A DNA stretch of 64,000 bases. It comes from a virus. Numbering within the stretch: the first letter of the stretch is position 1; each line of letters opens with the position of its first letter. The notes under the pieces were generated by a model. The model ran no database searches. It was not told the origin of the DNA and worked only from the letters and a program-made list of their open reading frames with translations. This document shows positions 1 through 64,000 of the stretch, piece by piece. A program made the position numbers and the translations under genes. The DNA is taken from the IMG/VR virus record IMGVR_UViG_3300034061_002899. The stretch is one strand, 5' to 3'.

Positions 1-302
1 CCCAATGATGTTGAGATATGCTTGATACTTTTGATGGTAAAACTTCTCCATTCGTTTTTTTCTAAATCAAAAACACGCATTGATGTGGTGCTTTCTTTTC
101 TAGGTTTTTTATCTTCGGTAACTATTTTAGGTTCTACTTTAGGTAATAGTTCTGGATCCAATGTGCATTTCATCACACGTTCAGTCCCATCTTTTTTAGT
201 AAATGTAATTGTGACAGGATTGATTTTTAACACGCCATTTAACCATTCGATTAATTTGTCCCAGTCTTTGTCTGTGTCTGTCCATTCAGTAGAAATGTTC
301 AT
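1..302 (-). CDS. WYL_2/DUF2693-like SH3-fold protein (3' end outside window)
   Basis: Manual translation from ATG at 302: ...FTKKDGTERVMKCTL...VFDLEKNEWRSF; absent from the ORF track because the stop lies outside the window. Confidence 0.7.
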   Translation of the reverse strand, partial: MNISTEWTDTDKDWDKLIEWLNGVLKINPVTITFTKKDGTERVMKCTLDPELLPKVEPKIVTEDKKPRKESTTSMRVFDLEKNEWRSFTIKSIKHISTSL

Positions 303-586
303 GCTATCATCCTTATTAATCCGATTGAATCGATTGTGGTAAGCAAGATATAATTAGCCAGCATACCAAAGGAACGCCTACTATAAGCGCACCAAGCATA
401 TATAGCACAACCTGCAATCCATGCGGGGTACAATGCAAGAAGGGGAGGGTTAGGCACGGTGACGGCCATAATGATACTACAACCAATAGATATAGCCCAA
501 GCAAGGACCTCAAGATAAAAACGTACTGGATGAGTTTTGTAGTCATCTTTGATCCAAGCGAAAATTCCATAAAAAATATTGTTCAT
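299..586 (-). CDS. small membrane protein
   Basis: 95 aa with hydrophobic segments; ATGA overlap with the downstream gene. Confidence 0.65.
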   Translation of the reverse strand: MNNIFYGIFAWIKDDYKTHPVRFYLEVLAWAISIGCSIIMAVTVPNPPLLALYPAWIAGCAIYAWCAYSRRSFGMLANYILLTTIDSIGLIRMIA

Positions 587-629
587 AATATATGATACAC
601 TATGAACGATAGAATATCAACTGGTTTGG

Positions 630-941
630 TTACTGACAAGTACGCTCTCTATAGATAATACCATCAGCGTTCATAATTTCTTTCCATTCTGTACAGACAG
701 TTTGACGATGTACATAAACAGGGGGTTGTTGAAGAACAACTGTTTCTTGTCGACGGTTGTTTGCAATTGCGGCTCCTACGACACCGCCAATAATCAAAGG
801 TGCCACCCAGTTACCGTTTCCACCACCGTGAATATATCCATGGTGTCTGTAATGGTTATGCCAATGATGATGGTGCCAATGTTGTGCCATTGCTGTACCA
901 GACAATACAAAAAGTGATAATCCTACTAGAATTTTTTTCAT
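630..941 (-). CDS. secreted His-rich hypothetical protein
   Basis: Signal-peptide-like N-terminus, HWHHHHWH tract, GGVVGAAIA glycine zipper; AGGAG SD upstream. Confidence 0.6.
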   Translation of the reverse strand: MKKILVGLSLFVLSGTAMAQHWHHHHWHNHYRHHGYIHGGGNGNWVAPLIIGGVVGAAIANNRRQETVVLQQPPVYVHRQTVCTEWKEIMNADGIIYRERTCQ

Positions 942-969
942 AGTATTTCTCCTATACTAATATAACGTT

Positions 970-1503
970 TTACTCAAGTGTTCCGTTGACACGATGTTTG
1001 TCCACAACCTCTTGCAAAATAATCTCTATCATATTATTTAGTGTGATATCACGTTTATGTGCTTCCATGGCAAGTTGCAAAATAGTATCATTGTCGAGGT
1101 CTACCGGTAATTGAATACGAGTATCCCAATAGTCACCATTGAACATTGCTTTTGATTTCTCTAGGAAGTCTTCATCTGTTTCCAACTCAATCCACTTCAC
1201 ATCATCCCATGCTTGATTGGGTTTGACATTGCGTTCTTTTGCTTCATTGAGATAAGCATCTTTGAATTCATTATTAGTCCAACGATATGGTTTGTCATAT
1301 CGGTCATCATCGGGCCATACCCCCGACTTAATAGATGCGTCTGCTTGATATACAGTTTGGTCTACTGTACTATACAATATTGAAACGTGGGCGTATTCAC
1401 TTTCATAATCTAGGAATCGTGCGTTTGGAAAACAGTTCCAATGATATTCAGACCCACCGGTGATTTGGTGATTCATTGCTTCATTTATCTTGCTTAGATG
1501 CAT
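970..1503 (-). CDS. hypothetical phage protein
   Basis: 177 aa ORF in an operon-like run. Confidence 0.6.
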   Translation of the reverse strand: MHLSKINEAMNHQITGGSEYHWNCFPNARFLDYESEYAHVSILYSTVDQTVYQADASIKSGVWPDDDRYDKPYRWTNNEFKDAYLNEAKERNVKPNQAWDDVKWIELETDEDFLEKSKAMFNGDYWDTRIQLPVDLDNDTILQLAMEAHKRDITLNNMIEIILQEVVDKHRVNGTLE

Positions 1504-1687
1504 TTTTTAACTCCATAAGAGGTTCAATGTTGTTAGTATAAATCTGTTCCATTGTTTTGTAAAGCATTTTGGCATCTTCTTCTGTCATGCCGGCTGTCCA
1601 AGATGGTTCATCTTTGGTTTTTCTCAATCCATAATCATGCCTATATGTCATACACATGTCATGGATTGTTTTTTCTTTATCGTTCAT
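1481..1687 (-). CDS. hypothetical protein
   Basis: 68 aa ORF abutting its neighbours. Confidence 0.55.
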   Translation of the reverse strand: MNDKEKTIHDMCMTYRHDYGLRKTKDEPSWTAGMTEEDAKMLYKTMEQIYTNNIEPLMELKNASKQDK

Positions 1688-1969
1688 TTAATCACCGCTA
1701 TCAATCTGATACCGATCTCCGCAATGTTTGCAAGTATAGCCTGTCAAACATCTTCCATCTGATTGGCTTGTATAATTATGTGTACAAGGTACACCATCAC
1801 TATTTAATCTTACTTGACCTCTAGGAGATCCATACATATACTGTCCACCACAATTATGACAATTACGGTGTGTTTTATTGTTATTCCAAGAATAACTTTT
1901 TTCGGTGTCAGTCAATTCAACTTGACAAGTCCCGTTACATACAGGACACAATCCATATCCGTCTCTCAT
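1688..1969 (-). CDS. Cys-rich zinc-finger protein
   Basis: CPVCNGT, CHNCGG and CKHCG motifs; AAGGAG SD before ATG 1969. Confidence 0.6.
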   Translation of the reverse strand: MRDGYGLCPVCNGTCQVELTDTEKSYSWNNNKTHRNCHNCGGQYMYGSPRGQVRLNSDGVPCTHNYTSQSDGRCLTGYTCKHCGDRYQIDSGD

Positions 1970-1979
1970 ACTATACTCC

Positions 1980-2207
1980 TTAACTATAAGCCTTAACAAG
2001 ACCTATTAAACATGTTACGATTGCTACTGCATTAACTATAAACTGTGGTCTATTTTTAACACGAATAGTCCATGTCATAAATGCAATTGTACCTAATGTG
2101 AATGCTACAATGTTGTAGGGATACGCATCCGGACCAATTGAATTACAAACGTGACCAATGATAATGAATACTGCTCCGACCCATTGTAGGCTATCATTCA
2201 ATTTCAT
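1980..2207 (-). CDS. small membrane protein
   Basis: MKLNDSLQWVG..., hydrophobic; TAATG coupling to the upstream ORF. Confidence 0.55.
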   Translation of the reverse strand: MKLNDSLQWVGAVFIIIGHVCNSIGPDAYPYNIVAFTLGTIAFMTWTIRVKNRPQFIVNAVAIVTCLIGLVKAYS

Positions 2208-2290
2208 TAGAATACATCTTTCAAAATAATTGCTAGACCCATCACAATGACGGGCAACATTACGATACACAAATTAATATATGCTTGCAT
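2207..2290 (-). CDS. 27-aa single-TM peptide
   Basis: MQAYINLCIVMLPVIVMGLAIILKDVF*; exactly fills the gap between neighbours with a TAATG overlap. Confidence 0.5.
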   Translation of the reverse strand: MQAYINLCIVMLPVIVMGLAIILKDVF

Positions 2291-2291
2291 T

Positions 2292-2516
2292 TTACAGTCC
2301 TACACTTTTCTTAATTACATAACGGGCGATCTTTTCATCAAAGTACATACGAACACCATCTTTGACAGGATCCTCAACTACAATCTCACCTAGCTCAGTA
2401 GCGAGGGCTTTTGTAAATTTAAGCAAAATACTGTATGTATCCTCAGATTGGTTTAACGGATCACGGTCCAGAATTTGTACTGTATCGTTAATTAATTTTT
2501 CAATTTGTTCGTTCAT
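2292..2516 (-). CDS. hypothetical protein
   Basis: 74 aa, TAATG-coupled to the upstream ORF. Confidence 0.55.
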   Translation of the reverse strand: MNEQIEKLINDTVQILDRDPLNQSEDTYSILLKFTKALATELGEIVVEDPVKDGVRMYFDEKIARYVIKKSVGL

Positions 2517-2854
2517 TACTTTACTCCAAATGTGTTCAATGCTGGTTGCATTGTGTTGATTAATTCTGTCTCACGTGCATGAGCAGGACGTTTGCCTCGA
2601 ACAACCTCTAAGGTTCCAAATACAAAACGCTCGGCACCACGTTCACGCAACGCACGACTCAGACCCCAGTTTTTGTTTTCTGCTAAGGCACGTTGCATGT
2701 GTTTTTGCATACGACGGCGCAATGTGCAAAAAACATTACCTTTGAATGACAAAGCGGTAAGACCGACATAGTACTCAAGTGTCTCTACATCCTGAATGTA
2801 GTATATAACTTGATTGCGGTCTGTTCTGCGTTTGCGGGTGATTTTCGAGTTCAT
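2516..2854 (-). CDS. GIY-YIG-like nuclease domain protein
   Basis: VIYYI...YYVGLT, a conserved R, and a C-terminal E...N; ATG lies 6 nt after the -10 box. Confidence 0.6.
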   Translation of the reverse strand: MNSKITRKRRTDRNQVIYYIQDVETLEYYVGLTALSFKGNVFCTLRRRMQKHMQRALAENKNWGLSRALRERGAERFVFGTLEVVRGKRPAHARETELINTMQPALNTFGVK

Positions 2855-2860
2855 AGATGA

Positions 2861-2889
2861 ATTGTACACTAAAGCCCATTTATTGTCAA
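2861..2889 (-). promoter_or_regulatory. sigma70-type promoter
   Basis: TTGACA-17 nt-TACAAT. Confidence 0.75.
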
Positions 2890-3040
2890 ATTTTGATTGT
2901 CCCGTATGTTAGTTAGTACTAACTTAGGATAATTTCTATAGTTGTGAGTCAGTATAGACCCCGGATAACTCTATCGATTTTGAAGCACCTAAGGCACAAA
3001 AATGAGTACTTTTTAATACAAAATATGTAATACTTGAGTA

Positions 3041-3517
3041 TTACTTTTCTTCAGTTTTAGGGATATCTTTTTCTACGGGATATTCGTAGTTTGTAGTATC
3101 AAGATTTTCACGGAAAACAATAGCACCATTCTTTAAATGAAAACGTCTGGCCATATTAGTTTTTGGACTGAGAGTTACAAACCTAGTTACACTTGGGTAT
3201 TGTTCTTGTATCCCTTTAACAGCCTGAAATAATAACTCTTGACCTTTACCACTTTTATAACTCCATATAGTATAGAATATAGCAGTAGTTGGTACTTGTG
3301 CAGTTTTATCTAAATCTTTAATATCTGCTGGAATAAAATCATGGAAACTAACACATACCATTGCTTCTGGATTACTTTCTTCTTGTTCATTATCCGTTAA
3401 TGCCGCTACCATTCTACCATCACTTACTCTATAATCGGTAGGTATTTCAGGACGAACTGGGTCGTCTTTAATAAACTCTAAAAATCTATGTGATATATCT
3501 CGGATAAAGTGAAGCAT
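3041..3517 (-). CDS. conserved-looking phage protein, possible GNAT-like fold
   Basis: FYTIWSY..GKGQEL...FVTLSP..MARRFHLKNGA. Confidence 0.55.
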   Translation of the reverse strand: MLHFIRDISHRFLEFIKDDPVRPEIPTDYRVSDGRMVAALTDNEQEESNPEAMVCVSFHDFIPADIKDLDKTAQVPTTAIFYTIWSYKSGKGQELLFQAVKGIQEQYPSVTRFVTLSPKTNMARRFHLKNGAIVFRENLDTTNYEYPVEKDIPKTEEK

Positions 3518-3607
3518 GTTAATCTCTGGGTAGTGTTATTCATATTTAGCATTAGTTTTAAAATATGTTATTATTTAGCGTTATTTACTAGATTACTAAA
3601 TATGCAT

Positions 3608-4519
3608 ATGGCAAACATAATTGAGTGGAATGTTGGGTTAGACAACTATAAAAAATGTACTTTGGAAATAGGAACTCCAAGTAATAAATTTACCACAGAA
3701 TTACTAGATGTTCCTATTAAAACAGGACGAAGTATTACTGATATATTCAATGACCATTTAGCTAATAGACAAACCAAATACGTAGAGATATTATACAGTG
3801 GTGGATTAGATAGTGAATTGGTATTGCTTTCATGTATTAAAAATAATATACCTGTAATAGTAATGACTTTAATTATCAAAGTAGATGGTATGATAATTAA
3901 TACCCATGATTTATATTATGCTGAAAAATTTTGTAGAGAGCATAATATAACTCATAAACTTATTGAATTAAATGCTAATAAGTTTTTTGAAAATGGTATA
4001 TATTTAGATTATTTGGTCCCGTATTATATTATAGAACCACATGTGGCTACACATTTCTGGTTAATAGAACAATGTGATTATTTTCCAATATTGGGAGGTG
4101 ATTGGCCGTGGGTACATACGCATCTTGAAAATAAAATTGTATCTCCGTCTAGATTGGAATTCTCTAGCTATGAACGATTTATGAAAGATAAAGGTATAAA
4201 TGGAATCGGTAATATGATTGGGTACAGTTTAGAAGCCAGTTGTAAATTTATAAAAATGCACATAGACAATCATATTCCCGGTGAAACAACATCTAATTTC
4301 AAATCACGAATGTATCAACAAATGTATCCGGAGTTAGAACCCAGAATGAGAAGCTATGGATGGGAACATCATAGAAATAAAACAAATTTATTTAATATAT
4401 TAAATTATAAAATAGAGTTACTAAAAAGAGTTAGACCTAATAGTAGTCAGATTAAGTGGAATAACGTCATCAAAACACTATTAAATGCATCAGCTAATAA
4501 AAATGACAAATTTAGATAA
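3608..4519 (+). CDS. PP-loop (adenine nucleotide alpha-hydrolase-like) protein
   Basis: YSGGLDS motif; start placed just after the CTAAATA box. Confidence 0.6.
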   Translation: MANIIEWNVGLDNYKKCTLEIGTPSNKFTTELLDVPIKTGRSITDIFNDHLANRQTKYVEILYSGGLDSELVLLSCIKNNIPVIVMTLIIKVDGMIINTHDLYYAEKFCREHNITHKLIELNANKFFENGIYLDYLVPYYIIEPHVATHFWLIEQCDYFPILGGDWPWVHTHLENKIVSPSRLEFSSYERFMKDKGINGIGNMIGYSLEASCKFIKMHIDNHIPGETTSNFKSRMYQQMYPELEPRMRSYGWEHHRNKTNLFNILNYKIELLKRVRPNSSQIKWNNVIKTLLNASANKNDKFR

Positions 4520-5087
4520 TTTTAATACCTATGAATCATTCTCACATGGATTAGTAACTAGTAAAATATGGTTATGTGAGCAATTAGAAAAAGTATTAGG
4601 TGACAGAGAATCTGCTACTATTAATATATTAGGGTGCTGGGATAATCTATTAGCATTCATGTTGGTAGTAAGAAAACCAACTTACTACAAAGAATTACAT
4701 GGCTATGATATAGATCCTAAATCCATTGCAGTCGCAAATAAAATATGCGATGCTTGGTTATTTGAAGCTACTAAAATTTACAACCATGTAGCAGATGCCA
4801 ACTCTATACATTTTGTTGACAACACCCATGTGTTTATCAATTGTAGTGTGGATCAGTTTAAATCAAATGAATGGTTTGATAATATACCAATTGGCAGTCT
4901 AGTTTGCATACAATCTAGTGATATGCCAATTGACAATGATAAGTGGGAAATAACTCAAAGTGTTGGTTCACTTACTGAATTAGAAGAAAGATATAAAATG
5001 TCTAAAGTGTTATATAAAGGGGATTTTTATATTGACTATGGTACTTGGGGTTATACTAGATTTATGCTTATTGGTATAAAAAAATAG
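4503..5087 (+). CDS. class I SAM-dependent methyltransferase-like protein
   Basis: ILGCW...GYDID motif I/II-like; INCS motif. Confidence 0.55.
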   Translation: MTNLDNFNTYESFSHGLVTSKIWLCEQLEKVLGDRESATINILGCWDNLLAFMLVVRKPTYYKELHGYDIDPKSIAVANKICDAWLFEATKIYNHVADANSIHFVDNTHVFINCSVDQFKSNEWFDNIPIGSLVCIQSSDMPIDNDKWEITQSVGSLTELEERYKMSKVLYKGDFYIDYGTWGYTRFMLIGIKK

Positions 5088-5106
5088 GGACCGAAGTCCC
5101 TATTTT
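5081..5106. terminator. bidirectional intrinsic terminator
   Basis: AAAATAGGGAC-CGAA-GTCCCTATTTT between convergent genes. Confidence 0.8.
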
Positions 5107-5689
5107 AACTCGGTGCATAGACCTCTTCATGGCTCTTCATTCCAACTGAGCCACCTTCATCTTTGATTCGTTTGATAACATCCTCAAATAAGATTGGTCT
5201 ATAATCGGTATGTTCAACACATACACAATGATAGCGAGTATCCAGTAATTCTTCATCACTAAATAAATCCCTATACATTACACGATTTGCATGTAAGTGA
5301 CCGTGAATGTTAGTTCCGAAACGACCTAACGATTCAGGATGAATTGGAATGTGACTTAATATCATTCCGTTCATCACATGATAAGCACGTAACTCACGGA
5401 AGTACAATCTATACTCATCATCACGGAATATGTCATGGTTACCGCGAATCAATACTTTGTCACCGTTTAAGCGACTCATAATCTTTAATGCTTTACGATT
5501 GATAACAACATCACCTAAGTGATATACTTTATCGTTTGGTCTAACTGTTTCGTTCCAACGCTTAACCATTTCCTCGTTCATTTCATCTGGATCAGTCCAT
5601 GGTCGCATCTTTGAACCATCTTTGTTTGTAAAGTGACACACTCCGGTATGTCCAAAGTGGGTATCACTAGTTAAAAATACTGCTGGCAT
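5105..5689 (-). CDS. calcineurin-like metallophosphoesterase
   Basis: SDTHFGH, HLGD, GNHD and HGHLH motifs. Confidence 0.9.
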   Translation of the reverse strand: MPAVFLTSDTHFGHTGVCHFTNKDGSKMRPWTDPDEMNEEMVKRWNETVRPNDKVYHLGDVVINRKALKIMSRLNGDKVLIRGNHDIFRDDEYRLYFRELRAYHVMNGMILSHIPIHPESLGRFGTNIHGHLHANRVMYRDLFSDEELLDTRYHCVCVEHTDYRPILFEDVIKRIKDEGGSVGMKSHEEVYAPS

Positions 5690-5698
5690 ATTATATTC

Positions 5699-6133
5699 CT
5701 ATTCAAACAACTTTCTAGCTGCCTTAATTTTATCAATTGTTACTTTATGTGATATCACTCTTTTATTTTGATGTAGATAATTATAATGAATTCTTCCATT
5801 CTTTGTAAAATAACAAAAATCTTCTACAAATAATTTTCCAGAAAAATTTTTTATACCAGAGTCTTCAACAATAATCATGTTCTCATTACTAAGTAATCGT
5901 TCAGCCTGGTCCCAACTTATTTCTCCCCAATCAGACCCTTCCTTGTGACATTTAATTTCATAAGAATTAATTCTATCCTTTGTTAATGTAATAAGGTCAC
6001 TGTTTTTATATATTGAATTTTTTCCAAATTTAACAGAAAACTCTTTATATGATCCTGCCCAATCTACTTTTTTGTTTTCTGTTAAAAACTCTACTGCTCG
6101 CTGATGACGCTCATATTTTTGACCGCTGGGCAT
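5699..6133 (-). CDS. hypothetical protein
   Basis: MPSGQKYER...; TAATG overlap with the upstream gene. Confidence 0.5.
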   Translation of the reverse strand: MPSGQKYERHQRAVEFLTENKKVDWAGSYKEFSVKFGKNSIYKNSDLITLTKDRINSYEIKCHKEGSDWGEISWDQAERLLSNENMIIVEDSGIKNFSGKLFVEDFCYFTKNGRIHYNYLHQNKRVISHKVTIDKIKAARKLFE

Positions 6134-6360
6134 TATACCCTCTCTTTCTTTACTCGGCCGATGCGTGACGCCTTGTTCCAATCGTATGCAACACCATCTG
6201 GACATAGACCGGCTACAACACTATCTACACCAAACTTGCCACAGACTTCAAAGTCTATACCTTTGATGGATACAAACTCATTCATCTTCTTTGCCAAGAA
6301 CATTGCATCATCTAATGAATATACTTCATATTCTGCATTCTTGCCTATTACTTTAATCAT
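6133..6360 (-). CDS. hypothetical protein
   Basis: 75 aa ORF with AAGGA SD. Confidence 0.6.
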   Translation of the reverse strand: MIKVIGKNAEYEVYSLDDAMFLAKKMNEFVSIKGIDFEVCGKFGVDSVVAGLCPDGVAYDWNKASRIGRVKKERV

Positions 6361-6369
6361 ATTAATCCT

Positions 6370-6678
6370 TTACGCTGTAAACCAACCTACTTCGTCTTTC
6401 AATTCAACAGATTCGGCACCATCATATTCATTTATTCTGAATTCAGTGCCTACTGGTATCCATTGAATTTCCAAATCCATCATACCACCTTTGAAAACTT
6501 CGGGGTATTTTAGTTCCATATATGTCTCTAGTTCATCAAACTTTTCTTGTTCAACTAACTTAACAATAGCCGGGCTGAAAATTAATTCAGGGAATTGTTG
6601 ATTCCAAGTATACCAGCCGGAGCCAAAGCCCGGGCTATACAATACTGCTACTTTGTCGTTAACAATAACTTTGTCCAT
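6370..6678 (-). CDS. hypothetical phage protein
   Basis: VAVLYSPGFGSGW...EYDGAES. Confidence 0.65.
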   Translation of the reverse strand: MDKVIVNDKVAVLYSPGFGSGWYTWNQQFPELIFSPAIVKLVEQEKFDELETYMELKYPEVFKGGMMDLEIQWIPVGTEFRINEYDGAESVELKDEVGWFTA

Positions 6679-6698
6679 AATTATTCCTTAATATGTGT

Positions 6699-6727
6699 AT
6701 TATATACGATTCGGGAATAACTGTCAA
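6699..6727 (-). promoter_or_regulatory. sigma70-type promoter
   Basis: TTGACA-17 nt-TATAAT. Confidence 0.8.
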
Positions 6728-7501
6728 CTACAATTTAGCCAGTATACTGCTAGTAGTATAGTCTTCCTTACTGATTGCATGTTGTTTTAAAAGTGTTAAC
6801 TTTTGTTCTAATGGCAAAAGTCCCCATTCTCTTTGTACTTTTGGATTATCTACATCAAAATAATTTTCGGGATTAGGAATACTTTCAAATGCTGTTGGTC
6901 TAACAATAGAATCATAAACCCAATCCATAACGGCAGTCTGTATGCCAAAATCAGTAGCAAGTTTTAATATTTGTGACTGGCATCCAATTTCATCCCGATA
7001 TGCGTGGCGGATACTCATTCTATTATGTACATCACTAGTGGACATCATAAAGTGGTCTTCAATACCGATATGTTTATTTCCATCAGGGCCGTGTTGATAT
7101 TCGTAACGGGTAACATATAACGTATTAGGTTCTGGTGGTAATACACTCTTATCTTTTCGTCTAGCATAGATAATATCAGGTCTTGTATCAAATACTGCAT
7201 CATATACTATCTCACGTTCACGTTGTTTTTTATAGGGAATGATTGAATAATTTAAGTGACTTGGTCCAAGCCAAGAAGTATAGTGAAAGGGGTCAATAAA
7301 AACAGGTAAAAACTTAATTAGTTTTTGATTATTATCTATAAAGCTGTCAGTTATTCTTTTTGTGGGCATATTCTCAAGTTGCCAAGTAACAAAATAATAC
7401 TCAACGTTCTCTGCTATTGATTCGTAAAACTTGAAAGCGGCTTTATGATTATAGTCCCATGTTCTATAATGACCTCTTAAAATTACAGCAATATTTTTCA
7501 C
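6728..7501 (-). CDS. hypothetical protein, possible glycosyltransferase-like
   Basis: IAVILRGHYRT N-terminus and TRPD motif; end of the sugar-nucleotide cluster. Confidence 0.45.
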   Translation of the reverse strand: MKNIAVILRGHYRTWDYNHKAAFKFYESIAENVEYYFVTWQLENMPTKRITDSFIDNNQKLIKFLPVFIDPFHYTSWLGPSHLNYSIIPYKKQREREIVYDAVFDTRPDIIYARRKDKSVLPPEPNTLYVTRYEYQHGPDGNKHIGIEDHFMMSTSDVHNRMSIRHAYRDEIGCQSQILKLATDFGIQTAVMDWVYDSIVRPTAFESIPNPENYFDVDNPKVQREWGLLPLEQKLTLLKQHAISKEDYTTSSILAKL

Positions 7502-8337
7502 AGTAAATTATGTTCAACACAGTATTTGTACATATATTCAGCCCACAATTTGTGACCATAACTGTTAGGATGGAACACTTCAAATACTTTTTCATAGTCG
7601 TTATTTACTTGTGAAAGAAGATAGTGGTGCATTGTACCTTGTTCTTTACTATCTTTGTTAATAAATTTAACTTTGTCAATGCTTTCCCATATTTTTTTAA
7701 TTCCTAATTCAGTAGTATGAATTTTTTCTGTATATTTTTTATCATCCCATTGGTAAATCATTTGTTGGTAATGATGATAAAATGCCTGATGCATTACATA
7801 TTTTATATTAAGTTGTTTTAACATCATTTCAGTATGCCAAACAGTTGTAACCCATCTAAGTAAAAATTCTTCTTCACAATAAAAATGTTCAAAGTATAAA
7901 CGCATCAGTTGATTTATATCATCATTTTTGCAATCGTAATCTAAAGCCCAAGGCCCAAATTCTTGCCATCGAATACCTTGAGGGTTGTCTTTGTAATAAA
8001 ACTCAGTTCTTTCTGGACTTGTCCAACCAATAGTAATGAATAAATCACTAGTGTCTCTACCAGAAGTATATCCCTCAATACTTAGCCATTCAAGTAGTGT
8101 ACGTGATATAGCGTCATTACTGTATGCACATTTACTTAAATCAACAATTTCTGTTGCATTTATTGATTTGGCAAATATATTGAGATATTTGTGTTTTAAT
8201 CTAAATGCTTCGTTCACTGGTTTAAGATGTAGGTGATGGGCATCGATACCTAATTTCATTATTGGAATAGGTTCCTCTATTGGATCAACTAACTCTGACC
8301 CCCAACACCAACTATCACCGCATCCAATTAGTCGCAT
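7498..8337 (-). CDS. SGNH/GDSL-like protein
   Basis: GCGDSWCWG N-terminus, SN motif, C-terminal HP..GH. Confidence 0.55.
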   Translation of the reverse strand: MRLIGCGDSWCWGSELVDPIEEPIPIMKLGIDAHHLHLKPVNEAFRLKHKYLNIFAKSINATEIVDLSKCAYSNDAISRTLLEWLSIEGYTSGRDTSDLFITIGWTSPERTEFYYKDNPQGIRWQEFGPWALDYDCKNDDINQLMRLYFEHFYCEEEFLLRWVTTVWHTEMMLKQLNIKYVMHQAFYHHYQQMIYQWDDKKYTEKIHTTELGIKKIWESIDKVKFINKDSKEQGTMHHYLLSQVNNDYEKVFEVFHPNSYGHKLWAEYMYKYCVEHNLL

Positions 8338-8786
8338 CTTATTTCCTTTATTTTATTTATATAGTCGCTACATATAGCCATGCATTCTACATTTAATACA
8401 TTGTTTAATGTATTGTCTATATACTCCGGCATGACCATAATACTGTTCCGTGTCAGTGGCTTACCGGGTTGTGTCCATATGTCACCTTGACTAGTTAACA
8501 CACAACTATCACTTTCATGCCAAAAGAAATTTAGTATTCTGTTTGCACCCATGACATATAGTGCATCTAAATTCTTTGCATGTAACCATAAATTAGGTTG
8601 TTCTATAAATTCATATGACACTTCATAGTCAGGATGGTCATGTCCTAGAAACCACTTATCATCTACATACCACACATCTACTTCACAATGATAGCCTTTA
8701 CTTAATGCTAATTCAATTTGCTGTGGTCTGTTCTCTAAATTAACATCAGGACCATTAAACAATCCCCTATGTGCAATGTATATCAT
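8328..8786 (-). CDS. glycerophosphodiester phosphodiesterase-like protein
   Basis: IAHRG, EN, EVDVW, LGHD motifs. Confidence 0.7.
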   Translation of the reverse strand: MIYIAHRGLFNGPDVNLENRPQQIELALSKGYHCEVDVWYVDDKWFLGHDHPDYEVSYEFIEQPNLWLHAKNLDALYVMGANRILNFFWHESDSCVLTSQGDIWTQPGKPLTRNSIMVMPEYIDNTLNNVLNVECMAICSDYINKIKEIRCD

Positions 8787-9484
8787 AATGTTTTTAGTAT
8801 TTCCCAAGTTTCTTTATAACCATTGTCAATTTGAAAATATTTATTAACCTTATTAATAGTCATGGGATAATCTATTCCATCAGTAAAACATTTATCCCCG
8901 AAAAAATATGAATCAGTTAAATCATAATCAATCATCAAAAGACCCGTACAGCTACCCTTGTTGGCGCCACGTAAACAAATATCAATACTTGTATTACCTC
9001 CTAGATATGCTTCAAATCTAGGAAATTGTTCTACAAATTTAGTAGCTAGTAACTTACGCTCGTTGTGCTTTCTATCCCATTCAATATATTTATTACGGTC
9101 ATCAATTGTTGCATTTCTTCCCACCACTGAAACATTCAAACTACCTGTTCGTTGTTCTATGTGGTTACCTGTTTTAGTGGTATATGGGCTTTCTTGTATA
9201 TAACTATTAAGCCAATATAATTCTTCGGGTCTTAATGTAAATTGATTTAATTTATATTCTCTACCTTCAATGAATACATGATTACCCATACAATGAAACT
9301 GTATTTTTGCATTGTTAAGTATTTCTGATCCTATTTGGTTTATGGTAGAATGTCTTTCACCACCGGTAAGTATGACATATTTTTTATTTTTACTCCATTC
9401 AAGAAACCATGCATGAAAATCTGGATCAATTTTTTGACCAGTATCACATAATACGCCATCAACATCAAATATCCAAGTTGTCAT
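8783..9484 (-). CDS. HAD-IIB phosphomannomutase-like hydrolase
   Basis: FDVDG, IEQRTGSLNVSVVGRNA, GGNTSIDI, FFGDK motifs. Confidence 0.8.
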   Translation of the reverse strand: MTTWIFDVDGVLCDTGQKIDPDFHAWFLEWSKNKKYVILTGGERHSTINQIGSEILNNAKIQFHCMGNHVFIEGREYKLNQFTLRPEELYWLNSYIQESPYTTKTGNHIEQRTGSLNVSVVGRNATIDDRNKYIEWDRKHNERKLLATKFVEQFPRFEAYLGGNTSIDICLRGANKGSCTGLLMIDYDLTDSYFFGDKCFTDGIDYPMTINKVNKYFQIDNGYKETWEILKTL

Positions 9485-9801
9485 ACTATATATTTGTCTC
9501 CCGGTATACTAGGTGTTTTAACACATACCACAGTGCAGTCTTCCAAAAATATAGGATCTGCAATTTCGTTTGTTTCTACGATGAATGTATCACCTGCATT
9601 TAACTCTACTCCGCACATTGTCATTTTGCCTGATATTAACACATTATATTCTGTGATTAGTTTATGATAGTGTGCGCCGTATACTTCACCTTTAGGATGC
9701 ACTCTAACACACACTTCAAAATCTTTTGTGCGTAATAAACTTTTGTCAAAGTCTCCGATGATCCAACCACGGTCGTGGTCAGATAGTTTACCTACTATCA
9801 T
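9481..9801 (-). CDS. cupin domain protein
   Basis: HYHKLITEYN...G cupin motif. Confidence 0.75.
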   Translation of the reverse strand: MIVGKLSDHDRGWIIGDFDKSLLRTKDFEVCVRVHPKGEVYGAHYHKLITEYNVLISGKMTMCGVELNAGDTFIVETNEIADPIFLEDCTVVCVKTPSIPGDKYIV

Positions 9802-10495
9802 ATAAATACTTCTCCAAATCTTCGGGAGTGCCTACCGGGTAAAATTCTGAATTTTGTATTCTGCATACTCCAATATCCATCCCCTCTTTTACTAGATAAT
9901 TGTATGTAGGTGCTATGTAATATTCACCATTCGCTGATTTTTTACCATCGTTTATCATACGTTTTGCTGATTCAAAAAAATATTTTGCATGTTTCCAATA
10001 GTGTATGCCGGTTAGTGCATGTTTGCTAATCACTTCCTTTTCAACAAATTGTATTGCAAAGCCATCTTCTATTCTTACATAACTATGTTTTGGATCATTA
10101 TCAGTTATTGTAACTACTGCCCCGTCATATGTTCTCATGTCAGAAATTACATCATATGCATTCCAATTCATTATTTGATCACAATTTGCAATAATTAATT
10201 CATCATCTTTATTAATATAGTCTTCCATAATTAATGCGGATGCGGCAGCTCCATTGGGAGTATAATTAACTGAAACAATGTTTGGATCAGGACAGATGCT
10301 GTAAATTGCACCTATTGTTTGTTGCATGAATTCATTATTGCGAATAACAAAATGATACTTACCAGTAATCCCTAAACTTTCGATTGCTCTTACAATCATA
10401 GGCTTATCATTTATTGATATTAAGGGTTTAGGTAAACTGTGGGTATTTTTAAATCTACTACCTTCACCTGCCAATGGAATTAAAATATTAAGCAT
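9788..10495 (-). CDS. sugar-phosphate nucleotidyltransferase-like protein
   Basis: IPLAGEGSRF...PKPLI, NCD, EK, GTPEDL motifs. Confidence 0.85.
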   Translation of the reverse strand: MLNILIPLAGEGSRFKNTHSLPKPLISINDKPMIVRAIESLGITGKYHFVIRNNEFMQQTIGAIYSICPDPNIVSVNYTPNGAAASALIMEDYINKDDELIIANCDQIMNWNAYDVISDMRTYDGAVVTITDNDPKHSYVRIEDGFAIQFVEKEVISKHALTGIHYWKHAKYFFESAKRMINDGKKSANGEYYIAPTYNYLVKEGMDIGVCRIQNSEFYPVGTPEDLEKYLYDSR

Positions 10496-10591
10496 ACAAC
10501 ATATTTATATACAATATGATGTATTAAAATTTTGAGTAAATTACCATTCTGGATGGTTTGGCAGGCATCTAATGATGCCCGCTATTATAGT

Positions 10592-10804
10592 TTATCGAAT
10601 ACGTCTTAAATAGTCTCTGCCAACAAGACCCTTTTCAATTTCCATCAATGCTGTAACTGTAGGACCTGCTTTAGTATTAAGTGTAGAACGATGTCCTCGC
10701 TTTAATTCTCTTACACGCTGTGCGGCAATGAGTACTAAATCAAACCGATTTCCAACTGCGTTGGCGGCTTCTTCACTTGTATAACGTGCTCTTGATTCTG
10801 TCAT
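10592..10804 (-). CDS. rpoZ: RNA polymerase omega subunit homolog
   Basis: ARYTSEEA...GNRFDLVLIAAQRVREL...TVTALMEIEKG matches the omega consensus. Confidence 0.85.
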   Translation of the reverse strand: MTESRARYTSEEAANAVGNRFDLVLIAAQRVRELKRGHRSTLNTKAGPTVTALMEIEKGLVGRDYLRRIR

Positions 10805-10829
10805 AGTTTCTTTCTTTGGTTGTAAAAAA

Positions 10830-10905
10830 TGGAGCGGGATAAGAGGCTCGAACTCTCGACCTATACCTTGGCAAGGTATCGCTCTACCAACTGAGCTAAT
10901 CCCGC
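10830..10905 (-). tRNA. tRNA-Gly(GCC)
   Basis: Cloverleaf, anticodon loop TT-GCC-AA, encoded CCA. Confidence 0.95.
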
Positions 10906-10907
10906 AT

Positions 10908-11057
10908 TTAACTTGGTATCATTTTTGGCATATAAGGAACTGCTCTAGGTCCATGACGTTGTTGTAATAGCATACGTGCTTCTTCAGCATTGTTTGCTCC
11001 TACTCTGTCTGTGAACTCTTTACCGTTCACTCTTACTGTTGCTTCAAATAATTTCAT
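10908..11057 (-). CDS. small hypothetical protein
   Basis: MKLFEATVRVNG... lies between tRNA-Val and tRNA-Gly. Confidence 0.5.
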   Translation of the reverse strand: MKLFEATVRVNGKEFTDRVGANNAEEARMLLQQRHGPRAVPYMPKMIPS

Positions 11058-11063
11058 AATGAT

Positions 11064-11139
11064 TGGTGGGTCGTGACAGGCTCGAACTGCCGACATTCTG
11101 CGTGTAAGGCAGACGCTCTACCAACTGAGCTAACGACCC
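11064..11139 (-). tRNA. tRNA-Val(TAC)
   Basis: Cloverleaf, CT-TAC-AC, CCA. Confidence 0.95.
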
Positions 11140-11149
11140 TTTATTTTAT

Positions 11150-11335
11150 TTAACCACCTTGTTCACTGTCTTTAACATTTCCCCAATCAATGACTGGCTT
11201 TTCTACATTCATGTCAGGGAGAGGAGGAGGAACGTATCGTTCTTTTGGTGGCTTCTTACCGAATATAGCATCATGCTTATCGGCTAATTCCTCTAAACTT
11301 ATACTAAATGGTCTTGGTCTACTACCTTTACTCAT
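11150..11335 (-). CDS. small hypothetical protein
   Basis: MSKGSRPRPFS...; AAGGAA SD. Confidence 0.6.
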   Translation of the reverse strand: MSKGSRPRPFSISLEELADKHDAIFGKKPPKERYVPPPLPDMNVEKPVIDWGNVKDSEQGG

Positions 11336-11357
11336 TTGATTTCCTTTAAATTAAACT

Positions 11358-11434
11358 TGGTCGGAGTACAAGGATTCGAACCTTGGACCCCCTGGTCCCA
11401 AACCAGGTGCGCTACCAGACTGCGCCACACTCCG
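11358..11434 (-). tRNA. tRNA-Pro(TGG)
   Basis: Cloverleaf, TT-TGG-GA, CCA. Confidence 0.95.
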
Positions 11435-11461
11435 AATTATTTATAGCCCGATGTTATCGAA

Positions 11462-12097
11462 TCACTTTTTCCACAAGTGACTCACATCATCAGGCATTTT
11501 GTATTCATTTCGATATTGCAATATAGTAATATCATCATACTGATCTTTACCATTCCAAGGTGCACCTAATGCTAATGTAACCTTACATTCATCTGATGTG
11601 TTAATCATCCCGTGAGGGAAGCCACCATCCATTACAAATGCATGTTCTATATCAGGAGCAGATACTTTTCCTTTATCAGTAATCCAGTATAGTGTACTAG
11701 TATTACCTTGCAAAACAATTCTTATCTTATGTTGTAACGTGTTCAACTCATGGGGACTACAATCAATATGTTCGTTGTTTGCCCCACCTGGTTTTGTTAT
11801 CAACGCCATTACTCTAGCTTTACAGCCTATCCAGGGAAAAATATAATCTTCAAACCAATCAACGATTACTGCAGGAGTATGACTAACCCAACAAAAGTCA
11901 CCCGGTTGATTATTACTAGTTCCGTCGACACCTATCCCGCCTTTAGTGTTTAAAGGAAACATTTGTGTATGTCTATAGTTGTCCCAAAAACTTAACTTAC
12001 TATCAAGTGCTAAAATTTCTTTGGAGGCTTTTTTCTTATCTAAGATGGGTATACCATCTATTCTAGCAAACAACAAATTATCGGCTGGTTTAATCAT
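11462..12097 (-). CDS. 2OG-Fe(II)/Asp-Asn beta-hydroxylase-like protein
   Basis: HID...PHG facial-triad-like motif. Confidence 0.55.
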   Translation of the reverse strand: MIKPADNLLFARIDGIPILDKKKASKEILALDSKLSFWDNYRHTQMFPLNTKGGIGVDGTSNNQPGDFCWVSHTPAVIVDWFEDYIFPWIGCKARVMALITKPGGANNEHIDCSPHELNTLQHKIRIVLQGNTSTLYWITDKGKVSAPDIEHAFVMDGGFPHGMINTSDECKVTLALGAPWNGKDQYDDITILQYRNEYKMPDDVSHLWKK

Positions 12098-12106
12098 ATA
12101 ATATAT

Positions 12107-12634
12107 TTATGTTAATAGAAACACTGGATCAATATCTGTAGCAACCGTCATACAGATTCTTGGAACTGTATTCATATTTGTATGCACTCTATGTGGTTCT
12201 TGAACCCTAATTACTGTAGGTCTAATGATTTCAACCTCTGCTACCTTAGTAGGTATTGAATTATCTTTCAATAAGTAATAAGGTATTCCATTCTGTTGAA
12301 AAAACATAGTATACTCACCACCTGAATAAAATTCAGTGCGTGAGCCTTCGCAATTCAAAATAGGAATATTGATTCGACATTGTGATTTAAGATTACTCTT
12401 ATAGTCAATATGAACTTTAGAATGTTCTTGTAGGAAGGTTACGTACAACGCAACTTTTTTTACCTTTAGATTATAGTCTGCAAACGCAGACAATATTTCA
12501 GGACAATATTCAAGGTAGTCCTTATCTAGTAAGGAGAACCCTACTCTCACCGATGAATGATGTTCAAGAAACTTTTTGGTCTTTTCTTGAATGACCTCAA
12601 AGTTTTGTATTTCAATCTGATTAAAATATTTCAT
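12107..12634 (-). CDS. 2OG-Fe(II) oxygenase-like protein
   Basis: HID...RINIPILNC...PHRV...R. Confidence 0.5.
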   Translation of the reverse strand: MKYFNQIEIQNFEVIQEKTKKFLEHHSSVRVGFSLLDKDYLEYCPEILSAFADYNLKVKKVALYVTFLQEHSKVHIDYKSNLKSQCRINIPILNCEGSRTEFYSGGEYTMFFQQNGIPYYLLKDNSIPTKVAEVEIIRPTVIRVQEPHRVHTNMNTVPRICMTVATDIDPVFLLT

Positions 12635-12637
12635 ATT

Positions 12638-12712
12638 TGGATGCGGGTGACAGATTCGAACTGCCGATGCACCTGGCTTATGAGACCGGTGTGGTGACCA
12701 ACCCTACCCGCG
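12638..12712 (-). tRNA. atypical tRNA-Met(CAT), initiator-like
   Basis: C1:A72 mismatch, CT-CAT-AA loop, TTCGAAT T-loop, CCA; shrunken D-arm. Confidence 0.75.
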
Positions 12713-12715
12713 TAA

Positions 12716-12784
12716 TTTATAAATGTATTTCTTTTTCACTTACAGAGCCAGTCTTATCAGCTGGGTATGAAACACATTTATAAA
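12716..12784 (-). ncRNA. small structured RNA candidate with 16-bp closing stem
   Basis: TTTATAAATGTGTTTC...GAAATACATTTATAAA (one G-U pair) with an inner CCAG/CTGG hairpin. Confidence 0.45.
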
Positions 12785-12786
12785 GT

Positions 12787-12975
12787 GAGACTGCTACTAC
12801 ACCACATAGCCCAGTCTCTGAGTTGTTACACTGTCCACTTCTTCAATCTAGACGGTTAGAAGTCCGCCTTTGTGATTTTTCAAGTCGCTTTAAACAAGCC
12901 TTGCAGTAGATCCAATGCACTGTGCTATTAAGGTATTAGCAATTACCTAACTCTATTACGCTGAGTTAACGCGGG
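12787..12975 (-). ncRNA. structured ncRNA candidate (GGACAG family, copy 1)
   Basis: Multiple hairpins; 3' half aligns with 17330-17524. Confidence 0.55.
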
Positions 12976-12980
12976 TTTAT

Positions 12981-13056
12981 TGGTGGAGGATACCGGGATC
13001 GAACCGATGACCTACTGGTTGCAAACCAGTCGCTCTCCCAACTGAGCTAATCCCCC
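12981..13056 (-). tRNA. tRNA-Ala(TGC)
   Basis: G3:U70 pair, TT-TGC-AA, CCA. Confidence 0.95.
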
Positions 13057-13443
13057 TCATCTCAGTAAGCCTCTACTTCCTCGTCCACTACCTTTATTCT
13101 TGGCAGCATATGATGCAGTTTGGCTATGACAGTTTGGACACAACAGCCTTACATTTTCAGGCATATTATTACCAGCATTGCCATCTATATGATCTAACTG
13201 TAATGCTAACGGCACATTGTTATGTATTCCGTTATTACTACAACAAGCACATTTATATCCTGTTAGTTTTGTGATAATCTTATTCAGTGTCCGTCTATCT
13301 TTTACCTCACCTAAGTAAAATTTAGGCATAGTTAAATCTTTAAAAGTAAAATCAGCCTGACATTGATTGTCGCAAAACTTATTTTTATTATTACGCTTTA
13401 CAGTGTTTTCTCTGTTACAGTGTAGGCAGTTAAATGTATTCAT
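13057..13443 (-). CDS. HNH endonuclease (free-standing, within tRNA array)
   Basis: CACC...LQLDHIDGNAGNN..ENVRLLCPNCHSQT. Confidence 0.9.
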   Translation of the reverse strand: MNTFNCLHCNRENTVKRNNKNKFCDNQCQADFTFKDLTMPKFYLGEVKDRRTLNKIITKLTGYKCACCSNNGIHNNVPLALQLDHIDGNAGNNMPENVRLLCPNCHSQTASYAAKNKGSGRGSRGLLR

Positions 13444-13522
13444 AGTATAATTCTTTGTAGTCCGTATACTATTTATGCAAACGCTCTACATTTTGATATT
13501 TACCTACACCCCCAATATTCTT

Positions 13523-13599
13523 TGGTGCCCTAGGAGAGACTCGAACTCTCAGTTTACGGCTTCTAAGACCGCTGTGTCTACCAATTTCACCACCAGGGC
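13523..13599 (-). tRNA. tRNA-Leu(TAG), short variable arm
   Basis: CT-TAG-AA, Leu-type D-loop, 77 nt, CCA. Confidence 0.9.
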
Positions 13600-13659
13600 A
13601 TTCATTTCAATACGTATTGTAACAGAGAACTATTTATCTGTCTACTGTTTTGGATAACT

Positions 13660-13733
13660 TGGAGCGGGGTAACAGAATCGAACTGTCCGCATCAGATTGG
13701 AAATCTGAGGTATTACCACTATACGAACCCCGC
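13660..13733 (-). tRNA. tRNA-Gly(TCC)
   Basis: TT-TCC-AA, CCA. Confidence 0.95.
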
Positions 13734-14501
13734 TTATATATATTTTCTTTCACTTAACCAGGGCACAATAACCTCATCAACAAATTCTTTATGCATCTCT
13801 GTTGTGGGGTGATGTGGACCTGTAAGAATATTCCATTCTTCAGGATTAGACTCTGCGTATTTTGAATTTTTTGATATCCAATTATACTGACTAGTTATAG
13901 GAAGATACTGCTCTGTATCAATTTGTTTATATAAGTAATCTATTTCAGGATGTGTTATATTTTCAGGCAGAACAATATTATCGTCCATATAATTAGTAAA
14001 AAAATATTTAATATTTTTTGATTTTAGAAACCATTGTGTTTTCAATATATGCTCAATCGAATATATACTTGATCCTATTTCATCATGGAACATTTTATAA
14101 TATGTCATCGCTTCTTTATTATTTTCTGCCCAATTGGTATTAAGTATTACCCAATTTTTTGTACTATCTTTTACAAAACCAGTTGGATTTTCCATCCATC
14201 CATTATGTACTTTATCAGATACAAAATGTAATAAACCAGGTGATGTACATCTAAAGTCATGTCTATTAGAACCACTCCACATAACACCTACTAGTATATC
14301 TTCTGGTTTATGTGTCTTTAGTGCTTCTAGTACACCATATATTATACTTCTACTTATAAGTCCGTTACCCTGACTACCCATTGCATAACTCTTATGATCA
14401 TAGTCAGTTAATTCTTTAGATAAATGTATAGGCCACGCTTTATTTGCATAACTAATACATTCACTAAAACTACAACCTGAGGTGATTAATAATTTTTTCA
14501 T
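13734..14501 (-). CDS. SGNH-like protein
   Basis: SGCSFS, GN, VMWSG..R, C-terminal HP...H. Confidence 0.55.
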   Translation of the reverse strand: MKKLLITSGCSFSECISYANKAWPIHLSKELTDYDHKSYAMGSQGNGLISRSIIYGVLEALKTHKPEDILVGVMWSGSNRHDFRCTSPGLLHFVSDKVHNGWMENPTGFVKDSTKNWVILNTNWAENNKEAMTYYKMFHDEIGSSIYSIEHILKTQWFLKSKNIKYFFTNYMDDNIVLPENITHPEIDYLYKQIDTEQYLPITSQYNWISKNSKYAESNPEEWNILTGPHHPTTEMHKEFVDEVIVPWLSERKYI

Positions 14502-14511
14502 AAATATACTT

Positions 14512-14679
14512 ATGCACATTTACGATGCTATTACAAATTCCGGATTACACATCCATCTTTCAATGATGGAAGATGAATCCTTTTACATTATGGTACATGA
14601 TCTTGTGAACTTCACTATGCAAATGAAGTTCTTTAGTAGCGTTGAGCCTGCTAGAGCATTTATTCAATCACTAGAATAA
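14512..14679 (+). CDS. small hypothetical protein
   Basis: ATG shortly after a TAAATA box; divergent from the SGNH-like gene. Confidence 0.45.
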   Translation: MHIYDAITNSGLHIHLSMMEDESFYIMVHDLVNFTMQMKFFSSVEPARAFIQSLE

Positions 14680-14681
14680 TT

Positions 14682-14755
14682 TGGCATCCCCCCAAGGATT
14701 CGAACCTTGACTAACGGTTTTGGAGACCGGTATGCTGCCATTACATTAGGGAGAT
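14682..14755 (-). tRNA. tRNA-Trp(CCA)
   Basis: CT-CCA-AA, CCA; 5' end overlaps the upstream CDS. Confidence 0.9.
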
Positions 14756-15286
14756 ATTTAATTCTTTTAATTTGTCTAAGTAATGTGATTGACCTTTACT
14801 GACCATTGAACGCCAGTCATTTAGTGAATCATCATTGGCTCCGTCACTAACAAACTTGTAACATAGAAACTCTACTTTATGTTTCCTGCATACTTTCGCA
14901 ATAGCGTATGCTTCCATATCTACTACATCAGCAGGAATTAATAAGTTACTATCTGTGACAAAGTTATCACCTGTACTACAAGTTAATCCATCACCATTAT
15001 CAATGATGATAGTATCTTCAAATGGTGTTTGACCTGGTAGACTACCTAACTCACAGCACATCATATCACGTTGAATAAACTTTGACACTTGATGGAATCC
15101 TGACTTAACAGTAACTCCACCTGCTGTACCAAAGTTGATAACACGATCAGGGTTGTACTTGGCAATCAACTCAGCCGCAGTCATTGCGGCATTTACTTTT
15201 CCTACACCTGTGTAAAATACTTTCATACTGAAAGCCATGTCAGGTGCTTCTTCTTTCAATGCAATTAATATTAAATCTTTTTTCAT
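14741..15286 (-). CDS. mtnN: MTA/SAH nucleosidase-like (PNP/UDP family)
   Basis: GVGKVNAA, INFGTAGG, TGDNFV, VDMEAYAIA, KFVSD motifs. Confidence 0.8.
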   Translation of the reverse strand: MKKDLILIALKEEAPDMAFSMKVFYTGVGKVNAAMTAAELIAKYNPDRVINFGTAGGVTVKSGFHQVSKFIQRDMMCCELGSLPGQTPFEDTIIIDNGDGLTCSTGDNFVTDSNLLIPADVVDMEAYAIAKVCRKHKVEFLCYKFVSDGANDDSLNDWRSMVSKGQSHYLDKLKELNISLM

Positions 15287-15295
15287 AAATTCTCT

Positions 15296-15387
15296 TGGTG
15301 GAAACGGTGAGATTCGAACTCACGGGACGCATTAACATCCGACAGTTTTCAAGACTGTTGCAATAAACCGGGCTCTGCCACGCTTCC
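15296..15387 (-). tRNA. tRNA-Ser(TGA)
   Basis: Long variable arm, CT-TGA-AA, CCA. Confidence 0.95.
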
Positions 15388-15575
15388 TATTTTATTAGTA
15401 TATCTACGTTTTGACCTTTAGCGGCAGGTTCTATTTTTCCTGTATTGTCGTAAAGGTATTGTATGACTTCTAAAACTGTTTTATTTGTCTTAGGATCTAC
15501 TAGAGTACGATACTCGGTGTTGCGATATTGGTTATAAACCATATCCCAACTGTTTGTTATACTTTGTACTATCAT
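15387..15575 (-). CDS. small hypothetical protein
   Basis: 62 aa; ATAAATA box 5 nt before ATG. Confidence 0.5.
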   Translation of the reverse strand: MIVQSITNSWDMVYNQYRNTEYRTLVDPKTNKTVLEVIQYLYDNTGKIEPAAKGQNVDILIK

Positions 15576-15588
15576 ATAGTATTTATTA

Positions 15589-15683
15589 TACCATATAGAA
15601 ACACACTTTTAAACCTTTCTTCAGCGTTTAGTCGCTATCTCCCTTACTAATCGGGCGTAGGGTAAATGTGTTTTTATATGGTA
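15589..15683 (-). ncRNA. small structured RNA candidate with long closing stem
   Basis: TACCATATAAAAACACA...TGTGTTTCTATATGGTA with two inner hairpins. Confidence 0.45.
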
Positions 15684-15752
15684 GGAGTGTTCGGGAACGA
15701 TCCGAATTTTACCGGTTAAAAGCCGGTTACTTCACCTTAAAGTTTCACTCCC
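15679..15752 (-). tRNA. tRNA-Lys(TTT), atypical T-loop
   Basis: CT-TTT-AA; T-loop ATCGTTC; CCA. Confidence 0.85.
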
Positions 15753-15812
15753 ATAAGTCGTAATGATTGATTTTACGTGCCAATCATAGACCTACGGAAG
15801 TCTATGATGACA

Positions 15813-15833
15813 CTATCGCTTACTGCGTTTCAT
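15813..15833 (-). CDS. minigene MKRSKR*
   Basis: AAAGGAAACGAC-ATG AAA CGC AGT AAG CGA TAG followed by a long hairpin. Confidence 0.4.
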   Translation of the reverse strand: MKRSKR

Positions 15834-15856
15834 GTCGTTTCCTTTGTTAAAAAATT

Positions 15857-15932
15857 TGGAGTGGGTGACAGGGGTCGAACCTGCATGTCACGGATTTGCA
15901 ATCCGCTACCTAACCATTCAGTACACACCCAC
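15857..15932 (-). tRNA. tRNA-Cys(GCA)
   Basis: TT-GCA-AA, U73, CCA. Confidence 0.92.
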
Positions 15933-15937
15933 ATATT

Positions 15938-16138
15938 GCTCTGGCATCCCCCGGCGGTAATTATAGAGTATCAAGACATGACGCTATCATACCCATCACA
16001 CACTCCTTCCACCCGCTTCCCGAAACAGGGACCGTTCTCGCATTGCCAGCGGCCTTTGGGTTTAAAGACTACCACCCGTAGCTGTCACGCTACTTCTCAT
16101 CCTGTGGGTCACAGTATCCGGAGACACCCGGAACGTTC
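15938..16138 (-). ncRNA. GC-rich structured ncRNA candidate
   Basis: Hairpins TCCGG/CCGGA, CTGTG/CACAG, GTAGC/GCTAC, TCCC/GGGA, GAGTGT/ATACTC; much more GC-rich than flanks. Confidence 0.5.
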
Positions 16139-16153
16139 TTTTATAAATACAGT

Positions 16154-16336
16154 ATGGATATCCAAGACTGCATTGATATAGTTGAAAAGTTGTTGCGTCA
16201 AAACAACCGTAATTATAAGGATAGCCACGAACAATTATTATATGAACGAGGTTACCTTACTGGTATGCTTGCTCGGATGATGATTGAAAATCCTATGTTT
16301 CGCAATGAAATCATAGACCGAGCAAAAAAGAAATGA
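16154..16336 (+). CDS. small hypothetical protein
   Basis: Exact TATAAATA at 16142-16149, 4 nt before ATG. Confidence 0.55.
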   Translation: MDIQDCIDIVEKLLRQNNRNYKDSHEQLLYERGYLTGMLARMMIENPMFRNEIIDRAKKK

Positions 16337-16337
16337 T

Positions 16338-16425
16338 TGGTGGAGAGTGTGGGATTCGAACCCACGCACCCATTGCTGGATGACAGATTAGCAATCTGTT
16401 GGTTTAACCACTCACCCAACTCTCC
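16338..16425 (-). tRNA. tRNA-Ser(GCT)
   Basis: Long variable arm, TT-GCT-AA, CCA. Confidence 0.95.
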
Positions 16426-16431
16426 TATACA

Positions 16432-16508
16432 TGGTGCCTCCGACAGGACTCGAACCTGTAACCAATGGATTATGAGTCCACTGCTCTAACCAATTGAGCT
16501 ACCGAGGC
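16432..16508 (-). tRNA. tRNA-CAT (Ile2 or Met)
   Basis: CT-CAT-AA, CCA; identity ambiguous. Confidence 0.85.
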
Positions 16509-16515
16509 GCTATTT

Positions 16516-16920
16516 TTAATTATTTCTTAAAACTTGTTCTCGCCTTTCTTTGACGATTTCATTTCTTTTACTAACATCTTTTATTTTTTGTATATCCAAA
16601 CAATCTCTAATACAATCGTCAGGTAATGCCATATTTTTTCTAACAAGTTTAGCAACTTCTAATTCATTTGGTAATAACCCGCGAAGGCCGTTAAAGGGTC
16701 TTTTCCACATTCCGTTATCTACTGCATGACAGGTTATACATGTATGATCGGGCATTGAAGGTCGCATGTCTCTAGCTAAATGATTACCTGTTAACTTAGA
16801 GCATACATAGTTATCTGTTACTGTGGGGTATTCTATACCACAACTATTAGTTGAGATTGGTTTTAATGTTGAACACCCGGTAAGTAAAAGAAACATTAAT
16901 ACTAAGCCTATTTTTTTCAT
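16516..16920 (-). CDS. lipoprotein with CxxCH motif
   Basis: Lipobox LTGC; CITCH. Confidence 0.55.
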   Translation of the reverse strand: MKKIGLVLMFLLLTGCSTLKPISTNSCGIEYPTVTDNYVCSKLTGNHLARDMRPSMPDHTCITCHAVDNGMWKRPFNGLRGLLPNELEVAKLVRKNMALPDDCIRDCLDIQKIKDVSKRNEIVKERREQVLRNN

Positions 16921-16956
16921 GTATCACCCTTTATATGGACAGAGAACTTAAAAATT

Positions 16957-17042
16957 TGGTGCGACTGGCCGGAATCGAACCGGCACGCTGTTACGGCGAG
17001 AGATTTTAAGTCTCTTGTGTCTACCTATTTCACCACAGTCGC
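16957..17042 (-). tRNA. tRNA-Leu(TAA)
   Basis: CT-TAA-AA, long variable arm, CCA. Confidence 0.95.
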
Positions 17043-17055
17043 AAATCTTGTTATC

Positions 17056-17084
17056 ATTATATATCATACAATGATTGTAGTCAA
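17056..17084 (-). promoter_or_regulatory. sigma70-type promoter
   Basis: TTGACT-17 nt-TATAAT just upstream of tRNA-Leu. Confidence 0.7.
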
Positions 17085-17090
17085 ATATTA

Positions 17091-17167
17091 TGGCGCACCG
17101 TAGGGGACTCGAACCCCTGGCCTCATGCGTGACAGGCATGCGATCTAACCAACTGATCTAACGGTGC
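17091..17167 (-). tRNA. tRNA-Asp(GTC)
   Basis: CT-GTC-AC, G73, CCA. Confidence 0.95.
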
Positions 17168-17239
17168 AAAATCTGTGATAGTTTCTATACAACCCATTGA
17201 AACTAACAAACATTGAGTATATTGCTACACTATTTGTCT

Positions 17240-17323
17240 TGGTGGAGACGGTTGGAGTTGAACCAACAGTGCCGAAGCGGAAGATTTACAGTCTCCTGGG
17301 GTTACCAATTTTCCTACATCTCC
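17240..17323 (-). tRNA. tRNA-Tyr(GTA)
   Basis: CT-GTA-AA, variable arm, CCA. Confidence 0.93.
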
Positions 17324-17329
17324 AAAATT

Positions 17330-17524
17330 AGTATAAGCTACTTGTTTCCACACAAGCCCTTAATTGAGCGGTTACTCTGTCCATCTCATTTATTCAAAGT
17401 CTGTGTGCAGTGAGAATCTGCCTATCAGAGCCTGCGAGGGTATTTTTAATCCTCACGCTAACGGTTTTCTGCCACCGGATCTCTATCATTAATCAAACGC
17501 TATTTTAACGAAAATAGTAACGGG
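17330..17524 (-). ncRNA. structured ncRNA candidate (GGACAG family, copy 2)
   Basis: AGGCAG..stem..TGGACAGAGTAACCGCTCA..GGGCTTG..CAAGTAGC aligns with copy 1. Confidence 0.55.
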
Positions 17525-17528
17525 ATAC

Positions 17529-17604
17529 TGGAGCTCGGTACGGGATTCGAACCCGTGTGAATGCCGTGAAAGGGCACTATCCTAGGCCACTAGATGAACC
17601 GAGC
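17529..17604 (-). tRNA. tRNA-Glu(TTC)
   Basis: CT-TTC-AC, CCA. Confidence 0.93.
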
Positions 17605-17608
17605 ATTA

Positions 17609-17736
17609 TGTTATTAGTTTTGCTGACGCACTATTTGCTATGTCTCAACGGAATTGGTGGCCACACTACCGTTTATCGTCATAGTTACGTAGGGTTGACG
17701 TTTACCCAAGGGCTTACATCAGCAAAACTAATAACA
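17609..17736 (-). ncRNA. structured RNA candidate with perfect 18-bp closing stem
   Basis: TGTTATTAGTTTTGCTGA...TCAGCAAAACTAATAACA with nested helices. Confidence 0.5.
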
Positions 17737-17738
17737 CA

Positions 17739-17951
17739 CTATATGAAAACACACTATGGGAACTACTAAACAAATAGTCAGTACCGTCTACTGATTCAAT
17801 GTCATTCGTCATTACTGCCTAACTGCCCGTCACGTTCGTAACTTTCGTTATCATACGCTTCTTGTACTCTATGCGAAGCCAGTCCGTCAACTGGTTATGC
17901 TTCCATAGAGTACCTAACGGATCAGGTAACCCTTAATATGTTTACATATAG
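17739..17951 (-). ncRNA. structured RNA candidate with long closing stem and possible pseudoknot
   Basis: CTATATGTAAACATATTA...TAGTGTGTTTTCATATAG; loop TCCGTT is complementary to loop GACGGA. Confidence 0.5.
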
Positions 17952-18037
17952 AGCCCTGAACTTAACAGGGATATATGAATTCTAAATTTTAAAGAACTTT
18001 GTTGAAATGTCTGATGACTTTCTCAACTCATGCTATG

Positions 18038-18066
18038 ATTGTATCATAACTTCCATTTGTTGTCAA
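18038..18066 (-). promoter_or_regulatory. sigma70-type promoter
   Basis: TTGACA-17 nt-TACAAT with extended -10 TG. Confidence 0.75.
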
Positions 18067-18119
18067 ATTCTTTTTTGTGTCTCTGTTTCCAAGAACTTGT
18101 TCAATCAATCTATAACTAG

Positions 18120-18148
18120 AGTATAGCACTAAACTGATTTATTGTCAA
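18120..18148 (-). promoter_or_regulatory. sigma70-type promoter
   Basis: TTGACA-17 nt-TATACT with extended -10 TG. Confidence 0.8.
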
Positions 18149-18152
18149 ATTT

Positions 18153-18227
18153 TGGTCCGGGGTACAGGAATCGAACCTGTATTGACTGCTTAGAAGGCAG
18201 CTGTATTATCCATTATACTAACCCCAG
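18153..18227 (-). tRNA. tRNA-Arg(TCT)
   Basis: CT-TCT-AA, A20, CCA. Confidence 0.93.
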
Positions 18228-18248
18228 ATAAATGTCTAACTTGCCTCT

Positions 18249-18277
18249 ATTATAGCAGAGAATTGATTTATTGTCAA
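18249..18277 (-). promoter_or_regulatory. sigma70-type promoter
   Basis: TTGACA-17 nt-TATAAT with extended -10 TG. Confidence 0.85.
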
Positions 18278-18298
18278 GTGTGACAATAACTATTTGAT

Positions 18299-18374
18299 TG
18301 GCTCCCCGACCTGGGCTCGAACCAGGGACCTACGGATTAACAGTCCGGTGCTCTACCAACTGAGCTATCGAGGA
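18299..18374 (-). tRNA. tRNA-Asn(GTT)
   Basis: CT-GTT-AA, G73, CCA. Confidence 0.95.
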
Positions 18375-18379
18375 ATATT

Positions 18380-18454
18380 TGGTGCCCCAGGTTAGAATCG
18401 AACTAACTACCTACCGCTTACAAGGCGGGTGCTCTACCAGTGAGCTACAAGGGC
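18380..18454 (-). tRNA. tRNA-Thr(TGT)
   Basis: CT-TGT-AA, CCA. Confidence 0.93.
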
Positions 18455-18484
18455 TTTTGTCTTACGACTTGTTTATTTAACAGT

Positions 18485-18513
18485 ATTGTATCATAGGAAA
18501 ACTTTTTTGTCAA
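18485..18513 (-). promoter_or_regulatory. sigma70-type promoter
   Basis: TTGACA-17 nt-TACAAT. Confidence 0.75.
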
Positions 18514-18514
18514 C

Positions 18515-19075
18515 CTATGATAATAATATTCTACTGTGTTTGGGAACACCGGCAAGCAAGTATTCCATTTGGTCTGCAAGAATAGTTCTATGTTGTAATA
18601 TCATATTCTCGTAATGATTAGGTACGTAAGGTGCATAAATTAATTCCATACGTGCTTCTTTCAATGTCTTGTGACCTTTCTTGCTGTTACAATCTTTACA
18701 AGCTGTAACAACGTTCATCCAGGTGTTCTCACCACCTTTACTCTTTGGATGAATATGATCTCTACTTAGTAAGTGAAAGTTAGGAAAGTGTTCACCGCAG
18801 TAAGCGCATACATGTCTATCACGACCAAATAATGTTTTGTTAGTTAGTGCTACACAAGAATGTTTGTATGGGTTGAATCCGTGTCCTTTGATAGCAATAA
18901 TACTAGTAGCTTCCAAGTAACTTAATGTACCGTCTTTTTGTATGCCACCACGATATTTAGCCACAATTTCCCCCATTGACCATGCTATGGCATCTTTTGC
19001 TTTATAGGTAATTGCGTCATCATTTGAGATCCACTGCCGGGGAACTCCTGAGATATCTAGTGCTAGAACAGCCAT
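18515..19075 (-). CDS. HNH endonuclease
   Basis: LFGRDRHVCAYCG...SRDHIHPKSKGG.NTWMNVVTACKDCN; AAGGAG SD before ATG 19075. Confidence 0.85.
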   Translation of the reverse strand: MAVLALDISGVPRQWISNDDAITYKAKDAIAWSMGEIVAKYRGGIQKDGTLSYLEATSIIAIKGHGFNPYKHSCVALTNKTLFGRDRHVCAYCGEHFPNFHLLSRDHIHPKSKGGENTWMNVVTACKDCNSKKGHKTLKEARMELIYAPYVPNHYENMILQHRTILADQMEYLLAGVPKHSRILLS

Positions 19076-19123
19076 GTAAAACTCCTTTTCTGCTATTGTC
19101 ACTAATTGTATTTAATGCCGTAT

Positions 19124-19198
19124 TGGCGGGTCCTGCAGGAATCGAACCCACATCCCGAAGTTCGAAGCATCGTATTCTATCCATTGAACTAAGGACCC
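19124..19198 (-). tRNA. tRNA-Arg(TCG)
   Basis: CT-TCG-AA, CCA. Confidence 0.88.
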
Positions 19199-19200
19199 AT

Positions 19201-19276
19201 TGGTACCAAGAGTTGGACTCGAACCAACCACACCTAGTGCTTCAAACTAGTGCTCTACCTGATGAGCTATCTTGGC
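19201..19276 (-). tRNA. tRNA-Phe(GAA)
   Basis: TT-GAA-GC, CCA. Confidence 0.92.
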
Positions 19277-19280
19277 TTAT

Positions 19281-19441
19281 AAAGGTGGGAGCCTAACTAT
19301 CTTATTGTTAGTAAGCCTCGCTAGATTGTCTCGTATAGGCAAGTTTATACACCCATCAATCATACTATAGTGTCATCACAGTTAACCCCACGGTGACTAG
19401 ATTGGCAGGGACTCGAACCTATCGTCTATCCCATAAACTTT
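19281..19441 (-). ncRNA. structured RNA candidate containing a T-arm-like motif
   Basis: AGGTTCGAGTCCCTGCCA inside an AAGTTTAT...ATAAACTT closing stem; no complete cloverleaf. Confidence 0.4.
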
Positions 19442-19449
19442 GAAAATTA

Positions 19450-20118
19450 TTATTTACTTTTATAAGGCAACGTACACCACATGATTACAGCAGTTTTCGA
19501 TTCTATGCCATTTTTAAGATAGTTATCGCTACAGTGCCATTTATATCGGCTGGCTGCCAACAATGAACCGGTCTTCCATGGGAAAACGGTTTCAATTGAT
19601 AAGTATCTCATTTTTTCTCTCAACTCATATGAAAGGTATTTTTCATATGTTTCGTCATCTATAGAATCAATGGGGTCTGCTTTTTGAATGTATTCGTCAA
19701 TATTTTTACTAGTGGTATACCATTCATTAAAAATGACAGTATTAGAATCTACTGTTTCTAATGGAATAACAACTGTATATGCACCATAGTGGTCATCATC
19801 TATTCCATATTCCCCATATATACCATCTATATGTGTTCGGTATGGAGTATATGATTCTAATATATGCATCCCACCTATAACTAAATCAGCTCCAAATTCT
19901 TTATGCATTTTTTCTCTTAATAACAAATCAGAATTTTTCATCGACGGATTATCTAATATTGACGTAATTTTACATTCTAATTCATTTTCGGAATATGTTT
20001 CAGATATAGCGTTTGGATCTACGGTAATAGCTTCAAGTAAAATAGATTCAACCTCTGTATTAGATAAAAAATTATCTATAACTCTAGTATCAACAATGGG
20101 TGGGTTAAGATTAATCAT
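19450..20118 (-). CDS. 2OG-Fe(II) oxygenase-like protein
   Basis: HID...VVIPL...WKTGSL...WH.S; TATAAATA box upstream. Confidence 0.5.
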   Translation of the reverse strand: MINLNPPIVDTRVIDNFLSNTEVESILLEAITVDPNAISETYSENELECKITSILDNPSMKNSDLLLREKMHKEFGADLVIGGMHILESYTPYRTHIDGIYGEYGIDDDHYGAYTVVIPLETVDSNTVIFNEWYTTSKNIDEYIQKADPIDSIDDETYEKYLSYELREKMRYLSIETVFPWKTGSLLAASRYKWHCSDNYLKNGIESKTAVIMWCTLPYKSK

Positions 20119-20141
20119 AATATAACTATTTATATAATGTT

Positions 20142-20219
20142 TGGCACCCCCTCAAGGATTCGAACCTCGGTGTGTCGGAATCAAAATCCGATGCCTTAGA
20201 CCAACTTGGCGAAGGGGGT
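20142..20219 (-). tRNA. tRNA-Gln(TTG)
   Basis: TT-TTG-AT, G73, CCA. Confidence 0.93.
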
Positions 20220-20228
20220 ATTTTATCT

Positions 20229-20318
20229 TTAATAAAGAGACTCCTTGTACACATTACATAAATGTGTCCATGCTTCAATTTCTTGTTTATGCTTTTCTAC
20301 TGATTGATTCCAACTCAT
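20229..20318 (-). CDS. 29-aa small ORF
   Basis: AAGGAG-ACTCAA-ATG; MSWNQSVEKHKQEIEAWTHLCNVYKESLY*. Confidence 0.5.
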   Translation of the reverse strand: MSWNQSVEKHKQEIEAWTHLCNVYKESLY

Positions 20319-20336
20319 TTGAGTCTCCTTAAAATT

Positions 20337-20411
20337 TGGTACCGCCACCTGGACTTGAACCAGGGACCTACGCCTTATCAAGGCGGTGCTCTACCACTGA
20401 GCTATAGCGGT
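20337..20411 (-). tRNA. tRNA-Ile(GAT)
   Basis: TT-GAT-AA, CCA. Confidence 0.93.
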
Positions 20412-20415
20412 GAAT

Positions 20416-20490
20416 TGGTGGATGTAAGTAGATTTGAACTACTGACCTGCTCCGTATGAAGGAGATGCACTACCGCTGTGCTATACATCC
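20416..20490 (-). tRNA. tRNA-Met(CAT), elongator-like
   Basis: TT-CAT-AC, paired 1:72, CCA. Confidence 0.88.
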
Positions 20491-20491
20491 A

Positions 20492-20568
20492 TGGGGTGCT
20501 TGATGGGATTCGAACCCACGTATATCGGAATCACAATCCGAGGTCTTAACCGCTTGACGACAAGCACC
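20492..20568 (-). tRNA. tRNA-His(GTG)
   Basis: G-1:C73, TT-GTG-AT, CCA. Confidence 0.95.
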
Positions 20569-20575
20569 ATACTAT

Positions 20576-20652
20576 TGGTACGACCTAAGAGAGTTGAACT
20601 CCTGACCCCCAAGTTCGTAGCCTGGTGCTCTATCCATCTGAGCTAAGGTCGC
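20576..20652 (-). tRNA. tRNA-Arg(ACG)
   Basis: CT-ACG-AA, A20, CCA. Confidence 0.95.
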
Positions 20653-20724
20653 ATTCTAAAACATACTATGGCTTAACCTTTCAGGGGTCAGGGTACTGTT
20701 TACCCATAGTATGTTTTAGAATGC
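20651..20724 (-). ncRNA. small structured RNA candidate with perfect 21-bp closing stem
   Basis: GCATTCTAAAACATACTATGG...CCATAGTATGTTTTAGAATGC around two hairpins. Confidence 0.5.
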
Positions 20725-20870
20725 CGTGTATTTCTACACGACATGATAGGGTCGATACCCTATCCAGTAGTCTTACTTTTTGTGTTACCGCCACAAATTT
20801 CATGTGTACTGTCCGCCCATTCTATACATTTTGCGCTGTATTACGGCTCTCGTTGCCTATTCACGCTGTC
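20725..20870 (-). ncRNA. structured ncRNA candidate (possible GGACAG family, copy 3)
   Basis: ATAGGCAA...GGGCGGACAG followed by hairpins. Confidence 0.4.
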
Positions 20871-20871
20871 A

Positions 20872-21039
20872 TCAATCAGTATAAGTTAGTTGGTTAACTT
20901 TCTTAGTAGCCTCTTGATAGACTTTAGCACGTTCAAGTTTATTTTCTATCAACCGTGCTACTTGCTCCTTAGTCAAAACATGATTGCTAAACCAATCTGT
21001 CTTGTCTTTAGAAGTTGTGTATTCTATCTGTTCATCCAT
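20872..21039 (-). CDS. 55-aa hypothetical protein, first ORF after the terminator
   Basis: MDEQIEYTTSKDKTDWFSNHVLTKEQVARLIENKLERAKVYQEATKKVNQLTYTD*. Confidence 0.45.
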   Translation of the reverse strand: MDEQIEYTTSKDKTDWFSNHVLTKEQVARLIENKLERAKVYQEATKKVNQLTYTD

Positions 21040-21049
21040 TTATTGTCAA
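21021..21049 (-). promoter_or_regulatory. sigma70-type promoter
   Basis: TTGACA-17 nt-TAGAAT. Confidence 0.65.
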
Positions 21050-21062
21050 ATCCATTCTGTAT

Positions 21063-21101
21063 AAGTAAAAACCCCTGAGACTTTTTAGTTTCCCAGGGGT
21101 T
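21063..21101 (-). terminator. intrinsic terminator (candidate attenuator)
   Basis: AACCCCTGGGAAACT-AAAA-AGTCTCAGGGGTT followed by TTTACTT. Confidence 0.75.
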
Positions 21102-21129
21102 AGATAAATTTAGTTATGATGTTAACTTG

Positions 21130-21267
21130 TTACCTAGTCCCCGGGCCATGTTCATTTGAATCATTGTAGCCACGAATACTTGTTGGATATGCTGGTACAA
21201 AGGATACACTGGCTGTTGTCTGCCATTGCCCGTTATGCTTCAACATGTTACAAGTTTTATTCATCAT
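21130..21267 (-). CDS. putative 45-aa leader peptide
   Basis: MMNKTCNMLKHNGQWQTTASVSFVPAYPTSIRGYNDSNEHGPGTR*; CTAAATA box 7 nt upstream; 3' end complementary to the terminator. Confidence 0.6.
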   Translation of the reverse strand: MMNKTCNMLKHNGQWQTTASVSFVPAYPTSIRGYNDSNEHGPGTR

Positions 21268-21343
21268 AGTCTTTTATTTAGTCCTGGTTTAAAATTAGTG
21301 CAAATTACATATGTTTTTTGCACCTTTTCTCAATTCATGCTGA

Positions 21344-21372
21344 AGTATAGCATAGCTAGGAATTGATGTCAA
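21344..21372 (-). promoter_or_regulatory. sigma70-type promoter upstream of the leader ORF
   Basis: TTGACA-17 nt-TATACT with extended -10 TG. Confidence 0.8.
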
Positions 21373-21433
21373 CATTTTTTTAAAGCATGTTGCCCAAAAA
21401 TTTTGTTTATGATTAGCCCGTATACCCTAGTTA

Positions 21434-22258
21434 TTATTTAAATAAATGATCAAACAGTTTGGCAATTTTTGTATGACCAAGTAGAGTTGGATGGAAGGAA
21501 TATGGGTTAATTAGGTCATTTGCAATAAGATGATCTATTCTATTTGTGTCTTTTACCCATTGACTAGTATGGTAGCCGTCAATATTATTATTGAATTCAG
21601 AATCTATTGCAAGTTGACTCATAAGGTCTCTTGATGTTGGATGATCTATAACAAAATTATTGATTTGAGTATTGTTCTTATAATTAGATTCTGATCCTTG
21701 TTTAAGACCCGGACTATCTAAAGTGTAATCATGATGGTTAAATGAATCGAACCAATAATTTTTTATGCCCAACGCATTAAAGAATGAATTCCAATGATTC
21801 ATTTCCTGTGCCAGTTCAAAGATTTCATGATTATGGTCATATATATTTTTGAGCATGAATTCAGACATGTTTTTTTCTACAGGACAAGGGTGTTTGTCAC
21901 TTGACAATAAGAAGTTCGTATAGTCATTATTCATTGAGGAAAACCATTCATTTCTTCCAGTAGAGGTTATCCCCCACAGTACGATAACTTCACTACCAGA
22001 TTGTTTGATAGAGTTAAAAGAAGTTCCTGAAAAAAAATTCCTGGCTAGTCTAAATTGTCGTCTATTACTAGATCGCCATATTGACATGTTTATATTTTTA
22101 TACCCATATTGTTCAGCTAGTATGTTTCTGAAACTTAGGGTGTCGGCTACATTTTTATCAAATACGATTTTTTTAAAATCTACATCAGACATACCAGATG
22201 TATAACCAACACCAGCTCCCCATGTCCAACTACATCCCAGTGTTATTAAATATTTCAT
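21434..22258 (-). CDS. SGNH-like protein
   Basis: LGCSWTWG, SN, LWGITSTGR, FHPTLLGH. Confidence 0.55.
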   Translation of the reverse strand: MKYLITLGCSWTWGAGVGYTSGMSDVDFKKIVFDKNVADTLSFRNILAEQYGYKNINMSIWRSSNRRQFRLARNFFSGTSFNSIKQSGSEVIVLWGITSTGRNEWFSSMNNDYTNFLLSSDKHPCPVEKNMSEFMLKNIYDHNHEIFELAQEMNHWNSFFNALGIKNYWFDSFNHHDYTLDSPGLKQGSESNYKNNTQINNFVIDHPTSRDLMSQLAIDSEFNNNIDGYHTSQWVKDTNRIDHLIANDLINPYSFHPTLLGHTKIAKLFDHLFK

Positions 22259-23237
22259 ATTTGAATGTCATTTTGTTTTTTAAATCATTAATATACTGTA
22301 TCGGATTATTCAATACCAGTTGATTTTGTTTTGCATGATAGTTACTTAAAGTATATTTGATAAATTCTTGTTTGTCAACTTCCAATTGCCCAAAAAGTTT
22401 TGTAAATATATGAGTTAACTGGTCTCCGTCATTTAGTCTAATAACATCATATGGTAATATTATACATTCTTCATCTATAAAATCAGAATAAGGTGCGATT
22501 ACCTTAAAAGGTTCTTGTTGACCAATTTCATGACCCACATTGGGTAATAATACATGATGACCGACCGTTGGCAACAACACATAATTAACTACGTCAGGTG
22601 TATCCCCTAATAACTTGTAGTATTCAAACATGCGAACCAGGGTAATATAAGTTACTATATCTTGGTAATCAGGATTGAATCTATCATCTACAATCGTTTT
22701 TGCTAACTCTTTATCATCAAATAGTTTAGTAATTTTATATTCAGCATATTCTTTCCATCTATCTAATGCAACATTACGTCTGTTTTTGGAAATGGTTGAT
22801 ATCACATTAGGATCTAATATGTTTTTTAATTGTTGTAATATTGTAATTGTTAATTTTTCAGCCAAGGACTCTTGGGTAACTACTAGTATTTTTGCGTTTG
22901 GAAACAGGTGGCGGTAAATTGGGATGTTTGTAAAATCGTGTGTACAGCTTATTATTGGTTTTTTTATATCAAGTTGGGTGAATTGTTGTTGAACGTCAGA
23001 AATTTTAGCTAACCTATTGTGTGCTAATGATAACGGTCGTACAAAAGTAGTACGTGGTAAATTTACTTTATTAGATGTAGTATTTGATATTACGTGAAAA
23101 CTTCCAGTTGAAGAAATGTCTAACTTAGACAAGTTGTTTGACATTAGTTTATCTGTCAATCCTGCTAGAAAATTACCACCGGCGCCCGGGTGAAAAACGA
23201 TAAAATAATGTCTTAAGTTATATACATCGCTCATCAC
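22230..23237 (-). CDS. hypothetical protein, P-loop/sulfotransferase-like
   Basis: HPGAGGNFL N-terminal motif, TH motif. Confidence 0.4.
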   Translation of the reverse strand: MMSDVYNLRHYFIVFHPGAGGNFLAGLTDKLMSNNLSKLDISSTGSFHVISNTTSNKVNLPRTTFVRPLSLAHNRLAKISDVQQQFTQLDIKKPIISCTHDFTNIPIYRHLFPNAKILVVTQESLAEKLTITILQQLKNILDPNVISTISKNRRNVALDRWKEYAEYKITKLFDDKELAKTIVDDRFNPDYQDIVTYITLVRMFEYYKLLGDTPDVVNYVLLPTVGHHVLLPNVGHEIGQQEPFKVIAPYSDFIDEECIILPYDVIRLNDGDQLTHIFTKLFGQLEVDKQEFIKYTLSNYHAKQNQLVLNNPIQYINDLKNKMTFKYEIFNNTGM

Positions 23238-23240
23238 ATA

Positions 23241-23558
23241 TTAAACTTCTTCTTCTGAAATTAATTCTTTAATAAATCCGTGTTCTTCTTTTTGTCTACG
23301 CATGTGAACGAACAATCCTGCAGTGATGATCGGGTCATCTAGATATTCTAGCCAAGATGCTTTATTATCCCAAAGCATAGTAATAACTCTTTCTAGATTA
23401 TTTTCAGATAATTCAGAAGTTACAAGTATACATTTATGTGTATCTCTGTAATTGGCTATCCAATAATCTCTGACTTCACTCGAAATACTTTCATGTCCCA
23501 TAGATATAAATTCTACTGATTCATTGGGTCTAATGACTTTTTGTTTAATAAGATACAT
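23241..23558 (-). CDS. hypothetical protein
   Basis: Resembles the N-terminal domain of the upstream ORF (RP..F...Y.DT.K....SE..L...W). Confidence 0.55.
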   Translation of the reverse strand: MYLIKQKVIRPNESVEFISMGHESISSEVRDYWIANYRDTHKCILVTSELSENNLERVITMLWDNKASWLEYLDDPIITAGLFVHMRRQKEEHGFIKELISEEEV

Positions 23559-23577
23559 AAGTAATTCCTTAAATTGA

Positions 23578-24501
23578 TTATATTATATTTATCATAGTTG
23601 CAAGGTTTCCTGTTACATCTTTTGTAATATCAGCGTAACCTTCTTTTATAAAGGCTTCAGGATAGTAACTTTTAATTAAATCTTCTTGATATTTTCCTTG
23701 AATTTGACCTTTCCATTGCACTGCGGCACTGGTCATTTCTTCTGGATTTTCCCAACGTTGGAATGCTAAAATGACAAAACCATTACCAGTGCTTGCATCT
23801 GCATCACCGCCATGGTATGCACCATTAACTAACTTAGTACTAAGTCCTCCCCAAGTGCTACCTGTATTGGTGGTTGATCCTTCATTTGGTTTCCAATTTC
23901 CCCCACCTCCCATTGTCATAGTAATTACTTCCATTCTAGGATGTGAGTGTTTCCAAATATACATGTTTGGATACTCAATGTAAAATTCAACTTGATAATT
24001 ACCCTTTCTGAATAAACAAATAGCTACAGCATCATCACTGCGTATTACATTTGCATTCCACGGAATCATCATAGGCATTCTTTGTTCACAATACCAATCT
24101 ACAAAATCTTCAAGACTGGACCAATCCTCTGGAATTTTAACATCTTTAAAATAATCATCAGCATTGATTGTTTTCCAAGTTGGTCTAATAAATCCAGCAT
24201 CAGATGTTGATGATGATGTTATGCCATTCAATTGGTCATATTCTGCACTAATTTTTAAAAAGTTTTCTATACAAAACGAGTCGGTGAAGAATTCAGCAAA
24301 GGCTTCTTGTGATTCCCATTCTGACGTAGCAGTTATAGTCAACTGATCCTCTGACATTGTTCTCTCAAATCTTAATAGTTTACCGGTATCTATATAATTT
24401 GCTTTTAAATATGATCCGTATTCGGGTCTGACAAGTTTAGTCTGATAAAAGAATGGAATGTCTGCGCTAGGTCTTGTTTGTGTTTTTACGATTGATATCA
24501 T
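23578..24501 (-). CDS. hypothetical two-domain protein with C-terminal cupin-like region
   Basis: FRKGNYQVEFY...HSHP.ME...HGG. Confidence 0.5.
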   Translation of the reverse strand: MISIVKTQTRPSADIPFFYQTKLVRPEYGSYLKANYIDTGKLLRFERTMSEDQLTITATSEWESQEAFAEFFTDSFCIENFLKISAEYDQLNGITSSSTSDAGFIRPTWKTINADDYFKDVKIPEDWSSLEDFVDWYCEQRMPMMIPWNANVIRSDDAVAICLFRKGNYQVEFYIEYPNMYIWKHSHPRMEVITMTMGGGGNWKPNEGSTTNTGSTWGGLSTKLVNGAYHGGDADASTGNGFVILAFQRWENPEEMTSAAVQWKGQIQGKYQEDLIKSYYPEAFIKEGYADITKDVTGNLATMINII

Positions 24502-24513
24502 TTTTATTCCTTA

Positions 24514-25431
24514 TTAATAATTACCCAATATTTCTAATTTCAATTGATCGGGCGTTCTGTCTACAGATTGCCTGTACGGCAATCCGTTATACTTTTTCTG
24601 CAAAAAAGATTCAAACTCACTTACAAGTAAATCAGTTTTTTCAAATCCTGTTTGTTTTTTTCTTTCTATCAGATCAGGGAACGCTTCCCTGTATCCTATA
24701 ATTTTAGTCGAGTTGAATCCCGTTTTACCGTAATATTTATCGTTCGTTATGTTGGTGAACCATTTAAGTTGAGTAAACGATATTACTAGTCCAGGAGTCC
24801 ATTTGAACCATTCAGCAATTCCAGGTCTATTAGTCTCACGTAAATACTTTGACCAACCTATATCATGCTCCCAACAACGTATAAGCCATGTACCCTCTAC
24901 GTTGTAATCATCATTTGTTCTAACACCGGTCAAATCGCTTGAACAAATAATAGGTAACCCTTCTACTAAATCTGCAAACTTACATTGCGGCAATGCTCTA
25001 GGTCTACATATTTGTGCCAACTCTGAGATTTTCTCTGCGTCATTTTCATAAAACTTCTGTAGATTAAAATCAACAATAGTATAATCTACATTTAACAATG
25101 AACAAATAGTAACAGCATAACTTACATCATATATGTTGTAATCATTCTCATACCTAATGATGTATACTTTAGGATTGGCGCCAATCTTTAAGTAGGATCT
25201 CAATACAATTTCACTATCTACTCCACCACTAAAAAGTATACTAGGACGTATGTTAGGATAATGCTCTAATGTACTTGCTGCCGCGTTTGTCATTTCTTTG
25301 CTAAAACTTGATACATACCCATTAAACTTTTCATAATGTGTTTGTAGCTTGTCATTATTTTGTTGTCTACCAAACTTTGAGCCATCACCATAGCTCCAGC
25401 TATACCAATTGTTTTCACTAGTAAAAATCAT
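24514..25431 (-). CDS. PP-loop (adenine nucleotide alpha-hydrolase-like) protein
   Basis: FSGGVDSE; R.KQTGFE; paralog of 3608-4519. Confidence 0.6.
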   Translation of the reverse strand: MIFTSENNWYSWSYGDGSKFGRQQNNDKLQTHYEKFNGYVSSFSKEMTNAAASTLEHYPNIRPSILFSGGVDSEIVLRSYLKIGANPKVYIIRYENDYNIYDVSYAVTICSLLNVDYTIVDFNLQKFYENDAEKISELAQICRPRALPQCKFADLVEGLPIICSSDLTGVRTNDDYNVEGTWLIRCWEHDIGWSKYLRETNRPGIAEWFKWTPGLVISFTQLKWFTNITNDKYYGKTGFNSTKIIGYREAFPDLIERKKQTGFEKTDLLVSEFESFLQKKYNGLPYRQSVDRTPDQLKLEILGNY

Positions 25432-26186
25432 TACGTTTTTATCAATTTAATAATAAGTCCCGCCGGATCAAACTCCCACCATTTTCTTCCTATTCGATAG
25501 TCACCGGGATATAAATGATGATTGTTATGCCAACCTTCACCAAATGTTAGTAAAGCCCACCACCAAACATTATGAGATTGATCTTTACTTTTATCAGCTT
25601 GTGTGCCAAATTTAGGATCATGATCGATCCAGTTACTCAATCTAGATGCTACTGTGTTTAAGAACATTGGAATCCAGAATAGATATACAGATAACAATGG
25701 ATCAATCATGTACAATACAAGTACAGTTGCTAACACTATTAGCATGTAGTATTCATGCATAAATCTGTGCACAGGATCATTAATGATATCTCTGACTTCC
25801 CACTTGTTAAACTTGCTTGTATAGTCTCCTATGATTGCCCCCATTGGGCCAAGTACAACAGGACTATGCGGGTCGCCGGGCTTGTCTGCAAATTTATGAT
25901 GAGTTCTATGTACAAAAACCCACCCCACAGAACTACCTGTACATCCCAGATTACCTAGATAACTGAAAAAATATTCTAAAGGCTTCGCTAACTTGTAGGA
26001 TTTATGAGTTAATAATCTATGAAATGTAACAGACACACCTAAGCATGTTATCAAAAAGTAACCAAATATTGCGGTAAGCCAATAACTCAATCCTGCAGGA
26101 TTAAAGATTGCCCACATTGTGACAATGCTAGCAATAATCTGCATTAATATAAAAAACCATTCTCTTGGATACAAATATTGTTTCAT
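25431..26186 (-). CDS. membrane acyl desaturase (delta-9-like)
   Basis: His boxes HRLLTH, HRTHH, GEGWHNNHH; DPHSP. Confidence 0.9.
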   Translation of the reverse strand: MKQYLYPREWFFILMQIIASIVTMWAIFNPAGLSYWLTAIFGYFLITCLGVSVTFHRLLTHKSYKLAKPLEYFFSYLGNLGCTGSSVGWVFVHRTHHKFADKPGDPHSPVVLGPMGAIIGDYTSKFNKWEVRDIINDPVHRFMHEYYMLIVLATVLVLYMIDPLLSVYLFWIPMFLNTVASRLSNWIDHDPKFGTQADKSKDQSHNVWWWALLTFGEGWHNNHHLYPGDYRIGRKWWEFDPAGLIIKLIKT

Positions 26187-26935
26187 TTTCTAATCATCCT
26201 AATAAGATATCCAGCAGGATCAATTTCCCACCATTTCATTTGCGTAGTCATAGAAGCAGGATTACCGTGATGATTGTTATGCCAAGCATCACCCATTATC
26301 AACGGCCACAACAATATGTTGTTACTACTGGTATCTTTTGTCTCGTAGTTTCTATAACCATATGTATGTGCAAAATAGTTAAAACTATTCTGGCTCATTT
26401 GTACTAAAAACACAGGTAGAACCCAAACGAAATACGCTACATCTAGACCAAATATAGCTAACACAGAAACGAATGCCAAGATTATAGCAAGATAGTAATC
26501 GTGTATAAAAATATGCTGTTTGTTCATCAAGTCCTTGACTAAGAATACATTCATCTTTCCTGCTGTAGCTTCTATGTGTTTGAAGTTAAACAATTTAAAT
26601 CCAATGTTGCCGGGACCGTGCGGGTCCTTTTCAGTGTCAGAGTGTGCGTGATGCAATCTATGAACATAAACCCATCCTAGGATACTGGCTCTACCAGATA
26701 GTATTGCAATCAATGTACATATCCATTTCATAAATATAAATCTAAATTCAAATGATTTATGTGCATAGTATCTGTGTAACGTTAATCCAACCCCTATAAC
26801 ACTATAAGCATAGAAACTGACTAATAGCAAAACAATGTTTGATAAAGTAAAGTCAAAATAAAACAATCCGGCAATTGACAATAATCCGGTAATCATTTGA
26901 ATTTTGGTAATTGTTTGGGCATTAGATGAAAACAT
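26183..26935 (-). CDS. membrane acyl desaturase (delta-9-like)
   Basis: HRYYAH, HRLHH, GDAWHNNHH. Confidence 0.9.
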   Translation of the reverse strand: MFSSNAQTITKIQMITGLLSIAGLFYFDFTLSNIVLLLVSFYAYSVIGVGLTLHRYYAHKSFEFRFIFMKWICTLIAILSGRASILGWVYVHRLHHAHSDTEKDPHGPGNIGFKLFNFKHIEATAGKMNVFLVKDLMNKQHIFIHDYYLAIILAFVSVLAIFGLDVAYFVWVLPVFLVQMSQNSFNYFAHTYGYRNYETKDTSSNNILLWPLIMGDAWHNNHHGNPASMTTQMKWWEIDPAGYLIRMIRK

Positions 26936-26958
26936 ATAAATATTTATCTTATACGAAT

Positions 26959-27564
26959 ATGTTCATGCAAATAAAGACCTATAACTCACTAGAGGACAAA
27001 CAACAGTTTCTTACTTTTTGTAAGGAACAATCATTGTTAGATGACAACCAATCATCAGCAAACATGTGGAGTGACGATGTGAATAATCATCATACTCTTC
27101 CCTACATACTAGAGAATACTAACAGGTTTGATGGGATAAATGGCGAGTTTTTTGTCTTATTTGACGGTGATAAAATAGCCGGGTGCGGTGGGGTTTATCT
27201 AAGTGATTTCAACAAACACATTGCTTTGGCAGGTGTTAGAACTTGGGTAAGCCAAGATTATCGTCATTTATCGCTACACAGAGACTATCTATTAATAGAG
27301 CATAAAAAATGGTGTATAGAAAGACACGTTAAATTGATAGCACTATCATTCAATGATTACAACAAAAATATCATAGAAATTTTTAAACGAAATCGATTGG
27401 GTGAGAAGAACAATAGAATCAATAACAGAGAACCAAAGCATATGTTCTACGCTGGAATAGGAGAAGTTGAATTTCCTGTAATGATCCAATACACTCCTCA
27501 ATGGGTTATATATGAAAATCTTGACAAAGATTTTTTATTTGATTGGACTACTATCAAATGTTAA
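26959..27564 (+). CDS. hypothetical protein, GNAT-like
   Basis: IAGCGGV...GVRTWVSQDYR. Confidence 0.45.
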   Translation: MFMQIKTYNSLEDKQQFLTFCKEQSLLDDNQSSANMWSDDVNNHHTLPYILENTNRFDGINGEFFVLFDGDKIAGCGGVYLSDFNKHIALAGVRTWVSQDYRHLSLHRDYLLIEHKKWCIERHVKLIALSFNDYNKNIIEIFKRNRLGEKNNRINNREPKHMFYAGIGEVEFPVMIQYTPQWVIYENLDKDFLFDWTTIKC

Positions 27565-28052
27565 ACGACTATTTTTTAAATTTAAATTACTCACCTAAAC
27601 ACCTGCTATCTATAATGTATGATGAAGCCTCACGTTCTGATAATTATTACTTAAGTCCGGTTAATGTGTTAAGATGTGATGTTAGTACATATTTGAGTAC
27701 AGAATTATCTAAAGTTATAAATGCACCGTTTACGTGTTGTGGTTTTTTAAAAACGTTACCATTAACTGTATATCCTACTCATACTGATAAGTTTAGAATT
27801 GCAGCCATTAATATGCCTTTATTTGAAGAAACACCAGGATTTGATTCTAGTATGTTTACTGGAAAAAAGATGGAAGCAATTGTATACAAAACAAATTATT
27901 TTACTATGTTGAATGTGACTAAACCGCATTATGTAAGAAATGAAAATCCTGATAGTGAACGTATAATGTTATCTATTGGATTTAAAAATAATAGATACAA
28001 TGATTTAAAAGAAATGCATCATAAAAAGGAATTAATTAATGATACATTATAA
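27558..28052 (+). CDS. 2OG-Fe(II) oxygenase-like protein
   Basis: HTD...AINMP...PHYVRN...R. Confidence 0.5.
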   Translation: MLNDYFLNLNYSPKHLLSIMYDEASRSDNYYLSPVNVLRCDVSTYLSTELSKVINAPFTCCGFLKTLPLTVYPTHTDKFRIAAINMPLFEETPGFDSSMFTGKKMEAIVYKTNYFTMLNVTKPHYVRNENPDSERIMLSIGFKNNRYNDLKEMHHKKELINDTL

Positions 28053-28608
28053 AAAATTAAATGTTGATAATTTTGAAACAATGCGGCTTGAATTAGAAGC
28101 GGCAACTATTGATAAAGTAAACGCAAATATAAGATTTTGGGGAGAAGAATATTCATGGTTTAAAAATCATAGTCCTACTTTTTATAACTTTATTGAAAGT
28201 AGAAAAAAAGTCCCTATCAGAATGTGTAGATTTTACCTAACTCCTGCATATGATTTTTTAGAACCACATGCAGACGGAACGTCAAATTGGAGATCGCCGA
28301 TTGGATTAAATATACCTATTAGTGGATATCAAAATACTACTATGGATTGGTATAGTTGCCCTGATGACAACTTTGATAACGGTCATTTAGGTTTTAACAA
28401 AACAACCGCTAGTAAAGTTATAGATTTTACTAAGTTAGTAAAAATAGATACAACTGTAATCGACTGCCCTACATTTGTCAGGACAGATGTAGTACATGGT
28501 ATAGTAAATGATAAACCTACACGTAGATTGGTATTAAGTTTAAGATTTCCATATTCGTATAAGTTTGGTCAAAACTTTGAGGATGTTATGAACATAACAG
28601 ACCTATAA
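28039..28608 (+). CDS. 2OG-Fe(II) oxygenase-like protein
   Basis: PHADG...LNIPI...VHGIVN...RLVLSLRF. Confidence 0.5.
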   Translation: MIHYKKLNVDNFETMRLELEAATIDKVNANIRFWGEEYSWFKNHSPTFYNFIESRKKVPIRMCRFYLTPAYDFLEPHADGTSNWRSPIGLNIPISGYQNTTMDWYSCPDDNFDNGHLGFNKTTASKVIDFTKLVKIDTTVIDCPTFVRTDVVHGIVNDKPTRRLVLSLRFPYSYKFGQNFEDVMNITDL

Positions 28609-28644
28609 CCACTTCTATGTTATATATTCAATAAAAAGTGTAAA

Positions 28645-28947
28645 CTATTCTTCGGCGGTGGTTAAGCCATTACTGTGTTTGTCTGTTATTTTTTCAGTAT
28701 CTTGGAACAAGCGTTTCTCTTGTGCTGTGAGTCTGTCTTTGTGAGTTTTGCGCGGATTACCACATAGATAGCAATCAGGATTACCGCAATCCATAACATG
28801 ATGTTTCACTAGACGATGAGGTTCTTTGATTGCTTTGTCATTAAAACCTAAACCATGTGTTTTAGCAATTCGTACTTGTCGAGCAATTGCTACATCATTT
28901 TTATGACGCCGGCGGCTATTTATGTATTTTGCGGTTTCGTTACTCAT
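28645..28947 (-). CDS. hypothetical protein with CxxxxCxxC motif
   Basis: DCGNPDCYLCGNPRK; ATGA overlap with the upstream gene. Confidence 0.55.
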   Translation of the reverse strand: MSNETAKYINSRRRHKNDVAIARQVRIAKTHGLGFNDKAIKEPHRLVKHHVMDCGNPDCYLCGNPRKTHKDRLTAQEKRLFQDTEKITDKHSNGLTTAEE

Positions 28948-29609
28948 GAAGGGTCCATAAAAGTGTCTATGCAATATTGAGTTTTAGTTCTCCAATGAAT
29001 TACTGATTCAACGGAAAAGTTAACATAATTAATGCTAGTAAATGTACTTAGTTTTGCAATTAGATCATCAATATTTTCTTTAAACAATTCTTTCCAAGAC
29101 ACAAACAATACATTTGGCATATTTTCAATTTTTTTAAATTTTTCGTTAAACGTATATCTCGGTAATATAGCCGCTACGTTTACCGAATGATTTATATTTA
29201 ATTTTGTTTTTCTCGCATCAACTCTATTTTTTCCATAAAACGCGGCAGATATCTCCGGTATATCATCAAGATCATATGTAATTCTTATTGATTTTTTAAA
29301 AGCAGAATTAATTAAAGCAATGTCAACCAGATGTACGGGTGTATAGTATGGTTTTTCTAAGTATGGTTTTTCTACTTTAGCTAAGTTTGCCTTATTAAGT
29401 ATATAATCAATTTTTAGATGGTCAGGCACTACTACACCATACGGCGATCCACCAATATCTTTTAAAGAATGGACATGAGCGTTTCCATATTTAGAAAGTT
29501 CAATAATATCTTGTATGTTTCTCTTAGCACTAATTATTAAATGGCATAAAAAATTTCCGCCAGTTCCCCCCATAAAAGTTACAGGGATAATGTCCTCAGT
29601 AGGCATCAT
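28944..29609 (-). CDS. hypothetical protein, P-loop/sulfotransferase-like
   Basis: MGGTGGNFL motif, paralogous to 22230-23237. Confidence 0.4.
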   Translation of the reverse strand: MMPTEDIIPVTFMGGTGGNFLCHLIISAKRNIQDIIELSKYGNAHVHSLKDIGGSPYGVVVPDHLKIDYILNKANLAKVEKPYLEKPYYTPVHLVDIALINSAFKKSIRITYDLDDIPEISAAFYGKNRVDARKTKLNINHSVNVAAILPRYTFNEKFKKIENMPNVLFVSWKELFKENIDDLIAKLSTFTSINYVNFSVESVIHWRTKTQYCIDTFMDPS

Positions 29610-29994
29610 GTCTCTTTTTGTAATCTTCTACTGCGGCTTTGATGGCGTCTTCGGCGAGGATGCTACAGTGGATTTTGACTGGGGGTAATGCTAGTTCTTC
29701 GGCAATTTGGGAGTTTTTGAGTTGTGCGGCTTCATCAAGGGTTTTTCCTTTGACCCATTCTGTAACGAGGCTCGAACTCGCAATAGCCGATCCGCAGCCA
29801 TACGTTTTAAATTTTGCATCTGTAATAATACCTGTATCATTGTCAACCTTTATTTGTAGTTTCATTACATCACCTAACTAACCACACGCCGGGGCTCCTA
29901 CCATACCAGTCCCAACGTGCGTGTCCTCCTTATCAAAGGTTCCCGCATTGCGGGGGTTATTATAGTGATCCAACACTTTATCTGAATATGCCAT
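29596..29994 (-). CDS. iscU: Fe-S cluster scaffold IscU with in-frame TAG inside a 9-nt insertion
   Basis: MAYSDKVLDHYNNPRNAG...GAPACG*LGDVMKLQI...YGCGSAIASSS...LPPVKIHCS. Confidence 0.85.
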
Positions 29995-30583
29995 TATAGT
30001 TCTCCAATATATTATTAACTATTTCCTCAGATTGAAATGTATCCCATTTCTTTCTGTTTTCCTCACCTGTTATAAATCTTAAATTACATAGATGCCCTAT
30101 AATCATAGGATCAATTTTAAGTTCATATCCTTGTTTAAAGGGTATTATATGATCTACTTGAATATCTGTTTTCTTTTTTCCAGTCACTGGCATTAAATTT
30201 TGTTTTATAAGTCTATATAGAGTACGACGGGTTGCTTTCCTGCATTCTCTCTTGTATTTAACAAATTCATCATTTATTTGATTTTTCGGTCGTATATTGT
30301 TTAATTTGCCTTCCCAATTTGGATTTGAAAGACCGGTCCATTTTTCTTTTTGTACTTGATTTGGCACACCCTTATTCCATCCATGTCCTTTTTTAAGACC
30401 TTCTGTATTTAATTTAGACTTTTGGTCAGGTGTCATTTGTATACCTTTATTCCAAGGTATATTACCTTTACGATTTATGGGATTCTTACAGGGAGTTGAA
30501 CAGTACTCTAAAAATCTAGGTTTTGTCACAAACTCAGAGCTACAATGTATACACTGTATTAATAAGCCATATTTCGTTTTCAT
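29978..30583 (-). CDS. HNH-type homing endonuclease
   Basis: PWNKG/GWNKG repeats; QVDHIIP...NLRFITGEENRKK; overlaps the iscU start. Confidence 0.75.
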   Translation of the reverse strand: MKTKYGLLIQCIHCSSEFVTKPRFLEYCSTPCKNPINRKGNIPWNKGIQMTPDQKSKLNTEGLKKGHGWNKGVPNQVQKEKWTGLSNPNWEGKLNNIRPKNQINDEFVKYKRECRKATRRTLYRLIKQNLMPVTGKKKTDIQVDHIIPFKQGYELKIDPMIIGHLCNLRFITGEENRKKWDTFQSEEIVNNILENYNGIFR

Positions 30584-30640
30584 ATAACTATTTATCTCGG
30601 TGCACCCGTTTGTGAGATTTAGATGTTATATTTAGTAAGT

Positions 30641-31204
30641 TTAAAAGTTATCGTTTGTATCGGTTACAATCCAACCTAATTTTAATAGGTCAGCACGAAT
30701 TTCGTCAGTGACTACACTTTCGGCTACAAAGGATTTTCCTACTAGGTATGCTTGTTGTTGTTCTTTAGTTAGTTGACGAAACTGGTCATCGTCTAGTTCA
30801 TTTGCATCCCGTATGCCACTACAGTACCAGTCAATGTAATCACCCTCTCCACGCATATCTGCCACAATACCGCCGGCGCTTCTCCAACTGGCGCACCAAC
30901 GTTTTTCAGTTAGTATAGGAATAACATCATTTCTAGTAAAGTCATTGTTACATATAGCGGCATATAAGTGTTGTGCATACACTTCATCACCTTTTACTTT
31001 ATCAACAATCCACTGAGTAGAACGTAGGTCATATTCCATGTTGTCTATTTTCCACTCATTAGTTTCTTCAAGTTCTAATCTTTGTTGTTGCCAAGACTTG
31101 AACATTTCAATATATTCAGGATTAGGCAACTTACCTTCTTCTTCGCACCGTTTAATATAACCTTCTTTCTGGAAGGTATTCCGATCAGGGCTTTTACTTA
31201 TCAT
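30641..31204 (-). CDS. hypothetical phage protein
   Basis: YAQHLYAAICNN...SWRSAGGIVAD...YIDWYCSG. Confidence 0.65.
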   Translation of the reverse strand: MISKSPDRNTFQKEGYIKRCEEEGKLPNPEYIEMFKSWQQQRLELEETNEWKIDNMEYDLRSTQWIVDKVKGDEVYAQHLYAAICNNDFTRNDVIPILTEKRWCASWRSAGGIVADMRGEGDYIDWYCSGIRDANELDDDQFRQLTKEQQQAYLVGKSFVAESVVTDEIRADLLKLGWIVTDTNDNF

Positions 31205-31670
31205 CCTCTACCTCTATCCATGTGTGATCTCCTAACCATTTAACTCTTGCTAAGTATTCATATTCTTCTGGCTTACCTGTACACCAATCGATTGGGCCAT
31301 TGATACTCAATCTAGTAAACTGTTTTCTATGGTCGTATAACAACCAATATATTTGTCCATTGAATAATTGAAAATCATATTTAGCGGCATGAACCATATC
31401 AGTCAAGTCTAATCTATGTTTGATTTGTTCTGCTTGCTTTTGTAAAACAGTTACTAGTTCCATGATTCTATCATACTCTTGCTTGGCATGCAACCTTGCA
31501 ACGTTAAGCATTATGTCTTTATGCTTTTCAACTGGAACTAAATCAAATTTAGGACCTGAACTTTCAGTAGCATATGGTGTAACATTTCGATTAAAGAAAT
31601 GAATTAATGAACCGGAACTAGTAGAATCATAACTACTAACACCATTTGCTGAGTTTAATTTATCGGTCAT
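31194..31670 (-). CDS. DUF2452-like protein
   Basis: AKYDFQ...GQIYWL...LSINGP..W...DHTW. Confidence 0.55.
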   Translation of the reverse strand: MTDKLNSANGVSSYDSTSSGSLIHFFNRNVTPYATESSGPKFDLVPVEKHKDIMLNVARLHAKQEYDRIMELVTVLQKQAEQIKHRLDLTDMVHAAKYDFQLFNGQIYWLLYDHRKQFTRLSINGPIDWCTGKPEEYEYLARVKWLGDHTWIEVEDDK

Positions 31671-32220
31671 TAACAGATTCTTTGGGTTTTTTAGCTTTAC
31701 TATAAAACACGTGACCACCTATTGTAGCAACTTTCTTATAGGGCCACATTGGGTCTATATTAATTGAATGAAAAAATAATGTTGATTTTGGTACTACATC
31801 TTTATGCATACCCAAATACATAACCTCATATGCAATTTGCTCTGCTACTTTATATCTATAACTATTTTTATTGGGCTCACTTTTACCTTCACAAACCCAG
31901 CTAAATTGACAAACAATTCTATCTTGTACCGTTATCTTTTGATAAACCACATTACAGGGATTATTTGCAAAACCGTGATTCACTCTATTCATTACAACTA
32001 CAGCAACGGCGGCTTGACCCTTGATTGATTCGCCACCTGCTTCATAGAATATATTTTTAGCCATACAAGCTAATTGTTTTGCATCAATTTTAGTTACGGG
32101 GTTAGTACCATTAAAAGTTATATTGGGCATAGCAGTACCCAATGGGCTTATGGTAAGTATACTTGCCCATAACAATAGTGCGGTTAATAATAGTTTAACG
32201 TTTTTTGAAAAGGTTAACAT
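31660..32220 (-). CDS. SleB-like cell wall hydrolase
   Basis: CMAKNIFYEAGGE...AVAVVVMNRV...CQFSWVC...IGGHVFY. Confidence 0.9.
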   Translation of the reverse strand: MLTFSKNVKLLLTALLLWASILTISPLGTAMPNITFNGTNPVTKIDAKQLACMAKNIFYEAGGESIKGQAAVAVVVMNRVNHGFANNPCNVVYQKITVQDRIVCQFSWVCEGKSEPNKNSYRYKVAEQIAYEVMYLGMHKDVVPKSTLFFHSINIDPMWPYKKVATIGGHVFYSKAKKPKESVNDR

Positions 32221-32279
32221 ATAGTTCTTTCTCCCATATTGTAACACAGGAACAAAATAAATTCAAGTGTTTTTGGTTA

Positions 32280-33731
32280 TTACAACCAGCAATCACAGTT
32301 ACAGTCGATAACTTGTTCGATTGCTTCCGGTACCGAGTATTGTGCCGGTAACAATACATCCGATGTGAAAAGTGTGTTTAACTGTGGTGGTATTAAAGTT
32401 TGATAAGGTGACTTTGCTAAACTGCCTGGCACTTTTGGGCCACCTGTATCTACTGGTACAAACGGACTGCCTGTTAACGGACTGCCTATAGTGCTACCAA
32501 TATTGCTACCAATAGTACCTGGCAATAACGGGCTACCAATAGTACCTGGCACTATTGGATTGCCAGTAATGCCGGGTGAATTAGATACATAATAATTTTG
32601 ATCAACAGGATCATAATAACCCGCAGGTAAAGTATTATTCGGGAATGCAGGCACTGAATTAGCAAGAACACCGTTACCTATCCATTCTTTTTGTTCTTCA
32701 ATGAAGTCTGGTATATTGTCATCTAATGATACACCAACATAATCTAATCTATCTTGATTTCTAGCTTGACGCATTGCACCTATAATACTTTGACCAGCAA
32801 CAAATGTTAAATCTGATATTGCTTCAAGTGTTTGAGCTGCCATATGCGGTTGTGTTTGTTTACCGTATAAAGGTAATGAGTCCACAAATGAATATATAGT
32901 TATTGGGAATTTATTTATATAAGGGTCTCTAGGATCAGGCAAAGGAGATAGACCTGTATTTCTAGCACGTTGTTCATTTCCTAATTGTACAGCAAATGTA
33001 TTATATAAATCATTTAAATCTACTGATGCGCCTGGACGTAGAGTGCGTATGGATGCAATTTCATCATTTGCTAACTCAATTTGTGCTTGTATTGCGGCGT
33101 CTAATCCAGGATTAGAACCTTGCGTAGCATTATATAAATTTTCATATATAGTGACTAGTGCAGGAGTTTGTAAATCTGTAATTGCTGTTTGTAATTGTGG
33201 CCAATTATATGGCAATCCAGACATACATCCATAAAAATCAGAATATGTAAATGTTTTATATGGTCCTGTACCTAATGCTACTAATTCATATGCTGCCTGA
33301 GCTTCTGATACATCAGTAGGAACATTCGTACCATTGATTAAATCAAGACCCTGTATTGTTTCCATACTTGCAACTACTTGTGCAAATTTTTCTATAGGTA
33401 TTTGTGTAATGTTTTTTACTTGTTGCATTGACGCGCCAAATGCGCCTGCTGTTACAGCTATGTCGTTTGGTAAAATATCTGCTAGATATGATCCGAAACC
33501 TTCTGCTAAAACTTGATCGGTGATAACTATAGTATCAGATAATTTTAATGCTGATTCAACTACGGCTACGGGTATTGAAGCTGGTATTCCAACTAGTTCA
33601 GCATCAAAATATCCTGCAGGGGGAGAGATGGCACTTCCGGTACCGGCACCATCATTTTCTAAAGCCTGTAGGATGCCTCCTCCTCCATCAGTTTGGATGA
33701 AGCGAAAGCTCTCAAAACGTATGCCCGCCAT
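32280..33731 (-). CDS. putative virion/baseplate-region protein (possible C-terminal half of a split gene)
   Basis: 483 aa, acidic, ends CNCDCW; located near PAAR and SleB genes. Confidence 0.55.
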   Translation of the reverse strand: MAGIRFESFRFIQTDGGGGILQALENDGAGTGSAISPPAGYFDAELVGIPASIPVAVVESALKLSDTIVITDQVLAEGFGSYLADILPNDIAVTAGAFGASMQQVKNITQIPIEKFAQVVASMETIQGLDLINGTNVPTDVSEAQAAYELVALGTGPYKTFTYSDFYGCMSGLPYNWPQLQTAITDLQTPALVTIYENLYNATQGSNPGLDAAIQAQIELANDEIASIRTLRPGASVDLNDLYNTFAVQLGNEQRARNTGLSPLPDPRDPYINKFPITIYSFVDSLPLYGKQTQPHMAAQTLEAISDLTFVAGQSIIGAMRQARNQDRLDYVGVSLDDNIPDFIEEQKEWIGNGVLANSVPAFPNNTLPAGYYDPVDQNYYVSNSPGITGNPIVPGTIGSPLLPGTIGSNIGSTIGSPLTGSPFVPVDTGGPKVPGSLAKSPYQTLIPPQLNTLFTSDVLLPAQYSVPEAIEQVIDCNCDCWL

Positions 33732-33732
33732 G

Positions 33733-34758
33733 TTATTCCCTCACCTTTTGTTTATTATCTAAAAACCATTTATGTAGTTCGGGATACTTAGATAAAGAAG
33801 ATTGCTCGTACAAATTCATAGCTTCCATTATACATAAATTATCAAATGTTTTTTGGTCAACTGTTTTTGTTGTACCGTCATTAGTATTTAATGTTAATGT
33901 GTTAGTTAATAATGCTAGTTCTAATGTGTTTGGTCTATCTAATGTTGAGAATAATTCTACTAGGTCAGTTGCTTCAGATCCAATCATTCTTACAACTAAT
34001 TCACGTTGAGTAATATCTAGTGTTTTAGTTGTAAATATGTTGGTACCAAATACACTATGTAATGCACCAGCAGAACATACTACATCAGAACATCCATGCT
34101 TTTTTAACAAATCATAAGTTCTTAGTAAATGACTAAATAGGTTGCTACTACCATGTTTAATTTTATCAGCACCAAGATAAATTAAGAATTCTTGTATTTT
34201 ATTACGTAATAGGTCTTGTTCTAAACTAAATTTAAACATTAATGTTATTCTTAGATCCGGGCATATTCTACTAGGTGATTTAGCTACATGCCATTGACTT
34301 CCTGGAAATATTAATGCTTTATTAAATTTTGGTATTTCTGCGTGTGTGATAACATTGTCGTTATAAATCATAGTTTCACCTCCCCATTCGCGGCGCCATG
34401 TTTTATTAAGATATACTACTGCGGTGTAATCACATGTTCTCAATGAATCCGTGTGAGGATACCCTTCTACACCAAAGGTATGTGAGTTAGCATAGCATCT
34501 CAACAATGTAGCATTGTGGAAGTAATTATTTTTTAAATGACTCCATGCTTGTTGTAATTCCGGATGTTTTACTTTATTTTCAACATCCAAACCGTTTGAT
34601 GGCCCGGCTCTTGTGAAATCTTTGTTCCAATGTCCATAGCCCATATTATTATTACTGCGCCAACCGTATTTCCAATCTGAATTAGAAATTAGCAGATTTA
34701 GTTGATCAGCTAATTCAACGGGGAAGCAGTTTTCAATTTGTTGTATATTATTCTCCAT
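33733..34758 (-). CDS. 2OG-Fe(II) oxygenase fused to DUF6817-like domain
   Basis: YPHTD...WGGET...WHVA...R.TLMFK, then HLLRTY.LL...VCSAGALHSVFGT. Confidence 0.75.
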   Translation of the reverse strand: MENNIQQIENCFPVELADQLNLLISNSDWKYGWRSNNNMGYGHWNKDFTRAGPSNGLDVENKVKHPELQQAWSHLKNNYFHNATLLRCYANSHTFGVEGYPHTDSLRTCDYTAVVYLNKTWRREWGGETMIYNDNVITHAEIPKFNKALIFPGSQWHVAKSPSRICPDLRITLMFKFSLEQDLLRNKIQEFLIYLGADKIKHGSSNLFSHLLRTYDLLKKHGCSDVVCSAGALHSVFGTNIFTTKTLDITQRELVVRMIGSEATDLVELFSTLDRPNTLELALLTNTLTLNTNDGTTKTVDQKTFDNLCIMEAMNLYEQSSLSKYPELHKWFLDNKQKVRE

Positions 34759-36220
34759 CACCGCCACCATCTCCGCCGCCATCGCCGCCACCATCACCCC
34801 CGTCTGCGCCATCTGCGCCATCTGCGCCATCTGCGCCATCTGCGCCATCTGCACCGTCGGCGCCATCTGCGCCATCTGCGCCATCTGCACCGCTGTCTGC
34901 TCCACTATCGTTGCCATCGCCACTATCACTGCCGGTGCCATCAGCGGCGCCACTGCCGGCGCTACCATCGTTGCCATCGCCACCTACACCATCACCTATG
35001 CCCGTACCTATACCATCACCTCCACCATTAAATACGCCACCAAACGCAGTAAATTCGGGAGGATCTATTACTGGTATACCTGGAGGTATTACAGTGCCGA
35101 CTGTTGCGGCTACAGCAGGAGAAAGTATAGCATATCCATAGATAGGATAGTATGTTTTACTATTAGTAGGCAATCCAGGTACTGCATTGTATATAGGAAC
35201 TGTTAACGTTAAGAAACTATTAGGAAATAATTTTCTAATATTTAATAAGTCAGCTAATGTTTCAAGCCCTTGAGTTTTGCAATTTAATGAAATTAGTATA
35301 GATTCTAAGTCTACTCCGGATATTATATTAAAGGCTGCATATATTTTTTGTTGTTGTGATTTAGTAACATTTATATTATTAGAAACTTGTTCTACTTCTG
35401 AATTAGTTAAACCACTAGCTAATAATGCTAATACAACTGATTCTGTTAATGCATTGTATGTTTTTAAAGTTTCTAGCAAATTAGATGGAAAACCAAATGT
35501 TCTAATTTTATTTAAATTAATTGCTTTGCCTAATGCAATCAAGTCTTGTCCAAATACGCTAGGTGATAAGCTGATTCCAGTGATATCACCGGTAATCAAA
35601 TCATTCATGTTACTATACGTACCATTTAGAAAATTAAATGAATTCTGCATAGCCATCACACCTTGATTAGTGTAATCAATGAATGAACTTGCCTCTAACC
35701 ATGATCCTACAAAATCTGTATAGTTAGTAACATTTTGTTTATAGTATAATGTATTGTTATAATTAAATTCTTTATATGCTTGTAACGCATATAAACCAAC
35801 AAAGCCGTAACTAGTATTTTTGTCTACGTCAGCTATGTTATCATATGGTGCTACCCAATTTGGACTTAACGGTGGTACATTTTCATCAAAGTATGTATAG
35901 TCTGGTGGTTTAGTATTACCCAATGCAGGTATCGTTGTTTTGCCAATATTAATTAAATTAAAATAAGTAGTATCTGTAATTTGACTAGCATCATACAATG
36001 CCCAACCTGCTTGTATGGCATCAGTTAATTTATTCAATGATGAGATTGAACCATTGGTATAAGTATAGTTGTCATATGGCGGTGTTGTTGGGTAAGGATA
36101 AGTAGTTGTAAACGATCCCATGTAACTAGCGGCTGTGTTATTAATCCAAAAGCCTTTGCCTTGGATTAAACCACTCATAACATTAACGCCTAAGGGACTT
36201 TGTTTTCCTGTATTACTCAT
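34748..36220 (-). CDS. putative virion/baseplate-region protein with Gly-Asp C-terminal tail
   Basis: 490 aa coupled to the PAAR gene; ends (GAD)n-GGDGGGDGE. Confidence 0.6.
   Translation of the reverse strand: MSNTGKQSPLGVNVMSGLIQGKGFWINNTAASYMGSFTTTYPYPTTPPYDNYTYTNGSISSLNKLTDAIQAGWALYDASQITDTTYFNLINIGKTTIPALGNTKPPDYTYFDENVPPLSPNWVAPYDNIADVDKNTSYGFVGLYALQAYKEFNYNNTLYYKQNVTNYTDFVGSWLEASSFIDYTNQGVMAMQNSFNFLNGTYSNMNDLITGDITGISLSPSVFGQDLIALGKAINLNKIRTFGFPSNLLETLKTYNALTESVVLALLASGLTNSEVEQVSNNINVTKSQQQKIYAAFNIISGVDLESILISLNCKTQGLETLADLLNIRKLFPNSFLTLTVPIYNAVPGLPTNSKTYYPIYGYAILSPAVAATVGTVIPPGIPVIDPPEFTAFGGVFNGGGDGIGTGIGDGVGGDGNDGSAGSGAADGTGSDSGDGNDSGADSGADGADGADGADGADGADGADGADGADGADGGDGGGDGGGDGGGDGE
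34803..34892. repeat. 9-bp tandem repeat (TCTGCGCCA)n encoding Gly-Ala-Asp
   Basis: About 10 near-identical units. Confidence 0.9.
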
Positions 36221-36501
36221 GGGACAAACACATCTCCGCTACCCTGAGTAATACTATGACCACATGAATTAGTTGAGCCTATTCTTAGTACTGGACTACC
36301 CTCAGCAAATACAGTAGGACTAGCCGACGTAGTAGTTGCGGCTTTATGCGGAGGGTGAGCTTTTCTAGACCAGGGAGCGTGAGGGGAAATTACACTTACA
36401 TGTAACCCCACAGGTATACCGTTACAGAACACAGTGCCAGCTCCTCGCATAATTGCACCACCTTCTGAATTAGTATCCCCTTTTCTACTCAACCCTGCCA
36501 T
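36217..36501 (-). CDS. PAAR-like spike tip protein
   Basis: LSRKGD...TVFCNGIP...TVFAEGSPVLRIG...CGH.I..GS.DVFV. Confidence 0.8.
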   Translation of the reverse strand: MAGLSRKGDTNSEGGAIMRGAGTVFCNGIPVGLHVSVISPHAPWSRKAHPPHKAATTTSASPTVFAEGSPVLRIGSTNSCGHSITQGSGDVFVP

Positions 36502-36504
36502 ATT

Positions 36505-36810
36505 TTATCCTAGAATTAATTTCTTCTCTGGTACTTGAATACCTGTAGTTGCCTCAATATACTTGACTTTGATACCATCATCAGTTTGTGCAACCATTGC
36601 AATACTATTAGTATTTAGTTTAAATTCTTCCTTCGGATTTGCGGTAAAAACGCTAGGAATCATTTGTAGACCTTGTTGTCCGGGTGCAATAGAAACTGGC
36701 TCTGCTATGACAATAAAGTCTGCCCCTGCTAAAATAACTTTAGCGATGAGTTCTTCACCTGAGTTTAATTTGAATGTGTATACTTCGTTTGATTTTAGTG
36801 CTATTTGCAT
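36505..36810 (-). CDS. hypothetical phage protein (Sm-like fold possible)
   Basis: FKLNSGEELIAK...YIEATTGI. Confidence 0.6.
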   Translation of the reverse strand: MQIALKSNEVYTFKLNSGEELIAKVILAGADFIVIAEPVSIAPGQQGLQMIPSVFTANPKEEFKLNTNSIAMVAQTDDGIKVKYIEATTGIQVPEKKLILG

Positions 36811-37040
36811 TAGATACTTTCTGTTAGTTTTTGTTTAAGTTCGGTGAAACCACCAATTAATACCCCGTCTAATATAATTTGAGGTACTGTACGTGCTGTT
36901 GGGATTGCTTCTAGCAATTCTTCTTTGGTATAACCATCTCCGATCTTACGTTCTTCAAATTGTATACCTTTACTTGTTAATAATGCCTTTGCCTGATCAC
37001 AGTAAGGGCAGTGATATTTACTCCATACGATTGCTTTCAT
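36810..37040 (-). CDS. glutaredoxin
   Basis: CPYC, RTVPQI, IGGFTEL. Confidence 0.9.
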   Translation of the reverse strand: MKAIVWSKYHCPYCDQAKALLTSKGIQFEERKIGDGYTKEELLEAIPTARTVPQIILDGVLIGGFTELKQKLTESI

Positions 37041-37053
37041 TATTATTCTCCTT

Positions 37054-38154
37054 TTAAATAGTCGGTAGTTCATCATAATTAATAATATCAGTCATAACAC
37101 CGATAACATAATTAGTTGATTCATTTTCTTGTAGTGCAGTTTGCTTTTTGCTAGTATCGCTGTGTTTATTGAACCAAGGGATAGGAGTTGTCTTTGGTGC
37201 TGGACTAGTATATCTAATACCAATTTCTTTCAATGCGATATTTGCTGTATAATCTACAAAGTCTTTTAACACCGTAGCGTTTAATCCAATGACTGGACCC
37301 ATTTTAAACAAATAGTCTGCCCAGTCTTTTTCTTCACGTATAACATCCATATAAAGTTGATAGACTTCACTTTCACACTCTGACTTAACTTGTGCAAAAC
37401 GACTATCTTCTTTAACTACTTGATTGATAAGGTAAGCAGTCCAGCCTTTATGTAATAATTCATCTTGGAGAATTAAACTGATAATATTGCCATTACCAAT
37501 AAAGATTTTGTTCTCAACCATTGCCAAACTTGTAGCAAATGATACCATAAAGCGGAATGCTTCTAATGCATAACTAGCATGTAATGCCATATAAATTGCT
37601 TTGATGTGTTCTTTTTCGTTCACATCTTGACCTAACTCTTTGCGACAGTTAACTTTGTGTAGTTCATCATAGTAACGACCAACACTAGATGCCATGTCTA
37701 CAATCTCTTTTGTATCATGTATAGTATTGAATACATCTTTAGGTACATTATAGATGTTACGAATGATGTGACTATAACTGCGACTGTGAATGTTAGTTTC
37801 AAAGAATGACCAGTTATAAATCAATGCTTCTAGTTCAGGCAATGACACTACAGGCGTGAACACTTGACTAGGTGCTCTACCTTGTAAACTATCTAATGCT
37901 GTTTGACGTAATAAGTTACTAGTAAAGATATGTCTTACTGCATCACTGGCTTCTTTGAAGTCATTAGCATCTTTGGTAAGACTAACTTCTTCTGGCACCC
38001 AGAAGAAACCACGTGCCGTTGTTTCAAAGTCTGCAATCTTTTTATATTTTACTTCTTCAAATCGTTGAATGGTTACGGGACCTTCCGGGTCCAAAAACAT
38101 TTTTCTATTCAAATAATCTGTCTTAGTGTTTAAGTTATATTGTTGTTTTGACAT
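37054..38154 (-). CDS. nrdB: class Ia ribonucleotide reductase beta subunit
   Basis: FFWVPEE, ETNIHSRSY, LEAFRF, QDELLH, C-terminal QENESTNY. Confidence 0.95.
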   Translation of the reverse strand: MSKQQYNLNTKTDYLNRKMFLDPEGPVTIQRFEEVKYKKIADFETTARGFFWVPEEVSLTKDANDFKEASDAVRHIFTSNLLRQTALDSLQGRAPSQVFTPVVSLPELEALIYNWSFFETNIHSRSYSHIIRNIYNVPKDVFNTIHDTKEIVDMASSVGRYYDELHKVNCRKELGQDVNEKEHIKAIYMALHASYALEAFRFMVSFATSLAMVENKIFIGNGNIISLILQDELLHKGWTAYLINQVVKEDSRFAQVKSECESEVYQLYMDVIREEKDWADYLFKMGPVIGLNATVLKDFVDYTANIALKEIGIRYTSPAPKTTPIPWFNKHSDTSKKQTALQENESTNYVIGVMTDIINYDELPTI

Positions 38155-38162
38155 TGTTTTCC

Positions 38163-40484
38163 TTACAGCTTACATGACTCACATGATTCTTCGTCATCCA
38201 TATCATTAAAGCCACTTGGCAAATCTAATACAGTTTCATCTTGGCTCTTGCTACCTGCTTTATTAATCAAGCTATAGTAGAAAGTCTTTAAGCCCCAATA
38301 GTGACTTTGCATCAAGTTTTTAGCAATCAATGTTGTTGGGACTTTTCTCTCAGGGAAATGAGCAGGGTTATAGAATGTATTAGTTGAGATACTTTGGTCA
38401 ACATAAGCCGCAATAACTGCCGCTGTCTTTAAGTAACCATCACAATCTTTTTGTTCCCACATCATTTGATATTTGTTTTTCAACTTATGATATTCAGGAA
38501 CAACTTGTACAAACGATCCTGCTTTGCTTTCTTTAACTGAGATTAAACTCATTGGCATTTCGATACCATTCGTAGAGTTAATAACTACACTGCTTGATTC
38601 TACAGGAGCTACAGCCATTTGTGTAGCGTTACGGACACCATAACTACGCATCATAGCACGTAGACCTTCCCAGTTTAGTTCTGGTTCAAAGTTAGCTAAT
38701 TCATTAACACCTTTAGCACGTAGTTCCCAGGGGAATATACCTTGTCCATAACGTGTTTTATCACTATGGGCACAACGACCACGTTCTTGTGCTAGTTCTA
38801 CACTTGCTTCAGTTAGATAGAATGCTAAGTGTTCCATCCAAGATTTTACTTCTTGTAGGGCATCCTTCTCTCCATACTTAAGACTACGTTTTGCATGCCA
38901 GTATGCTAAGTTAGTTACACCAATACCCAATGGACGAATCTCGTCATTACTTAGTTTAGATTGTATGCTTAGAAAGTCTTGATAGTCCAATATATTATTG
39001 AGGCTACGGTGTAGAATGCGACAAGCGCGGCGCATATCTTCAGGATTGCGGAATGCACCCCAGTTAATAGATCCGAGCGTACATAAAGCAATACGACCGT
39101 CAGGATCATCAAGACGTTTAAAAGATTTAGTAGGAAGAAGAATTTCACAGCATAAGTTACTCTGGTAAATTGTATGGTACTCGGGGTCAAACGGACCTTG
39201 ATTCATAACATTGTCTACGAATACCAAATAGATACGACCTGTATCTGTTCTCTCTTTAAGAATACCACCTTTGAATACATCTTCTGCATTCATTGTTTTC
39301 TTGCGTAAGTCTTTACGCTTTTCATATTTCACATATAGTTCTTCAAACAACTCTGTATTTGAATAGAATGCTTCATATAAATCAGGAACTTCATTAGGAT
39401 CAAAGAAGGTTATGTTTTCTTTGTTTTTAAATCGTCTCCAGAAGAAAGCACTAAGCACAACCCCATAATCCATATGACGGACTCGGGTTTCTTCGGTTCC
39501 TTGGTTGTTCTTAAGTACAATAAGATCATCAAACTGATGATGCCAAATAGGGTAAAAAACAGTAGCACTTGCATTACGAATACCTCCTTGACTGCACGAA
39601 CGTAGGTCACCAAACCATTTCTTTAAGAAAGGTATCATGCCTGTATGCATAATCTCACCACCGCGAATCGGTGAGCCCAAAGGACGTAATCGTCCAATCT
39701 CTAAGCCTATGCCAGCACGTTTGCTAGCATATTTAGCCATCATTTCTCCACTAGCAAAAATACTGTCTAAATCATCATCTGAGCGAATGAGAACACAACT
39801 GCTAAACTGCTTAGTAGGAGTGCCAAGCCCAGCGAGGACAGGAGTAGCAAGAGTAAAAAGACCATCACTGGCAGCGTTGTAATACTCTTTGATATAGCGC
39901 ATTCTAGCATTGTTAGGTTCTTCTTTATGAAAGACTGTAGCGGCTGCAACCATGTATCTAATTTGCGGAGTTTCATATATTTCCTTTGTGCTTCTATTCT
40001 TTACTAAGTATTTTTCAATCAATTGCTCAATGGCGGCATAACTATATTGCTCATCTTTAGAATGGTCAAGCATATCATTCATCTTGTTCCAGTCTTCCAT
40101 TGTATACCATTCTAGTAGTTCACTGGTATATAATCCTGTAGCTACATTCTTTTTAACAATCTCGTAGAGATGCGGAACTTCGTATGATCCATATACATCT
40201 TTACGTAACATAGATACACGTTGTTTACCCGCTACAAATTGATAGTTAGTGTGACCAACATCAGGATTATTTTCTACGTCAATTAAATCAACAATTGCTC
40301 GTAATGTTATTCCATCTATCTCTGTAGTTGAGATTCCATCATAGAAGTGTAGTTGACTTTTAATTTCAATCATTGAGGGACTTACATCTGCTATCCCTTT
40401 ACATACTGTTGATACTTGTGCTTGCCATTTTGCCAAATCTAGTGGTTCTTTTTTACCACTACGTTTAGTGACGTTTATAATCAT
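38163..40484 (-). CDS. nrdA: class Ia ribonucleotide reductase alpha subunit with ATP cone
   Basis: VTKRSG, FSSC, SNLCCEI, TFYY, C-terminal CESCKL. Confidence 0.97.
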   Translation of the reverse strand: MIINVTKRSGKKEPLDLAKWQAQVSTVCKGIADVSPSMIEIKSQLHFYDGISTTEIDGITLRAIVDLIDVENNPDVGHTNYQFVAGKQRVSMLRKDVYGSYEVPHLYEIVKKNVATGLYTSELLEWYTMEDWNKMNDMLDHSKDEQYSYAAIEQLIEKYLVKNRSTKEIYETPQIRYMVAAATVFHKEEPNNARMRYIKEYYNAASDGLFTLATPVLAGLGTPTKQFSSCVLIRSDDDLDSIFASGEMMAKYASKRAGIGLEIGRLRPLGSPIRGGEIMHTGMIPFLKKWFGDLRSCSQGGIRNASATVFYPIWHHQFDDLIVLKNNQGTEETRVRHMDYGVVLSAFFWRRFKNKENITFFDPNEVPDLYEAFYSNTELFEELYVKYEKRKDLRKKTMNAEDVFKGGILKERTDTGRIYLVFVDNVMNQGPFDPEYHTIYQSNLCCEILLPTKSFKRLDDPDGRIALCTLGSINWGAFRNPEDMRRACRILHRSLNNILDYQDFLSIQSKLSNDEIRPLGIGVTNLAYWHAKRSLKYGEKDALQEVKSWMEHLAFYLTEASVELAQERGRCAHSDKTRYGQGIFPWELRAKGVNELANFEPELNWEGLRAMMRSYGVRNATQMAVAPVESSSVVINSTNGIEMPMSLISVKESKAGSFVQVVPEYHKLKNKYQMMWEQKDCDGYLKTAAVIAAYVDQSISTNTFYNPAHFPERKVPTTLIAKNLMQSHYWGLKTFYYSLINKAGSKSQDETVLDLPSGFNDMDDEESCESCKL

Positions 40485-40494
40485 ATTTTACCTA

Positions 40495-40932
40495 TTATAT
40501 TTTTGTTGTTATGTTTTTTAAACTTAAACTATCTGTTATCTTAAAATTCTTTAGATTGATATTTACTACCATATTAGGCCAGTAATTCAATACATATTTT
40601 GCGCGGTCAACCATGACTAATGCCACGTCTTCATTATTATCGTCTTTTCCTAAACAAAAGTCAATATCTTTTATACCCGTTAACATAAGTGTATATATCA
40701 TTCCCAAACCTCGTGCAAGATGACAGTATTCGTTGTCATATAATAGTTCCCAGGGCGTTGGCCATGTATCTATTTCATGTGGGTGAAGATAATGGTTAAC
40801 CAATGGTGCGGATTGCCACCACTTGTCTATTTCTAAACATTTGGTTTTGGTATCCGCGTTTTGGAGAGTTTGTCTTAGATCATACCAGCTTCTTAGTCTG
40901 GAATCATAGTTTAATTGAAATACATTAATCAC
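40495..40932 (-). CDS. hypothetical phage protein
   Basis: WPTPWELL...CHLARGLGMIYTL. Confidence 0.6.
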   Translation of the reverse strand: MINVFQLNYDSRLRSWYDLRQTLQNADTKTKCLEIDKWWQSAPLVNHYLHPHEIDTWPTPWELLYDNEYCHLARGLGMIYTLMLTGIKDIDFCLGKDDNNEDVALVMVDRAKYVLNYWPNMVVNINLKNFKITDSLSLKNITTKI

Positions 40933-40972
40933 ACTGTACTTATCATTACAAAAAGTACAGTGTGAAATTGTA

Positions 40973-43900
40973 TTAGAATCGTCCTACAGCTACTTCAACT
41001 ATGCCAGAAGCACCAGTGAAGTTTTCTAGTGACTTACCAATAATAGTACCTGCACGTGCTATGTTATTAGCGGTAGCATATCCATTACCTGTTGATACTA
41101 ATAGATCACCTTTAAAGATTGGGCCAATTACTTTAGCTGGCACACGACCTTGTAGAGCAATAGTAGCAACGTGTTCACCTTCACAACCATTATTCATAGT
41201 ATATGCTGGGTTAGTTGTTACAACACCAGCTACTCTGAATGAATCTGTTTCTGTTGATAATGTAACTTCATGTTCGCCACCAAATACTAAAACTGTTCCT
41301 GGCTCATAATCAGCATCAGCAGTATATTTTTCTGCCAAGTCAGCGTATGTTGCATTCAATCTAGAACCTGCACTCAATGTCCAGTTACCAGTAACCGTAC
41401 CTGCTGTAGTATTTGCACCAGTTGTTAGAGTCGTACCAAAGTGAGTTGCTGTACCTGTACCAATTTGAACTGCGCCGGTCAGTGTACCAGATAATGTTAA
41501 GCCAGTCAATGTACCAACTGATGTGATATTTGGCTGTGCCGCTGTTGTTACAGTACCTGCTGTAGTTGCACTTGCTACTGTTCCAGTTACGCTAACTGTG
41601 ACTCCTCCGGTTGCGCCACTGACTGCAATGTTAGTACCTGCTACAATACTGGTTACGCCTGTATTAGTAATAGTTACAGCAGAACTGCCGTTATAACTTG
41701 TGCCACCAAGACCTGTACCGATTGTAAGTGCATTAGTTGCTGTTGCAGTAATAGTACCAGATCCACCAAGTGAAATTGCCGTACCGTTAACAGTTAATGA
41801 ACTATTAGCAAGTCTTGCTTGTGCTAATGTACCAGAACTGATATTACTTGCGTTCAATGCAGTTAAAGAAGAACCGTTACCAGTGAACACACCTGTATTT
41901 GCAGTAAATGCTGAGGCTGTTACAGTGCCGTTAACACCCAAACCAGTTAGTGTACCAACACTTGTAATGTTAGGTTGAGCCGCTGTAGTAACAGTACCTG
42001 CTGTAGTTGCACTAGTAGCCGCACCTGATAGAGCACCAGTAAATGTTGTAGCAGATACGTTACCTGCGCTGATGTTTCCAGTTACTGCTAAACTTGTTAG
42101 TGTACCTACTGAAGTAATATTAGGTTGTGCCGCAGTAGTTACGGTGCCCGCTGTAGTTGCACTAGTAGCCGCACCACTTAGTGCGCCTGTAAACGTAGTT
42201 GCACTTACATTACCAGCAGATATATTACCTGTAACAGCAAGTGATGTTAATGTACCTACTGATGTAATATTAGGTTGTGCCGCTGTAGTAACAGTACCAG
42301 CAGTAGTTGCCGCACCACTCAATGCACCAGTAAATGTTGTTGCACTTACATTACCTGCACTAATATTGCCTGTTACTGCCAGTGATCCTAGTGTACCAAC
42401 GCTTGTCAAACTAGAAGTAACAACTGTTGATTTTAATGTTGTGCCTGACAAGTTTGCGGCATTTGCAGTGATTGCAACGTTAGCGGCAGCAGTTAGTTGG
42501 CCTTGACCGTTAACAGTAAATGATGCTACTGCATCTCCGTTACCATAACTACCTGCTGACACAGCAGTATTAGTAATACTAAACGCACCACCTGTTAATG
42601 TTAATCCTGTACCAGCAGTGTATTCGCCGGCGCCGCTGAACTGTACCCATTCAATTGGATCTGTACCGATTGTAGTGACCTCGTCAGTTTGAACCCAACC
42701 AGTTGAGTTGTATAATGTGCCGGCAGTAACGAAAGTGAAGTCACCGCCTTGAATCTCAGCACCGGTATCAAAGTCAGTAGCACGGGTTAATACTGTTGAA
42801 CTTGTGCGAACATATATACCATTATTTGCGGCAGTCGCTTCATTCTTAACAAGAATACGCATACCATTTGTTAATGTTACACCGTCAATAGTTGTATATG
42901 AACCTGTTGTTGTCAATGTTGCGCCTACACCTGCTGTACCATTATTATATGTAACAGTACCACCTGAGATACTTGCTAATGTGGTTTGAGTGGCTGCGTT
43001 ACAACTTGCATGTACGTGTAGACCTTGTGCAATATCATCAACATATTGTTTTGTTGCGGCATCAGTTGATGCAATTGGAGTACCAACATTAGAAATAATA
43101 AAGTTACCAACATTAACTTTACCAGTTCCTGTAGGAGTTAAATTGATGTTTTGATTTGTACCAGTTGCAGTAATTGATACACCTGTTGTTCTGCCAACAA
43201 TCAAATCAGTTACTAAGTTAGCATTAGTTACAATATTACCGGTTGCACTTACTAAACCACCGGTAGTCAAGTTACCGCCAGTGATATTACCTGTAGCAGT
43301 AATCAATCCACCTGTACCCAAATTACCTACGTTAGCATTACCTGAAACACTAACACTTGTTAGTGTACCAACTGAAGTAATGTTAGGTTGTGCGGCTGTT
43401 GTTAAACTACCTGCAACTGTTGTAAATATACCTGCGGCTGCTCCGATGTTTCCTACGTTAGCATTACCTGAAACACTAACACTTGTTAGTGTACCAACTG
43501 ATGTAATATTTGGCTGAGCCGCAGTAGTAACAGTACCTGCTGTAGTTGCCGCACCACTCAATGCACCAGTAAATGTTGTAGCAGATACGTTACCAAATGT
43601 ACCATTACCTGTAGCACTTACAATACCTGCTGTAATGACATTACCGGCATTCAAATTACCGGTAGCAGTAATTAAACCAGCTGTGCCTAAATTACCTACA
43701 TTAGCATTACCACTAGAACTTAGTGTAGTTGCAAATACTCCAGTTGCACCAATGTTACCTACATTAGCATTACCTGTAGCAGATATAACACCACCGGTTA
43801 TTAAATTACCACCAGTGATATTACCTGTAGCGGCAATCAATCCACCTGTACCAATATTGCCGATGTTTGCATTACCTGACACTGATACACTAGTTAAAGT

Positions 43901-46900
43901 TCCAACCGATGTAATATTAGGTTGTGCGTTGGTTGTCAATGTACCTGTTAATAATGTCCCAATTACATTACCACCGGTAATGTTACCTGTAGCAGTGATT
44001 AAACCAGATGTGCCTAAGTTACCAACATTAGCATTGCCACCTACTGATAAACTTCCGGTTGTTATTAAATTAGCACCAGCTACATTACCTGACATGCTAA
44101 TAGCACTACCATTAGAAGTCATTCTGGCATTGCCTAAATAGATTGTGCTATTAGATAAGTATATGTCTTTCCAGCGTTGTGTATTAGAACCTAAATCGTA
44201 TGTAACATCTACATTAGGTAACAAAGCACTGGTTACATTGCCTGATACATTTAAGTTAACTACATTAGCAGTACCAGTACTTATGTTGCCAAATGTGCCA
44301 TTACCAGTAGCACTTACAATGCCACCTGTTACTAAATTACCAGCAGTAACATTACCAGTAGCAGTTACTAAACCACCTGTAGTTAAGTTACCACCAGTTA
44401 CATTACCTGTAGCAGTTACTAAACCGCCGGTTACTAAGTTACCACCACCAATATTACCTGTAGCAGTTATTAAACCACCTGTACCAATGTTACCAATGTT
44501 AGCATTACCAACAACGCTTAATGCATTACCAATTTGTACTACATTAGAAGTTTTATTAAATGTGAAGGCTGCACTACCACCAAAGGCGTCAGCATCATTA
44601 AATTGAATTTGTGCGTTTGAACCACCTGCTTGTTGGAAGTCAACTGGGCTACCATTAGCATAATAATAATTATTTGTTTTAATACCACCAACTGCGGCAT
44701 TACCGGTTACGTTTAAGTAACCCTGTGTATATATACCTTCTGCGCCATCTGTAGTTTCAATACCAAAGATGTTTGCTTTGCCAGTTGAATTAAATGTTAG
44801 TGCCGCATTTGAGTTATCTACTAAATCCCAAATTGTTGCAGTTTCAATAGAACCAATGTTACCTGCTTGCACATAGAAAGCATAGCTACCTATACCAGAA
44901 CCAGATGCGTTACCTAAAACACCAATGTTGTAACCACCTGAGTGTGTTTGAGTAGAGTAACCACGTACACCAACTGCGGCGCCGGTATCGGCTGAGTTTG
45001 TTACATAACCGCCACCTTGAACACCAGTTGCTTTAGTAGCACCATTTGCACGTGCTTCACCCAATACACCAATACCCCATGTGTTTGCATTACCAGAATC
45101 TGCAACAGCTTCACCAACAACACCAATATTTTCTGAGTGTGTTTGACCACTATTATCTTGTGATATGATTGCTTTAGCATTTGGGAAATCAACTTGTGCC
45201 GCGGTTGCACCAACTAACAAACCAGTCAATGTACCAACACTTGTAATATTAGATTGAGCCGCAGTTGTAACCGTACCTGCTGTTGTTGCGCTAGTTGCGG
45301 CGCCGCTTAGTGCACCAACAAATGTAGTCGCTGTAATAGAGTTATTTGATAGGTTAGCAACTAAACCAGTACTTGTTAGTTCTGATACATTACCTGTTGC
45401 CGCATTTGCAAAAATAAGGAAGTTATTTCCTGTACCGGCTGCCACACTAATAAAGTCTGCCACGTTAGCATAATCAACGTTTAAGTTTGCGACACGTGTA
45501 GTAGAAGTTACAGTCAATGGTGCTGTACCTGTTGCAATATTTGATATAAAACGAGTTGCTGTTTCTGTTCCAGATGTGTTGATATTACCAAATGTACCGT
45601 TACCAGTTACTGCTAAAGAACTTAATGTACCAACACTAGTGATGTTTGGTTGTGCCGCAGTTGTTACTGTACCCGCTGTCGTAGCACTAGTTGCCGCCCC
45701 GGTTAATGCACCGACAAACGTAGTAGATGTAACACTAGATAAGCCCGCCACAGTAGTAGTTGTACCACCCAATGTTAAAGTAGTGTTACCTAATGTTAAC
45801 GTACTGTTTGCAAGTCTTGCTTGTGCTAGTGTACCACTTGCAATACTAGATGCGTTTATTCCAGTTATTGATGACCCGTTACCTGAGAAAGAGTTAGCAC
45901 TTACTAAGTTAACTCCAGAAATCTGTGATCCAGCGCCTGACATTGTAATTTGTGCATTTGCTACAAAAGTCAATCCACTAAATGAAGTACTTACTGAAGT
46001 GATATTAGGCTGAGCCGCAGTTGTTACAGTACCCGCTGTAGTTGCACTACTTACTGTACCAGTTACGTTAGCACCTGCAATAGCACTCAATCCACTACCA
46101 TTACCCGTAAACACACCTGTATTAGCAGTGAATGCGGGGGCGGTTATAGTACCACTTGAGTTTAAACCAGTTAGCGTACCGACAGCGGTAACCTGTGTCT
46201 GACTTGCATTTACACTGAAAGTAGAACCAGTTAATGTTAAACCAGTGCCTGCTTGATAGGTTCCTGCACCTGAGAACTGCTCCCAAACTATTGGATCTGT
46301 GCCAACTGTAGTAACATCGTCAATTTGTACCCAACCAGTTGAATTATATAGAGTACCAGCCGTGACAAAAGTGAAGTCACCGCCTGCAATTTCGGCAGCA
46401 GTATCAAAGTCAGTAGCACGAGTCAACACAGTTGAGCTTGTTCTTACATAGATACCGTTATTTGCTTGAGTTGCTTCGTTCTTAACAAGAATACGCATTC
46501 CGTTTGATAGTGTGACACCATCAATAGTGGTATATGAACCAGTAGTTGTTAGTGTTGCACCTACACCAGCTGTACCATTGTTATAGGTAACTGTACCGCC
46601 TGAGATAGTTGCTAATGTAGTTTGAGTGGCTGCGTTACAAGAAGCGTGAATATGCAATCCCTGTGCAACATCGTCAACATATTGTTTTGTTGCGGCATCA
46701 GATGAGTTAGTTGGAGTAGCAAGATTGATAATGGTATTGCTAGTCATATCCAAATTGCCAGCAATACTGCTTACACCAGTACCAGTAACACTTAGTACAC
46801 CAGTTGTTGTCAAGTTGCCGGCTGCAACGTTACCAGTAACAGTAGCACTTGTTAGTGTTCCTACTGAAGTTATGTTTGGTTGCGCGGCTGTTGTTACTGT

Positions 46901-49900
46901 GCCGGCTGTAGTTGCACTTGATACTGTGCCGGTAACATTAGCACCTGCAATCGCACTTAATCCACTACCATTACCAGTGAACACACCTGTATTTGCAGTG
47001 ATGTTTACGCCGGTTATAGTGCCATTAACGCCTAAACCAGTTAGCGTACCGACTGACGTAATATTTGGCTGTGCTGCCGTATAGACAGTACCTGCTACAA
47101 GTGCATTTGCTACTTGACCAGAAACATTAGCACCTGCTACTGCGTTTGCGGTTGATGCAAATGATACGGCACCAGTTACATTAGCACCTGCGATGGCACT
47201 CAATCCTGAACCATTACCTGTAAATACACCTGTATTAGCTGTAAATGCCGAAGCAGTGACAGTACCACTTACACCCAAACTAGTTAGAGTACCGACTGAC
47301 GTAATATTTGGCTGAGCCGCAGTTGTAACAGTACCCGCAGTTGTCGCACTTGTTGCCGCTCCCGATAAAGCACCGACGAATGTTGTTGCTGTGATAGAGG
47401 CATTGCCTAAGTTAGCACTGATTCCAGTGTTAATAACAGCACTTGAGTTTCCATTAGCACTTGATGTACTGAATGTTGGATAGACTGTAGTTGCAGTTGA
47501 GGTGTTCTGTAACAGTGCAGATGCATTGGTTGCCGCAGTAGCACTTGATACAGTACCGGTTACGTTAGCACCTGCTATTGCACTCAATCCACTACCATTA
47601 CCCGTAAACACACCTGTGTTTGCAGTAAATGCAGGAGCTGTTACAGTACCGCTTACATTTAGACTTGTCAACGTACCAACAGACGTAATATTAGATTGAG
47701 CCGCAGTTGTAACCGTACCTGCAGTTGTAGCACTAGTTGCCGCACCACTTAGTGCACCAACAAATGTTGTAGCAGTAATAGAGTTATTTGATAGGTTAGC
47801 AACTAGACCAGTACTTGTTAGTTCTGCTACGTTACCTGTTGCCGCGTTTGCAAAAATTAAGAAATTGTTTCCTGTTCCGGCTACTACATTAATAGTATCA
47901 GCAACGTTAGCATACGCAACGTTTAAGTTTGAAACACGGGTAGTACTTGTTACTGTTAGTGGTGCGGTACCTGTTGCTATGTTTGAAGTTAACGTGCTTG
48001 CTACTACTGCTCCTGCTGTATTTAGATTACCGGCGGATGCATTGCCAGTTACCGCTAATGATGATAATGTGCCAACACTTGTTATGTTTGGTTGAGCATT
48101 AGTATAAACTGTACCTGCTACAAGAGCGTTGCCAACTTGACCTGACACGTTAGCACCTGCTACTGCATTAGCGGTTGTTGCAAATGCTACTGCACCAGTA
48201 ACATTGGCGCCTGTGATTGAACTTAATGATGAACCGTTACCTGATACATTAGTGAATACACCATTCGTTGCACCAATATTGCCAACGTTAGCGTTACCAG
48301 TAGCATTCAATGTACCAGCTACGTTAACGCCAGTACCAGTGACTATTGCAATATTTGCATTACCTGCACTACTGATGTTGACGTTACCGTTTGCGGCAGG
48401 AATACTTACGTTTGAGTTACCGTTTGAAAGAGATGTGCCAATTGGGATATTAGTTAGTAAACTACCATCACCAATGAAGAAATTAGCCCTTGCGGCATTA
48501 CCTAAGTTAGCGTTACCCGAAGATAGATTACCAGTTACCGCTAATGAACTTAACGTACCAACTGATGTGATATTGGGTTGTGCATTAGTTGTTACTGTAC
48601 CGGCTGTCGTTGCCGCACCACTTAATGCACCTGTGAATGTTGTTGCTGATACGTTACCGGCACTAATATTACCAGTTACACCCAAACTAGTTAGTGTACC
48701 AACTGATGTGATGTTTGGTTGAGCCGCAGTTGTTACTGTACCGGCTGTCGTTGCCGCACCACTTAATGCACCTGTGAATGTTGTTGCTGATACGTTACCG
48801 GCACTAATATTACCAGTTACCGCTAATGAACTTAACGTACCAACTGATGTGATGTTTGGTTGAGCCGCAGTTGTTACTGTACCGGCAGTTGTTGCACTTG
48901 TGGCTGCACCAGATAGGGCACCAACAAATGTTGTTGCGGTAATAGAGTTGTTAGATAAGTTGGCAGTGAGACCTGTACTAGTTATTTCTGCTACATTACC
49001 TGTTGCCGCATTTGCAAAAATAAGGAAGTTATTTCCTGTGCCGGCTGCTACATTAATATTATCTGCAACGTTTGCATATGCAACATTCAAGTTACTAACA
49101 CGTGTTGTACTTGTTACTGTTAACGGTGCAGTACCTGTTGCTACATTACTTGTTAATGTACTTCCTACTACTGCTCCGGCAGTATTTAAGTTTCCTGCAC
49201 TTGCATTACCTGTTACGGCCAATGATGTTAGTGTACCAACGCTTGTTAAACTAGAGTTAACGACTGTTGATTTTAATGTTGTGCCAGATAAATTTGCGGC
49301 GTTAGCTGTAATTGCAACGTTAGCTGCCGCTGTAAGTTGACCTTGACCGTTAACTGTAAATGATCCTACGCTGTCTCCATTGCCATAACTACCTGCTGTC
49401 ACAGCAGTATTAGTAATACTAAACTGTGATCCTGTTAATGTTAATCCTGTACCAGCAGTAAATGTTCCAGCCCCACTGAACTGTACCCAAACAACTGGAC
49501 TTGTACCAACTGTTGTTACTGGGTCGGGCATTACCCAACCTGTGTTGTCATACAATGTACCTGCTGTAACAAAGGTAAAGTCGCCACCTGCCATTTCTGT
49601 TGGAGTGTCAAAATCAGTTGAACGAGTCAATACCGTTGAACTTGTTCTGTCATAGATACCATTATGTGCCGTATTTGCTTCGTTCTTAACAAGAATACGC
49701 ATACCGTTTGACAATGTAACACCGTCAATAGTTGTGTATGATCCTGTTGTTGTTAGTGTAGCCCCTACTCCCGATGTACCGTTATTATATGTAATTGTAC
49801 CACCTGATGCCACTGCTAGAGTAGTTGAAGTGGCTGCATTACAACTATCATGTGTATGTAGTCCTTGAGCAACGTCATCAACGTATTGTTTCGTTGCCGC

Positions 49901-52117
49901 ATCAGTGCTTGCTACCGGAGTAGCAACATTAGAAATTATAAAGTTACCAACGTTAACTTTACCAGTTCCTGTTGGAACTAAGTTGATATTTTGATTTGTG
50001 CCGGTAGCAGTAATTGTTACACCACTAGTTCTACCAACAATTAAATCTGTAACAACGTTTGCACTAGTTTGAATATTACCTGATGCAGTAACACTAGATA
50101 GTGTACCTACACTTGTGATGTTTGGCTGTGCGGCTGTTGTTAATGTACCAGCAACAAAGTTTGCTGTTAGTAAATTACCTGCATTAACGTTTCCTGCACT
50201 TGCGTTCCCTGTTACAGCTAATGAACTTAATGTGCCAACACTTGTTATGTTTGGTTGTGAGGCTGTTGTAAGTGTGCCAGTTAATAAACTAGCACCAATT
50301 GTACCTGAGTTAGCATAAACATTACCTGCAGTTGTATTACCCGTTACTGCTACAGAAGTTAAAGTTCCAACACTAGTAACGTTTGGCTGTGATCCTGTAG
50401 TTAAACTACCTGCAACAGTTGTAAACACACCTGCGGCTGCTCCAATATTTCCAACGTTCGCATTACCAGTTACGCTTAATGCTCCAGCAGTAGTTAAGTT
50501 GCCACCAGTTACATTACCTGTTGCTACTACTGCACCAGCCGTTGTTAAGTTGCCACCAGTTACGTTACCAGTTGCAACGATTAAACCTGCAGTACCTAAG
50601 TTACCAACATTAGCATTACCTGTTGCATTTAATGTACCTGATATATTTGCACCAGTGTTTGTAACTACTAATTCAACAGTGCTGCCGGCTGCTTGAATTG
50701 AAACGTTGCCGTTAGCAGTGATTGCGATATTGCTATTACCGTTCTGTAACAATCCACTATTGATAGTTGTGATGTTACCAGTAGTTGCGATTAGAGTAGT
50801 TGTACCTAAGTTACCTGTATTTGCATTGCCAGTTACGCTCAATGCGCCGGCAGTAGTTAAGTTGCCGCCAGTTACATTACCTGTTGCTACTACTGCACCA
50901 GCCGTTGTTAAGTTACCACCTGACACATTACCTGTTGCTGTGATAAGACCGGCTGTTCCTAAATTACCAACGTTAGCGTTGCCTGTTACTGATAACACAC
51001 CACCAGTTGATATGTTACCTGCTGAAGCATTACCTGTCACCGTTAATGAGGTTAGTGAACCAACACTTGTAATATTAGGTTGTGCGGCTGTTGTAACAGT
51101 ACCTGCTGTTGTGGCTGCACCACTTAATGTCGCTGTGATGATGTTTGCGCTAAAACTTCCGTCAGTATCACGAATTACTACTGTATTTCCTGTTGCCGCT
51201 GTTGCTGTGCTATAGCCATCAAGTAAGTCAGCGTTTAAGTTTGTTACTTTGGTCGTTGATGCAACTACAAATGGTGCAGTGCCTGTTGTTACGTTTGATT
51301 CTAATGTTGAAGCAACTACTTTACCTGCTGTATTAAAATTACCTGCGCTGACATTACCTGTAACAGTTAAATCAACAAGAGTACCAACACTAGTAATATT
51401 TGGTTGTGATGCATCTGTTACTTCTGCGGCAAAAGCGGCAAAGTTAGCATTTGAAATATTACCACTAATGTTACCAGTAATGTTACCACCAGGAATGTTA
51501 GTTAATCCAGCACCGTTACCATAAAATGCTCCGGTGTTTGCAATGACATTTGATGCAGTAAGATTGCCATTGACACCTAATGTTGATAATGTACCAACAC
51601 TTGTAATATTTGGTTGTGCATTAGTAATTAGAGAACCAGCTAAAGTTGTTGCTACAATACCAGTAGCACCCAAGTTACCTACATTAGCGTTTCCAGTAGC
51701 ATTCAGTGTACCGGTGATATTTGCTCCGGTAGATGTTACTACCAATACGTTAGCTACACCTGCTACACTTGTTGTTATATTACCACTTACACCAACAATA
51801 TCAACATTACTTGTTCCGTTTGCAATACTAGAAACTGCAATATCTCCAGCAATCAATGTTCCAGTGACCGTTAGATTTGCAACTGTCATTAAATCTGTTG
51901 TTTTGTCAAACGTTAAGTTAGCATCCTGTCCCAACGAGCCAGCATCATTGAAAAATACACTTCCATTTCCAGTAGCGGTGAACGTAGGTATTGAGGTGGT
52001 GTTGCCAGCACTGTCTTTAATTGTTAGTTGATCGGATCCATTAAGGAATACTGTACCTTTTCCAGCAGGCGGTGTTGGTACTGAGTTAGCGTTTTCTTGT
52101 TTTAAAATTAATGACAT
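40973..52117 (-). CDS. giant repetitive tail fibre-like protein (3714 aa)
   Basis: Many TTAAQPNITSVGTL units; three DAATKQYVDD...RILVKNE..NGIY domains; C-terminal YADLAE...GRVPAKV domain. Confidence 0.8.
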   Translation of the reverse strand: MSLILKQENANSVPTPPAGKGTVFLNGSDQLTIKDSAGNTTSIPTFTATGNGSVFFNDAGSLGQDANLTFDKTTDLMTVANLTVTGTLIAGDIAVSSIANGTSNVDIVGVSGNITTSVAGVANVLVVTSTGANITGTLNATGNANVGNLGATGIVATTLAGSLITNAQPNITSVGTLSTLGVNGNLTASNVIANTGAFYGNGAGLTNIPGGNITGNISGNISNANFAAFAAEVTDASQPNITSVGTLVDLTVTGNVSAGNFNTAGKVVASTLESNVTTGTAPFVVASTTKVTNLNADLLDGYSTATAATGNTVVIRDTDGSFSANIITATLSGAATTAGTVTTAAQPNITSVGSLTSLTVTGNASAGNISTGGVLSVTGNANVGNLGTAGLITATGNVSGGNLTTAGAVVATGNVTGGNLTTAGALSVTGNANTGNLGTTTLIATTGNITTINSGLLQNGNSNIAITANGNVSIQAAGSTVELVVTNTGANISGTLNATGNANVGNLGTAGLIVATGNVTGGNLTTAGAVVATGNVTGGNLTTAGALSVTGNANVGNIGAAAGVFTTVAGSLTTGSQPNVTSVGTLTSVAVTGNTTAGNVYANSGTIGASLLTGTLTTASQPNITSVGTLSSLAVTGNASAGNVNAGNLLTANFVAGTLTTAAQPNITSVGTLSSVTASGNIQTSANVVTDLIVGRTSGVTITATGTNQNINLVPTGTGKVNVGNFIISNVATPVASTDAATKQYVDDVAQGLHTHDSCNAATSTTLAVASGGTITYNNGTSGVGATLTTTGSYTTIDGVTLSNGMRILVKNEANTAHNGIYDRTSSTVLTRSTDFDTPTEMAGGDFTFVTAGTLYDNTGWVMPDPVTTVGTSPVVWVQFSGAGTFTAGTGLTLTGSQFSITNTAVTAGSYGNGDSVGSFTVNGQGQLTAAANVAITANAANLSGTTLKSTVVNSSLTSVGTLTSLAVTGNASAGNLNTAGAVVGSTLTSNVATGTAPLTVTSTTRVSNLNVAYANVADNINVAAGTGNNFLIFANAATGNVAEITSTGLTANLSNNSITATTFVGALSGAATSATTAGTVTTAAQPNITSVGTLSSLAVTGNISAGNVSATTFTGALSGAATTAGTVTTAAQPNITSVGTLTSLGVTGNISAGNVSATTFTGALSGAATTAGTVTTNAQPNITSVGTLSSLAVTGNLSSGNANLGNAARANFFIGDGSLLTNIPIGTSLSNGNSNVSIPAANGNVNISSAGNANIAIVTGTGVNVAGTLNATGNANVGNIGATNGVFTNVSGNGSSLSSITGANVTGAVAFATTANAVAGANVSGQVGNALVAGTVYTNAQPNITSVGTLSSLAVTGNASAGNLNTAGAVVASTLTSNIATGTAPLTVTSTTRVSNLNVAYANVADTINVVAGTGNNFLIFANAATGNVAELTSTGLVANLSNNSITATTFVGALSGAATSATTAGTVTTAAQSNITSVGTLTSLNVSGTVTAPAFTANTGVFTGNGSGLSAIAGANVTGTVSSATAATNASALLQNTSTATTVYPTFSTSSANGNSSAVINTGISANLGNASITATTFVGALSGAATSATTAGTVTTAAQPNITSVGTLTSLGVSGTVTASAFTANTGVFTGNGSGLSAIAGANVTGAVSFASTANAVAGANVSGQVANALVAGTVYTAAQPNITSVGTLTGLGVNGTITGVNITANTGVFTGNGSGLSAIAGANVTGTVSSATTAGTVTTAAQPNITSVGTLTSATVTGNVAAGNLTTTGVLSVTGTGVSSIAGNLDMTSNTIINLATPTNSSDAATKQYVDDVAQGLHIHASCNAATQTTLATISGGTVTYNNGTAGVGATLTTTGSYTTIDGVTLSNGMRILVKNEATQANNGIYVRTSSTVLTRATDFDTAAEIAGGDFTFVTAGTLYNSTGWVQIDDVTTVGTDPIVWEQFSGAGTYQAGTGLTLTGSTFSVNASQTQVTAVGTLTGLNSSGTITAPAFTANTGVFTGNGSGLSAIAGANVTGTVSSATTAGTVTTAAQPNITSVSTSFSGLTFVANAQITMSGAGSQISGVNLVSANSFSGNGSSITGINASSIASGTLAQARLANSTLTLGNTTLTLGGTTTTVAGLSSVTSTTFVGALTGAATSATTAGTVTTAAQPNITSVGTLSSLAVTGNGTFGNINTSGTETATRFISNIATGTAPLTVTSTTRVANLNVDYANVADFISVAAGTGNNFLIFANAATGNVSELTSTGLVANLSNNSITATTFVGALSGAATSATTAGTVTTAAQSNITSVGTLTGLLVGATAAQVDFPNAKAIISQDNSGQTHSENIGVVGEAVADSGNANTWGIGVLGEARANGATKATGVQGGGYVTNSADTGAAVGVRGYSTQTHSGGYNIGVLGNASGSGIGSYAFYVQAGNIGSIETATIWDLVDNSNAALTFNSTGKANIFGIETTDGAEGIYTQGYLNVTGNAAVGGIKTNNYYYANGSPVDFQQAGGSNAQIQFNDADAFGGSAAFTFNKTSNVVQIGNALSVVGNANIGNIGTGGLITATGNIGGGNLVTGGLVTATGNVTGGNLTTGGLVTATGNVTAGNLVTGGIVSATGNGTFGNISTGTANVVNLNVSGNVTSALLPNVDVTYDLGSNTQRWKDIYLSNSTIYLGNARMTSNGSAISMSGNVAGANLITTGSLSVGGNANVGNLGTSGLITATGNITGGNVIGTLLTGTLTTNAQPNITSVGTLTSVSVSGNANIGNIGTGGLIAATGNITGGNLITGGVISATGNANVGNIGATGVFATTLSSSGNANVGNLGTAGLITATGNLNAGNVITAGIVSATGNGTFGNVSATTFTGALSGAATTAGTVTTAAQPNITSVGTLTSVSVSGNANVGNIGAAAGIFTTVAGSLTTAAQPNITSVGTLTSVSVSGNANVGNLGTGGLITATGNITGGNLTTGGLVSATGNIVTNANLVTDLIVGRTTGVSITATGTNQNINLTPTGTGKVNVGNFIISNVGTPIASTDAATKQYVDDIAQGLHVHASCNAATQTTLASISGGTVTYNNGTAGVGATLTTTGSYTTIDGVTLTNGMRILVKNEATAANNGIYVRTSSTVLTRATDFDTGAEIQGGDFTFVTAGTLYNSTGWVQTDEVTTIGTDPIEWVQFSGAGEYTAGTGLTLTGGAFSITNTAVSAGSYGNGDAVASFTVNGQGQLTAAANVAITANAANLSGTTLKSTVVTSSLTSVGTLGSLAVTGNISAGNVSATTFTGALSGAATTAGTVTTAAQPNITSVGTLTSLAVTGNISAGNVSATTFTGALSGAATSATTAGTVTTAAQPNITSVGTLTSLAVTGNISAGNVSATTFTGALSGAATSATTAGTVTTAAQPNITSVGTLTGLGVNGTVTASAFTANTGVFTGNGSSLTALNASNISSGTLAQARLANSSLTVNGTAISLGGSGTITATATNALTIGTGLGGTSYNGSSAVTITNTGVTSIVAGTNIAVSGATGGVTVSVTGTVASATTAGTVTTAAQPNITSVGTLTGLTLSGTLTGAVQIGTGTATHFGTTLTTGANTTAGTVTGNWTLSAGSRLNATYADLAEKYTADADYEPGTVLVFGGEHEVTLSTETDSFRVAGVVTTNPAYTMNNGCEGEHVATIALQGRVPAKVIGPIFKGDLLVSTGNGYATANNIARAGTIIGKSLENFTGASGIVEVAVGRF
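48587..48820. repeat. recent tandem duplication within fibre gene (141-nt period)
   Basis: An identical ~93-nt block starts at 48587 and at 48728. Confidence 0.8.
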
Positions 52118-52154
52118 AAATTATCCTATTATATGTATTTATCTTTTTTTGAAT

Positions 52155-52616
52155 TCATAATTCTATAAGTATCCCATCAACTTCCAATGCACCATCAATT
52201 GTAATGGGTATAGTAAAAAGTCCTTGAAAGTTATTTGATACTGTATACGACTCTCCTACGGGAATAAAGTACGGCATAGGTGCCGCTAAATTACTAGTTG
52301 CAGATACCGAAGTGAAGGCTAAGTTTCCCAATCCATCAGTAGTTACTACTTGTCCATTAGAACCGCCGGTAATCTTTACATTGCCAACATTGCCAAGATT
52401 ACTTATACCATTAACTGTTAGTGAACTCAGAGTAAGAGCATTACTCCAAACTCTGCTATTGCTTGTGCTTATTGTCAATACTGAGTTATTTGCGCCCGCG
52501 CCAAGACTTGGTTCTGCTTCACTAAGTCCTAAGAACAGATGGCGGTCATTAGTCAGACTACTATATGGAGTAACCGGAACTCGACCACTTAACAGCTTTG
52601 CATTATTAATTGCCAT
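52155..52616 (-). CDS. virion structural/fibre-associated protein
   Basis: LLSGRV...LGLSEAEPSLG; GGSNGQVVTTDGLGNLAF motif shared with the fibre genes. Confidence 0.6.
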   Translation of the reverse strand: MAINNAKLLSGRVPVTPYSSLTNDRHLFLGLSEAEPSLGAGANNSVLTISTSNSRVWSNALTLSSLTVNGISNLGNVGNVKITGGSNGQVVTTDGLGNLAFTSVSATSNLAAPMPYFIPVGESYTVSNNFQGLFTIPITIDGALEVDGILIEL

Positions 52617-52619
52617 ATT

Positions 52620-52958
52620 TTATGATCCAGTAACCAATGTTTCTAAATAACTCAACACCAATTGTGAGCTGTTATTAGCACTACTTGTAAATTGCAATGT
52701 ATCTCCAAAGTTTAAAATTAAGCGTCCGGTTAGTACTGTGATAGCGTCATTGACCGGAACACTAGCTAGATTAATAAGAGATGTATAATTGTTTGAACGA
52801 TTAACTCCAGCTGATATTTGTACAGTACTGTTACCAGTATTACTAACTTGGGCCATCAAAACAACCGTAGAATAACCTACAGGTGGTGTATACACATTGG
52901 CTGTAGTCGTTGTCAAATTTTCTAATGTCGTTTTAAAATTATTTAATGCGGCTGGCAT
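52620..52958 (-). CDS. virion structural protein
   Basis: VYTPPVGYSTVVLMAQVSN...LSYLET; in the fibre operon. Confidence 0.55.
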   Translation of the reverse strand: MPAALNNFKTTLENLTTTTANVYTPPVGYSTVVLMAQVSNTGNSTVQISAGVNRSNNYTSLINLASVPVNDAITVLTGRLILNFGDTLQFTSSANNSSQLVLSYLETLVTGS

Positions 52959-52983
52959 AATCTTCCTTTATTCTTTATTATAT

Positions 52984-54234
52984 TTAATCGCTACCCAACG
53001 CCAATATAAATGGTGTCATTTGAGCAAATAAACTTACATAAAAATCGGTACCTGTAATAGTACCAGTAGCTTGACTGATTGTAAATCCATCACCTACTTT
53101 AAAATTTCCTTTTTGATCTGTACTTGTAAATGTTATGACTGCTCCATTGGTAGCGATAACTTCATTTGCTTCGATAGGTATACCACCATATTGTGGTAAT
53201 GCTGTTGCAGGATTAGTTCCAGCTCCTACATATTCAAATGTATGAGCACTTGCTATGATTGAGCTTCTTACAAAAAATTCAATATTTGTACCAGGTGCCG
53301 GAGTCCCGTTATAAATTTGTTGTATTACTACTGTTGATTTTCCAGCACTTGGTTGATTAGGTAAAATAGTATCAATGGTATAATAAGTTGGATCCCCATC
53401 AACAAGCATAACAGTATTTACATGTGGTTGACCATTAGTCAAAGTATTAAGCACAAATGTTCCAAACTGTTCTGATTCTAATGTTCCAGATGTTTGCAAC
53501 GGTCCAACACCGTCAGCAATTAAACCATAGTTACCAATAGAACAATCGCTACCATTTAATGTACAGAATCCACCGGATTCTACTTCAATACCAATATCAC
53601 ATGCAATAGTGTAAATGTTAACTAACTGACTGTAGCCTGAATTTACAATATGTATACCTTTACCACCGCGATTGATAATAGTAAAGAATCCTACAATCAT
53701 TGCCTTAGTGCTTATACTACTGACATTGTTACCATCAATATAAACAGCAGTACCAGTCGTAGTACTTGATGTTAAATTCTGTATGTATGGGCTTACAAAT
53801 ACATTCTGTGACGGTGTCGATGGGTCATAGCTAAATCCATTAGCTGTATAATCTTTAATTGTGATACCCCAAACATAAGAACCGTTTTTTACATAAAATA
53901 AATCAGATGATGGAGTTTGTGGTATTACAAATACACTTCTTAAATTGTCACCCATCAATGATACATTAGCAGGAATAGTAACAGGATTTGCTTCAGTATA
54001 AGTGCCCGGAGCAACATGAACTGCAATGTTTCCAGCCGCTGCCGCAGTCAGTGCGGCTTTGATAGTTAAGAACGGGCTATTAATACTACCGTTATTACTA
54101 TCATTACCGTTTTTACCAACGTAGATAATGTTTTGTGATGTATCTAATAGATTGCCGTCGGCATCAAATACAACTTTGTTGGTACCATTACCTACGCTAT
54201 AACCAGCTTCTGAATTAAAAGGTCTTATTGCCAT
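52984..54234 (-). CDS. fibre/spike protein with beta-helix-like domain
   Basis: YVGKNGNDSNNGS..PFLTIKAA...VAPGTYTE...GDNLR. Confidence 0.65.
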   Translation of the reverse strand: MAIRPFNSEAGYSVGNGTNKVVFDADGNLLDTSQNIIYVGKNGNDSNNGSINSPFLTIKAALTAAAAGNIAVHVAPGTYTEANPVTIPANVSLMGDNLRSVFVIPQTPSSDLFYVKNGSYVWGITIKDYTANGFSYDPSTPSQNVFVSPYIQNLTSSTTTGTAVYIDGNNVSSISTKAMIVGFFTIINRGGKGIHIVNSGYSQLVNIYTIACDIGIEVESGGFCTLNGSDCSIGNYGLIADGVGPLQTSGTLESEQFGTFVLNTLTNGQPHVNTVMLVDGDPTYYTIDTILPNQPSAGKSTVVIQQIYNGTPAPGTNIEFFVRSSIIASAHTFEYVGAGTNPATALPQYGGIPIEANEVIATNGAVITFTSTDQKGNFKVGDGFTISQATGTITGTDFYVSLFAQMTPFILALGSD

Positions 54235-54244
54235 TTGTTACCTC

Positions 54245-57200
54245 TTAAATCAATCTGTATTGTGTTGTCCAAACAGTTGAATTACTACTTGCCGGTGTCA
54301 CTTGTAACCTTACAGTTGAACCAACAACGTTGACTGCTAAACTACCTGTATATCCACCTAATTGACTAGATCCATATATTGCATAGTCTGCATTAGTTCC
54401 ATCTGTTACTGCTAAAACAGTTGCTACACTATATTTTGATCCGGTAGAATCAATACCTTTAACCAAATATTCGATACCAGTAACTCCGGTAATATTGAAA
54501 CTAGCAATCGTTTGATTAGCAGAAATAGATGAAGTTGTTAGTGTGCCAGTTGTGATTGTAGTATTAGCAATTACTACTGAAGTATTTGCACTAAATGTAG
54601 GTGAAACAATATTGCCACTAAAGTTAGCTGTATTACCATTGATAAGATTTGTAACGCTGATGTTGTTTGCATTAGCAATATTACCCTGAACAACCAAATC
54701 GTTAGCAAAGTTGCCATAATTAGCAGTTACTAAGTTACCTAAATTAGCATTTAATGCTATAATGTTACCAGTAAAATTAGCTGTATTACCATCTAATTGT
54801 AAATTAACTGTTAAATTACTTGTAGTTATGTTACTTGCAATGTTCGCAAAGTTAGCAATTATTAAATTACCTAAGTTTGCATTGGCAGCAGTTAAGTTGC
54901 CACTGAAGTTTGCAACATTACCACTTAGTGTAGTGTTAACTTGTAGATTTGCTATTACAACGTTACCACTGAAGTTTGCTGTGTTACCACTTAACTCTAA
55001 GTTAACTGTTGCATTGTTTACTAATAAGTTAGCATTTGCGCTGATATTGGCAGCAATAATGTTACCCGACGCTTCAAAGTCAATCGCCGTTACTTTAGCA
55101 TTGCTATTAACATTACCTGCTAATACATTACCTGTCAAGTCTACACTAGTACCAGTTGCCGCACCGATGTTTGGTGTAGTGAACTGAGCATTTGCTTTGA
55201 CGATAACATTACCACCACTGATTTCAGTTGTGATATTATCAACGTTTACACTGAATACTGTACCAGTTAATGTTAAACCTTGGCCTGCTGTATATTCACC
55301 AGCACCACTGAATTGATCCCAAACAATAGGATCTGTACCTACTGTATTAACTTCATCAATCTGCACCCAACCTGTTGAGTTATATGTTGTACCACCAGTA
55401 ACGAATGTAAAATCTCCGCCTTGAATCTCGGCAGCAGTATCAAAGTCAGTAGCACGTGTAAGTGTAGTGCCATTTGTATAGGTATAGATACCATTATGTG
55501 CTGTATTTGCTTCGTCCTTAACAAGAATTCTAAATCCAGAACTAGCAACGTTTACACCGTCGATCAACGTATAAGTACCAGTAGTTATTAATGTTGCGCC
55601 AACACCAGCAGTACCGTTATTGTAAGTTACAACACCACCTGATAAGACAGCAAGTGTGTTTGGAGTTGCGGCACCGCAACTTTCATGCACATTTAGACCT
55701 TGAGCAACATCATCAACATATTGTTTAGTTGCCGCATCACTGGCCAAGTTAGGCATAGCAAGACTTGTGATTCTTACGTTACCAACGTCAACTGTACCGT
55801 TACCAAACGGGCGCAATTGAATATATGTATTACCTGCTTGCTCAGAATATAATTCTAAGTTTCCGCCTTGGGCAGTTACGCTATTACTCTTTACTGCACC
55901 AAATGTACCGTTACCGTTAGCGGTTACATAACCAACAATGTTTGCACCAACATTGCTTAGAACCATTACGTTTCCAAGATTTGGTGAGAACGCAATATTG
56001 CCATTGTTTATGATGTCAATATTTGCACTACCGTTGTATAACTGACTTGTACGAATGTGGTTAGCATCAGCAATGTTGCCCAAGTTTGCATTTAGTGAAC
56101 TAATATTACCACTGAAGTTTGCAACGTTGCCTGACAAGTGATTGTTAACCGTTACGTTTGCACCGCTTAGTGTTACGTTACCTATGAAGTTTGCAGTATT
56201 GCCTGCAAGTTCTAAGTTAACTGTTAAGTTGTTAGTAATTGTGTTACTTGAAATGTTAGCAAAGTTTGCTGTTACTGCATTACTAGTAAATGTATTAGCA
56301 CTTACTACATTTGCACCAGTGAGATTGCCACCGGACATTGTAATGTTGCCACCTGAACCTGTTGTACTTAAGTTACCTGCATTTACATTACCTGCAAAGT
56401 TAGCTGTGTTACCGGCTAGTTCTAGGTTAACTGTAAGATTACTTGCTGTTACATTACTTGAAACGTTTATATAATTAGCTGTTGCTAAGTTACCTAAATT
56501 AGCATTATTAACTGTTAAGTTACCATTTGCAGTTACAGCATTTGAAGTATGGTCAAAAGTAAATCCTGTGCTACCATCAACTAAACCAGCATTAGAGAAC
56601 AATACTGTTGTGTTAGCCGCTGTAATAGTAATATTAGCTTGTACGTTACCAACGAATGTACCTGCTGTTACTGTGCCGCCGGCTGGGAACGTGACGTTAC
56701 CTGTATTATCATAAACAGTACTAAAGCCGTTTGATGTTAGTGTTAGGTTACCAGTGCCGCTATTGATATTTGGTGTCAATAATGTATTAGTTACATTTGC
56801 ATTACCAGTTACAGTCAATACATTTGTTGTATCGTTGAATGTAAAATTAGCACTTGCGCCAAAATTATTTGATCCATCATTGTATTGAATCTGTGTATTT
56901 GATCCAGCCGCTTCTTGCAAGTCCCAAGGTTGACCGTTTGCGTATAATAAGTTGTTTGTGCGTAAGTTACCTACGTTTGCAGTATCAGTAACTTGAAGAT
57001 TGCTTGATACGTTTACAAAATTAGCAGTTGCTAAATTACCTAAATTTGCATTGGCAGCAGTTAAGTTGCCACTAAAGTTTGCAACATTACCATTAACTTG
57101 CTGACTTACGTTTACATAATTAGCAGTTGCTAAGTTACCAAGATTAGCATTTAATGCAATAATATTGCCGGTAAAATTAGCTGTATTACCATCTAATTGT

Positions 57201-58165
57201 AAATTAACTGTTAGATTATTTGTAGTTGTATTACTTGATACATTAACAAAATTAGCGGTTGTTGCGTTACCTAAATTAGCATTTCCAACTGTCAAATTTC
57301 CTGTAGTGAGAATACCGTCACTAAATTCAACTAAACCATTAGCATTAAATGTGGTTGTATAACCATTAGCATTAATAACAAAAGTGCTTGCACCACTGTT
57401 AATATTAGCTGTATTTACAGCTCCAGTTATATTAGCATTGCCGTTAACTGTTAATAAATTTGTACTAGGATTAAAAGTAAAGTTTGCACTTGCACTGAAG
57501 TTATCACCTTCATTAAATTGAATCTCTGTATTTGCGCCGGCCGCTTCTTGTAAATCCCAAGGCTGACCATTAGCATATAATAAATTGTTAGTTAAAACAT
57601 TACCAGCTGATACATTGCCGTCGATATTAGCAGTATTTGCAAATACATTGTCCCAACGTGCTAGTGAATTACCTAAACTAAAACCACCAGAGAATGGATT
57701 TGCATTAGAATTGAATCGTGTGATTTGAGTATTAGGAGCAACAATCAAATCTACAGTAGATGGAGTAACTAGATAATTATTGACACTAATATTTCCTGTA
57801 GCAGTAATATTTGCACCAGTTATATAACCAGCAACATTCATCCCTGTGCTAGTAAATGTAGCAATGTTTGTAGTACCACCTACGCTAATAATAACATTAC
57901 TATTAGCAAGAACTTGAACATTACTGTTACCATTAGCTAGTTGTGCAGTGTTAATTGTAGTGAACGATAAGTTGCCGGCGCCGTCAGTTTGAATTACTTG
58001 ACCAGCTGTACCGCCGGTAATAATAACATTACTAATTGCGTTTAGATTTGCTTTGCCGGTAGTCGTAATGTTATTCGTAGTAACATCACCGTTCGCTAAT
58101 ATAATATTAGCGGGTGTTTCACCTACTGAGAAACCTGCTACCGAGTTTAGGGGTTTTAGTGCCAT
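54245..58165 (-). CDS. Asn-rich tail fibre-like protein (1306 aa)
   Basis: GNTANF/ANLGN repeats; one DAATKQYVDD domain. Confidence 0.75.
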   Translation of the reverse strand: MALKPLNSVAGFSVGETPANIILANGDVTTNNITTTGKANLNAISNVIITGGTAGQVIQTDGAGNLSFTTINTAQLANGNSNVQVLANSNVIISVGGTTNIATFTSTGMNVAGYITGANITATGNISVNNYLVTPSTVDLIVAPNTQITRFNSNANPFSGGFSLGNSLARWDNVFANTANIDGNVSAGNVLTNNLLYANGQPWDLQEAAGANTEIQFNEGDNFSASANFTFNPSTNLLTVNGNANITGAVNTANINSGASTFVINANGYTTTFNANGLVEFSDGILTTGNLTVGNANLGNATTANFVNVSSNTTTNNLTVNLQLDGNTANFTGNIIALNANLGNLATANYVNVSQQVNGNVANFSGNLTAANANLGNLATANFVNVSSNLQVTDTANVGNLRTNNLLYANGQPWDLQEAAGSNTQIQYNDGSNNFGASANFTFNDTTNVLTVTGNANVTNTLLTPNINSGTGNLTLTSNGFSTVYDNTGNVTFPAGGTVTAGTFVGNVQANITITAANTTVLFSNAGLVDGSTGFTFDHTSNAVTANGNLTVNNANLGNLATANYINVSSNVTASNLTVNLELAGNTANFAGNVNAGNLSTTGSGGNITMSGGNLTGANVVSANTFTSNAVTANFANISSNTITNNLTVNLELAGNTANFIGNVTLSGANVTVNNHLSGNVANFSGNISSLNANLGNIADANHIRTSQLYNGSANIDIINNGNIAFSPNLGNVMVLSNVGANIVGYVTANGNGTFGAVKSNSVTAQGGNLELYSEQAGNTYIQLRPFGNGTVDVGNVRITSLAMPNLASDAATKQYVDDVAQGLNVHESCGAATPNTLAVLSGGVVTYNNGTAGVGATLITTGTYTLIDGVNVASSGFRILVKDEANTAHNGIYTYTNGTTLTRATDFDTAAEIQGGDFTFVTGGTTYNSTGWVQIDEVNTVGTDPIVWDQFSGAGEYTAGQGLTLTGTVFSVNVDNITTEISGGNVIVKANAQFTTPNIGAATGTSVDLTGNVLAGNVNSNAKVTAIDFEASGNIIAANISANANLLVNNATVNLELSGNTANFSGNVVIANLQVNTTLSGNVANFSGNLTAANANLGNLIIANFANIASNITTSNLTVNLQLDGNTANFTGNIIALNANLGNLVTANYGNFANDLVVQGNIANANNISVTNLINGNTANFSGNIVSPTFSANTSVVIANTTITTGTLTTSSISANQTIASFNITGVTGIEYLVKGIDSTGSKYSVATVLAVTDGTNADYAIYGSSQLGGYTGSLAVNVVGSTVRLQVTPASSNSTVWTTQYRLI

Positions 58166-58198
58166 GATTGTATCCTATTATCTATATTTATCTACTTT

Positions 58199-60001
58199 TT
58201 ATTCTGCATATACTGTAATCAACATTTTATATGTGATTGGATTTGCAGAATTTGGAGTTACTTTGAGTTCCAATGATGCTGGAGTTATGATATTACCTGC
58301 GTTGTAATCCACTTCAAAATTACCCACACCACCATTTACAAACAAACTTGCATATTCAGTAAATTGAACTGTTCCGTTGTAATATAATGAACTAATTTTG
58401 CATGATTGTCTACTAGGTCCAGCTGGCTCAGTAGCAATGATTTCAAATTCAACACCTGATAAATCGTCTACAGGAACTGAATATAATAGTTGACCCGGTG
58501 CTGTACTTGCAGTTGAGGCAAAATATACTAAGCTAGTAGACCATTTATAAACTCCAGCTCCCATTTGAAAACTATTTGCAATTAAGTTTCCACCTACTTG
58601 AAGTACTTTGGTATAATCATTATACGTTAAGAAAGCACTACCACCAAATTCACCACCATTATTAAACTGAACTTGGGTATTAGAGCCGCCCGGAACACCA
58701 TTACCTCCGCCCCCGCCAGTTGACCAACTTAAATTACCAGACCCATCAGTTGCCAAAACTTGTCCATTAGTACCACCTAAGATACGCAAGTTTGCTACGT
58801 TACCCAGGTTAACACTAGTAGATCCAAAGAAGTTAGCACTAGTATTACTTCTAATTTGCGGTACTGTTAATCTTCCAGTACCAGTATCATATTGGAATGT
58901 GTTATCACCACCGAAGTCTCCGCCACTATTAAACTGCACAGATTGATTATTACCACCAGGTGATCCACCGCCACCACCACCGCCAGTTGACCAATACAAA
59001 TTACCGGTACCGTCAGTAGTAATAACTTGTCCACCAAGGCCACCCGTGATGTGAATATTTGCCAAAGTACCTAAAGATATATTTGGACTTCCTGCACTAT
59101 TCAAATTGCCAGCAACTCTTAATACCGCAGAGTTATTAATTGTTAAGTTACTACCTATAGTAACTAAATTTCTAAACGCACCATTGGATGCAGTTATATT
59201 CGAACTTAAACTTAAATTGCCACCTGAGTAATCACCTGAAATTGCAATATTTGCAGTACTAGTTAAATTACCAGACAATGCTAAACTAGTAAGAGTACCT
59301 ACAGAAGTAATGTTTGATTGATTTGGTTGTGATACAAAGTTTGCAACATCAATACTAATACCAGTTATATAGGAACCATTACCTATAAAATAATCGGCTG
59401 TTATATTACCATTTGCTGTAATGTTTTCTACAGCAGAAATATTACCTAAAACATTTAAATTACCATATGTAGTAATAGTATCATCTGAACTATTACCAGC
59501 AGAAATGTTTTCTACATATAATGTATTTGTGTTTTTATCATATGTAAATCCAGCGTCACCACCAAATGACCCTGCGTCATTGAACTGAATTTGTGTATTA
59601 CTGCCACCAGGACTACCATTACCACCACCATTACCTGTTTGTGCTGTCCAAGTTAAATTACCAGTACCATCTGTTTGTAGTACGTATCCGTTTAGTCCAC
59701 CACCGATGCTAAGTCTAGATACATTACCTAATGATAGTATATTACCATTCCAAGTTACGTTAGGTATACCACCTAATGCACCGTTGTTGTTAAATTGTAA
59801 TTGAGTATTACTACCACCTGGATTAGCGTTGAATGGTTGACCATTAGCATAGAAAAAACTATTTGCGTAAACTTTGTTAGCAGTTACATTACCTGTTAAA
59901 TTTAAAAAATTAGAAACTACGTTTCCACTACTATCAATAACTGTGACGGCAGGTATTCCTACGGAGTACCCAGTTAACGTATTGAATAATTCTGATGCCA
60001 T
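58199..60001 (-). CDS. tail fibre-like protein
   Basis: Repeated PGGSNTQ.QFN.GG.FGG and TDG.GNL.W motifs. Confidence 0.75.
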   Translation of the reverse strand: MASELFNTLTGYSVGIPAVTVIDSSGNVVSNFLNLTGNVTANKVYANSFFYANGQPFNANPGGSNTQLQFNNNGALGGIPNVTWNGNILSLGNVSRLSIGGGLNGYVLQTDGTGNLTWTAQTGNGGGNGSPGGSNTQIQFNDAGSFGGDAGFTYDKNTNTLYVENISAGNSSDDTITTYGNLNVLGNISAVENITANGNITADYFIGNGSYITGISIDVANFVSQPNQSNITSVGTLTSLALSGNLTSTANIAISGDYSGGNLSLSSNITASNGAFRNLVTIGSNLTINNSAVLRVAGNLNSAGSPNISLGTLANIHITGGLGGQVITTDGTGNLYWSTGGGGGGGSPGGNNQSVQFNSGGDFGGDNTFQYDTGTGRLTVPQIRSNTSANFFGSTSVNLGNVANLRILGGTNGQVLATDGSGNLSWSTGGGGGNGVPGGSNTQVQFNNGGEFGGSAFLTYNDYTKVLQVGGNLIANSFQMGAGVYKWSTSLVYFASTASTAPGQLLYSVPVDDLSGVEFEIIATEPAGPSRQSCKISSLYYNGTVQFTEYASLFVNGGVGNFEVDYNAGNIITPASLELKVTPNSANPITYKMLITVYAE

Positions 60002-60101
60002 AGTATGTCCCGAAATTGTTATATTAATAATATATTTATCAAAATATTATGTTTTATACCATAGAAAAAAACACCCAGGAGATCTTTTTTCTAAATACAA
60101 C

Positions 60102-60467
60102 ATGTTAACAAGACAACCATCGAGACCACTATGTACTCATTGTAAAGTATCATTAGCAAAAGCTAATGGTGTCAGTAAGCATGGGTTTAAGAAATGGCAC
60201 AAGTACTGTGTTGATTGTGCTAAAGGTGCATACAATACTAAGTATGGATACTTATTACACAAGAAAAACAAATGTGAGAAGTGTGGATTTGTTCCAGAAG
60301 ATAGTTGTCAACTTGATATTATATACAAAGATGGTAATAAAAAGAACAAAGATAAAAGTAACTTAAAAACATTATGTGCTAATTGCAATAGGTTGCACAC
60401 AAAGAAAAATAAAGAAAAGAAAAAATCTATCTTAGATATCACTGTTGATAGTGACTATACGCTTTAA
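60102..60467 (+). CDS. Zn-binding, degenerate HNH-like protein
   Basis: CEKCGF...QLDIIYKDGN...NLKTLCANCN; start after CTAAATA. Confidence 0.6.
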   Translation: MLTRQPSRPLCTHCKVSLAKANGVSKHGFKKWHKYCVDCAKGAYNTKYGYLLHKKNKCEKCGFVPEDSCQLDIIYKDGNKKNKDKSNLKTLCANCNRLHTKKNKEKKKSILDITVDSDYTL

Positions 60468-60835
60468 TAGCTTTTTTCTTCAATTATAGTACTACCAACG
60501 ATTGTATTGATTCTGCGTTTGATTTCAGCACGTAAATCATTCTTAAGATAGACTTGTCTTGCGGCTTCGATAAACTCTTCACCAAAAGTTTTATTTTTTT
60601 CACATTCACGTTTGAGATTTTCAATGTGCCATAATCGTCTATTGACAAGTTTTAGTGTTTCACGTTCAGGAACTATATCAGGAATAGTTAGTGCATCCAA
60701 TGTATTATTCAGATGAGTTAACTCTGTTTTAACGTTTTCTAATTTAGTAGAATCTGTTAAAAACTCTAATTTAAGTTCCAAAATAGTAATCTTGTCTATT
60801 AGTTCACCTAATGAGATTGGCGCATGTATAATCAT
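60464..60835 (-). CDS. DUF6165-like protein
   Basis: PISLGELIDKITILELK...LWHIE...ARQVY..ND.R..IKRRIN...EEKSY. Confidence 0.7.
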   Translation of the reverse strand: MIIHAPISLGELIDKITILELKLEFLTDSTKLENVKTELTHLNNTLDALTIPDIVPERETLKLVNRRLWHIENLKRECEKNKTFGEEFIEAARQVYLKNDLRAEIKRRINTIVGSTIIEEKSY

Positions 60836-60839
60836 AAGA

Positions 60840-61547
60840 TTATATAGTGCGTATTTTAGCTAATCTAAAAAATCTAAAAATTGATAACCACATATAACCT
60901 ATATCAAACTCAAACCAACGTCTACTTAACTTTGGATTAGCGGGTTCTAAATGATGATTGTTGTGTAGTTCTTCGCCACCTATAATAATTCCAATTGGAA
61001 TCATGTTTGTACTGTAATCTTTACTGTCCCCGTTTCGATAACCCCATGTGTGACCTACACCATTAATAACTCCGGCCGCCCAAAATGGTATCCAAATCAT
61101 CTGTACTAACCATATCAAAATACCAATAGGACCAAATAGTAAAACATCTATTAATAACATTAATACCACACCCGCATAGTTATAAGGTGTGTATAATTTT
61201 CTTTCTAACCAATCATCAGGTGTGTCTCTACCAAAATTAACTATCATTTTAGCGTTCTTACCTGCAACATAATAGTAATATACACCTCTGAATAATATAT
61301 TCCATATACCATATAATACAGGACTGTGTGGATCTCCTTCTTTGTCAGTCGCACTATGATGCTTTCTATGTATAGCGACCCATTGTTTAGTAATCATACC
61401 GGTCGTTAGCCACAACCAAAAACGCATGAAGTGACTTAATATGGGATTGAATTCGATTGCTTTATGTGCTTGACCTCTATGTAAGAACAGAGTAACACAT
61501 ACTATAGTGATGTGTGTAACTATCAAAGTGTATAATATTTCGTTCAT
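60840..61547 (-). CDS. membrane acyl desaturase (DesA-like)
   Basis: LHRGQAH, HRKHH, GGEELHNNHH; WAAGVING.GH. Confidence 0.9.
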   Translation of the reverse strand: MNEILYTLIVTHITIVCVTLFLHRGQAHKAIEFNPILSHFMRFWLWLTTGMITKQWVAIHRKHHSATDKEGDPHSPVLYGIWNILFRGVYYYYVAGKNAKMIVNFGRDTPDDWLERKLYTPYNYAGVVLMLLIDVLLFGPIGILIWLVQMIWIPFWAAGVINGVGHTWGYRNGDSKDYSTNMIPIGIIIGGEELHNNHHLEPANPKLSRRWFEFDIGYMWLSIFRFFRLAKIRTI

Positions 61548-61617
61548 TAAATATTTAACCCAAAAAACATAGTCTACTACTCTAGCTATTACTATATGTG
61601 TAAGATATTTTCAGCCA

Positions 61618-61643
61618 ACAAAAAAGCACTACAAATAGTGCTT
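61618..61643 (-). terminator. intrinsic terminator
   Basis: AAGCACTA-TTTG-TAGTGCTT followed by TTTT. Confidence 0.65.
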
Positions 61644-61677
61644 GATTGTAACTTCCCATCCCGTTGAGATATTGTAT

Positions 61678-62430
61678 TTATGCTAGTTTACGCTTTTTGC
61701 CACCAAGTTGCCAACCATCATCTAAGTAACACTGTAGTGTGTCTTTCTTTACTTTCTTCTCAATATTATCTTTGTTGATACTTATATTACCTAATACAGC
61801 ATTGGCTACATTAGCTCCGTGTGTCTTTACTTTTGCTACACCTTTTTGTTTTACTGAACGTTTTAGCTTTTCTTCTTCACTCATAGGACCTTTAGGTTTA
61901 CCTTTAAGTGCTAGACTTTTTTTCAGTTTTGTTTCTTCACTTTGTTTAGTACCTATCATTTTTGCTACTCTTTTTTGTTGTCCTATTGCTTGTTTTGCTG
62001 GATCTATTTTTCTGTTGCGAGTTCTTTCTCTATGTTTTTCTAGTTCAACTCCTTCTAGTATACGACCTTTGTTCCATGCAGGTCTACCCTTCATTCTTTT
62101 ACTATGATTTTCTGCGTGTTCTATTCTATATTTTTCATACACTCTTGCTGTAATCTTTGTATGATAGCGTTCTTGATATCTGTTCTCTGCTTTCATTCCG
62201 TTAAGTGCATATAACATTTTACTTCTATCTTCACCTTCTGTCATCTTAATCAACAACCAATGACATATGAAATGTTCTCTTGCGGTTAGTTGTACTAGAT
62301 TTTCTTTATCATTACTACCACCCATTGATTGAGGGATGATATGATGTAGTTCTGTATAGTCCTCAATAATGCGTTGCTTTGCATTAGAAGTTATTCTATA
62401 ATAGAGTTTGGAATATTTGTTTGTAAGCAT
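61678..62430 (-). CDS. HNH homing endonuclease with NUMOD3-like repeats
   Basis: ELHHIIPQSMGGSNDKENLVQLTAREHFICHWLL; SEETKLKKS; TATAAATA 5 nt before ATG. Confidence 0.85.
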   Translation of the reverse strand: MLTNKYSKLYYRITSNAKQRIIEDYTELHHIIPQSMGGSNDKENLVQLTAREHFICHWLLIKMTEGEDRSKMLYALNGMKAENRYQERYHTKITARVYEKYRIEHAENHSKRMKGRPAWNKGRILEGVELEKHRERTRNRKIDPAKQAIGQQKRVAKMIGTKQSEETKLKKSLALKGKPKGPMSEEEKLKRSVKQKGVAKVKTHGANVANAVLGNISINKDNIEKKVKKDTLQCYLDDGWQLGGKKRKLA

Positions 62431-62472
62431 AATAGTATTTATACACAATCTCACGTTTCACTATCATAACAT

Positions 62473-62499
62473 AAAAAAAGAGCACCGAAGTGCTCTTTT
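62473..62499 (-). terminator. intrinsic terminator after capsid gene
   Basis: AAAAGAGCAC-TTCG-GTGCTCTTTTTTT. Confidence 0.85.
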
Positions 62500-62540
62500 G
62501 ATTGTTGATTGCCCCGAAAGACAATCGGATGTGTCCAATT

Positions 62541-63737
62541 TCACTGAAAAGTTAAATTTTGGACCGCAATTTCACCAACGTAATCGGCTGCGTTACCGAA
62601 AGATGACGCAGTATTAGTAAGCTCTATGTACCCGTAACGAGTCATAAATGATACGACTGGCTCGAATGTTGATGGATCTAGAACAACTCCACTGCTCATC
62701 AATGGGATGTATGGGCAATAGAATGCTGCCGCGTCAGTCTCACTAGAACCTTTGTAACCAACCAATACTGGCTGAGTGTCAGGAGCGTAAGAGTTAACGA
62801 ATACACGCATTGCACCGTTCAATGTACCAACGAACTTAGTGTTAGTTGGAGCTTCGAAAGTACCTTCTGTTGTACGAGCAAAAGCTGAAGTAGTTGCAGA
62901 TTGCAATACTGTCAATGATGCTGGAGAAACAACAGCCCAGTTACCTGCGCCACGACGTGTACGTTGGGCGATCAAGTTAGCAACACGATTGATCAAAACT
63001 GCCAATGCGGCATGCTCGTCACCAACGTATGTAGCTGTACCAGATACAGTAGCTTGGTTAAATGTGTACTCAGTTGTAGCTAAAGTAGCTAAAGACAATA
63101 GAATCTCTTGGTCGATCTCAGCAGTAATTTCTTGTGCTAGAGCGGCCATGATTTCTGCCTCAACGTCAATACCATGTTGGCTTTGAGCGTCTTGGGCAGC
63201 TTCGAATGTCCAGCGAGCTTGTAACTTACGTGACTTAGCTTCAACAGCTTGACGCAAGATTTGTACGCTGATTTGTTTACCGCCATTGCCTTCTAAAGAA
63301 GCAGTGTCAGCACCAGTGTAGAAGTTAGTTGATGTATCATCTTTAGCTGTGCGTGAATATGCTTGTGCAATTAAGAACGGGCTTAATGCTTCTTGACCAG
63401 CAGTAACGCTTGTTTGAGCGGCACTGTTGTCTGTCAAGTTGTTTGCATAACGTACACGTAAAGTGTGAATTTGACCAACTGGTCCTGTCATTGGCTGAAC
63501 ACCAACCAACTCGTTAGCGATAACTGTTGGCATGACACGACGGATAACTGGAAGAATCACACGGTTTAATGTAGCGATGTTGCCAGATGTTGTAGTACCA
63601 GCTGAAGATTCAGCCAATAACTGCTTTTTGGTGTTTTCTAAAATAACACCCATAGTTGAGCGGCGAGTGCCCTTTAAGCCTTCTAACAGAGCTTCTTTGG
63701 TCTCGTCCCAACGGCTTTCTAATAGAACTTTTGACAT
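62541..63737 (-). CDS. T4-like major capsid protein (gp23 family)
   Basis: GVQPMTGPVGQI, AKSRKLQARWT.EAAQD, FYCPYIPL, FMTRYG. Confidence 0.95.
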   Translation of the reverse strand: MSKVLLESRWDETKEALLEGLKGTRRSTMGVILENTKKQLLAESSAGTTTSGNIATLNRVILPVIRRVMPTVIANELVGVQPMTGPVGQIHTLRVRYANNLTDNSAAQTSVTAGQEALSPFLIAQAYSRTAKDDTSTNFYTGADTASLEGNGGKQISVQILRQAVEAKSRKLQARWTFEAAQDAQSQHGIDVEAEIMAALAQEITAEIDQEILLSLATLATTEYTFNQATVSGTATYVGDEHAALAVLINRVANLIAQRTRRGAGNWAVVSPASLTVLQSATTSAFARTTEGTFEAPTNTKFVGTLNGAMRVFVNSYAPDTQPVLVGYKGSSETDAAAFYCPYIPLMSSGVVLDPSTFEPVVSFMTRYGYIELTNTASSFGNAADYVGEIAVQNLTFQ

Positions 63738-63766
63738 TTTATATTTCTCCTAAATTATGTCTTTTT

Positions 63767-64000
63767 TTAAAGCCCTGCCAGACGCTTGATATCGATAACG
63801 TTGTCACGTTGGTCCATATCAACTTCTTGATGTTTGGCAGATTTATCACCAGTAACTTCTTGTACGCTTTCACGGATCATAGCCTTTGCAGGCTTTTTCT
63901 CTGTGCCATTGTTCAAGACGGCTGGTAGATACTTATCGAAAGTGCTTTGCAATTTTGGTGTTTGCACACTTTCTAGTAGGCTCTTCATTACTGAAGCCTT
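63767..64000 (-). CDS. prohead core/scaffold protein (partial, 5' end outside window)
   Basis: Directly upstream of the capsid gene; ends IKRLAGL. Confidence 0.6.
   Translation of the reverse strand, partial: KASVMKSLLESVQTPKLQSTFDKYLPAVLNNGTEKKPAKAMIRESVQEVTGDKSAKHQEVDMDQRDNVIDIKRLAGL

Follow-up and report, generated by a model that had tools for sequence, protein, structure and literature searches.

The DNA analyzed here is a 64,000-nt stretch from a viral genome record (IMG/VR IMGVR_UViG_3300034061_002899), hereafter termed the window, which belongs to a lake jumbo phage with a Gp23-type capsid protein. It holds 26 tRNAs and two elements on the minus strand, which are shown here to be paralogous genes (type 1 and type 2) of one conserved, structured non-coding RNA family with a length of 188-209 nt. 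A preliminary description had already placed two repeated copies here, right after tRNA CCA ends, and both statements are confirmed: copy 1 begins 3 nt after the CCA end of tRNA-Ala (12981), while copy 2 begins 2 nt after the CCA end of tRNA-Glu (17529) and ends 7 nt before tRNA-Tyr, which starts at 17323. The tRNA-tRNA gaps within the array (1-8 nt) are of the same size as these linkers. The open reading frames of the array comprise HNH nucleases, a PNP_UDP-type phosphorylase and unknowns, none of them informative on the element. The parts of both copies are given below, where R1 denotes a covariance model built from type-1 relatives alone, with copy 2 outside the seed alignment and copy 1 scored by a model from other members.

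12785..12977, minus strand: copy 1 (type 1), whole element, 193 nt; R1 match over the full length, 134.8 bits
12974..12976, minus strand: pseudoknot E, 5' strand ACC; partner GGU within the 3' hairpin loop (12801-12803)
12948..12973, minus strand: pseudoknot A, stem 1 CGC/GCG and stem 2 UAACUC/GAGUUA; both-sided changes at all pairs
12923..12947, minus strand: hairpin H3, GGUA/UACC; its loop UGCUA and the downstream UAGCA form pseudoknot B
12904..12922, minus strand: hairpin H4, CAGU/ACUG; 93-95% paired
12870-12880, minus strand: AUC(A)CAA, forming pseudoknot D with the H4 loop UUGGAU; 6/6 pairs change on both sides
12881..12903, minus strand: hairpin H5, outer stem CAAG/CUUG, inner stem GCUU/AAGC, 2-nt bulge; both-sided changes at 8/8 pairs
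12837..12869, minus strand: pseudoknot C, stem 1 AGGCGG/CCGUCU and stem 2 ACUUCU/AGAAGU; supported by covariation and swap test
12819..12836, minus strand: invariant junction GGAC, hairpin H7 (AGUG[UAAC]AACU) with a covarying pair, junction CA
12787..12818, minus strand: 3' hairpin H6, outer stem GAGACUG/CAGUCUC; 97.6-98.4% of cells paired
17331..17526, minus strand: copy 2 (type 2), whole element, 196 nt; R1 match over the full length, 60.6 bits, E 1.3e-15
17384..17422, minus strand: pseudoknot C of copy 2, GCAG/CUGC and UCUCA/UGAGA; covariation inside type 2
17365..17383, minus strand: conserved motif UGGACAGAGUAACCGCUCA of copy 2 (junction and H7); one of two occurrences in the window
17333..17364, minus strand: 3' hairpin H6 of copy 2, loop UGUGGAAA; loop GGA pairs with the 5' UCC at 17523-17525

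The kinship of the two copies lies beyond chance, because R1 recovers the unseeded copy 2 and the next-best score anywhere in the window is far lower (7.8 bits). Furthermore, the window contains the common motif TGGACAGNGTAACNNCTCA at just two places, 12819-12837 and 17365-17383. A third copy had been suspected at 20725-20870; this was not borne out, as R1 with filters off gave no match there and its nearest signal was a 3.3-bit scrap at 20685-20705.

The family is large and, so far, occurs only in uncultured phages. At least 117 distinct full-length members were recovered from IMG/VR phage contigs with the covariance model, and at least 120 pattern matches were obtained in IMG/VR, with flanks common to nearly all. 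Among 185,579 prokaryote genomes there was only one true match, located on a 3-kb contig that was probably mis-binned. Neither copy gave a blastn match against 50,697 records of cultured phages, where a wider query matched by its tRNA alone, and no member was found in T4 and the nearest capsid relatives among cultured phages. Many genomes carry the family as two diverged paralogues, as the window does; two are not obligatory, since a 99%-complete relative showed a single copy.

Five interactions of the pseudoknot type make up the fold of the RNA, together with three plain hairpins and a three-way junction that is invariant (UGGAC / AG-N-G[UAAC]N-N'-CU / CA). From 5' to 3', pseudoknot A is followed by hairpin H3 with pseudoknot B and by hairpin H4, whose loop reaches across hairpin H5 to the next junction as pseudoknot D; then come pseudoknot C, the three-way junction, which carries a hairpin of 4 bp with a UAAC tetraloop, and the long 3' hairpin. 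In pseudoknot E, the loop of this last hairpin base-pairs with the 5'-most nucleotides, and both ends of the RNA are thereby tied together. In copy 1, the outer stem of H6 is followed by an internal loop (GG/UAG), an inner stem and the loop UGUGGUG, and across the family H6 shows up to 6 pair types per position. Around 20 unpaired or junction nucleotides are invariant, and position 1 of the element is almost always A. The pairings noted in the preliminary description are confirmed, with covariation throughout the family: stem 2 of pseudoknot C is represented by ACTTCT/AGAAGT and ATTCTCA/TGAGAT, the outer 3' hairpin by AGACTG/CAGTCT and TTAAG/CTTA, and the inner 3' hairpin by GGCTA/TAG and GGCTTG/CAAG. 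The common 3' architecture described there likewise stands, whereas it had been missed that the noted "stems" belong to H-type pseudoknots and that the 5' ~100 nt are structurally conserved too.

This fold is supported by covariation far above shuffled and slid controls, in line with the initial proposal of a structured non-coding RNA with conserved junctions and covarying stems. In the MAFFT alignment, 78.8% were paired vs 65.8% after shuffling (score 0.398 vs 0.183), and in the model-based alignment 81.2% of cells vs 65.0% (score 0.348 vs 0.145); in both cases 0/500 shuffles scored as high, and slid controls of the model-based alignment reached 0.04-0.09. In an alignment-free partner-swap test, each pseudoknot strand fitted its own partner better than the partners of other members, e.g., 14.65 vs 10.20 for stem 2 of pseudoknot A, 12.04 vs 8.42 for pseudoknot D and 11.75 vs 7.74 for H3/pseudoknot B, which comprises 27 distinct helix sequences, while control regions were flat. 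Pseudoknot E covaries in a type-specific manner (ACC:GGU in type 1 vs UCC:GGA in type 2), and divergent members have longer complements of their own, e.g., CCCUGU/ACAGGG or CCUCGU/ACGAGG. Type 2 variants of pseudoknot C include UCUCU/AGAGA, UCCCU/AGGGA and AUCUUU/AAAGAU, and the variable pair of H7 is distributed as A.G 75, G.A 19, U-A 5, A-U 4, C-G 2 and G-C 1 (mutual information 0.69). Single-sequence MFE folds of the two copies are unremarkable (z-scores -1.39 and -0.02), which is no evidence against structure, because MFE folding cannot represent pseudoknots. No open reading frame runs through the element, as every frame contains ~3-5 stops.

The RNA family is absent from the Rfam catalogue. 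Searches with the 4227 models of Rfam 15 returned only tRNAs for the whole window at gathering scores, and no match on the elements in 11 kb at E<=5 or in seven related loci at E<=1; a search with 206 nt alone at E<=10 gave zero matches. Novelty is judged here against Rfam 15; a separate catalogue lists 10,006 viral candidate RNAs (PMC10690425).

Several pairings and known RNAs suggested by short strings were tried and rejected. A group I intron with its P3-P7 pseudoknot core, prompted by CUCAGAGACU...CAGUCU in copy 1, was rejected on strand order and the lack of a model match; the same search (Intron_gpI) found a real group I intron in a related locus (L075) and none on the elements. The likeness of CUCAGAGACU to the group I R element is confined to copy 1. 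RNase P RNA, prompted by ACAGA...GCUYA, was rejected because the variable positions pair locally as H7 and no Rfam RNase P model matched; the CR-V-like string ACAGNGUAAC..CUCA likewise pairs locally as H7, unlike the long-range P4 helix that joins CR-I and CR-V in RNase P RNA, and gave no signal when tested as a partner of the 5' region. Pairing of GUAAC with a 5' GUUAC gave no signal (own partner 10.42 vs swapped 10.29). Pairing of the H6 loop UGGUG with the tRNA 3' CACCA was discarded as well, since the loop covaries with the element's own 5' end; divergent H6 loops without UGG are also at odds with it.

Across the family, the element is invariably encoded on the same strand as the tRNAs, in a slot of tRNA-like spacing. 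Upstream tRNAs encode CCA in 58/58 cases and are joined to the element by a linker of 0-5 nt without conserved sequence, downstream tRNAs begin 3-8 nt past it, and type 1 often directly precedes an initiator-like tRNA-Met. On a given side, about half of the members lack a tRNA at a distance of up to 40 nt, so that tRNA processing cannot define every end. The only gene repeatedly found beside the element is a 190-aa ORF, which ends 1-4 nt upstream in ~17/21 loci carrying it, has only weak sub-threshold Pfam and no PHROG matches, and is absent from the window. The partner-protein search around the family loci found no partner.

Judged from sequence and position, we tentatively favor a reading that is quite possible rather than probable, namely that the element could be a stable RNA excised from the tRNA transcript by tRNA-processing enzymes and then acting in trans. 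Since no promoter-like site was found directly upstream of copy 1 or copy 2 and no minus-strand terminator-like site within the window array, the element would be transcribed within the tRNA polycistron. Its 3' end might then be set by the RNase P cut at the next tRNA and its 5' end by cleavage either within the short, A-rich linker or at the element's own 5' edge. With the 5' end buried in a helix junction and the 3' end in a hairpin, the RNA could accumulate in a nuclease-resistant form and act via the invariant junction and the tetraloop on a putative partner in tRNA or translation metabolism. Precedents for such an excised RNA are T4 rnaC and rnaD, located directly after a tRNA in a tRNA cluster, and GOLLD and ROOL as pseudoknotted phage RNAs near tRNA islands. 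An invariant single-stranded junction and a buried 5' end would, however, equally suit a catalytic core.

An alternative option, which we regard as somewhat unlikely, is a cis-acting ribozyme that would cut at or just before its own 5' end and, with no need of host 3'-processing endonucleases, release the tRNA (or mRNA) upstream of it with a trailer of 0-5 nt. The strand order of the element (E, A, B, D, C, H7, H6) puts the 5' end at the junction of two coaxially stackable pseudoknot helices, with E on the inner H6 stem, and HDV-like and glmS ribozymes cleave at such a two-helix pseudoknot junction. The ~20 invariant nucleotides, the very short, constrained distance to the encoded CCA and the nearly constant A at position 1 are also consistent with cleavage. 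The closest precedent for phage tRNA 3'-trailer ribozymes are the theta (HDV-like) ribozymes of gut phages, structured RNAs directly 3' of phage tRNAs that were proposed to process the trailer independently of host 3'-processing endonucleases (PMC10879173). However, theta ribozymes have a minimal HDV-like fold and only 4.5% of their linked tRNAs encode CCA (PMC10879173), in contrast to the ~200 nt of the element and the CCA encoded in all its upstream tRNAs. Moreover, neither the nested HDV-like P1-P2-P3-P1.1-P4 double pseudoknot with its catalytic C nor its strand order is found in the element, no Rfam self-cleaving family, HDV-like ones included, matches, and the length far exceeds that of every small self-cleaver but glmS. 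The linker is variable in length and unconserved, and the tRNA would end up with a 2',3'-cyclic phosphate in need of healing. Rather doubtful, and likewise drawn from sequence, is a new class of large catalytic RNA that would cut the tRNA polycistron at its own 5' edge, by self-cleavage or RNase P-like hydrolysis; if true, jumbo phages would mature tRNA 3' ends without host enzymes, and the two paralogues would serve different array positions.

The element might also act as mere processing "punctuation" without a function in trans, i.e., as a rigid spacer presenting a nuclease site beside the tRNA 3' end, preventing misfolding of adjacent tRNAs or blocking exonucleases. The tRNA-like spacing on both sides fits this idea, and compact pseudoknots would presumably resist exonucleases. 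We nevertheless consider it improbable: a simple hairpin or an extra tRNA would suffice, most tRNAs of the same array lack an element, and the 5' end, as far as strand order tells, enters mid helix stack, unlike an RNase P minihelix substrate. Instead, a specific active surface is suggested by the five covarying pseudoknots and the invariant junction nucleotides, which diverged types have retained.

A riboswitch-like or tRNA-sensing element controlling read-through into downstream tRNAs or genes would agree with the aptamer-level complexity of the fold and with the frequent position of type 1 before initiator-like tRNA-Met. It is very unlikely, as terminator-like hairpins with a U-run are absent both after the two copies and from the minus strand of the array, and no covarying alternative pairing was found, including that of the 3' tail CACUUU, tried as a competitor for pseudoknot A. 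Furthermore, an expression platform would not fit into the 3-8 nt between the element and the next tRNA. A tmRNA relative or accessory in ribosome rescue is most improbable of all: the serial H-type pseudoknots resemble the tmRNA ring PK1-PK4 and two related arrays (L059 and L041) carry a permuted tmRNA as well as the element, but the element lacks a tRNA-like domain with alanine acceptor and a tag reading frame and has no match by ARAGORN or Rfam tmRNA models, and R1 does not match the real tmRNAs with which it coexists.

Phage tRNA clusters carrying extra stable RNAs of unknown purpose have been known for 50 years, with T4 species 1/2 and, later, GOLLD and ROOL. In its best reading, the element is of the same kind as T4 species 1/2 (rnaC, rnaD), GOLLD and ROOL, yet unrelated to them. 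Like the element, the T4 species are small RNAs whose genes immediately follow a tRNA and share its strand within a tRNA cluster; they are stable RNAs of unknown function in a T4-type phage, and the window phage has the Gp23-type capsid. However, R1 finds nothing in T4 68000-75000 and the family motif is missing from rnaC and rnaD, which are 119 and 139 nt long with no pseudoknot chain seen, unlike the ~200-nt element; judged by its sequence, rnaC has a T-arm/acceptor-like 3' stretch, whereas the family has no T-loop. GOLLD and ROOL share with the element a high degree of pseudoknotting and an occurrence in phages or prophages, often near tRNA islands, and have no known protein partner or function (PMC12286853). 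With about 580 to over 800 nt they are 3-4x as long, their Rfam models do not match the element, and they form homo-oligomeric cages; two diverged paralogues per genome, as in many carriers of the family, further set it apart.

The family adds a compact member of ~200 nt with five pseudoknot-type interactions to the RNAs of tRNA arrays, and stands out by its unusually clean covariation, its invariant junction and its very regular position relative to tRNA ends. As this size suits chemical probing, cryo-EM and cleavage assays, the role of tRNA-array RNAs could become directly testable. A catalytic element would represent a new class of ribozyme as well as a novel way of making tRNA 3' ends; a non-catalytic one would still be a new, clearly defined fold that marks a clade of lake jumbo phages known only from uncultured material.

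Two copies of the element, a structured RNA whose types 1 and 2 are diverged paralogues, lie within the tRNA array of the window, which spans 10830 to 20652 and holds, according to ARAGORN, 26 tRNA genes, each on the minus strand:

12785-12977, minus strand: copy 1 (type 1), within the tRNA array, downstream of a tRNA-Ala ending at 12981
17331-17526, minus strand: copy 2 (type 2), flanked by a tRNA-Glu ending at 17529 and a tRNA-Tyr starting at 17323

The motif string TGGACAGNGTAACNNCTCA, which spans a junction and hairpin H7, is present exactly twice in the window, at 12819-12837 and 17365-17383. When R1, the covariance model of the family, was run on the window with filters off, copy 1 scored 134.8 bits and copy 2, although outside the seed, was matched over its full length with 60.6 bits (E 1.3e-15); the third-ranked match reached only 7.8 bits. 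These are the two copies proposed in the preliminary description, which had also suggested a diverged third one at 20725-20870. Since R1 with filters off finds nothing there, this stretch is not a member, and with that exception the original interpretation is supported. Minimum-energy folding, which is blind to pseudoknots, was unremarkable for the two copies (z = -1.39 and -0.02), and Rfam at gathering scores returned tRNAs and nothing further from the whole 64 kb.

Scanning the collections with a motif pattern of 16 specified bases, and running R1 on the retrieved loci, revealed many relatives. At least 120 IMG/VR contigs match the pattern, and among the matches listed the flanks of all but one or two share the architecture first read from the two copies, i.e., conserved junctions and stems that vary in sequence between members and keep their pairing. 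R1, the kind of model that had been suggested as a check, was seeded with A2, an alignment of 57 non-redundant type-1 members, and comprises 205 positions and 38 pairs. It matches at least 130 times across the retrieved loci, at least 117 of these matches being distinct and full length, and the exact motif is missing from some of them. Two copies, mostly one of each type, occur in at least nine loci, the window included; a 345-kb relative, 99% complete, carries one copy only, of type 2. The element is non-coding, and motif-anchored frames average about 3–5 stops, with almost none open.

The fold is composed of the following parts, in 5' to 3' order:

Pseudoknot E: ACC (type 1) or UCC (type 2) among the first nucleotides, paired with GGU or GGA in the 3'-terminal hairpin loop
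Pseudoknot A: stem 1 of 3-5 bp, stem 2 of 6-7 bp
H3 and pseudoknot B: H3 loop pairs with the following 4-6 nt; reduced in type 2
H4 and pseudoknot D: H4 loop pairs, over H5, with the junction preceding pseudoknot C
H5: two-part hairpin with a 2-nt bulge
Pseudoknot C: the part noticed in the preliminary description
UGGAC: invariant, between pseudoknot C and H7
H7: short hairpin
CA: invariant, between H7 and H6
H6: outer stem of 4-7 bp, conserved GG/UAG internal loop, inner stem of about 5 pairs including G·U

H7 was detected by mutual information, as the two variable motif positions covary (MI 0.69; A.G 75, G.A 19, U-A 5, A-U 4, C-G 2, G-C 1), and ACAG-N-G[UAAC]N-N'-CUCA therefore forms a small hairpin closed by a UAAC tetraloop, a loop of a class mimicking GNRA loops. 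Pseudoknot C, H7 and H6 thus meet in a three-way junction whose strands are the invariant nucleotides.

Covariation supports this fold in both alignments. In A2, produced by MAFFT and not fitted to any structure, 78.8% of cells are paired (65.8% shuffled), the covariation score is 0.398 (0.183 shuffled; slid controls 0.07–0.15) and both-sided changes occur in 564 cells (227 shuffled). The corresponding values for the model-based A3 (99 distinct rows), which is biased towards its own model, are 81.2% (65.0%), 0.348 (0.145; slid controls 0.04–0.09) and 1001 cells (397). None of 500 shuffles scored as high in either case, shuffle statistics that are inflated by sequence kinship; this weakness does not extend to the slid controls or to the swap test. 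H6 is 98% paired, with up to 6 pair types at a single position. Since MAFFT shifts of short strands hurt column counts, the alignment-free swap test was added, in which the best helix between two strand regions of the same sequence is compared with that between regions from different sequences.

Swap test: score with own partner, then with swapped partner
Pseudoknot A stem 2: 14.65, 10.20
Pseudoknot B stem 2: 11.75, 7.74
Pseudoknot D: 12.04, 8.42
Pseudoknot C stem 2: 11.05, 8.55
H6 outer stem: 14.70, 9.08
H6 inner stem: 11.56, 6.99
Control, motif against 5' region: 10.42, 10.29

Pseudoknot E is supported by the type-specific switch from ACC:GGU to UCC:GGA and by independent extensions in divergent members (CCCUGU/ACAGGG, UCCCA/UGGGA, AUCCC/GGGAU, CCUCGU/ACGAGG and CCUC/GAGG).

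Among the IMG/VR matches listed, the flanking tRNAs called by ARAGORN all lie on the element's strand, the upstream one ending 133–172 nt before the motif and the downstream one starting 38–49 nt past it, which therefore defines a unit of about 190–208 nt. A tRNA lies within 40 nt upstream in 58 of the at least 117 distinct elements, and among the elements listed all 58 of these tRNAs end in an encoded CCA. The linker from there to model position 1 measures 0–5 nt in 55 of the 58 cases (mode 3 in type 1, 1 in type 2) and is A-rich; 90 of 96 sequences have A at position 1. On the downstream side, tRNAs (n = 44 among the elements listed) start 3–8 nt past the element, with one exception at 14 nt; these distances match the tRNA-tRNA gaps of 1–8 nt in the window's array. 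Synteny is conserved for type 2 (Glu or Tyr, element, Tyr or Asp), and type 1 is preceded by Thr, Ala, Leu and other tRNAs and frequently followed by an initiator-like tRNA-Met. In addition, a conserved ORF of about 190 aa ending in ...LQAEGL(L/I)* is found in at least 21 loci (e.g., L087, a related phage locus, 4994-5566, minus strand) and stops 1–4 nt upstream of the type-1 element in about 17 of the 21 listed. It gave no convincing Pfam match and no PHROG match, and no homologue was found in the window.

A consensus scan located sigma-70-like promoters within the array, none of them directly upstream of copy 1 or copy 2, and no minus-strand terminator-like site in the array; the elements are therefore most simply parts of tRNA transcripts.

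Near-perfect sigma-70-type promoters on the tRNA (minus) strand
18249-18277
21344-21372
21021-21049
18485-18513
18120-18148
18038-18066

One array promoter, TTGACA-17-TATAAT with an extended-10 TG, matches 12/12, and together these sites suggest several entry points for host polymerase.

The array holds further features. HNH endonuclease genes lie amid the tRNAs at 13057-13443 and 18515-19102 (both minus strand), the former stopping directly before the tRNA-Ala that precedes copy 1; both probably encode free-standing homing endonucleases, as segB does among the tRNA genes of T4. At 20655-20900 (minus strand), three hairpins can be read by eye, including a perfect stem of about 17 bp (TCTAAAACATACTATGG / CCATAGTATGTTTTAGA) that ends just upstream of the first tRNA (tRNA-Arg, 20652) and might be a processing site. 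Downstream of copy 1, at 12640-12715 (minus strand), a tRNA-like gene with a CAU anticodon, called by neither ARAGORN nor Rfam, aligns with the initiator-like tRNA-Met (CGCGGGG...CCCCGCAACCA) that follows the relatives' type-1 elements. It has a shortened D-arm, an anticodon-stem insertion and the 3' end ...CAUCCA, and may have decayed or be non-canonical. About 70 nt (12716-12786, minus strand) separate it from copy 1, compared with a 7-nt linker (TAATTAC/TAATTAT) in relatives, and fold as a long hairpin with TATAAAT in both arms, which resembles the T4 late-promoter consensus TATAAATA.

The affiliation of the window is indicated by its capsid gene:

62541-63737, minus strand: T4-type major capsid protein (Pfam Gp23, 329 bits)

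Its best cultured matches, at about 65% identity, are the jumbo phages Pseudomonas phage PA5oct and Vibrio phage 2.275.O, in whose genomes R1 found no match, and a blastn search of 50,697 phage records with the two copies was likewise negative. Across 185,579 prokaryote species, each represented by one genome, the motif pattern matched 54 times with a single true R1 match, on a contig of 3 kb from the bin of an uncultured cyanobacterium; as this contig is short and the element is cut off at its end, it is probably phage DNA. It follows that the family is viral and, to date, uncultured. Many of the source samples carry numbers of 33000423xx-33000429xx, near that of a record entitled 'ME2018-...3300042940', which we read as a lake time series.

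What we observe is a conserved, knotted, non-coding RNA occupying a tRNA slot. As to its function, we tentatively favour a stable RNA that would be excised along with the tRNAs and then act in trans. The 3' end would arise from RNase P cleavage at the following tRNA and the 5' end from a cut within the A-rich linker. Burial of the 5' end, together with the 3' hairpin, would confer protection, and the invariant junction and tetraloop would mediate the action in trans. The main rival, a cis-acting ribozyme cleaving at its own 5' edge, appears less likely, albeit with a structural argument on its side: given the strand order, the 5' nucleotide falls where two stackable pseudoknot helices meet, with invariant junction strands close by, and a 5' nucleotide between stackable helices is the geometry of ribozymes cleaving at their 5' end. 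However, the element's size, the lack of a family match, the variable linker length and the CCA encoded in the upstream tRNAs argue against it. Three readings are ranked lower. For a purely structural punctuation role, the RNA seems too elaborate. A sensor is unlikely because expression platform and terminator are absent, as is a tmRNA-like role because there is neither a tRNA-like domain nor a tag frame.

The Rfam comparison proposed at the outset left the element without a match in Rfam 15. Four types of search were run, one of them with just the 206-nt stretch at E<=10. In related loci, the same searches recovered permuted, two-piece tmRNA (tmRNA_permuted; L059 13-295, minus strand, 97.4 bits; L041 6826-7224, minus strand, 132.7 bits), which Rfam did not find in the window, as well as a group I intron in a tRNA array (RF00028; L075 6439-6638, plus strand, 57.5 bits against a gathering score of 50), showing that the method works on such loci. 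The classical precedent are T4 rnaC and rnaD, stable RNAs likewise encoded in a tRNA cluster, but they are unrelated in sequence and R1 has no match in the T4 tRNA region. GOLLD and ROOL are also pseudoknot-rich phage RNAs of tRNA islands with unknown function (PMC12286853), yet they are much larger and their models do not match the element. Theta ribozymes lie directly 3' of phage tRNAs as well, but have minimal HDV-like folds and adjoin tRNAs mostly without CCA (PMC10879173). From IMG/VR, 10,006 viral candidate RNAs have been catalogued without names (PMC10690425), and this family may be one of them. The finding is real and, judged against Rfam 15, represents a new RNA family of a known kind, the structured phage tRNA-array RNAs without known function; the tRNA arrays of these related phages collect structured RNAs.

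Follow-up and report, generated by a model that had tools for sequence, protein, structure and literature searches.

A candidate translation-sensing attenuator whose leader peptide comprises the complete amino-acid set, upstream of a phage tRNA array

We analysed a 64,000-nucleotide stretch of viral DNA (hereafter the window) and found, at the head of its tRNA array, a short leader open reading frame in which all 20 amino acids are represented. The frame precedes an intrinsic terminator, with which an antiterminator competes. Comparison with related loci suggests that this element is probably a ribosome-mediated transcription attenuator whose leader ORF has been selected to contain the full set of amino acids. 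The sequence-level support for this reading comes from the conservation of the ORF, the selection on its composition, the presence of both helices with covariation, their geometry and their energetics.

Phage tRNA arrays are widely discussed as a means of sustaining translation late in infection or of replacing tRNAs destroyed by host defences, and to our knowledge essentially nothing is known of their regulation. If the attenuator reading is true, the leader would be the first described sensor coupling decoding capacity to the expression of a tRNA array, and would provide a rare, clear example of a peptide selected for the amino acids it includes and not for its sequence. A switch of about 200 nt that responds whenever any amino acid is short would also be a compact part for synthetic biology.

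The leader locus and its relatives

The features of the locus are collected in Table 1. A preliminary description of this DNA had placed on the minus strand a sigma70 promoter (21344-21372), a CTAAATA box (21275-21281) and a 45-codon ORF with 20 amino acids and 31 different codons (21130-21267), together with internal promoters at 21021-21049 and four more at 18038-18513; all of these are present as described, and the 31 distinct codons place the leader in the top 3.8% of the phage's own 45-codon windows. A TTGACA/TATAAT-like pair is also found 5' of the leader in representative relatives, and a TTTYGGGYAA motif is conserved 5' of P1 in relatives. In the window, TTTGGGCAA occurs twice on the minus strand (21390-21398 and 22386-22394), each time just 5' of the -35 box of a strong sigma70-type promoter, and this sequence and the TTTYGGGYAA motif may represent a putative upstream promoter element or the binding site of a regulator.

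The box preceding the leader was kept in 44 of 44 distinct variants found via the terminator alone, and other genes of this phage have a similar layout, (T/G)ATAAATA-N5-8-ATG. Several minus-strand genes devoid of a Shine-Dalgarno sequence carry (T/G)ATAAATA 5-8 nt before their ATG (for instance at 20134-20118, 10509-10495, ~12110-12097, ~26948-26935 and ~30596-30583); these boxes resemble the T4-type late promoter and are so placed that the mRNA would be nearly leaderless. By this likeness the leader box may be a late-type promoter giving rise to a near-leaderless mRNA, in which case the attenuator may matter most late in infection, when the sigma70-type promoters are perhaps shut off. The leader ORF has no Shine-Dalgarno sequence at normal spacing, which counts against the attenuator reading as far as translation from P1 transcripts is concerned.

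Table 1. Features of the leader locus in the window and of the analogous leaders in cultured phages
Feature	Position	Strand	Details
P1, sigma70-type promoter 5' of the leader	21344..21372	-	TTGACA-17-TATACT, TG extension, 11/12 consensus matches
5' UTR hairpin	21297..21324	-	missing from relatives with the promoter nearer the ORF
GGACTAAATA box	21275..21284	-	includes CTAAATA at 21281-21275; 7 nt 5' of the leader ATG
Leader ORF, unannotated	21130..21267	-	45 codons + stop, MMNKTC...GPGTR*, all 20 amino acids
Antiterminator 5' strand (putative)	21130..21145	-	last five codons + stop codon; includes CCCGGGGACTAG at 21145-21134
Antiterminator 3' strand (putative)	21092..21107	-	TTATCT flank + terminator 5' arm; includes CTAACCCCTGGG at 21103-21092
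Intrinsic terminator	21063..21101	-	hairpin 21101-21070, 11 bp, 10-nt loop, about -17 kcal/mol (-17.0), five T
P2, sigma70-type promoter, bypasses the terminator	21021..21049	-	TTGACA-17-TAGAAT
ORF2, 55-aa helical protein	20872..21039	-	conserved in >50 variants
Structured RNA between ORF2 and first tRNA	20653..20871	-	~220 nt, z = -5.8
Array of 26 tRNA genes	10830..20652	-	all 20 amino acids; ARAGORN and Rfam, 26 each
Analogous leader in BUDD	L139:641-818 (ON758385.1)		unannotated 39-codon ORF behind ATAAATA-N6-ATG, head of the main tRNA array
Analogous leader in X1	matching stretch of L138 (OQ427096.1)

Relatives were retrieved from IMG/VR by criteria that made no use of the body of the ORF: an exact search with the 32-nt hairpin yielded 55 contigs, and a search with the start context (CAGGACTAAATA, 4-5 nt, ACTATGA) brought the total to 134 loci. 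A conserved short ORF upstream of related tRNA arrays, the presence of which the preliminary description had proposed to verify, was thereby recovered in more than 100 uncultured phage contigs and is represented by 99 distinct DNA variants. In all 99 of these the frame is open over 40-59 codons with the same ATG and start context, and it ends 16-32 nt 5' of the terminator. According to blastn, the conserved block extends from P1 to just before the first tRNA; the upstream protein gene (274 aa) is not conserved, and no relatives of it were found in viral contigs. Wherever a locus offers enough sequence, the leader stands at the head of an array of tRNA genes on its own strand, with up to 42 tRNAs in the fetched stretch, and the only tRNA 5' of a leader is a single one located about 4 kb upstream in two loci. 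A leader-peptide attenuator calls for a short ORF upstream of the genes that it regulates, and the leader appears to occupy this place. Many of the relatives' contigs measure 200-520 kb, and CheckV rated fragments of 13-37 kb as 4-10% complete, which points to genomes of several hundred kb. Searches of the phage collection by blastn or tblastn returned no close cultured relative of this phage.

Completeness of the amino-acid set

All 20 amino acids occur in 79 of the 85 distinct leader peptides (40-59 aa), the remaining six containing 19. A profile search of 1.84 billion cluster representatives provided 55 family members at ≤50% identity; among 54 cluster representatives, once mis-called starts had been trimmed, 43 displayed all 20 amino acids, nine had 19 and two had 18. 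By comparison, only 1.4% of the 45-residue windows drawn from the phage's own long ORFs are complete (1.4-5.8% for windows of 45-58 aa), and of the window's 62 ORFs of 40-60 aa that start with ATG, the leader alone has the full set. Independent draws from the family's own composition were complete in 0.5-8% of cases.

Since homologues inherit their composition, the full set might simply reflect descent combined with chance, the coverage of this diverse short ORF being under no selection, and the analogous leaders of the Xanthomonas phages BUDD and X1, with 18 and 19 residue types respectively in 39 codons, a coverage that is not significant on its own, could be read in the same sense. Two nulls speak against this explanation. 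Permuting residues within alignment columns for 19 representatives sharing <60% identity left 2.4 +/- 1.3 full sets, with a maximum of eight in 5000 permutations, whereas 17 were observed; and when a full-coverage root was evolved on the family tree with site-specific rates, 4-11% of the tips were complete, no replicate exceeding 42%, compared with an observed share of 93%. Rare residues have moreover been regained at new positions. Descent and chance are thus a very improbable explanation, which these comparisons appear to have largely refuted already. The comparison with shuffled ORFs suggested in the preliminary description hence came out clearly, coverage lying far above the shuffled, proteome and phylogenetic nulls.

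The way in which the rare residues move is informative in itself. Among the representatives, Cys is found in six different alignment columns, Trp in five arrangements and His in seven; three leaders (L035, L103 and L076) have lost the usual Trp and have one near the C-terminus instead, and two others (L058 and L122) carry Cys at a place other than the usual one. Such shifts of Cys, Trp and His between lineages argue that selection acts on the amino-acid inventory and not on position, and the family-wide comparisons indicate that the composition of the leader is under selection for all 20 amino acids.

Coverage at the level of tRNA species was considered as well and rejected: 23 of the 25 phage anticodon species have a codon in the leader, the codons of Leu-UAG and Arg-UCG being absent. 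Two seemingly complete arrays lack a tRNA (Phe in one, Trp and Val in the other), yet their leaders contain those residues, so that the leader is no simple mirror of the array. The contigs with leaders short of one amino acid stop before their array is complete.

Competing helices and the proposed switch

The terminator hairpin begins 28 nt after the leader ORF and was missed by a simple terminator scan because its loop exceeds 8 nt. Hairpin and T run are present in 99 of 99 variants, 16-32 nt 3' of the stop codon. For 60 short-class sequences in an unfitted MAFFT alignment, the cells of the stem are 98.2% paired and show compensatory substitutions, C-G to A-U and U-A to C-G among them.

Folding without the 3' arm of the terminator lets the 5' arm and some 6-10 nt of flanking sequence pair with the 3' portion of the ORF, as was the case for 98 of the 99 variants. 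The variants fall into a short class (40-49 aa, including the window's leader), in which the partner is formed by the last four or five codons plus the stop, and a long class (class B, 51-59 aa), in which it lies 15-41 nt before the stop and the stop sits in the apical loop of an extended hairpin. These duplexes have a mean energy of -20.7 kcal/mol (z = -4.1 relative to shuffles), and the cognate combination of ORF tail and flank pairs better than non-cognate combinations between lineages in 275 of 342 comparisons. Covariation is detected in both classes: 86.7% of the cells pair in the short class (score 0.192 vs 0.137) and 88.5% in the long class (0.166 vs 0.110), scores reached by none of 500 shuffles in either case. 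One pair of the short class is G-C in 33 sequences and A-U in 23, and three sequences of the long class share a clean double change from U-A to C-G. In the diverged leaders L046, L105, L122 and L079 the C-terminal residues differ and the register shifts, and a contiguous helix of 10-11 bp with the terminator arm is kept.

The preliminary description had noted that the last codons of the window's leader, CCCGGGGACTAG, can pair with CTAACCCCTGGG in the 5' arm of the terminator; this pairing was borne out, and the covariation and folding analyses that it recommended revealed that the terminator and the antiterminator, which overlaps the last codons, both covary and that two competing states can be obtained. 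In the window, the antiterminator hairpin is predicted at -21.6 kcal/mol against -17.0 for the terminator, and the antiterminator is also the predicted fold of the 86-nt segment in which both lie; when the fold is extended to the whole leader, the terminator state has the lowest energy. The elements required of an attenuator, namely a terminator between the leader and the downstream genes, and an antiterminator that excludes it and overlaps the ORF, are accordingly both predicted at this locus.

The full amino-acid set is completed close to the presumed switch point. Of the 78 full-coverage peptides, 77 reach their 20th amino-acid type at a codon situated 5-17 nt (median 10) 5' of the antiterminator strand; in the window's leader, the set is complete at Glu39, 8 nt before this strand. 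Among the representatives, completion falls 5' of the strand in 17 of 17 cases against 6.0 expected under random placement, a comparison to be read with the homology of the tails in mind, as they are not fully independent. In the long class, the 12-17 codons beyond the completion point add no new residue type.

An anti-antiterminator of the trp type was searched for within the ORF and is unsupported, as the pairing of the antiterminator strand with the upstream ORF is no stronger than with shuffled sequence (mean z = +0.27); a weak 6-bp helix joining this strand to the start-codon region is seen in class B leaders alone. The lack of a 1:2 helix points to a three-element design, in which read-through would be the default and termination would require that a ribosome occupy the end of the ORF when the choice is made.

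Under the proposed mechanism, transcription would start at P1, and possibly also at the CTAAATA box, and the RNA could form an antiterminator hairpin between the last five codons plus stop and the 5' arm of the terminator. A ribosome that has passed through the whole ORF and stands on the last codons as RNA polymerase makes the terminator would cover the antiterminator strand, whereupon the terminator would form and transcription stop. If the ribosome were instead held at any earlier codon, any one charged tRNA being short, or were absent, the antiterminator would form first and the polymerase would read into ORF2, the structured RNA and the tRNA array. The leader would thus act as an OR gate over all 20 amino acids, and so as a gauge of overall decoding capacity. 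We infer from this arrangement that stalling drives read-through, as we do the natural trigger, for which anticodon nucleases, starvation and decay of host tRNA are candidates, and the contribution of the switch to tRNA output.

The attenuator reading put forward in the preliminary description is supported by every comparative test that had been proposed there, with two amendments: the switch would comprise three elements, since no trp-type anti-antiterminator was found, and read-through would reach ORF2 and the structured RNA before the tRNAs. With moderate confidence, we further regard the leader as a universal gauge, in which the selected property would simply be the presence of every amino acid before the switch point, the gate would operate over 20 charged tRNA families, and the output would raise the phage tRNA supply together with a small protein and a structured RNA. 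If this is true, a large phage lineage would possess feedback control over translation when host tRNAs are cleaved, decayed or uncharged. Some observations count against attenuation, among them the leader's coverage of all amino acids but not of all tRNA species. The stop codon of class B leaders lies ~17-35 nt 3' of the antiterminator strand, so that a single ribosome at the stop would not cover it, and 26 of the 99 variants have only 3-4 T after the stem.

This last feature leads to an alternative in which the element is also a translation-sensing RNA switch but its output would not be termination; the hairpin exchange would instead govern ORF2 translation, the processing or stability of the RNA, or how the structured RNA downstream folds. 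Besides the short T runs, some of which are accompanied by a structured RNA directly after the hairpin and by the absence of P2 and ORF2, the start of ORF2 20-50 nt 3' of the hairpin would suit such an output; this start is located in neither helix, however, and the GC-rich stem is canonical and followed by five or six T in 71 of the 99 variants (five in the window). We consider an output other than termination unlikely.

A different possibility is that the locus is a stand-alone micro-protein gene, the 45-aa peptide being the product, for instance a regulator or an inhibitor, and the pairing between its 3' end and the terminator being incidental or related to mRNA stability. The unit indeed has its own promoter and terminator and is followed by another promoter, the peptide motifs KH.G.W and YPTSIRG are conserved, and dN/dS is below 1. 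At ~0.5, though, this ratio indicates a weakly constrained sequence, weakly so for a functional protein, and the leader matched no family in Pfam or PHROGs. A folded or binding peptide would also give no reason for retaining all 20 residue types while Cys, Trp and His move, nor for an antiterminator that covaries and shifts register while the C-terminal residues change. We therefore judge a stand-alone gene to be quite improbable and favour attenuation, against which it counts that the conserved YPTSIRG motif hints at an additional role for the peptide or for the RNA encoding the motif.

Downstream genes, known systems and cultured relatives

P2 is a strong promoter that immediately follows the terminator, and its conservation in most relatives, even in some without ORF2, argues that it is a real bypass. 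With P2 in this position and further promoters within the array, tRNA synthesis would not depend on read-through, a point that counts against the attenuator reading. The preliminary description had cautioned that internal promoters bypass the leader, and this caveat has been reinforced by the conservation of P2 itself; the attenuator would probably add to tRNA transcription or take over late, and not be its sole gate.

ORF2 carries the motif DWF.NH.LTKEQ.AQLI.NK.ERAK.Y, and its predicted model consists of two helices (mean pLDDT 82.6). It matched nothing in Pfam or PHROGs, and a sequence search against solved structures, Foldseek and the ESM Atlas gave nothing usable; the Atlas likewise yielded nothing for the leader. 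Its ATG is located 4 nt after the -35 box of P2, inside the P2 spacer, and there is no internal Met, from which it follows that P2 transcripts should be unable to encode ORF2 and that only transcripts reading through the terminator would do so. The structured RNA is present in essentially all relatives, and its stems visibly covary; it features a hairpin with an AACGAGR loop and a covarying stem, a GGGCGG motif and a long AU-rich closing stem abutting tRNA-Arg, and it had no match in Rfam. As to the array, the 27 tRNAs reported initially were recounted as 26 by both ARAGORN and Rfam, and their coverage of all 20 amino acids was upheld. The array also harbours an HNH endonuclease ORF (18515-19102, minus strand; Pfam HNH_5, E = 1.7e-17), which adjoins a cluster of four consensus sigma70-type promoters (18513-18038).

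In a set of loci (L003, L011, L044, L051, L018, L068, L094, L110, L111, L117 and L084), the T run just 3' of the leader hairpin is cut to TTT(T)CC. The structured RNA directly follows the hairpin in most of them, P2 and ORF2 being absent, and this arrangement looks like a deletion or recombination variant of the module.

Attenuation architecture as such is known, and the closest functional precedent is the uORF of whiB7 in mycobacteria, with which the phage leader shares a diverse, non-repetitive ORF followed by a terminator with a competing antiterminator. Experiments on the whiB7 attenuator show that it senses a shortage only if its uORF contains the residue concerned, and the Mycobacterium smegmatis uORF contains 19 of the 20 amino acids (PMC10274678). 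As in that system, efficient translation of the phage leader would lead to termination and slow translation to read-through, and in its architecture and diversity the leader is consistent with a broad translation-stress uORF attenuator of the whiB7 type. A similar general translation-stress attenuator is that of bmrB-bmrCD in Bacillus subtilis. The phage leader nonetheless differs from whiB7 uORFs, which vary and are Ala-rich, in keeping full 20-residue coverage across a large and fast-evolving family; the element is viral, and it would control a tRNA array, a small ORF and a structured RNA instead of a stress regulator or a pump. The two are not similar in sequence, so that they would form a functional class and not a homology family.

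The leaders of the trpL, hisL, leuL, thrL, pheL and ilv type likewise combine a short ORF with a mutually exclusive terminator and antiterminator, a ribosome at the leader end favouring termination. Unlike them, the phage leader has no tandem codons, its 20 amino acids being spread over the ORF without runs and many of them occurring once only, and no 1:2 helix is detectable; an untranslated phage leader should consequently read through and not terminate. The best match among Rfam leader families was His_leader, at 16 bits against a gathering score of 49. T-boxes lack an ORF and recognise one particular uncharged tRNA by direct binding; the phage leader would be analogous to these riboswitches in coupling read-through to tRNA charging via a terminator/antiterminator switch. 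In the Rfam scan, tRNAs alone scored above threshold, with no T-box, GOLLD or ROOL, and our literature search found no published description of a 20-amino-acid leader element. The new features would be the conserved, selected completeness of the amino-acid set and the viral tRNA-array context.

The nearest cultured phages, as judged from ribonucleotide reductase (60% identity), are the Xanthomonas phages BUDD, which has 37 tRNAs, and X1. The leader profile gave no match in BUDD, and the analogous leader was found there by position and not by sequence (Table 1). In both phages, the end of this ORF, comprising its last codons and the stop, pairs with the 5' arm of a terminator lying downstream, and on this layout the architecture is the same as that of the window's leader, which makes the idea directly testable in BUDD and X1. 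The differences between the two phages are concentrated in the 39-codon leader ORF.
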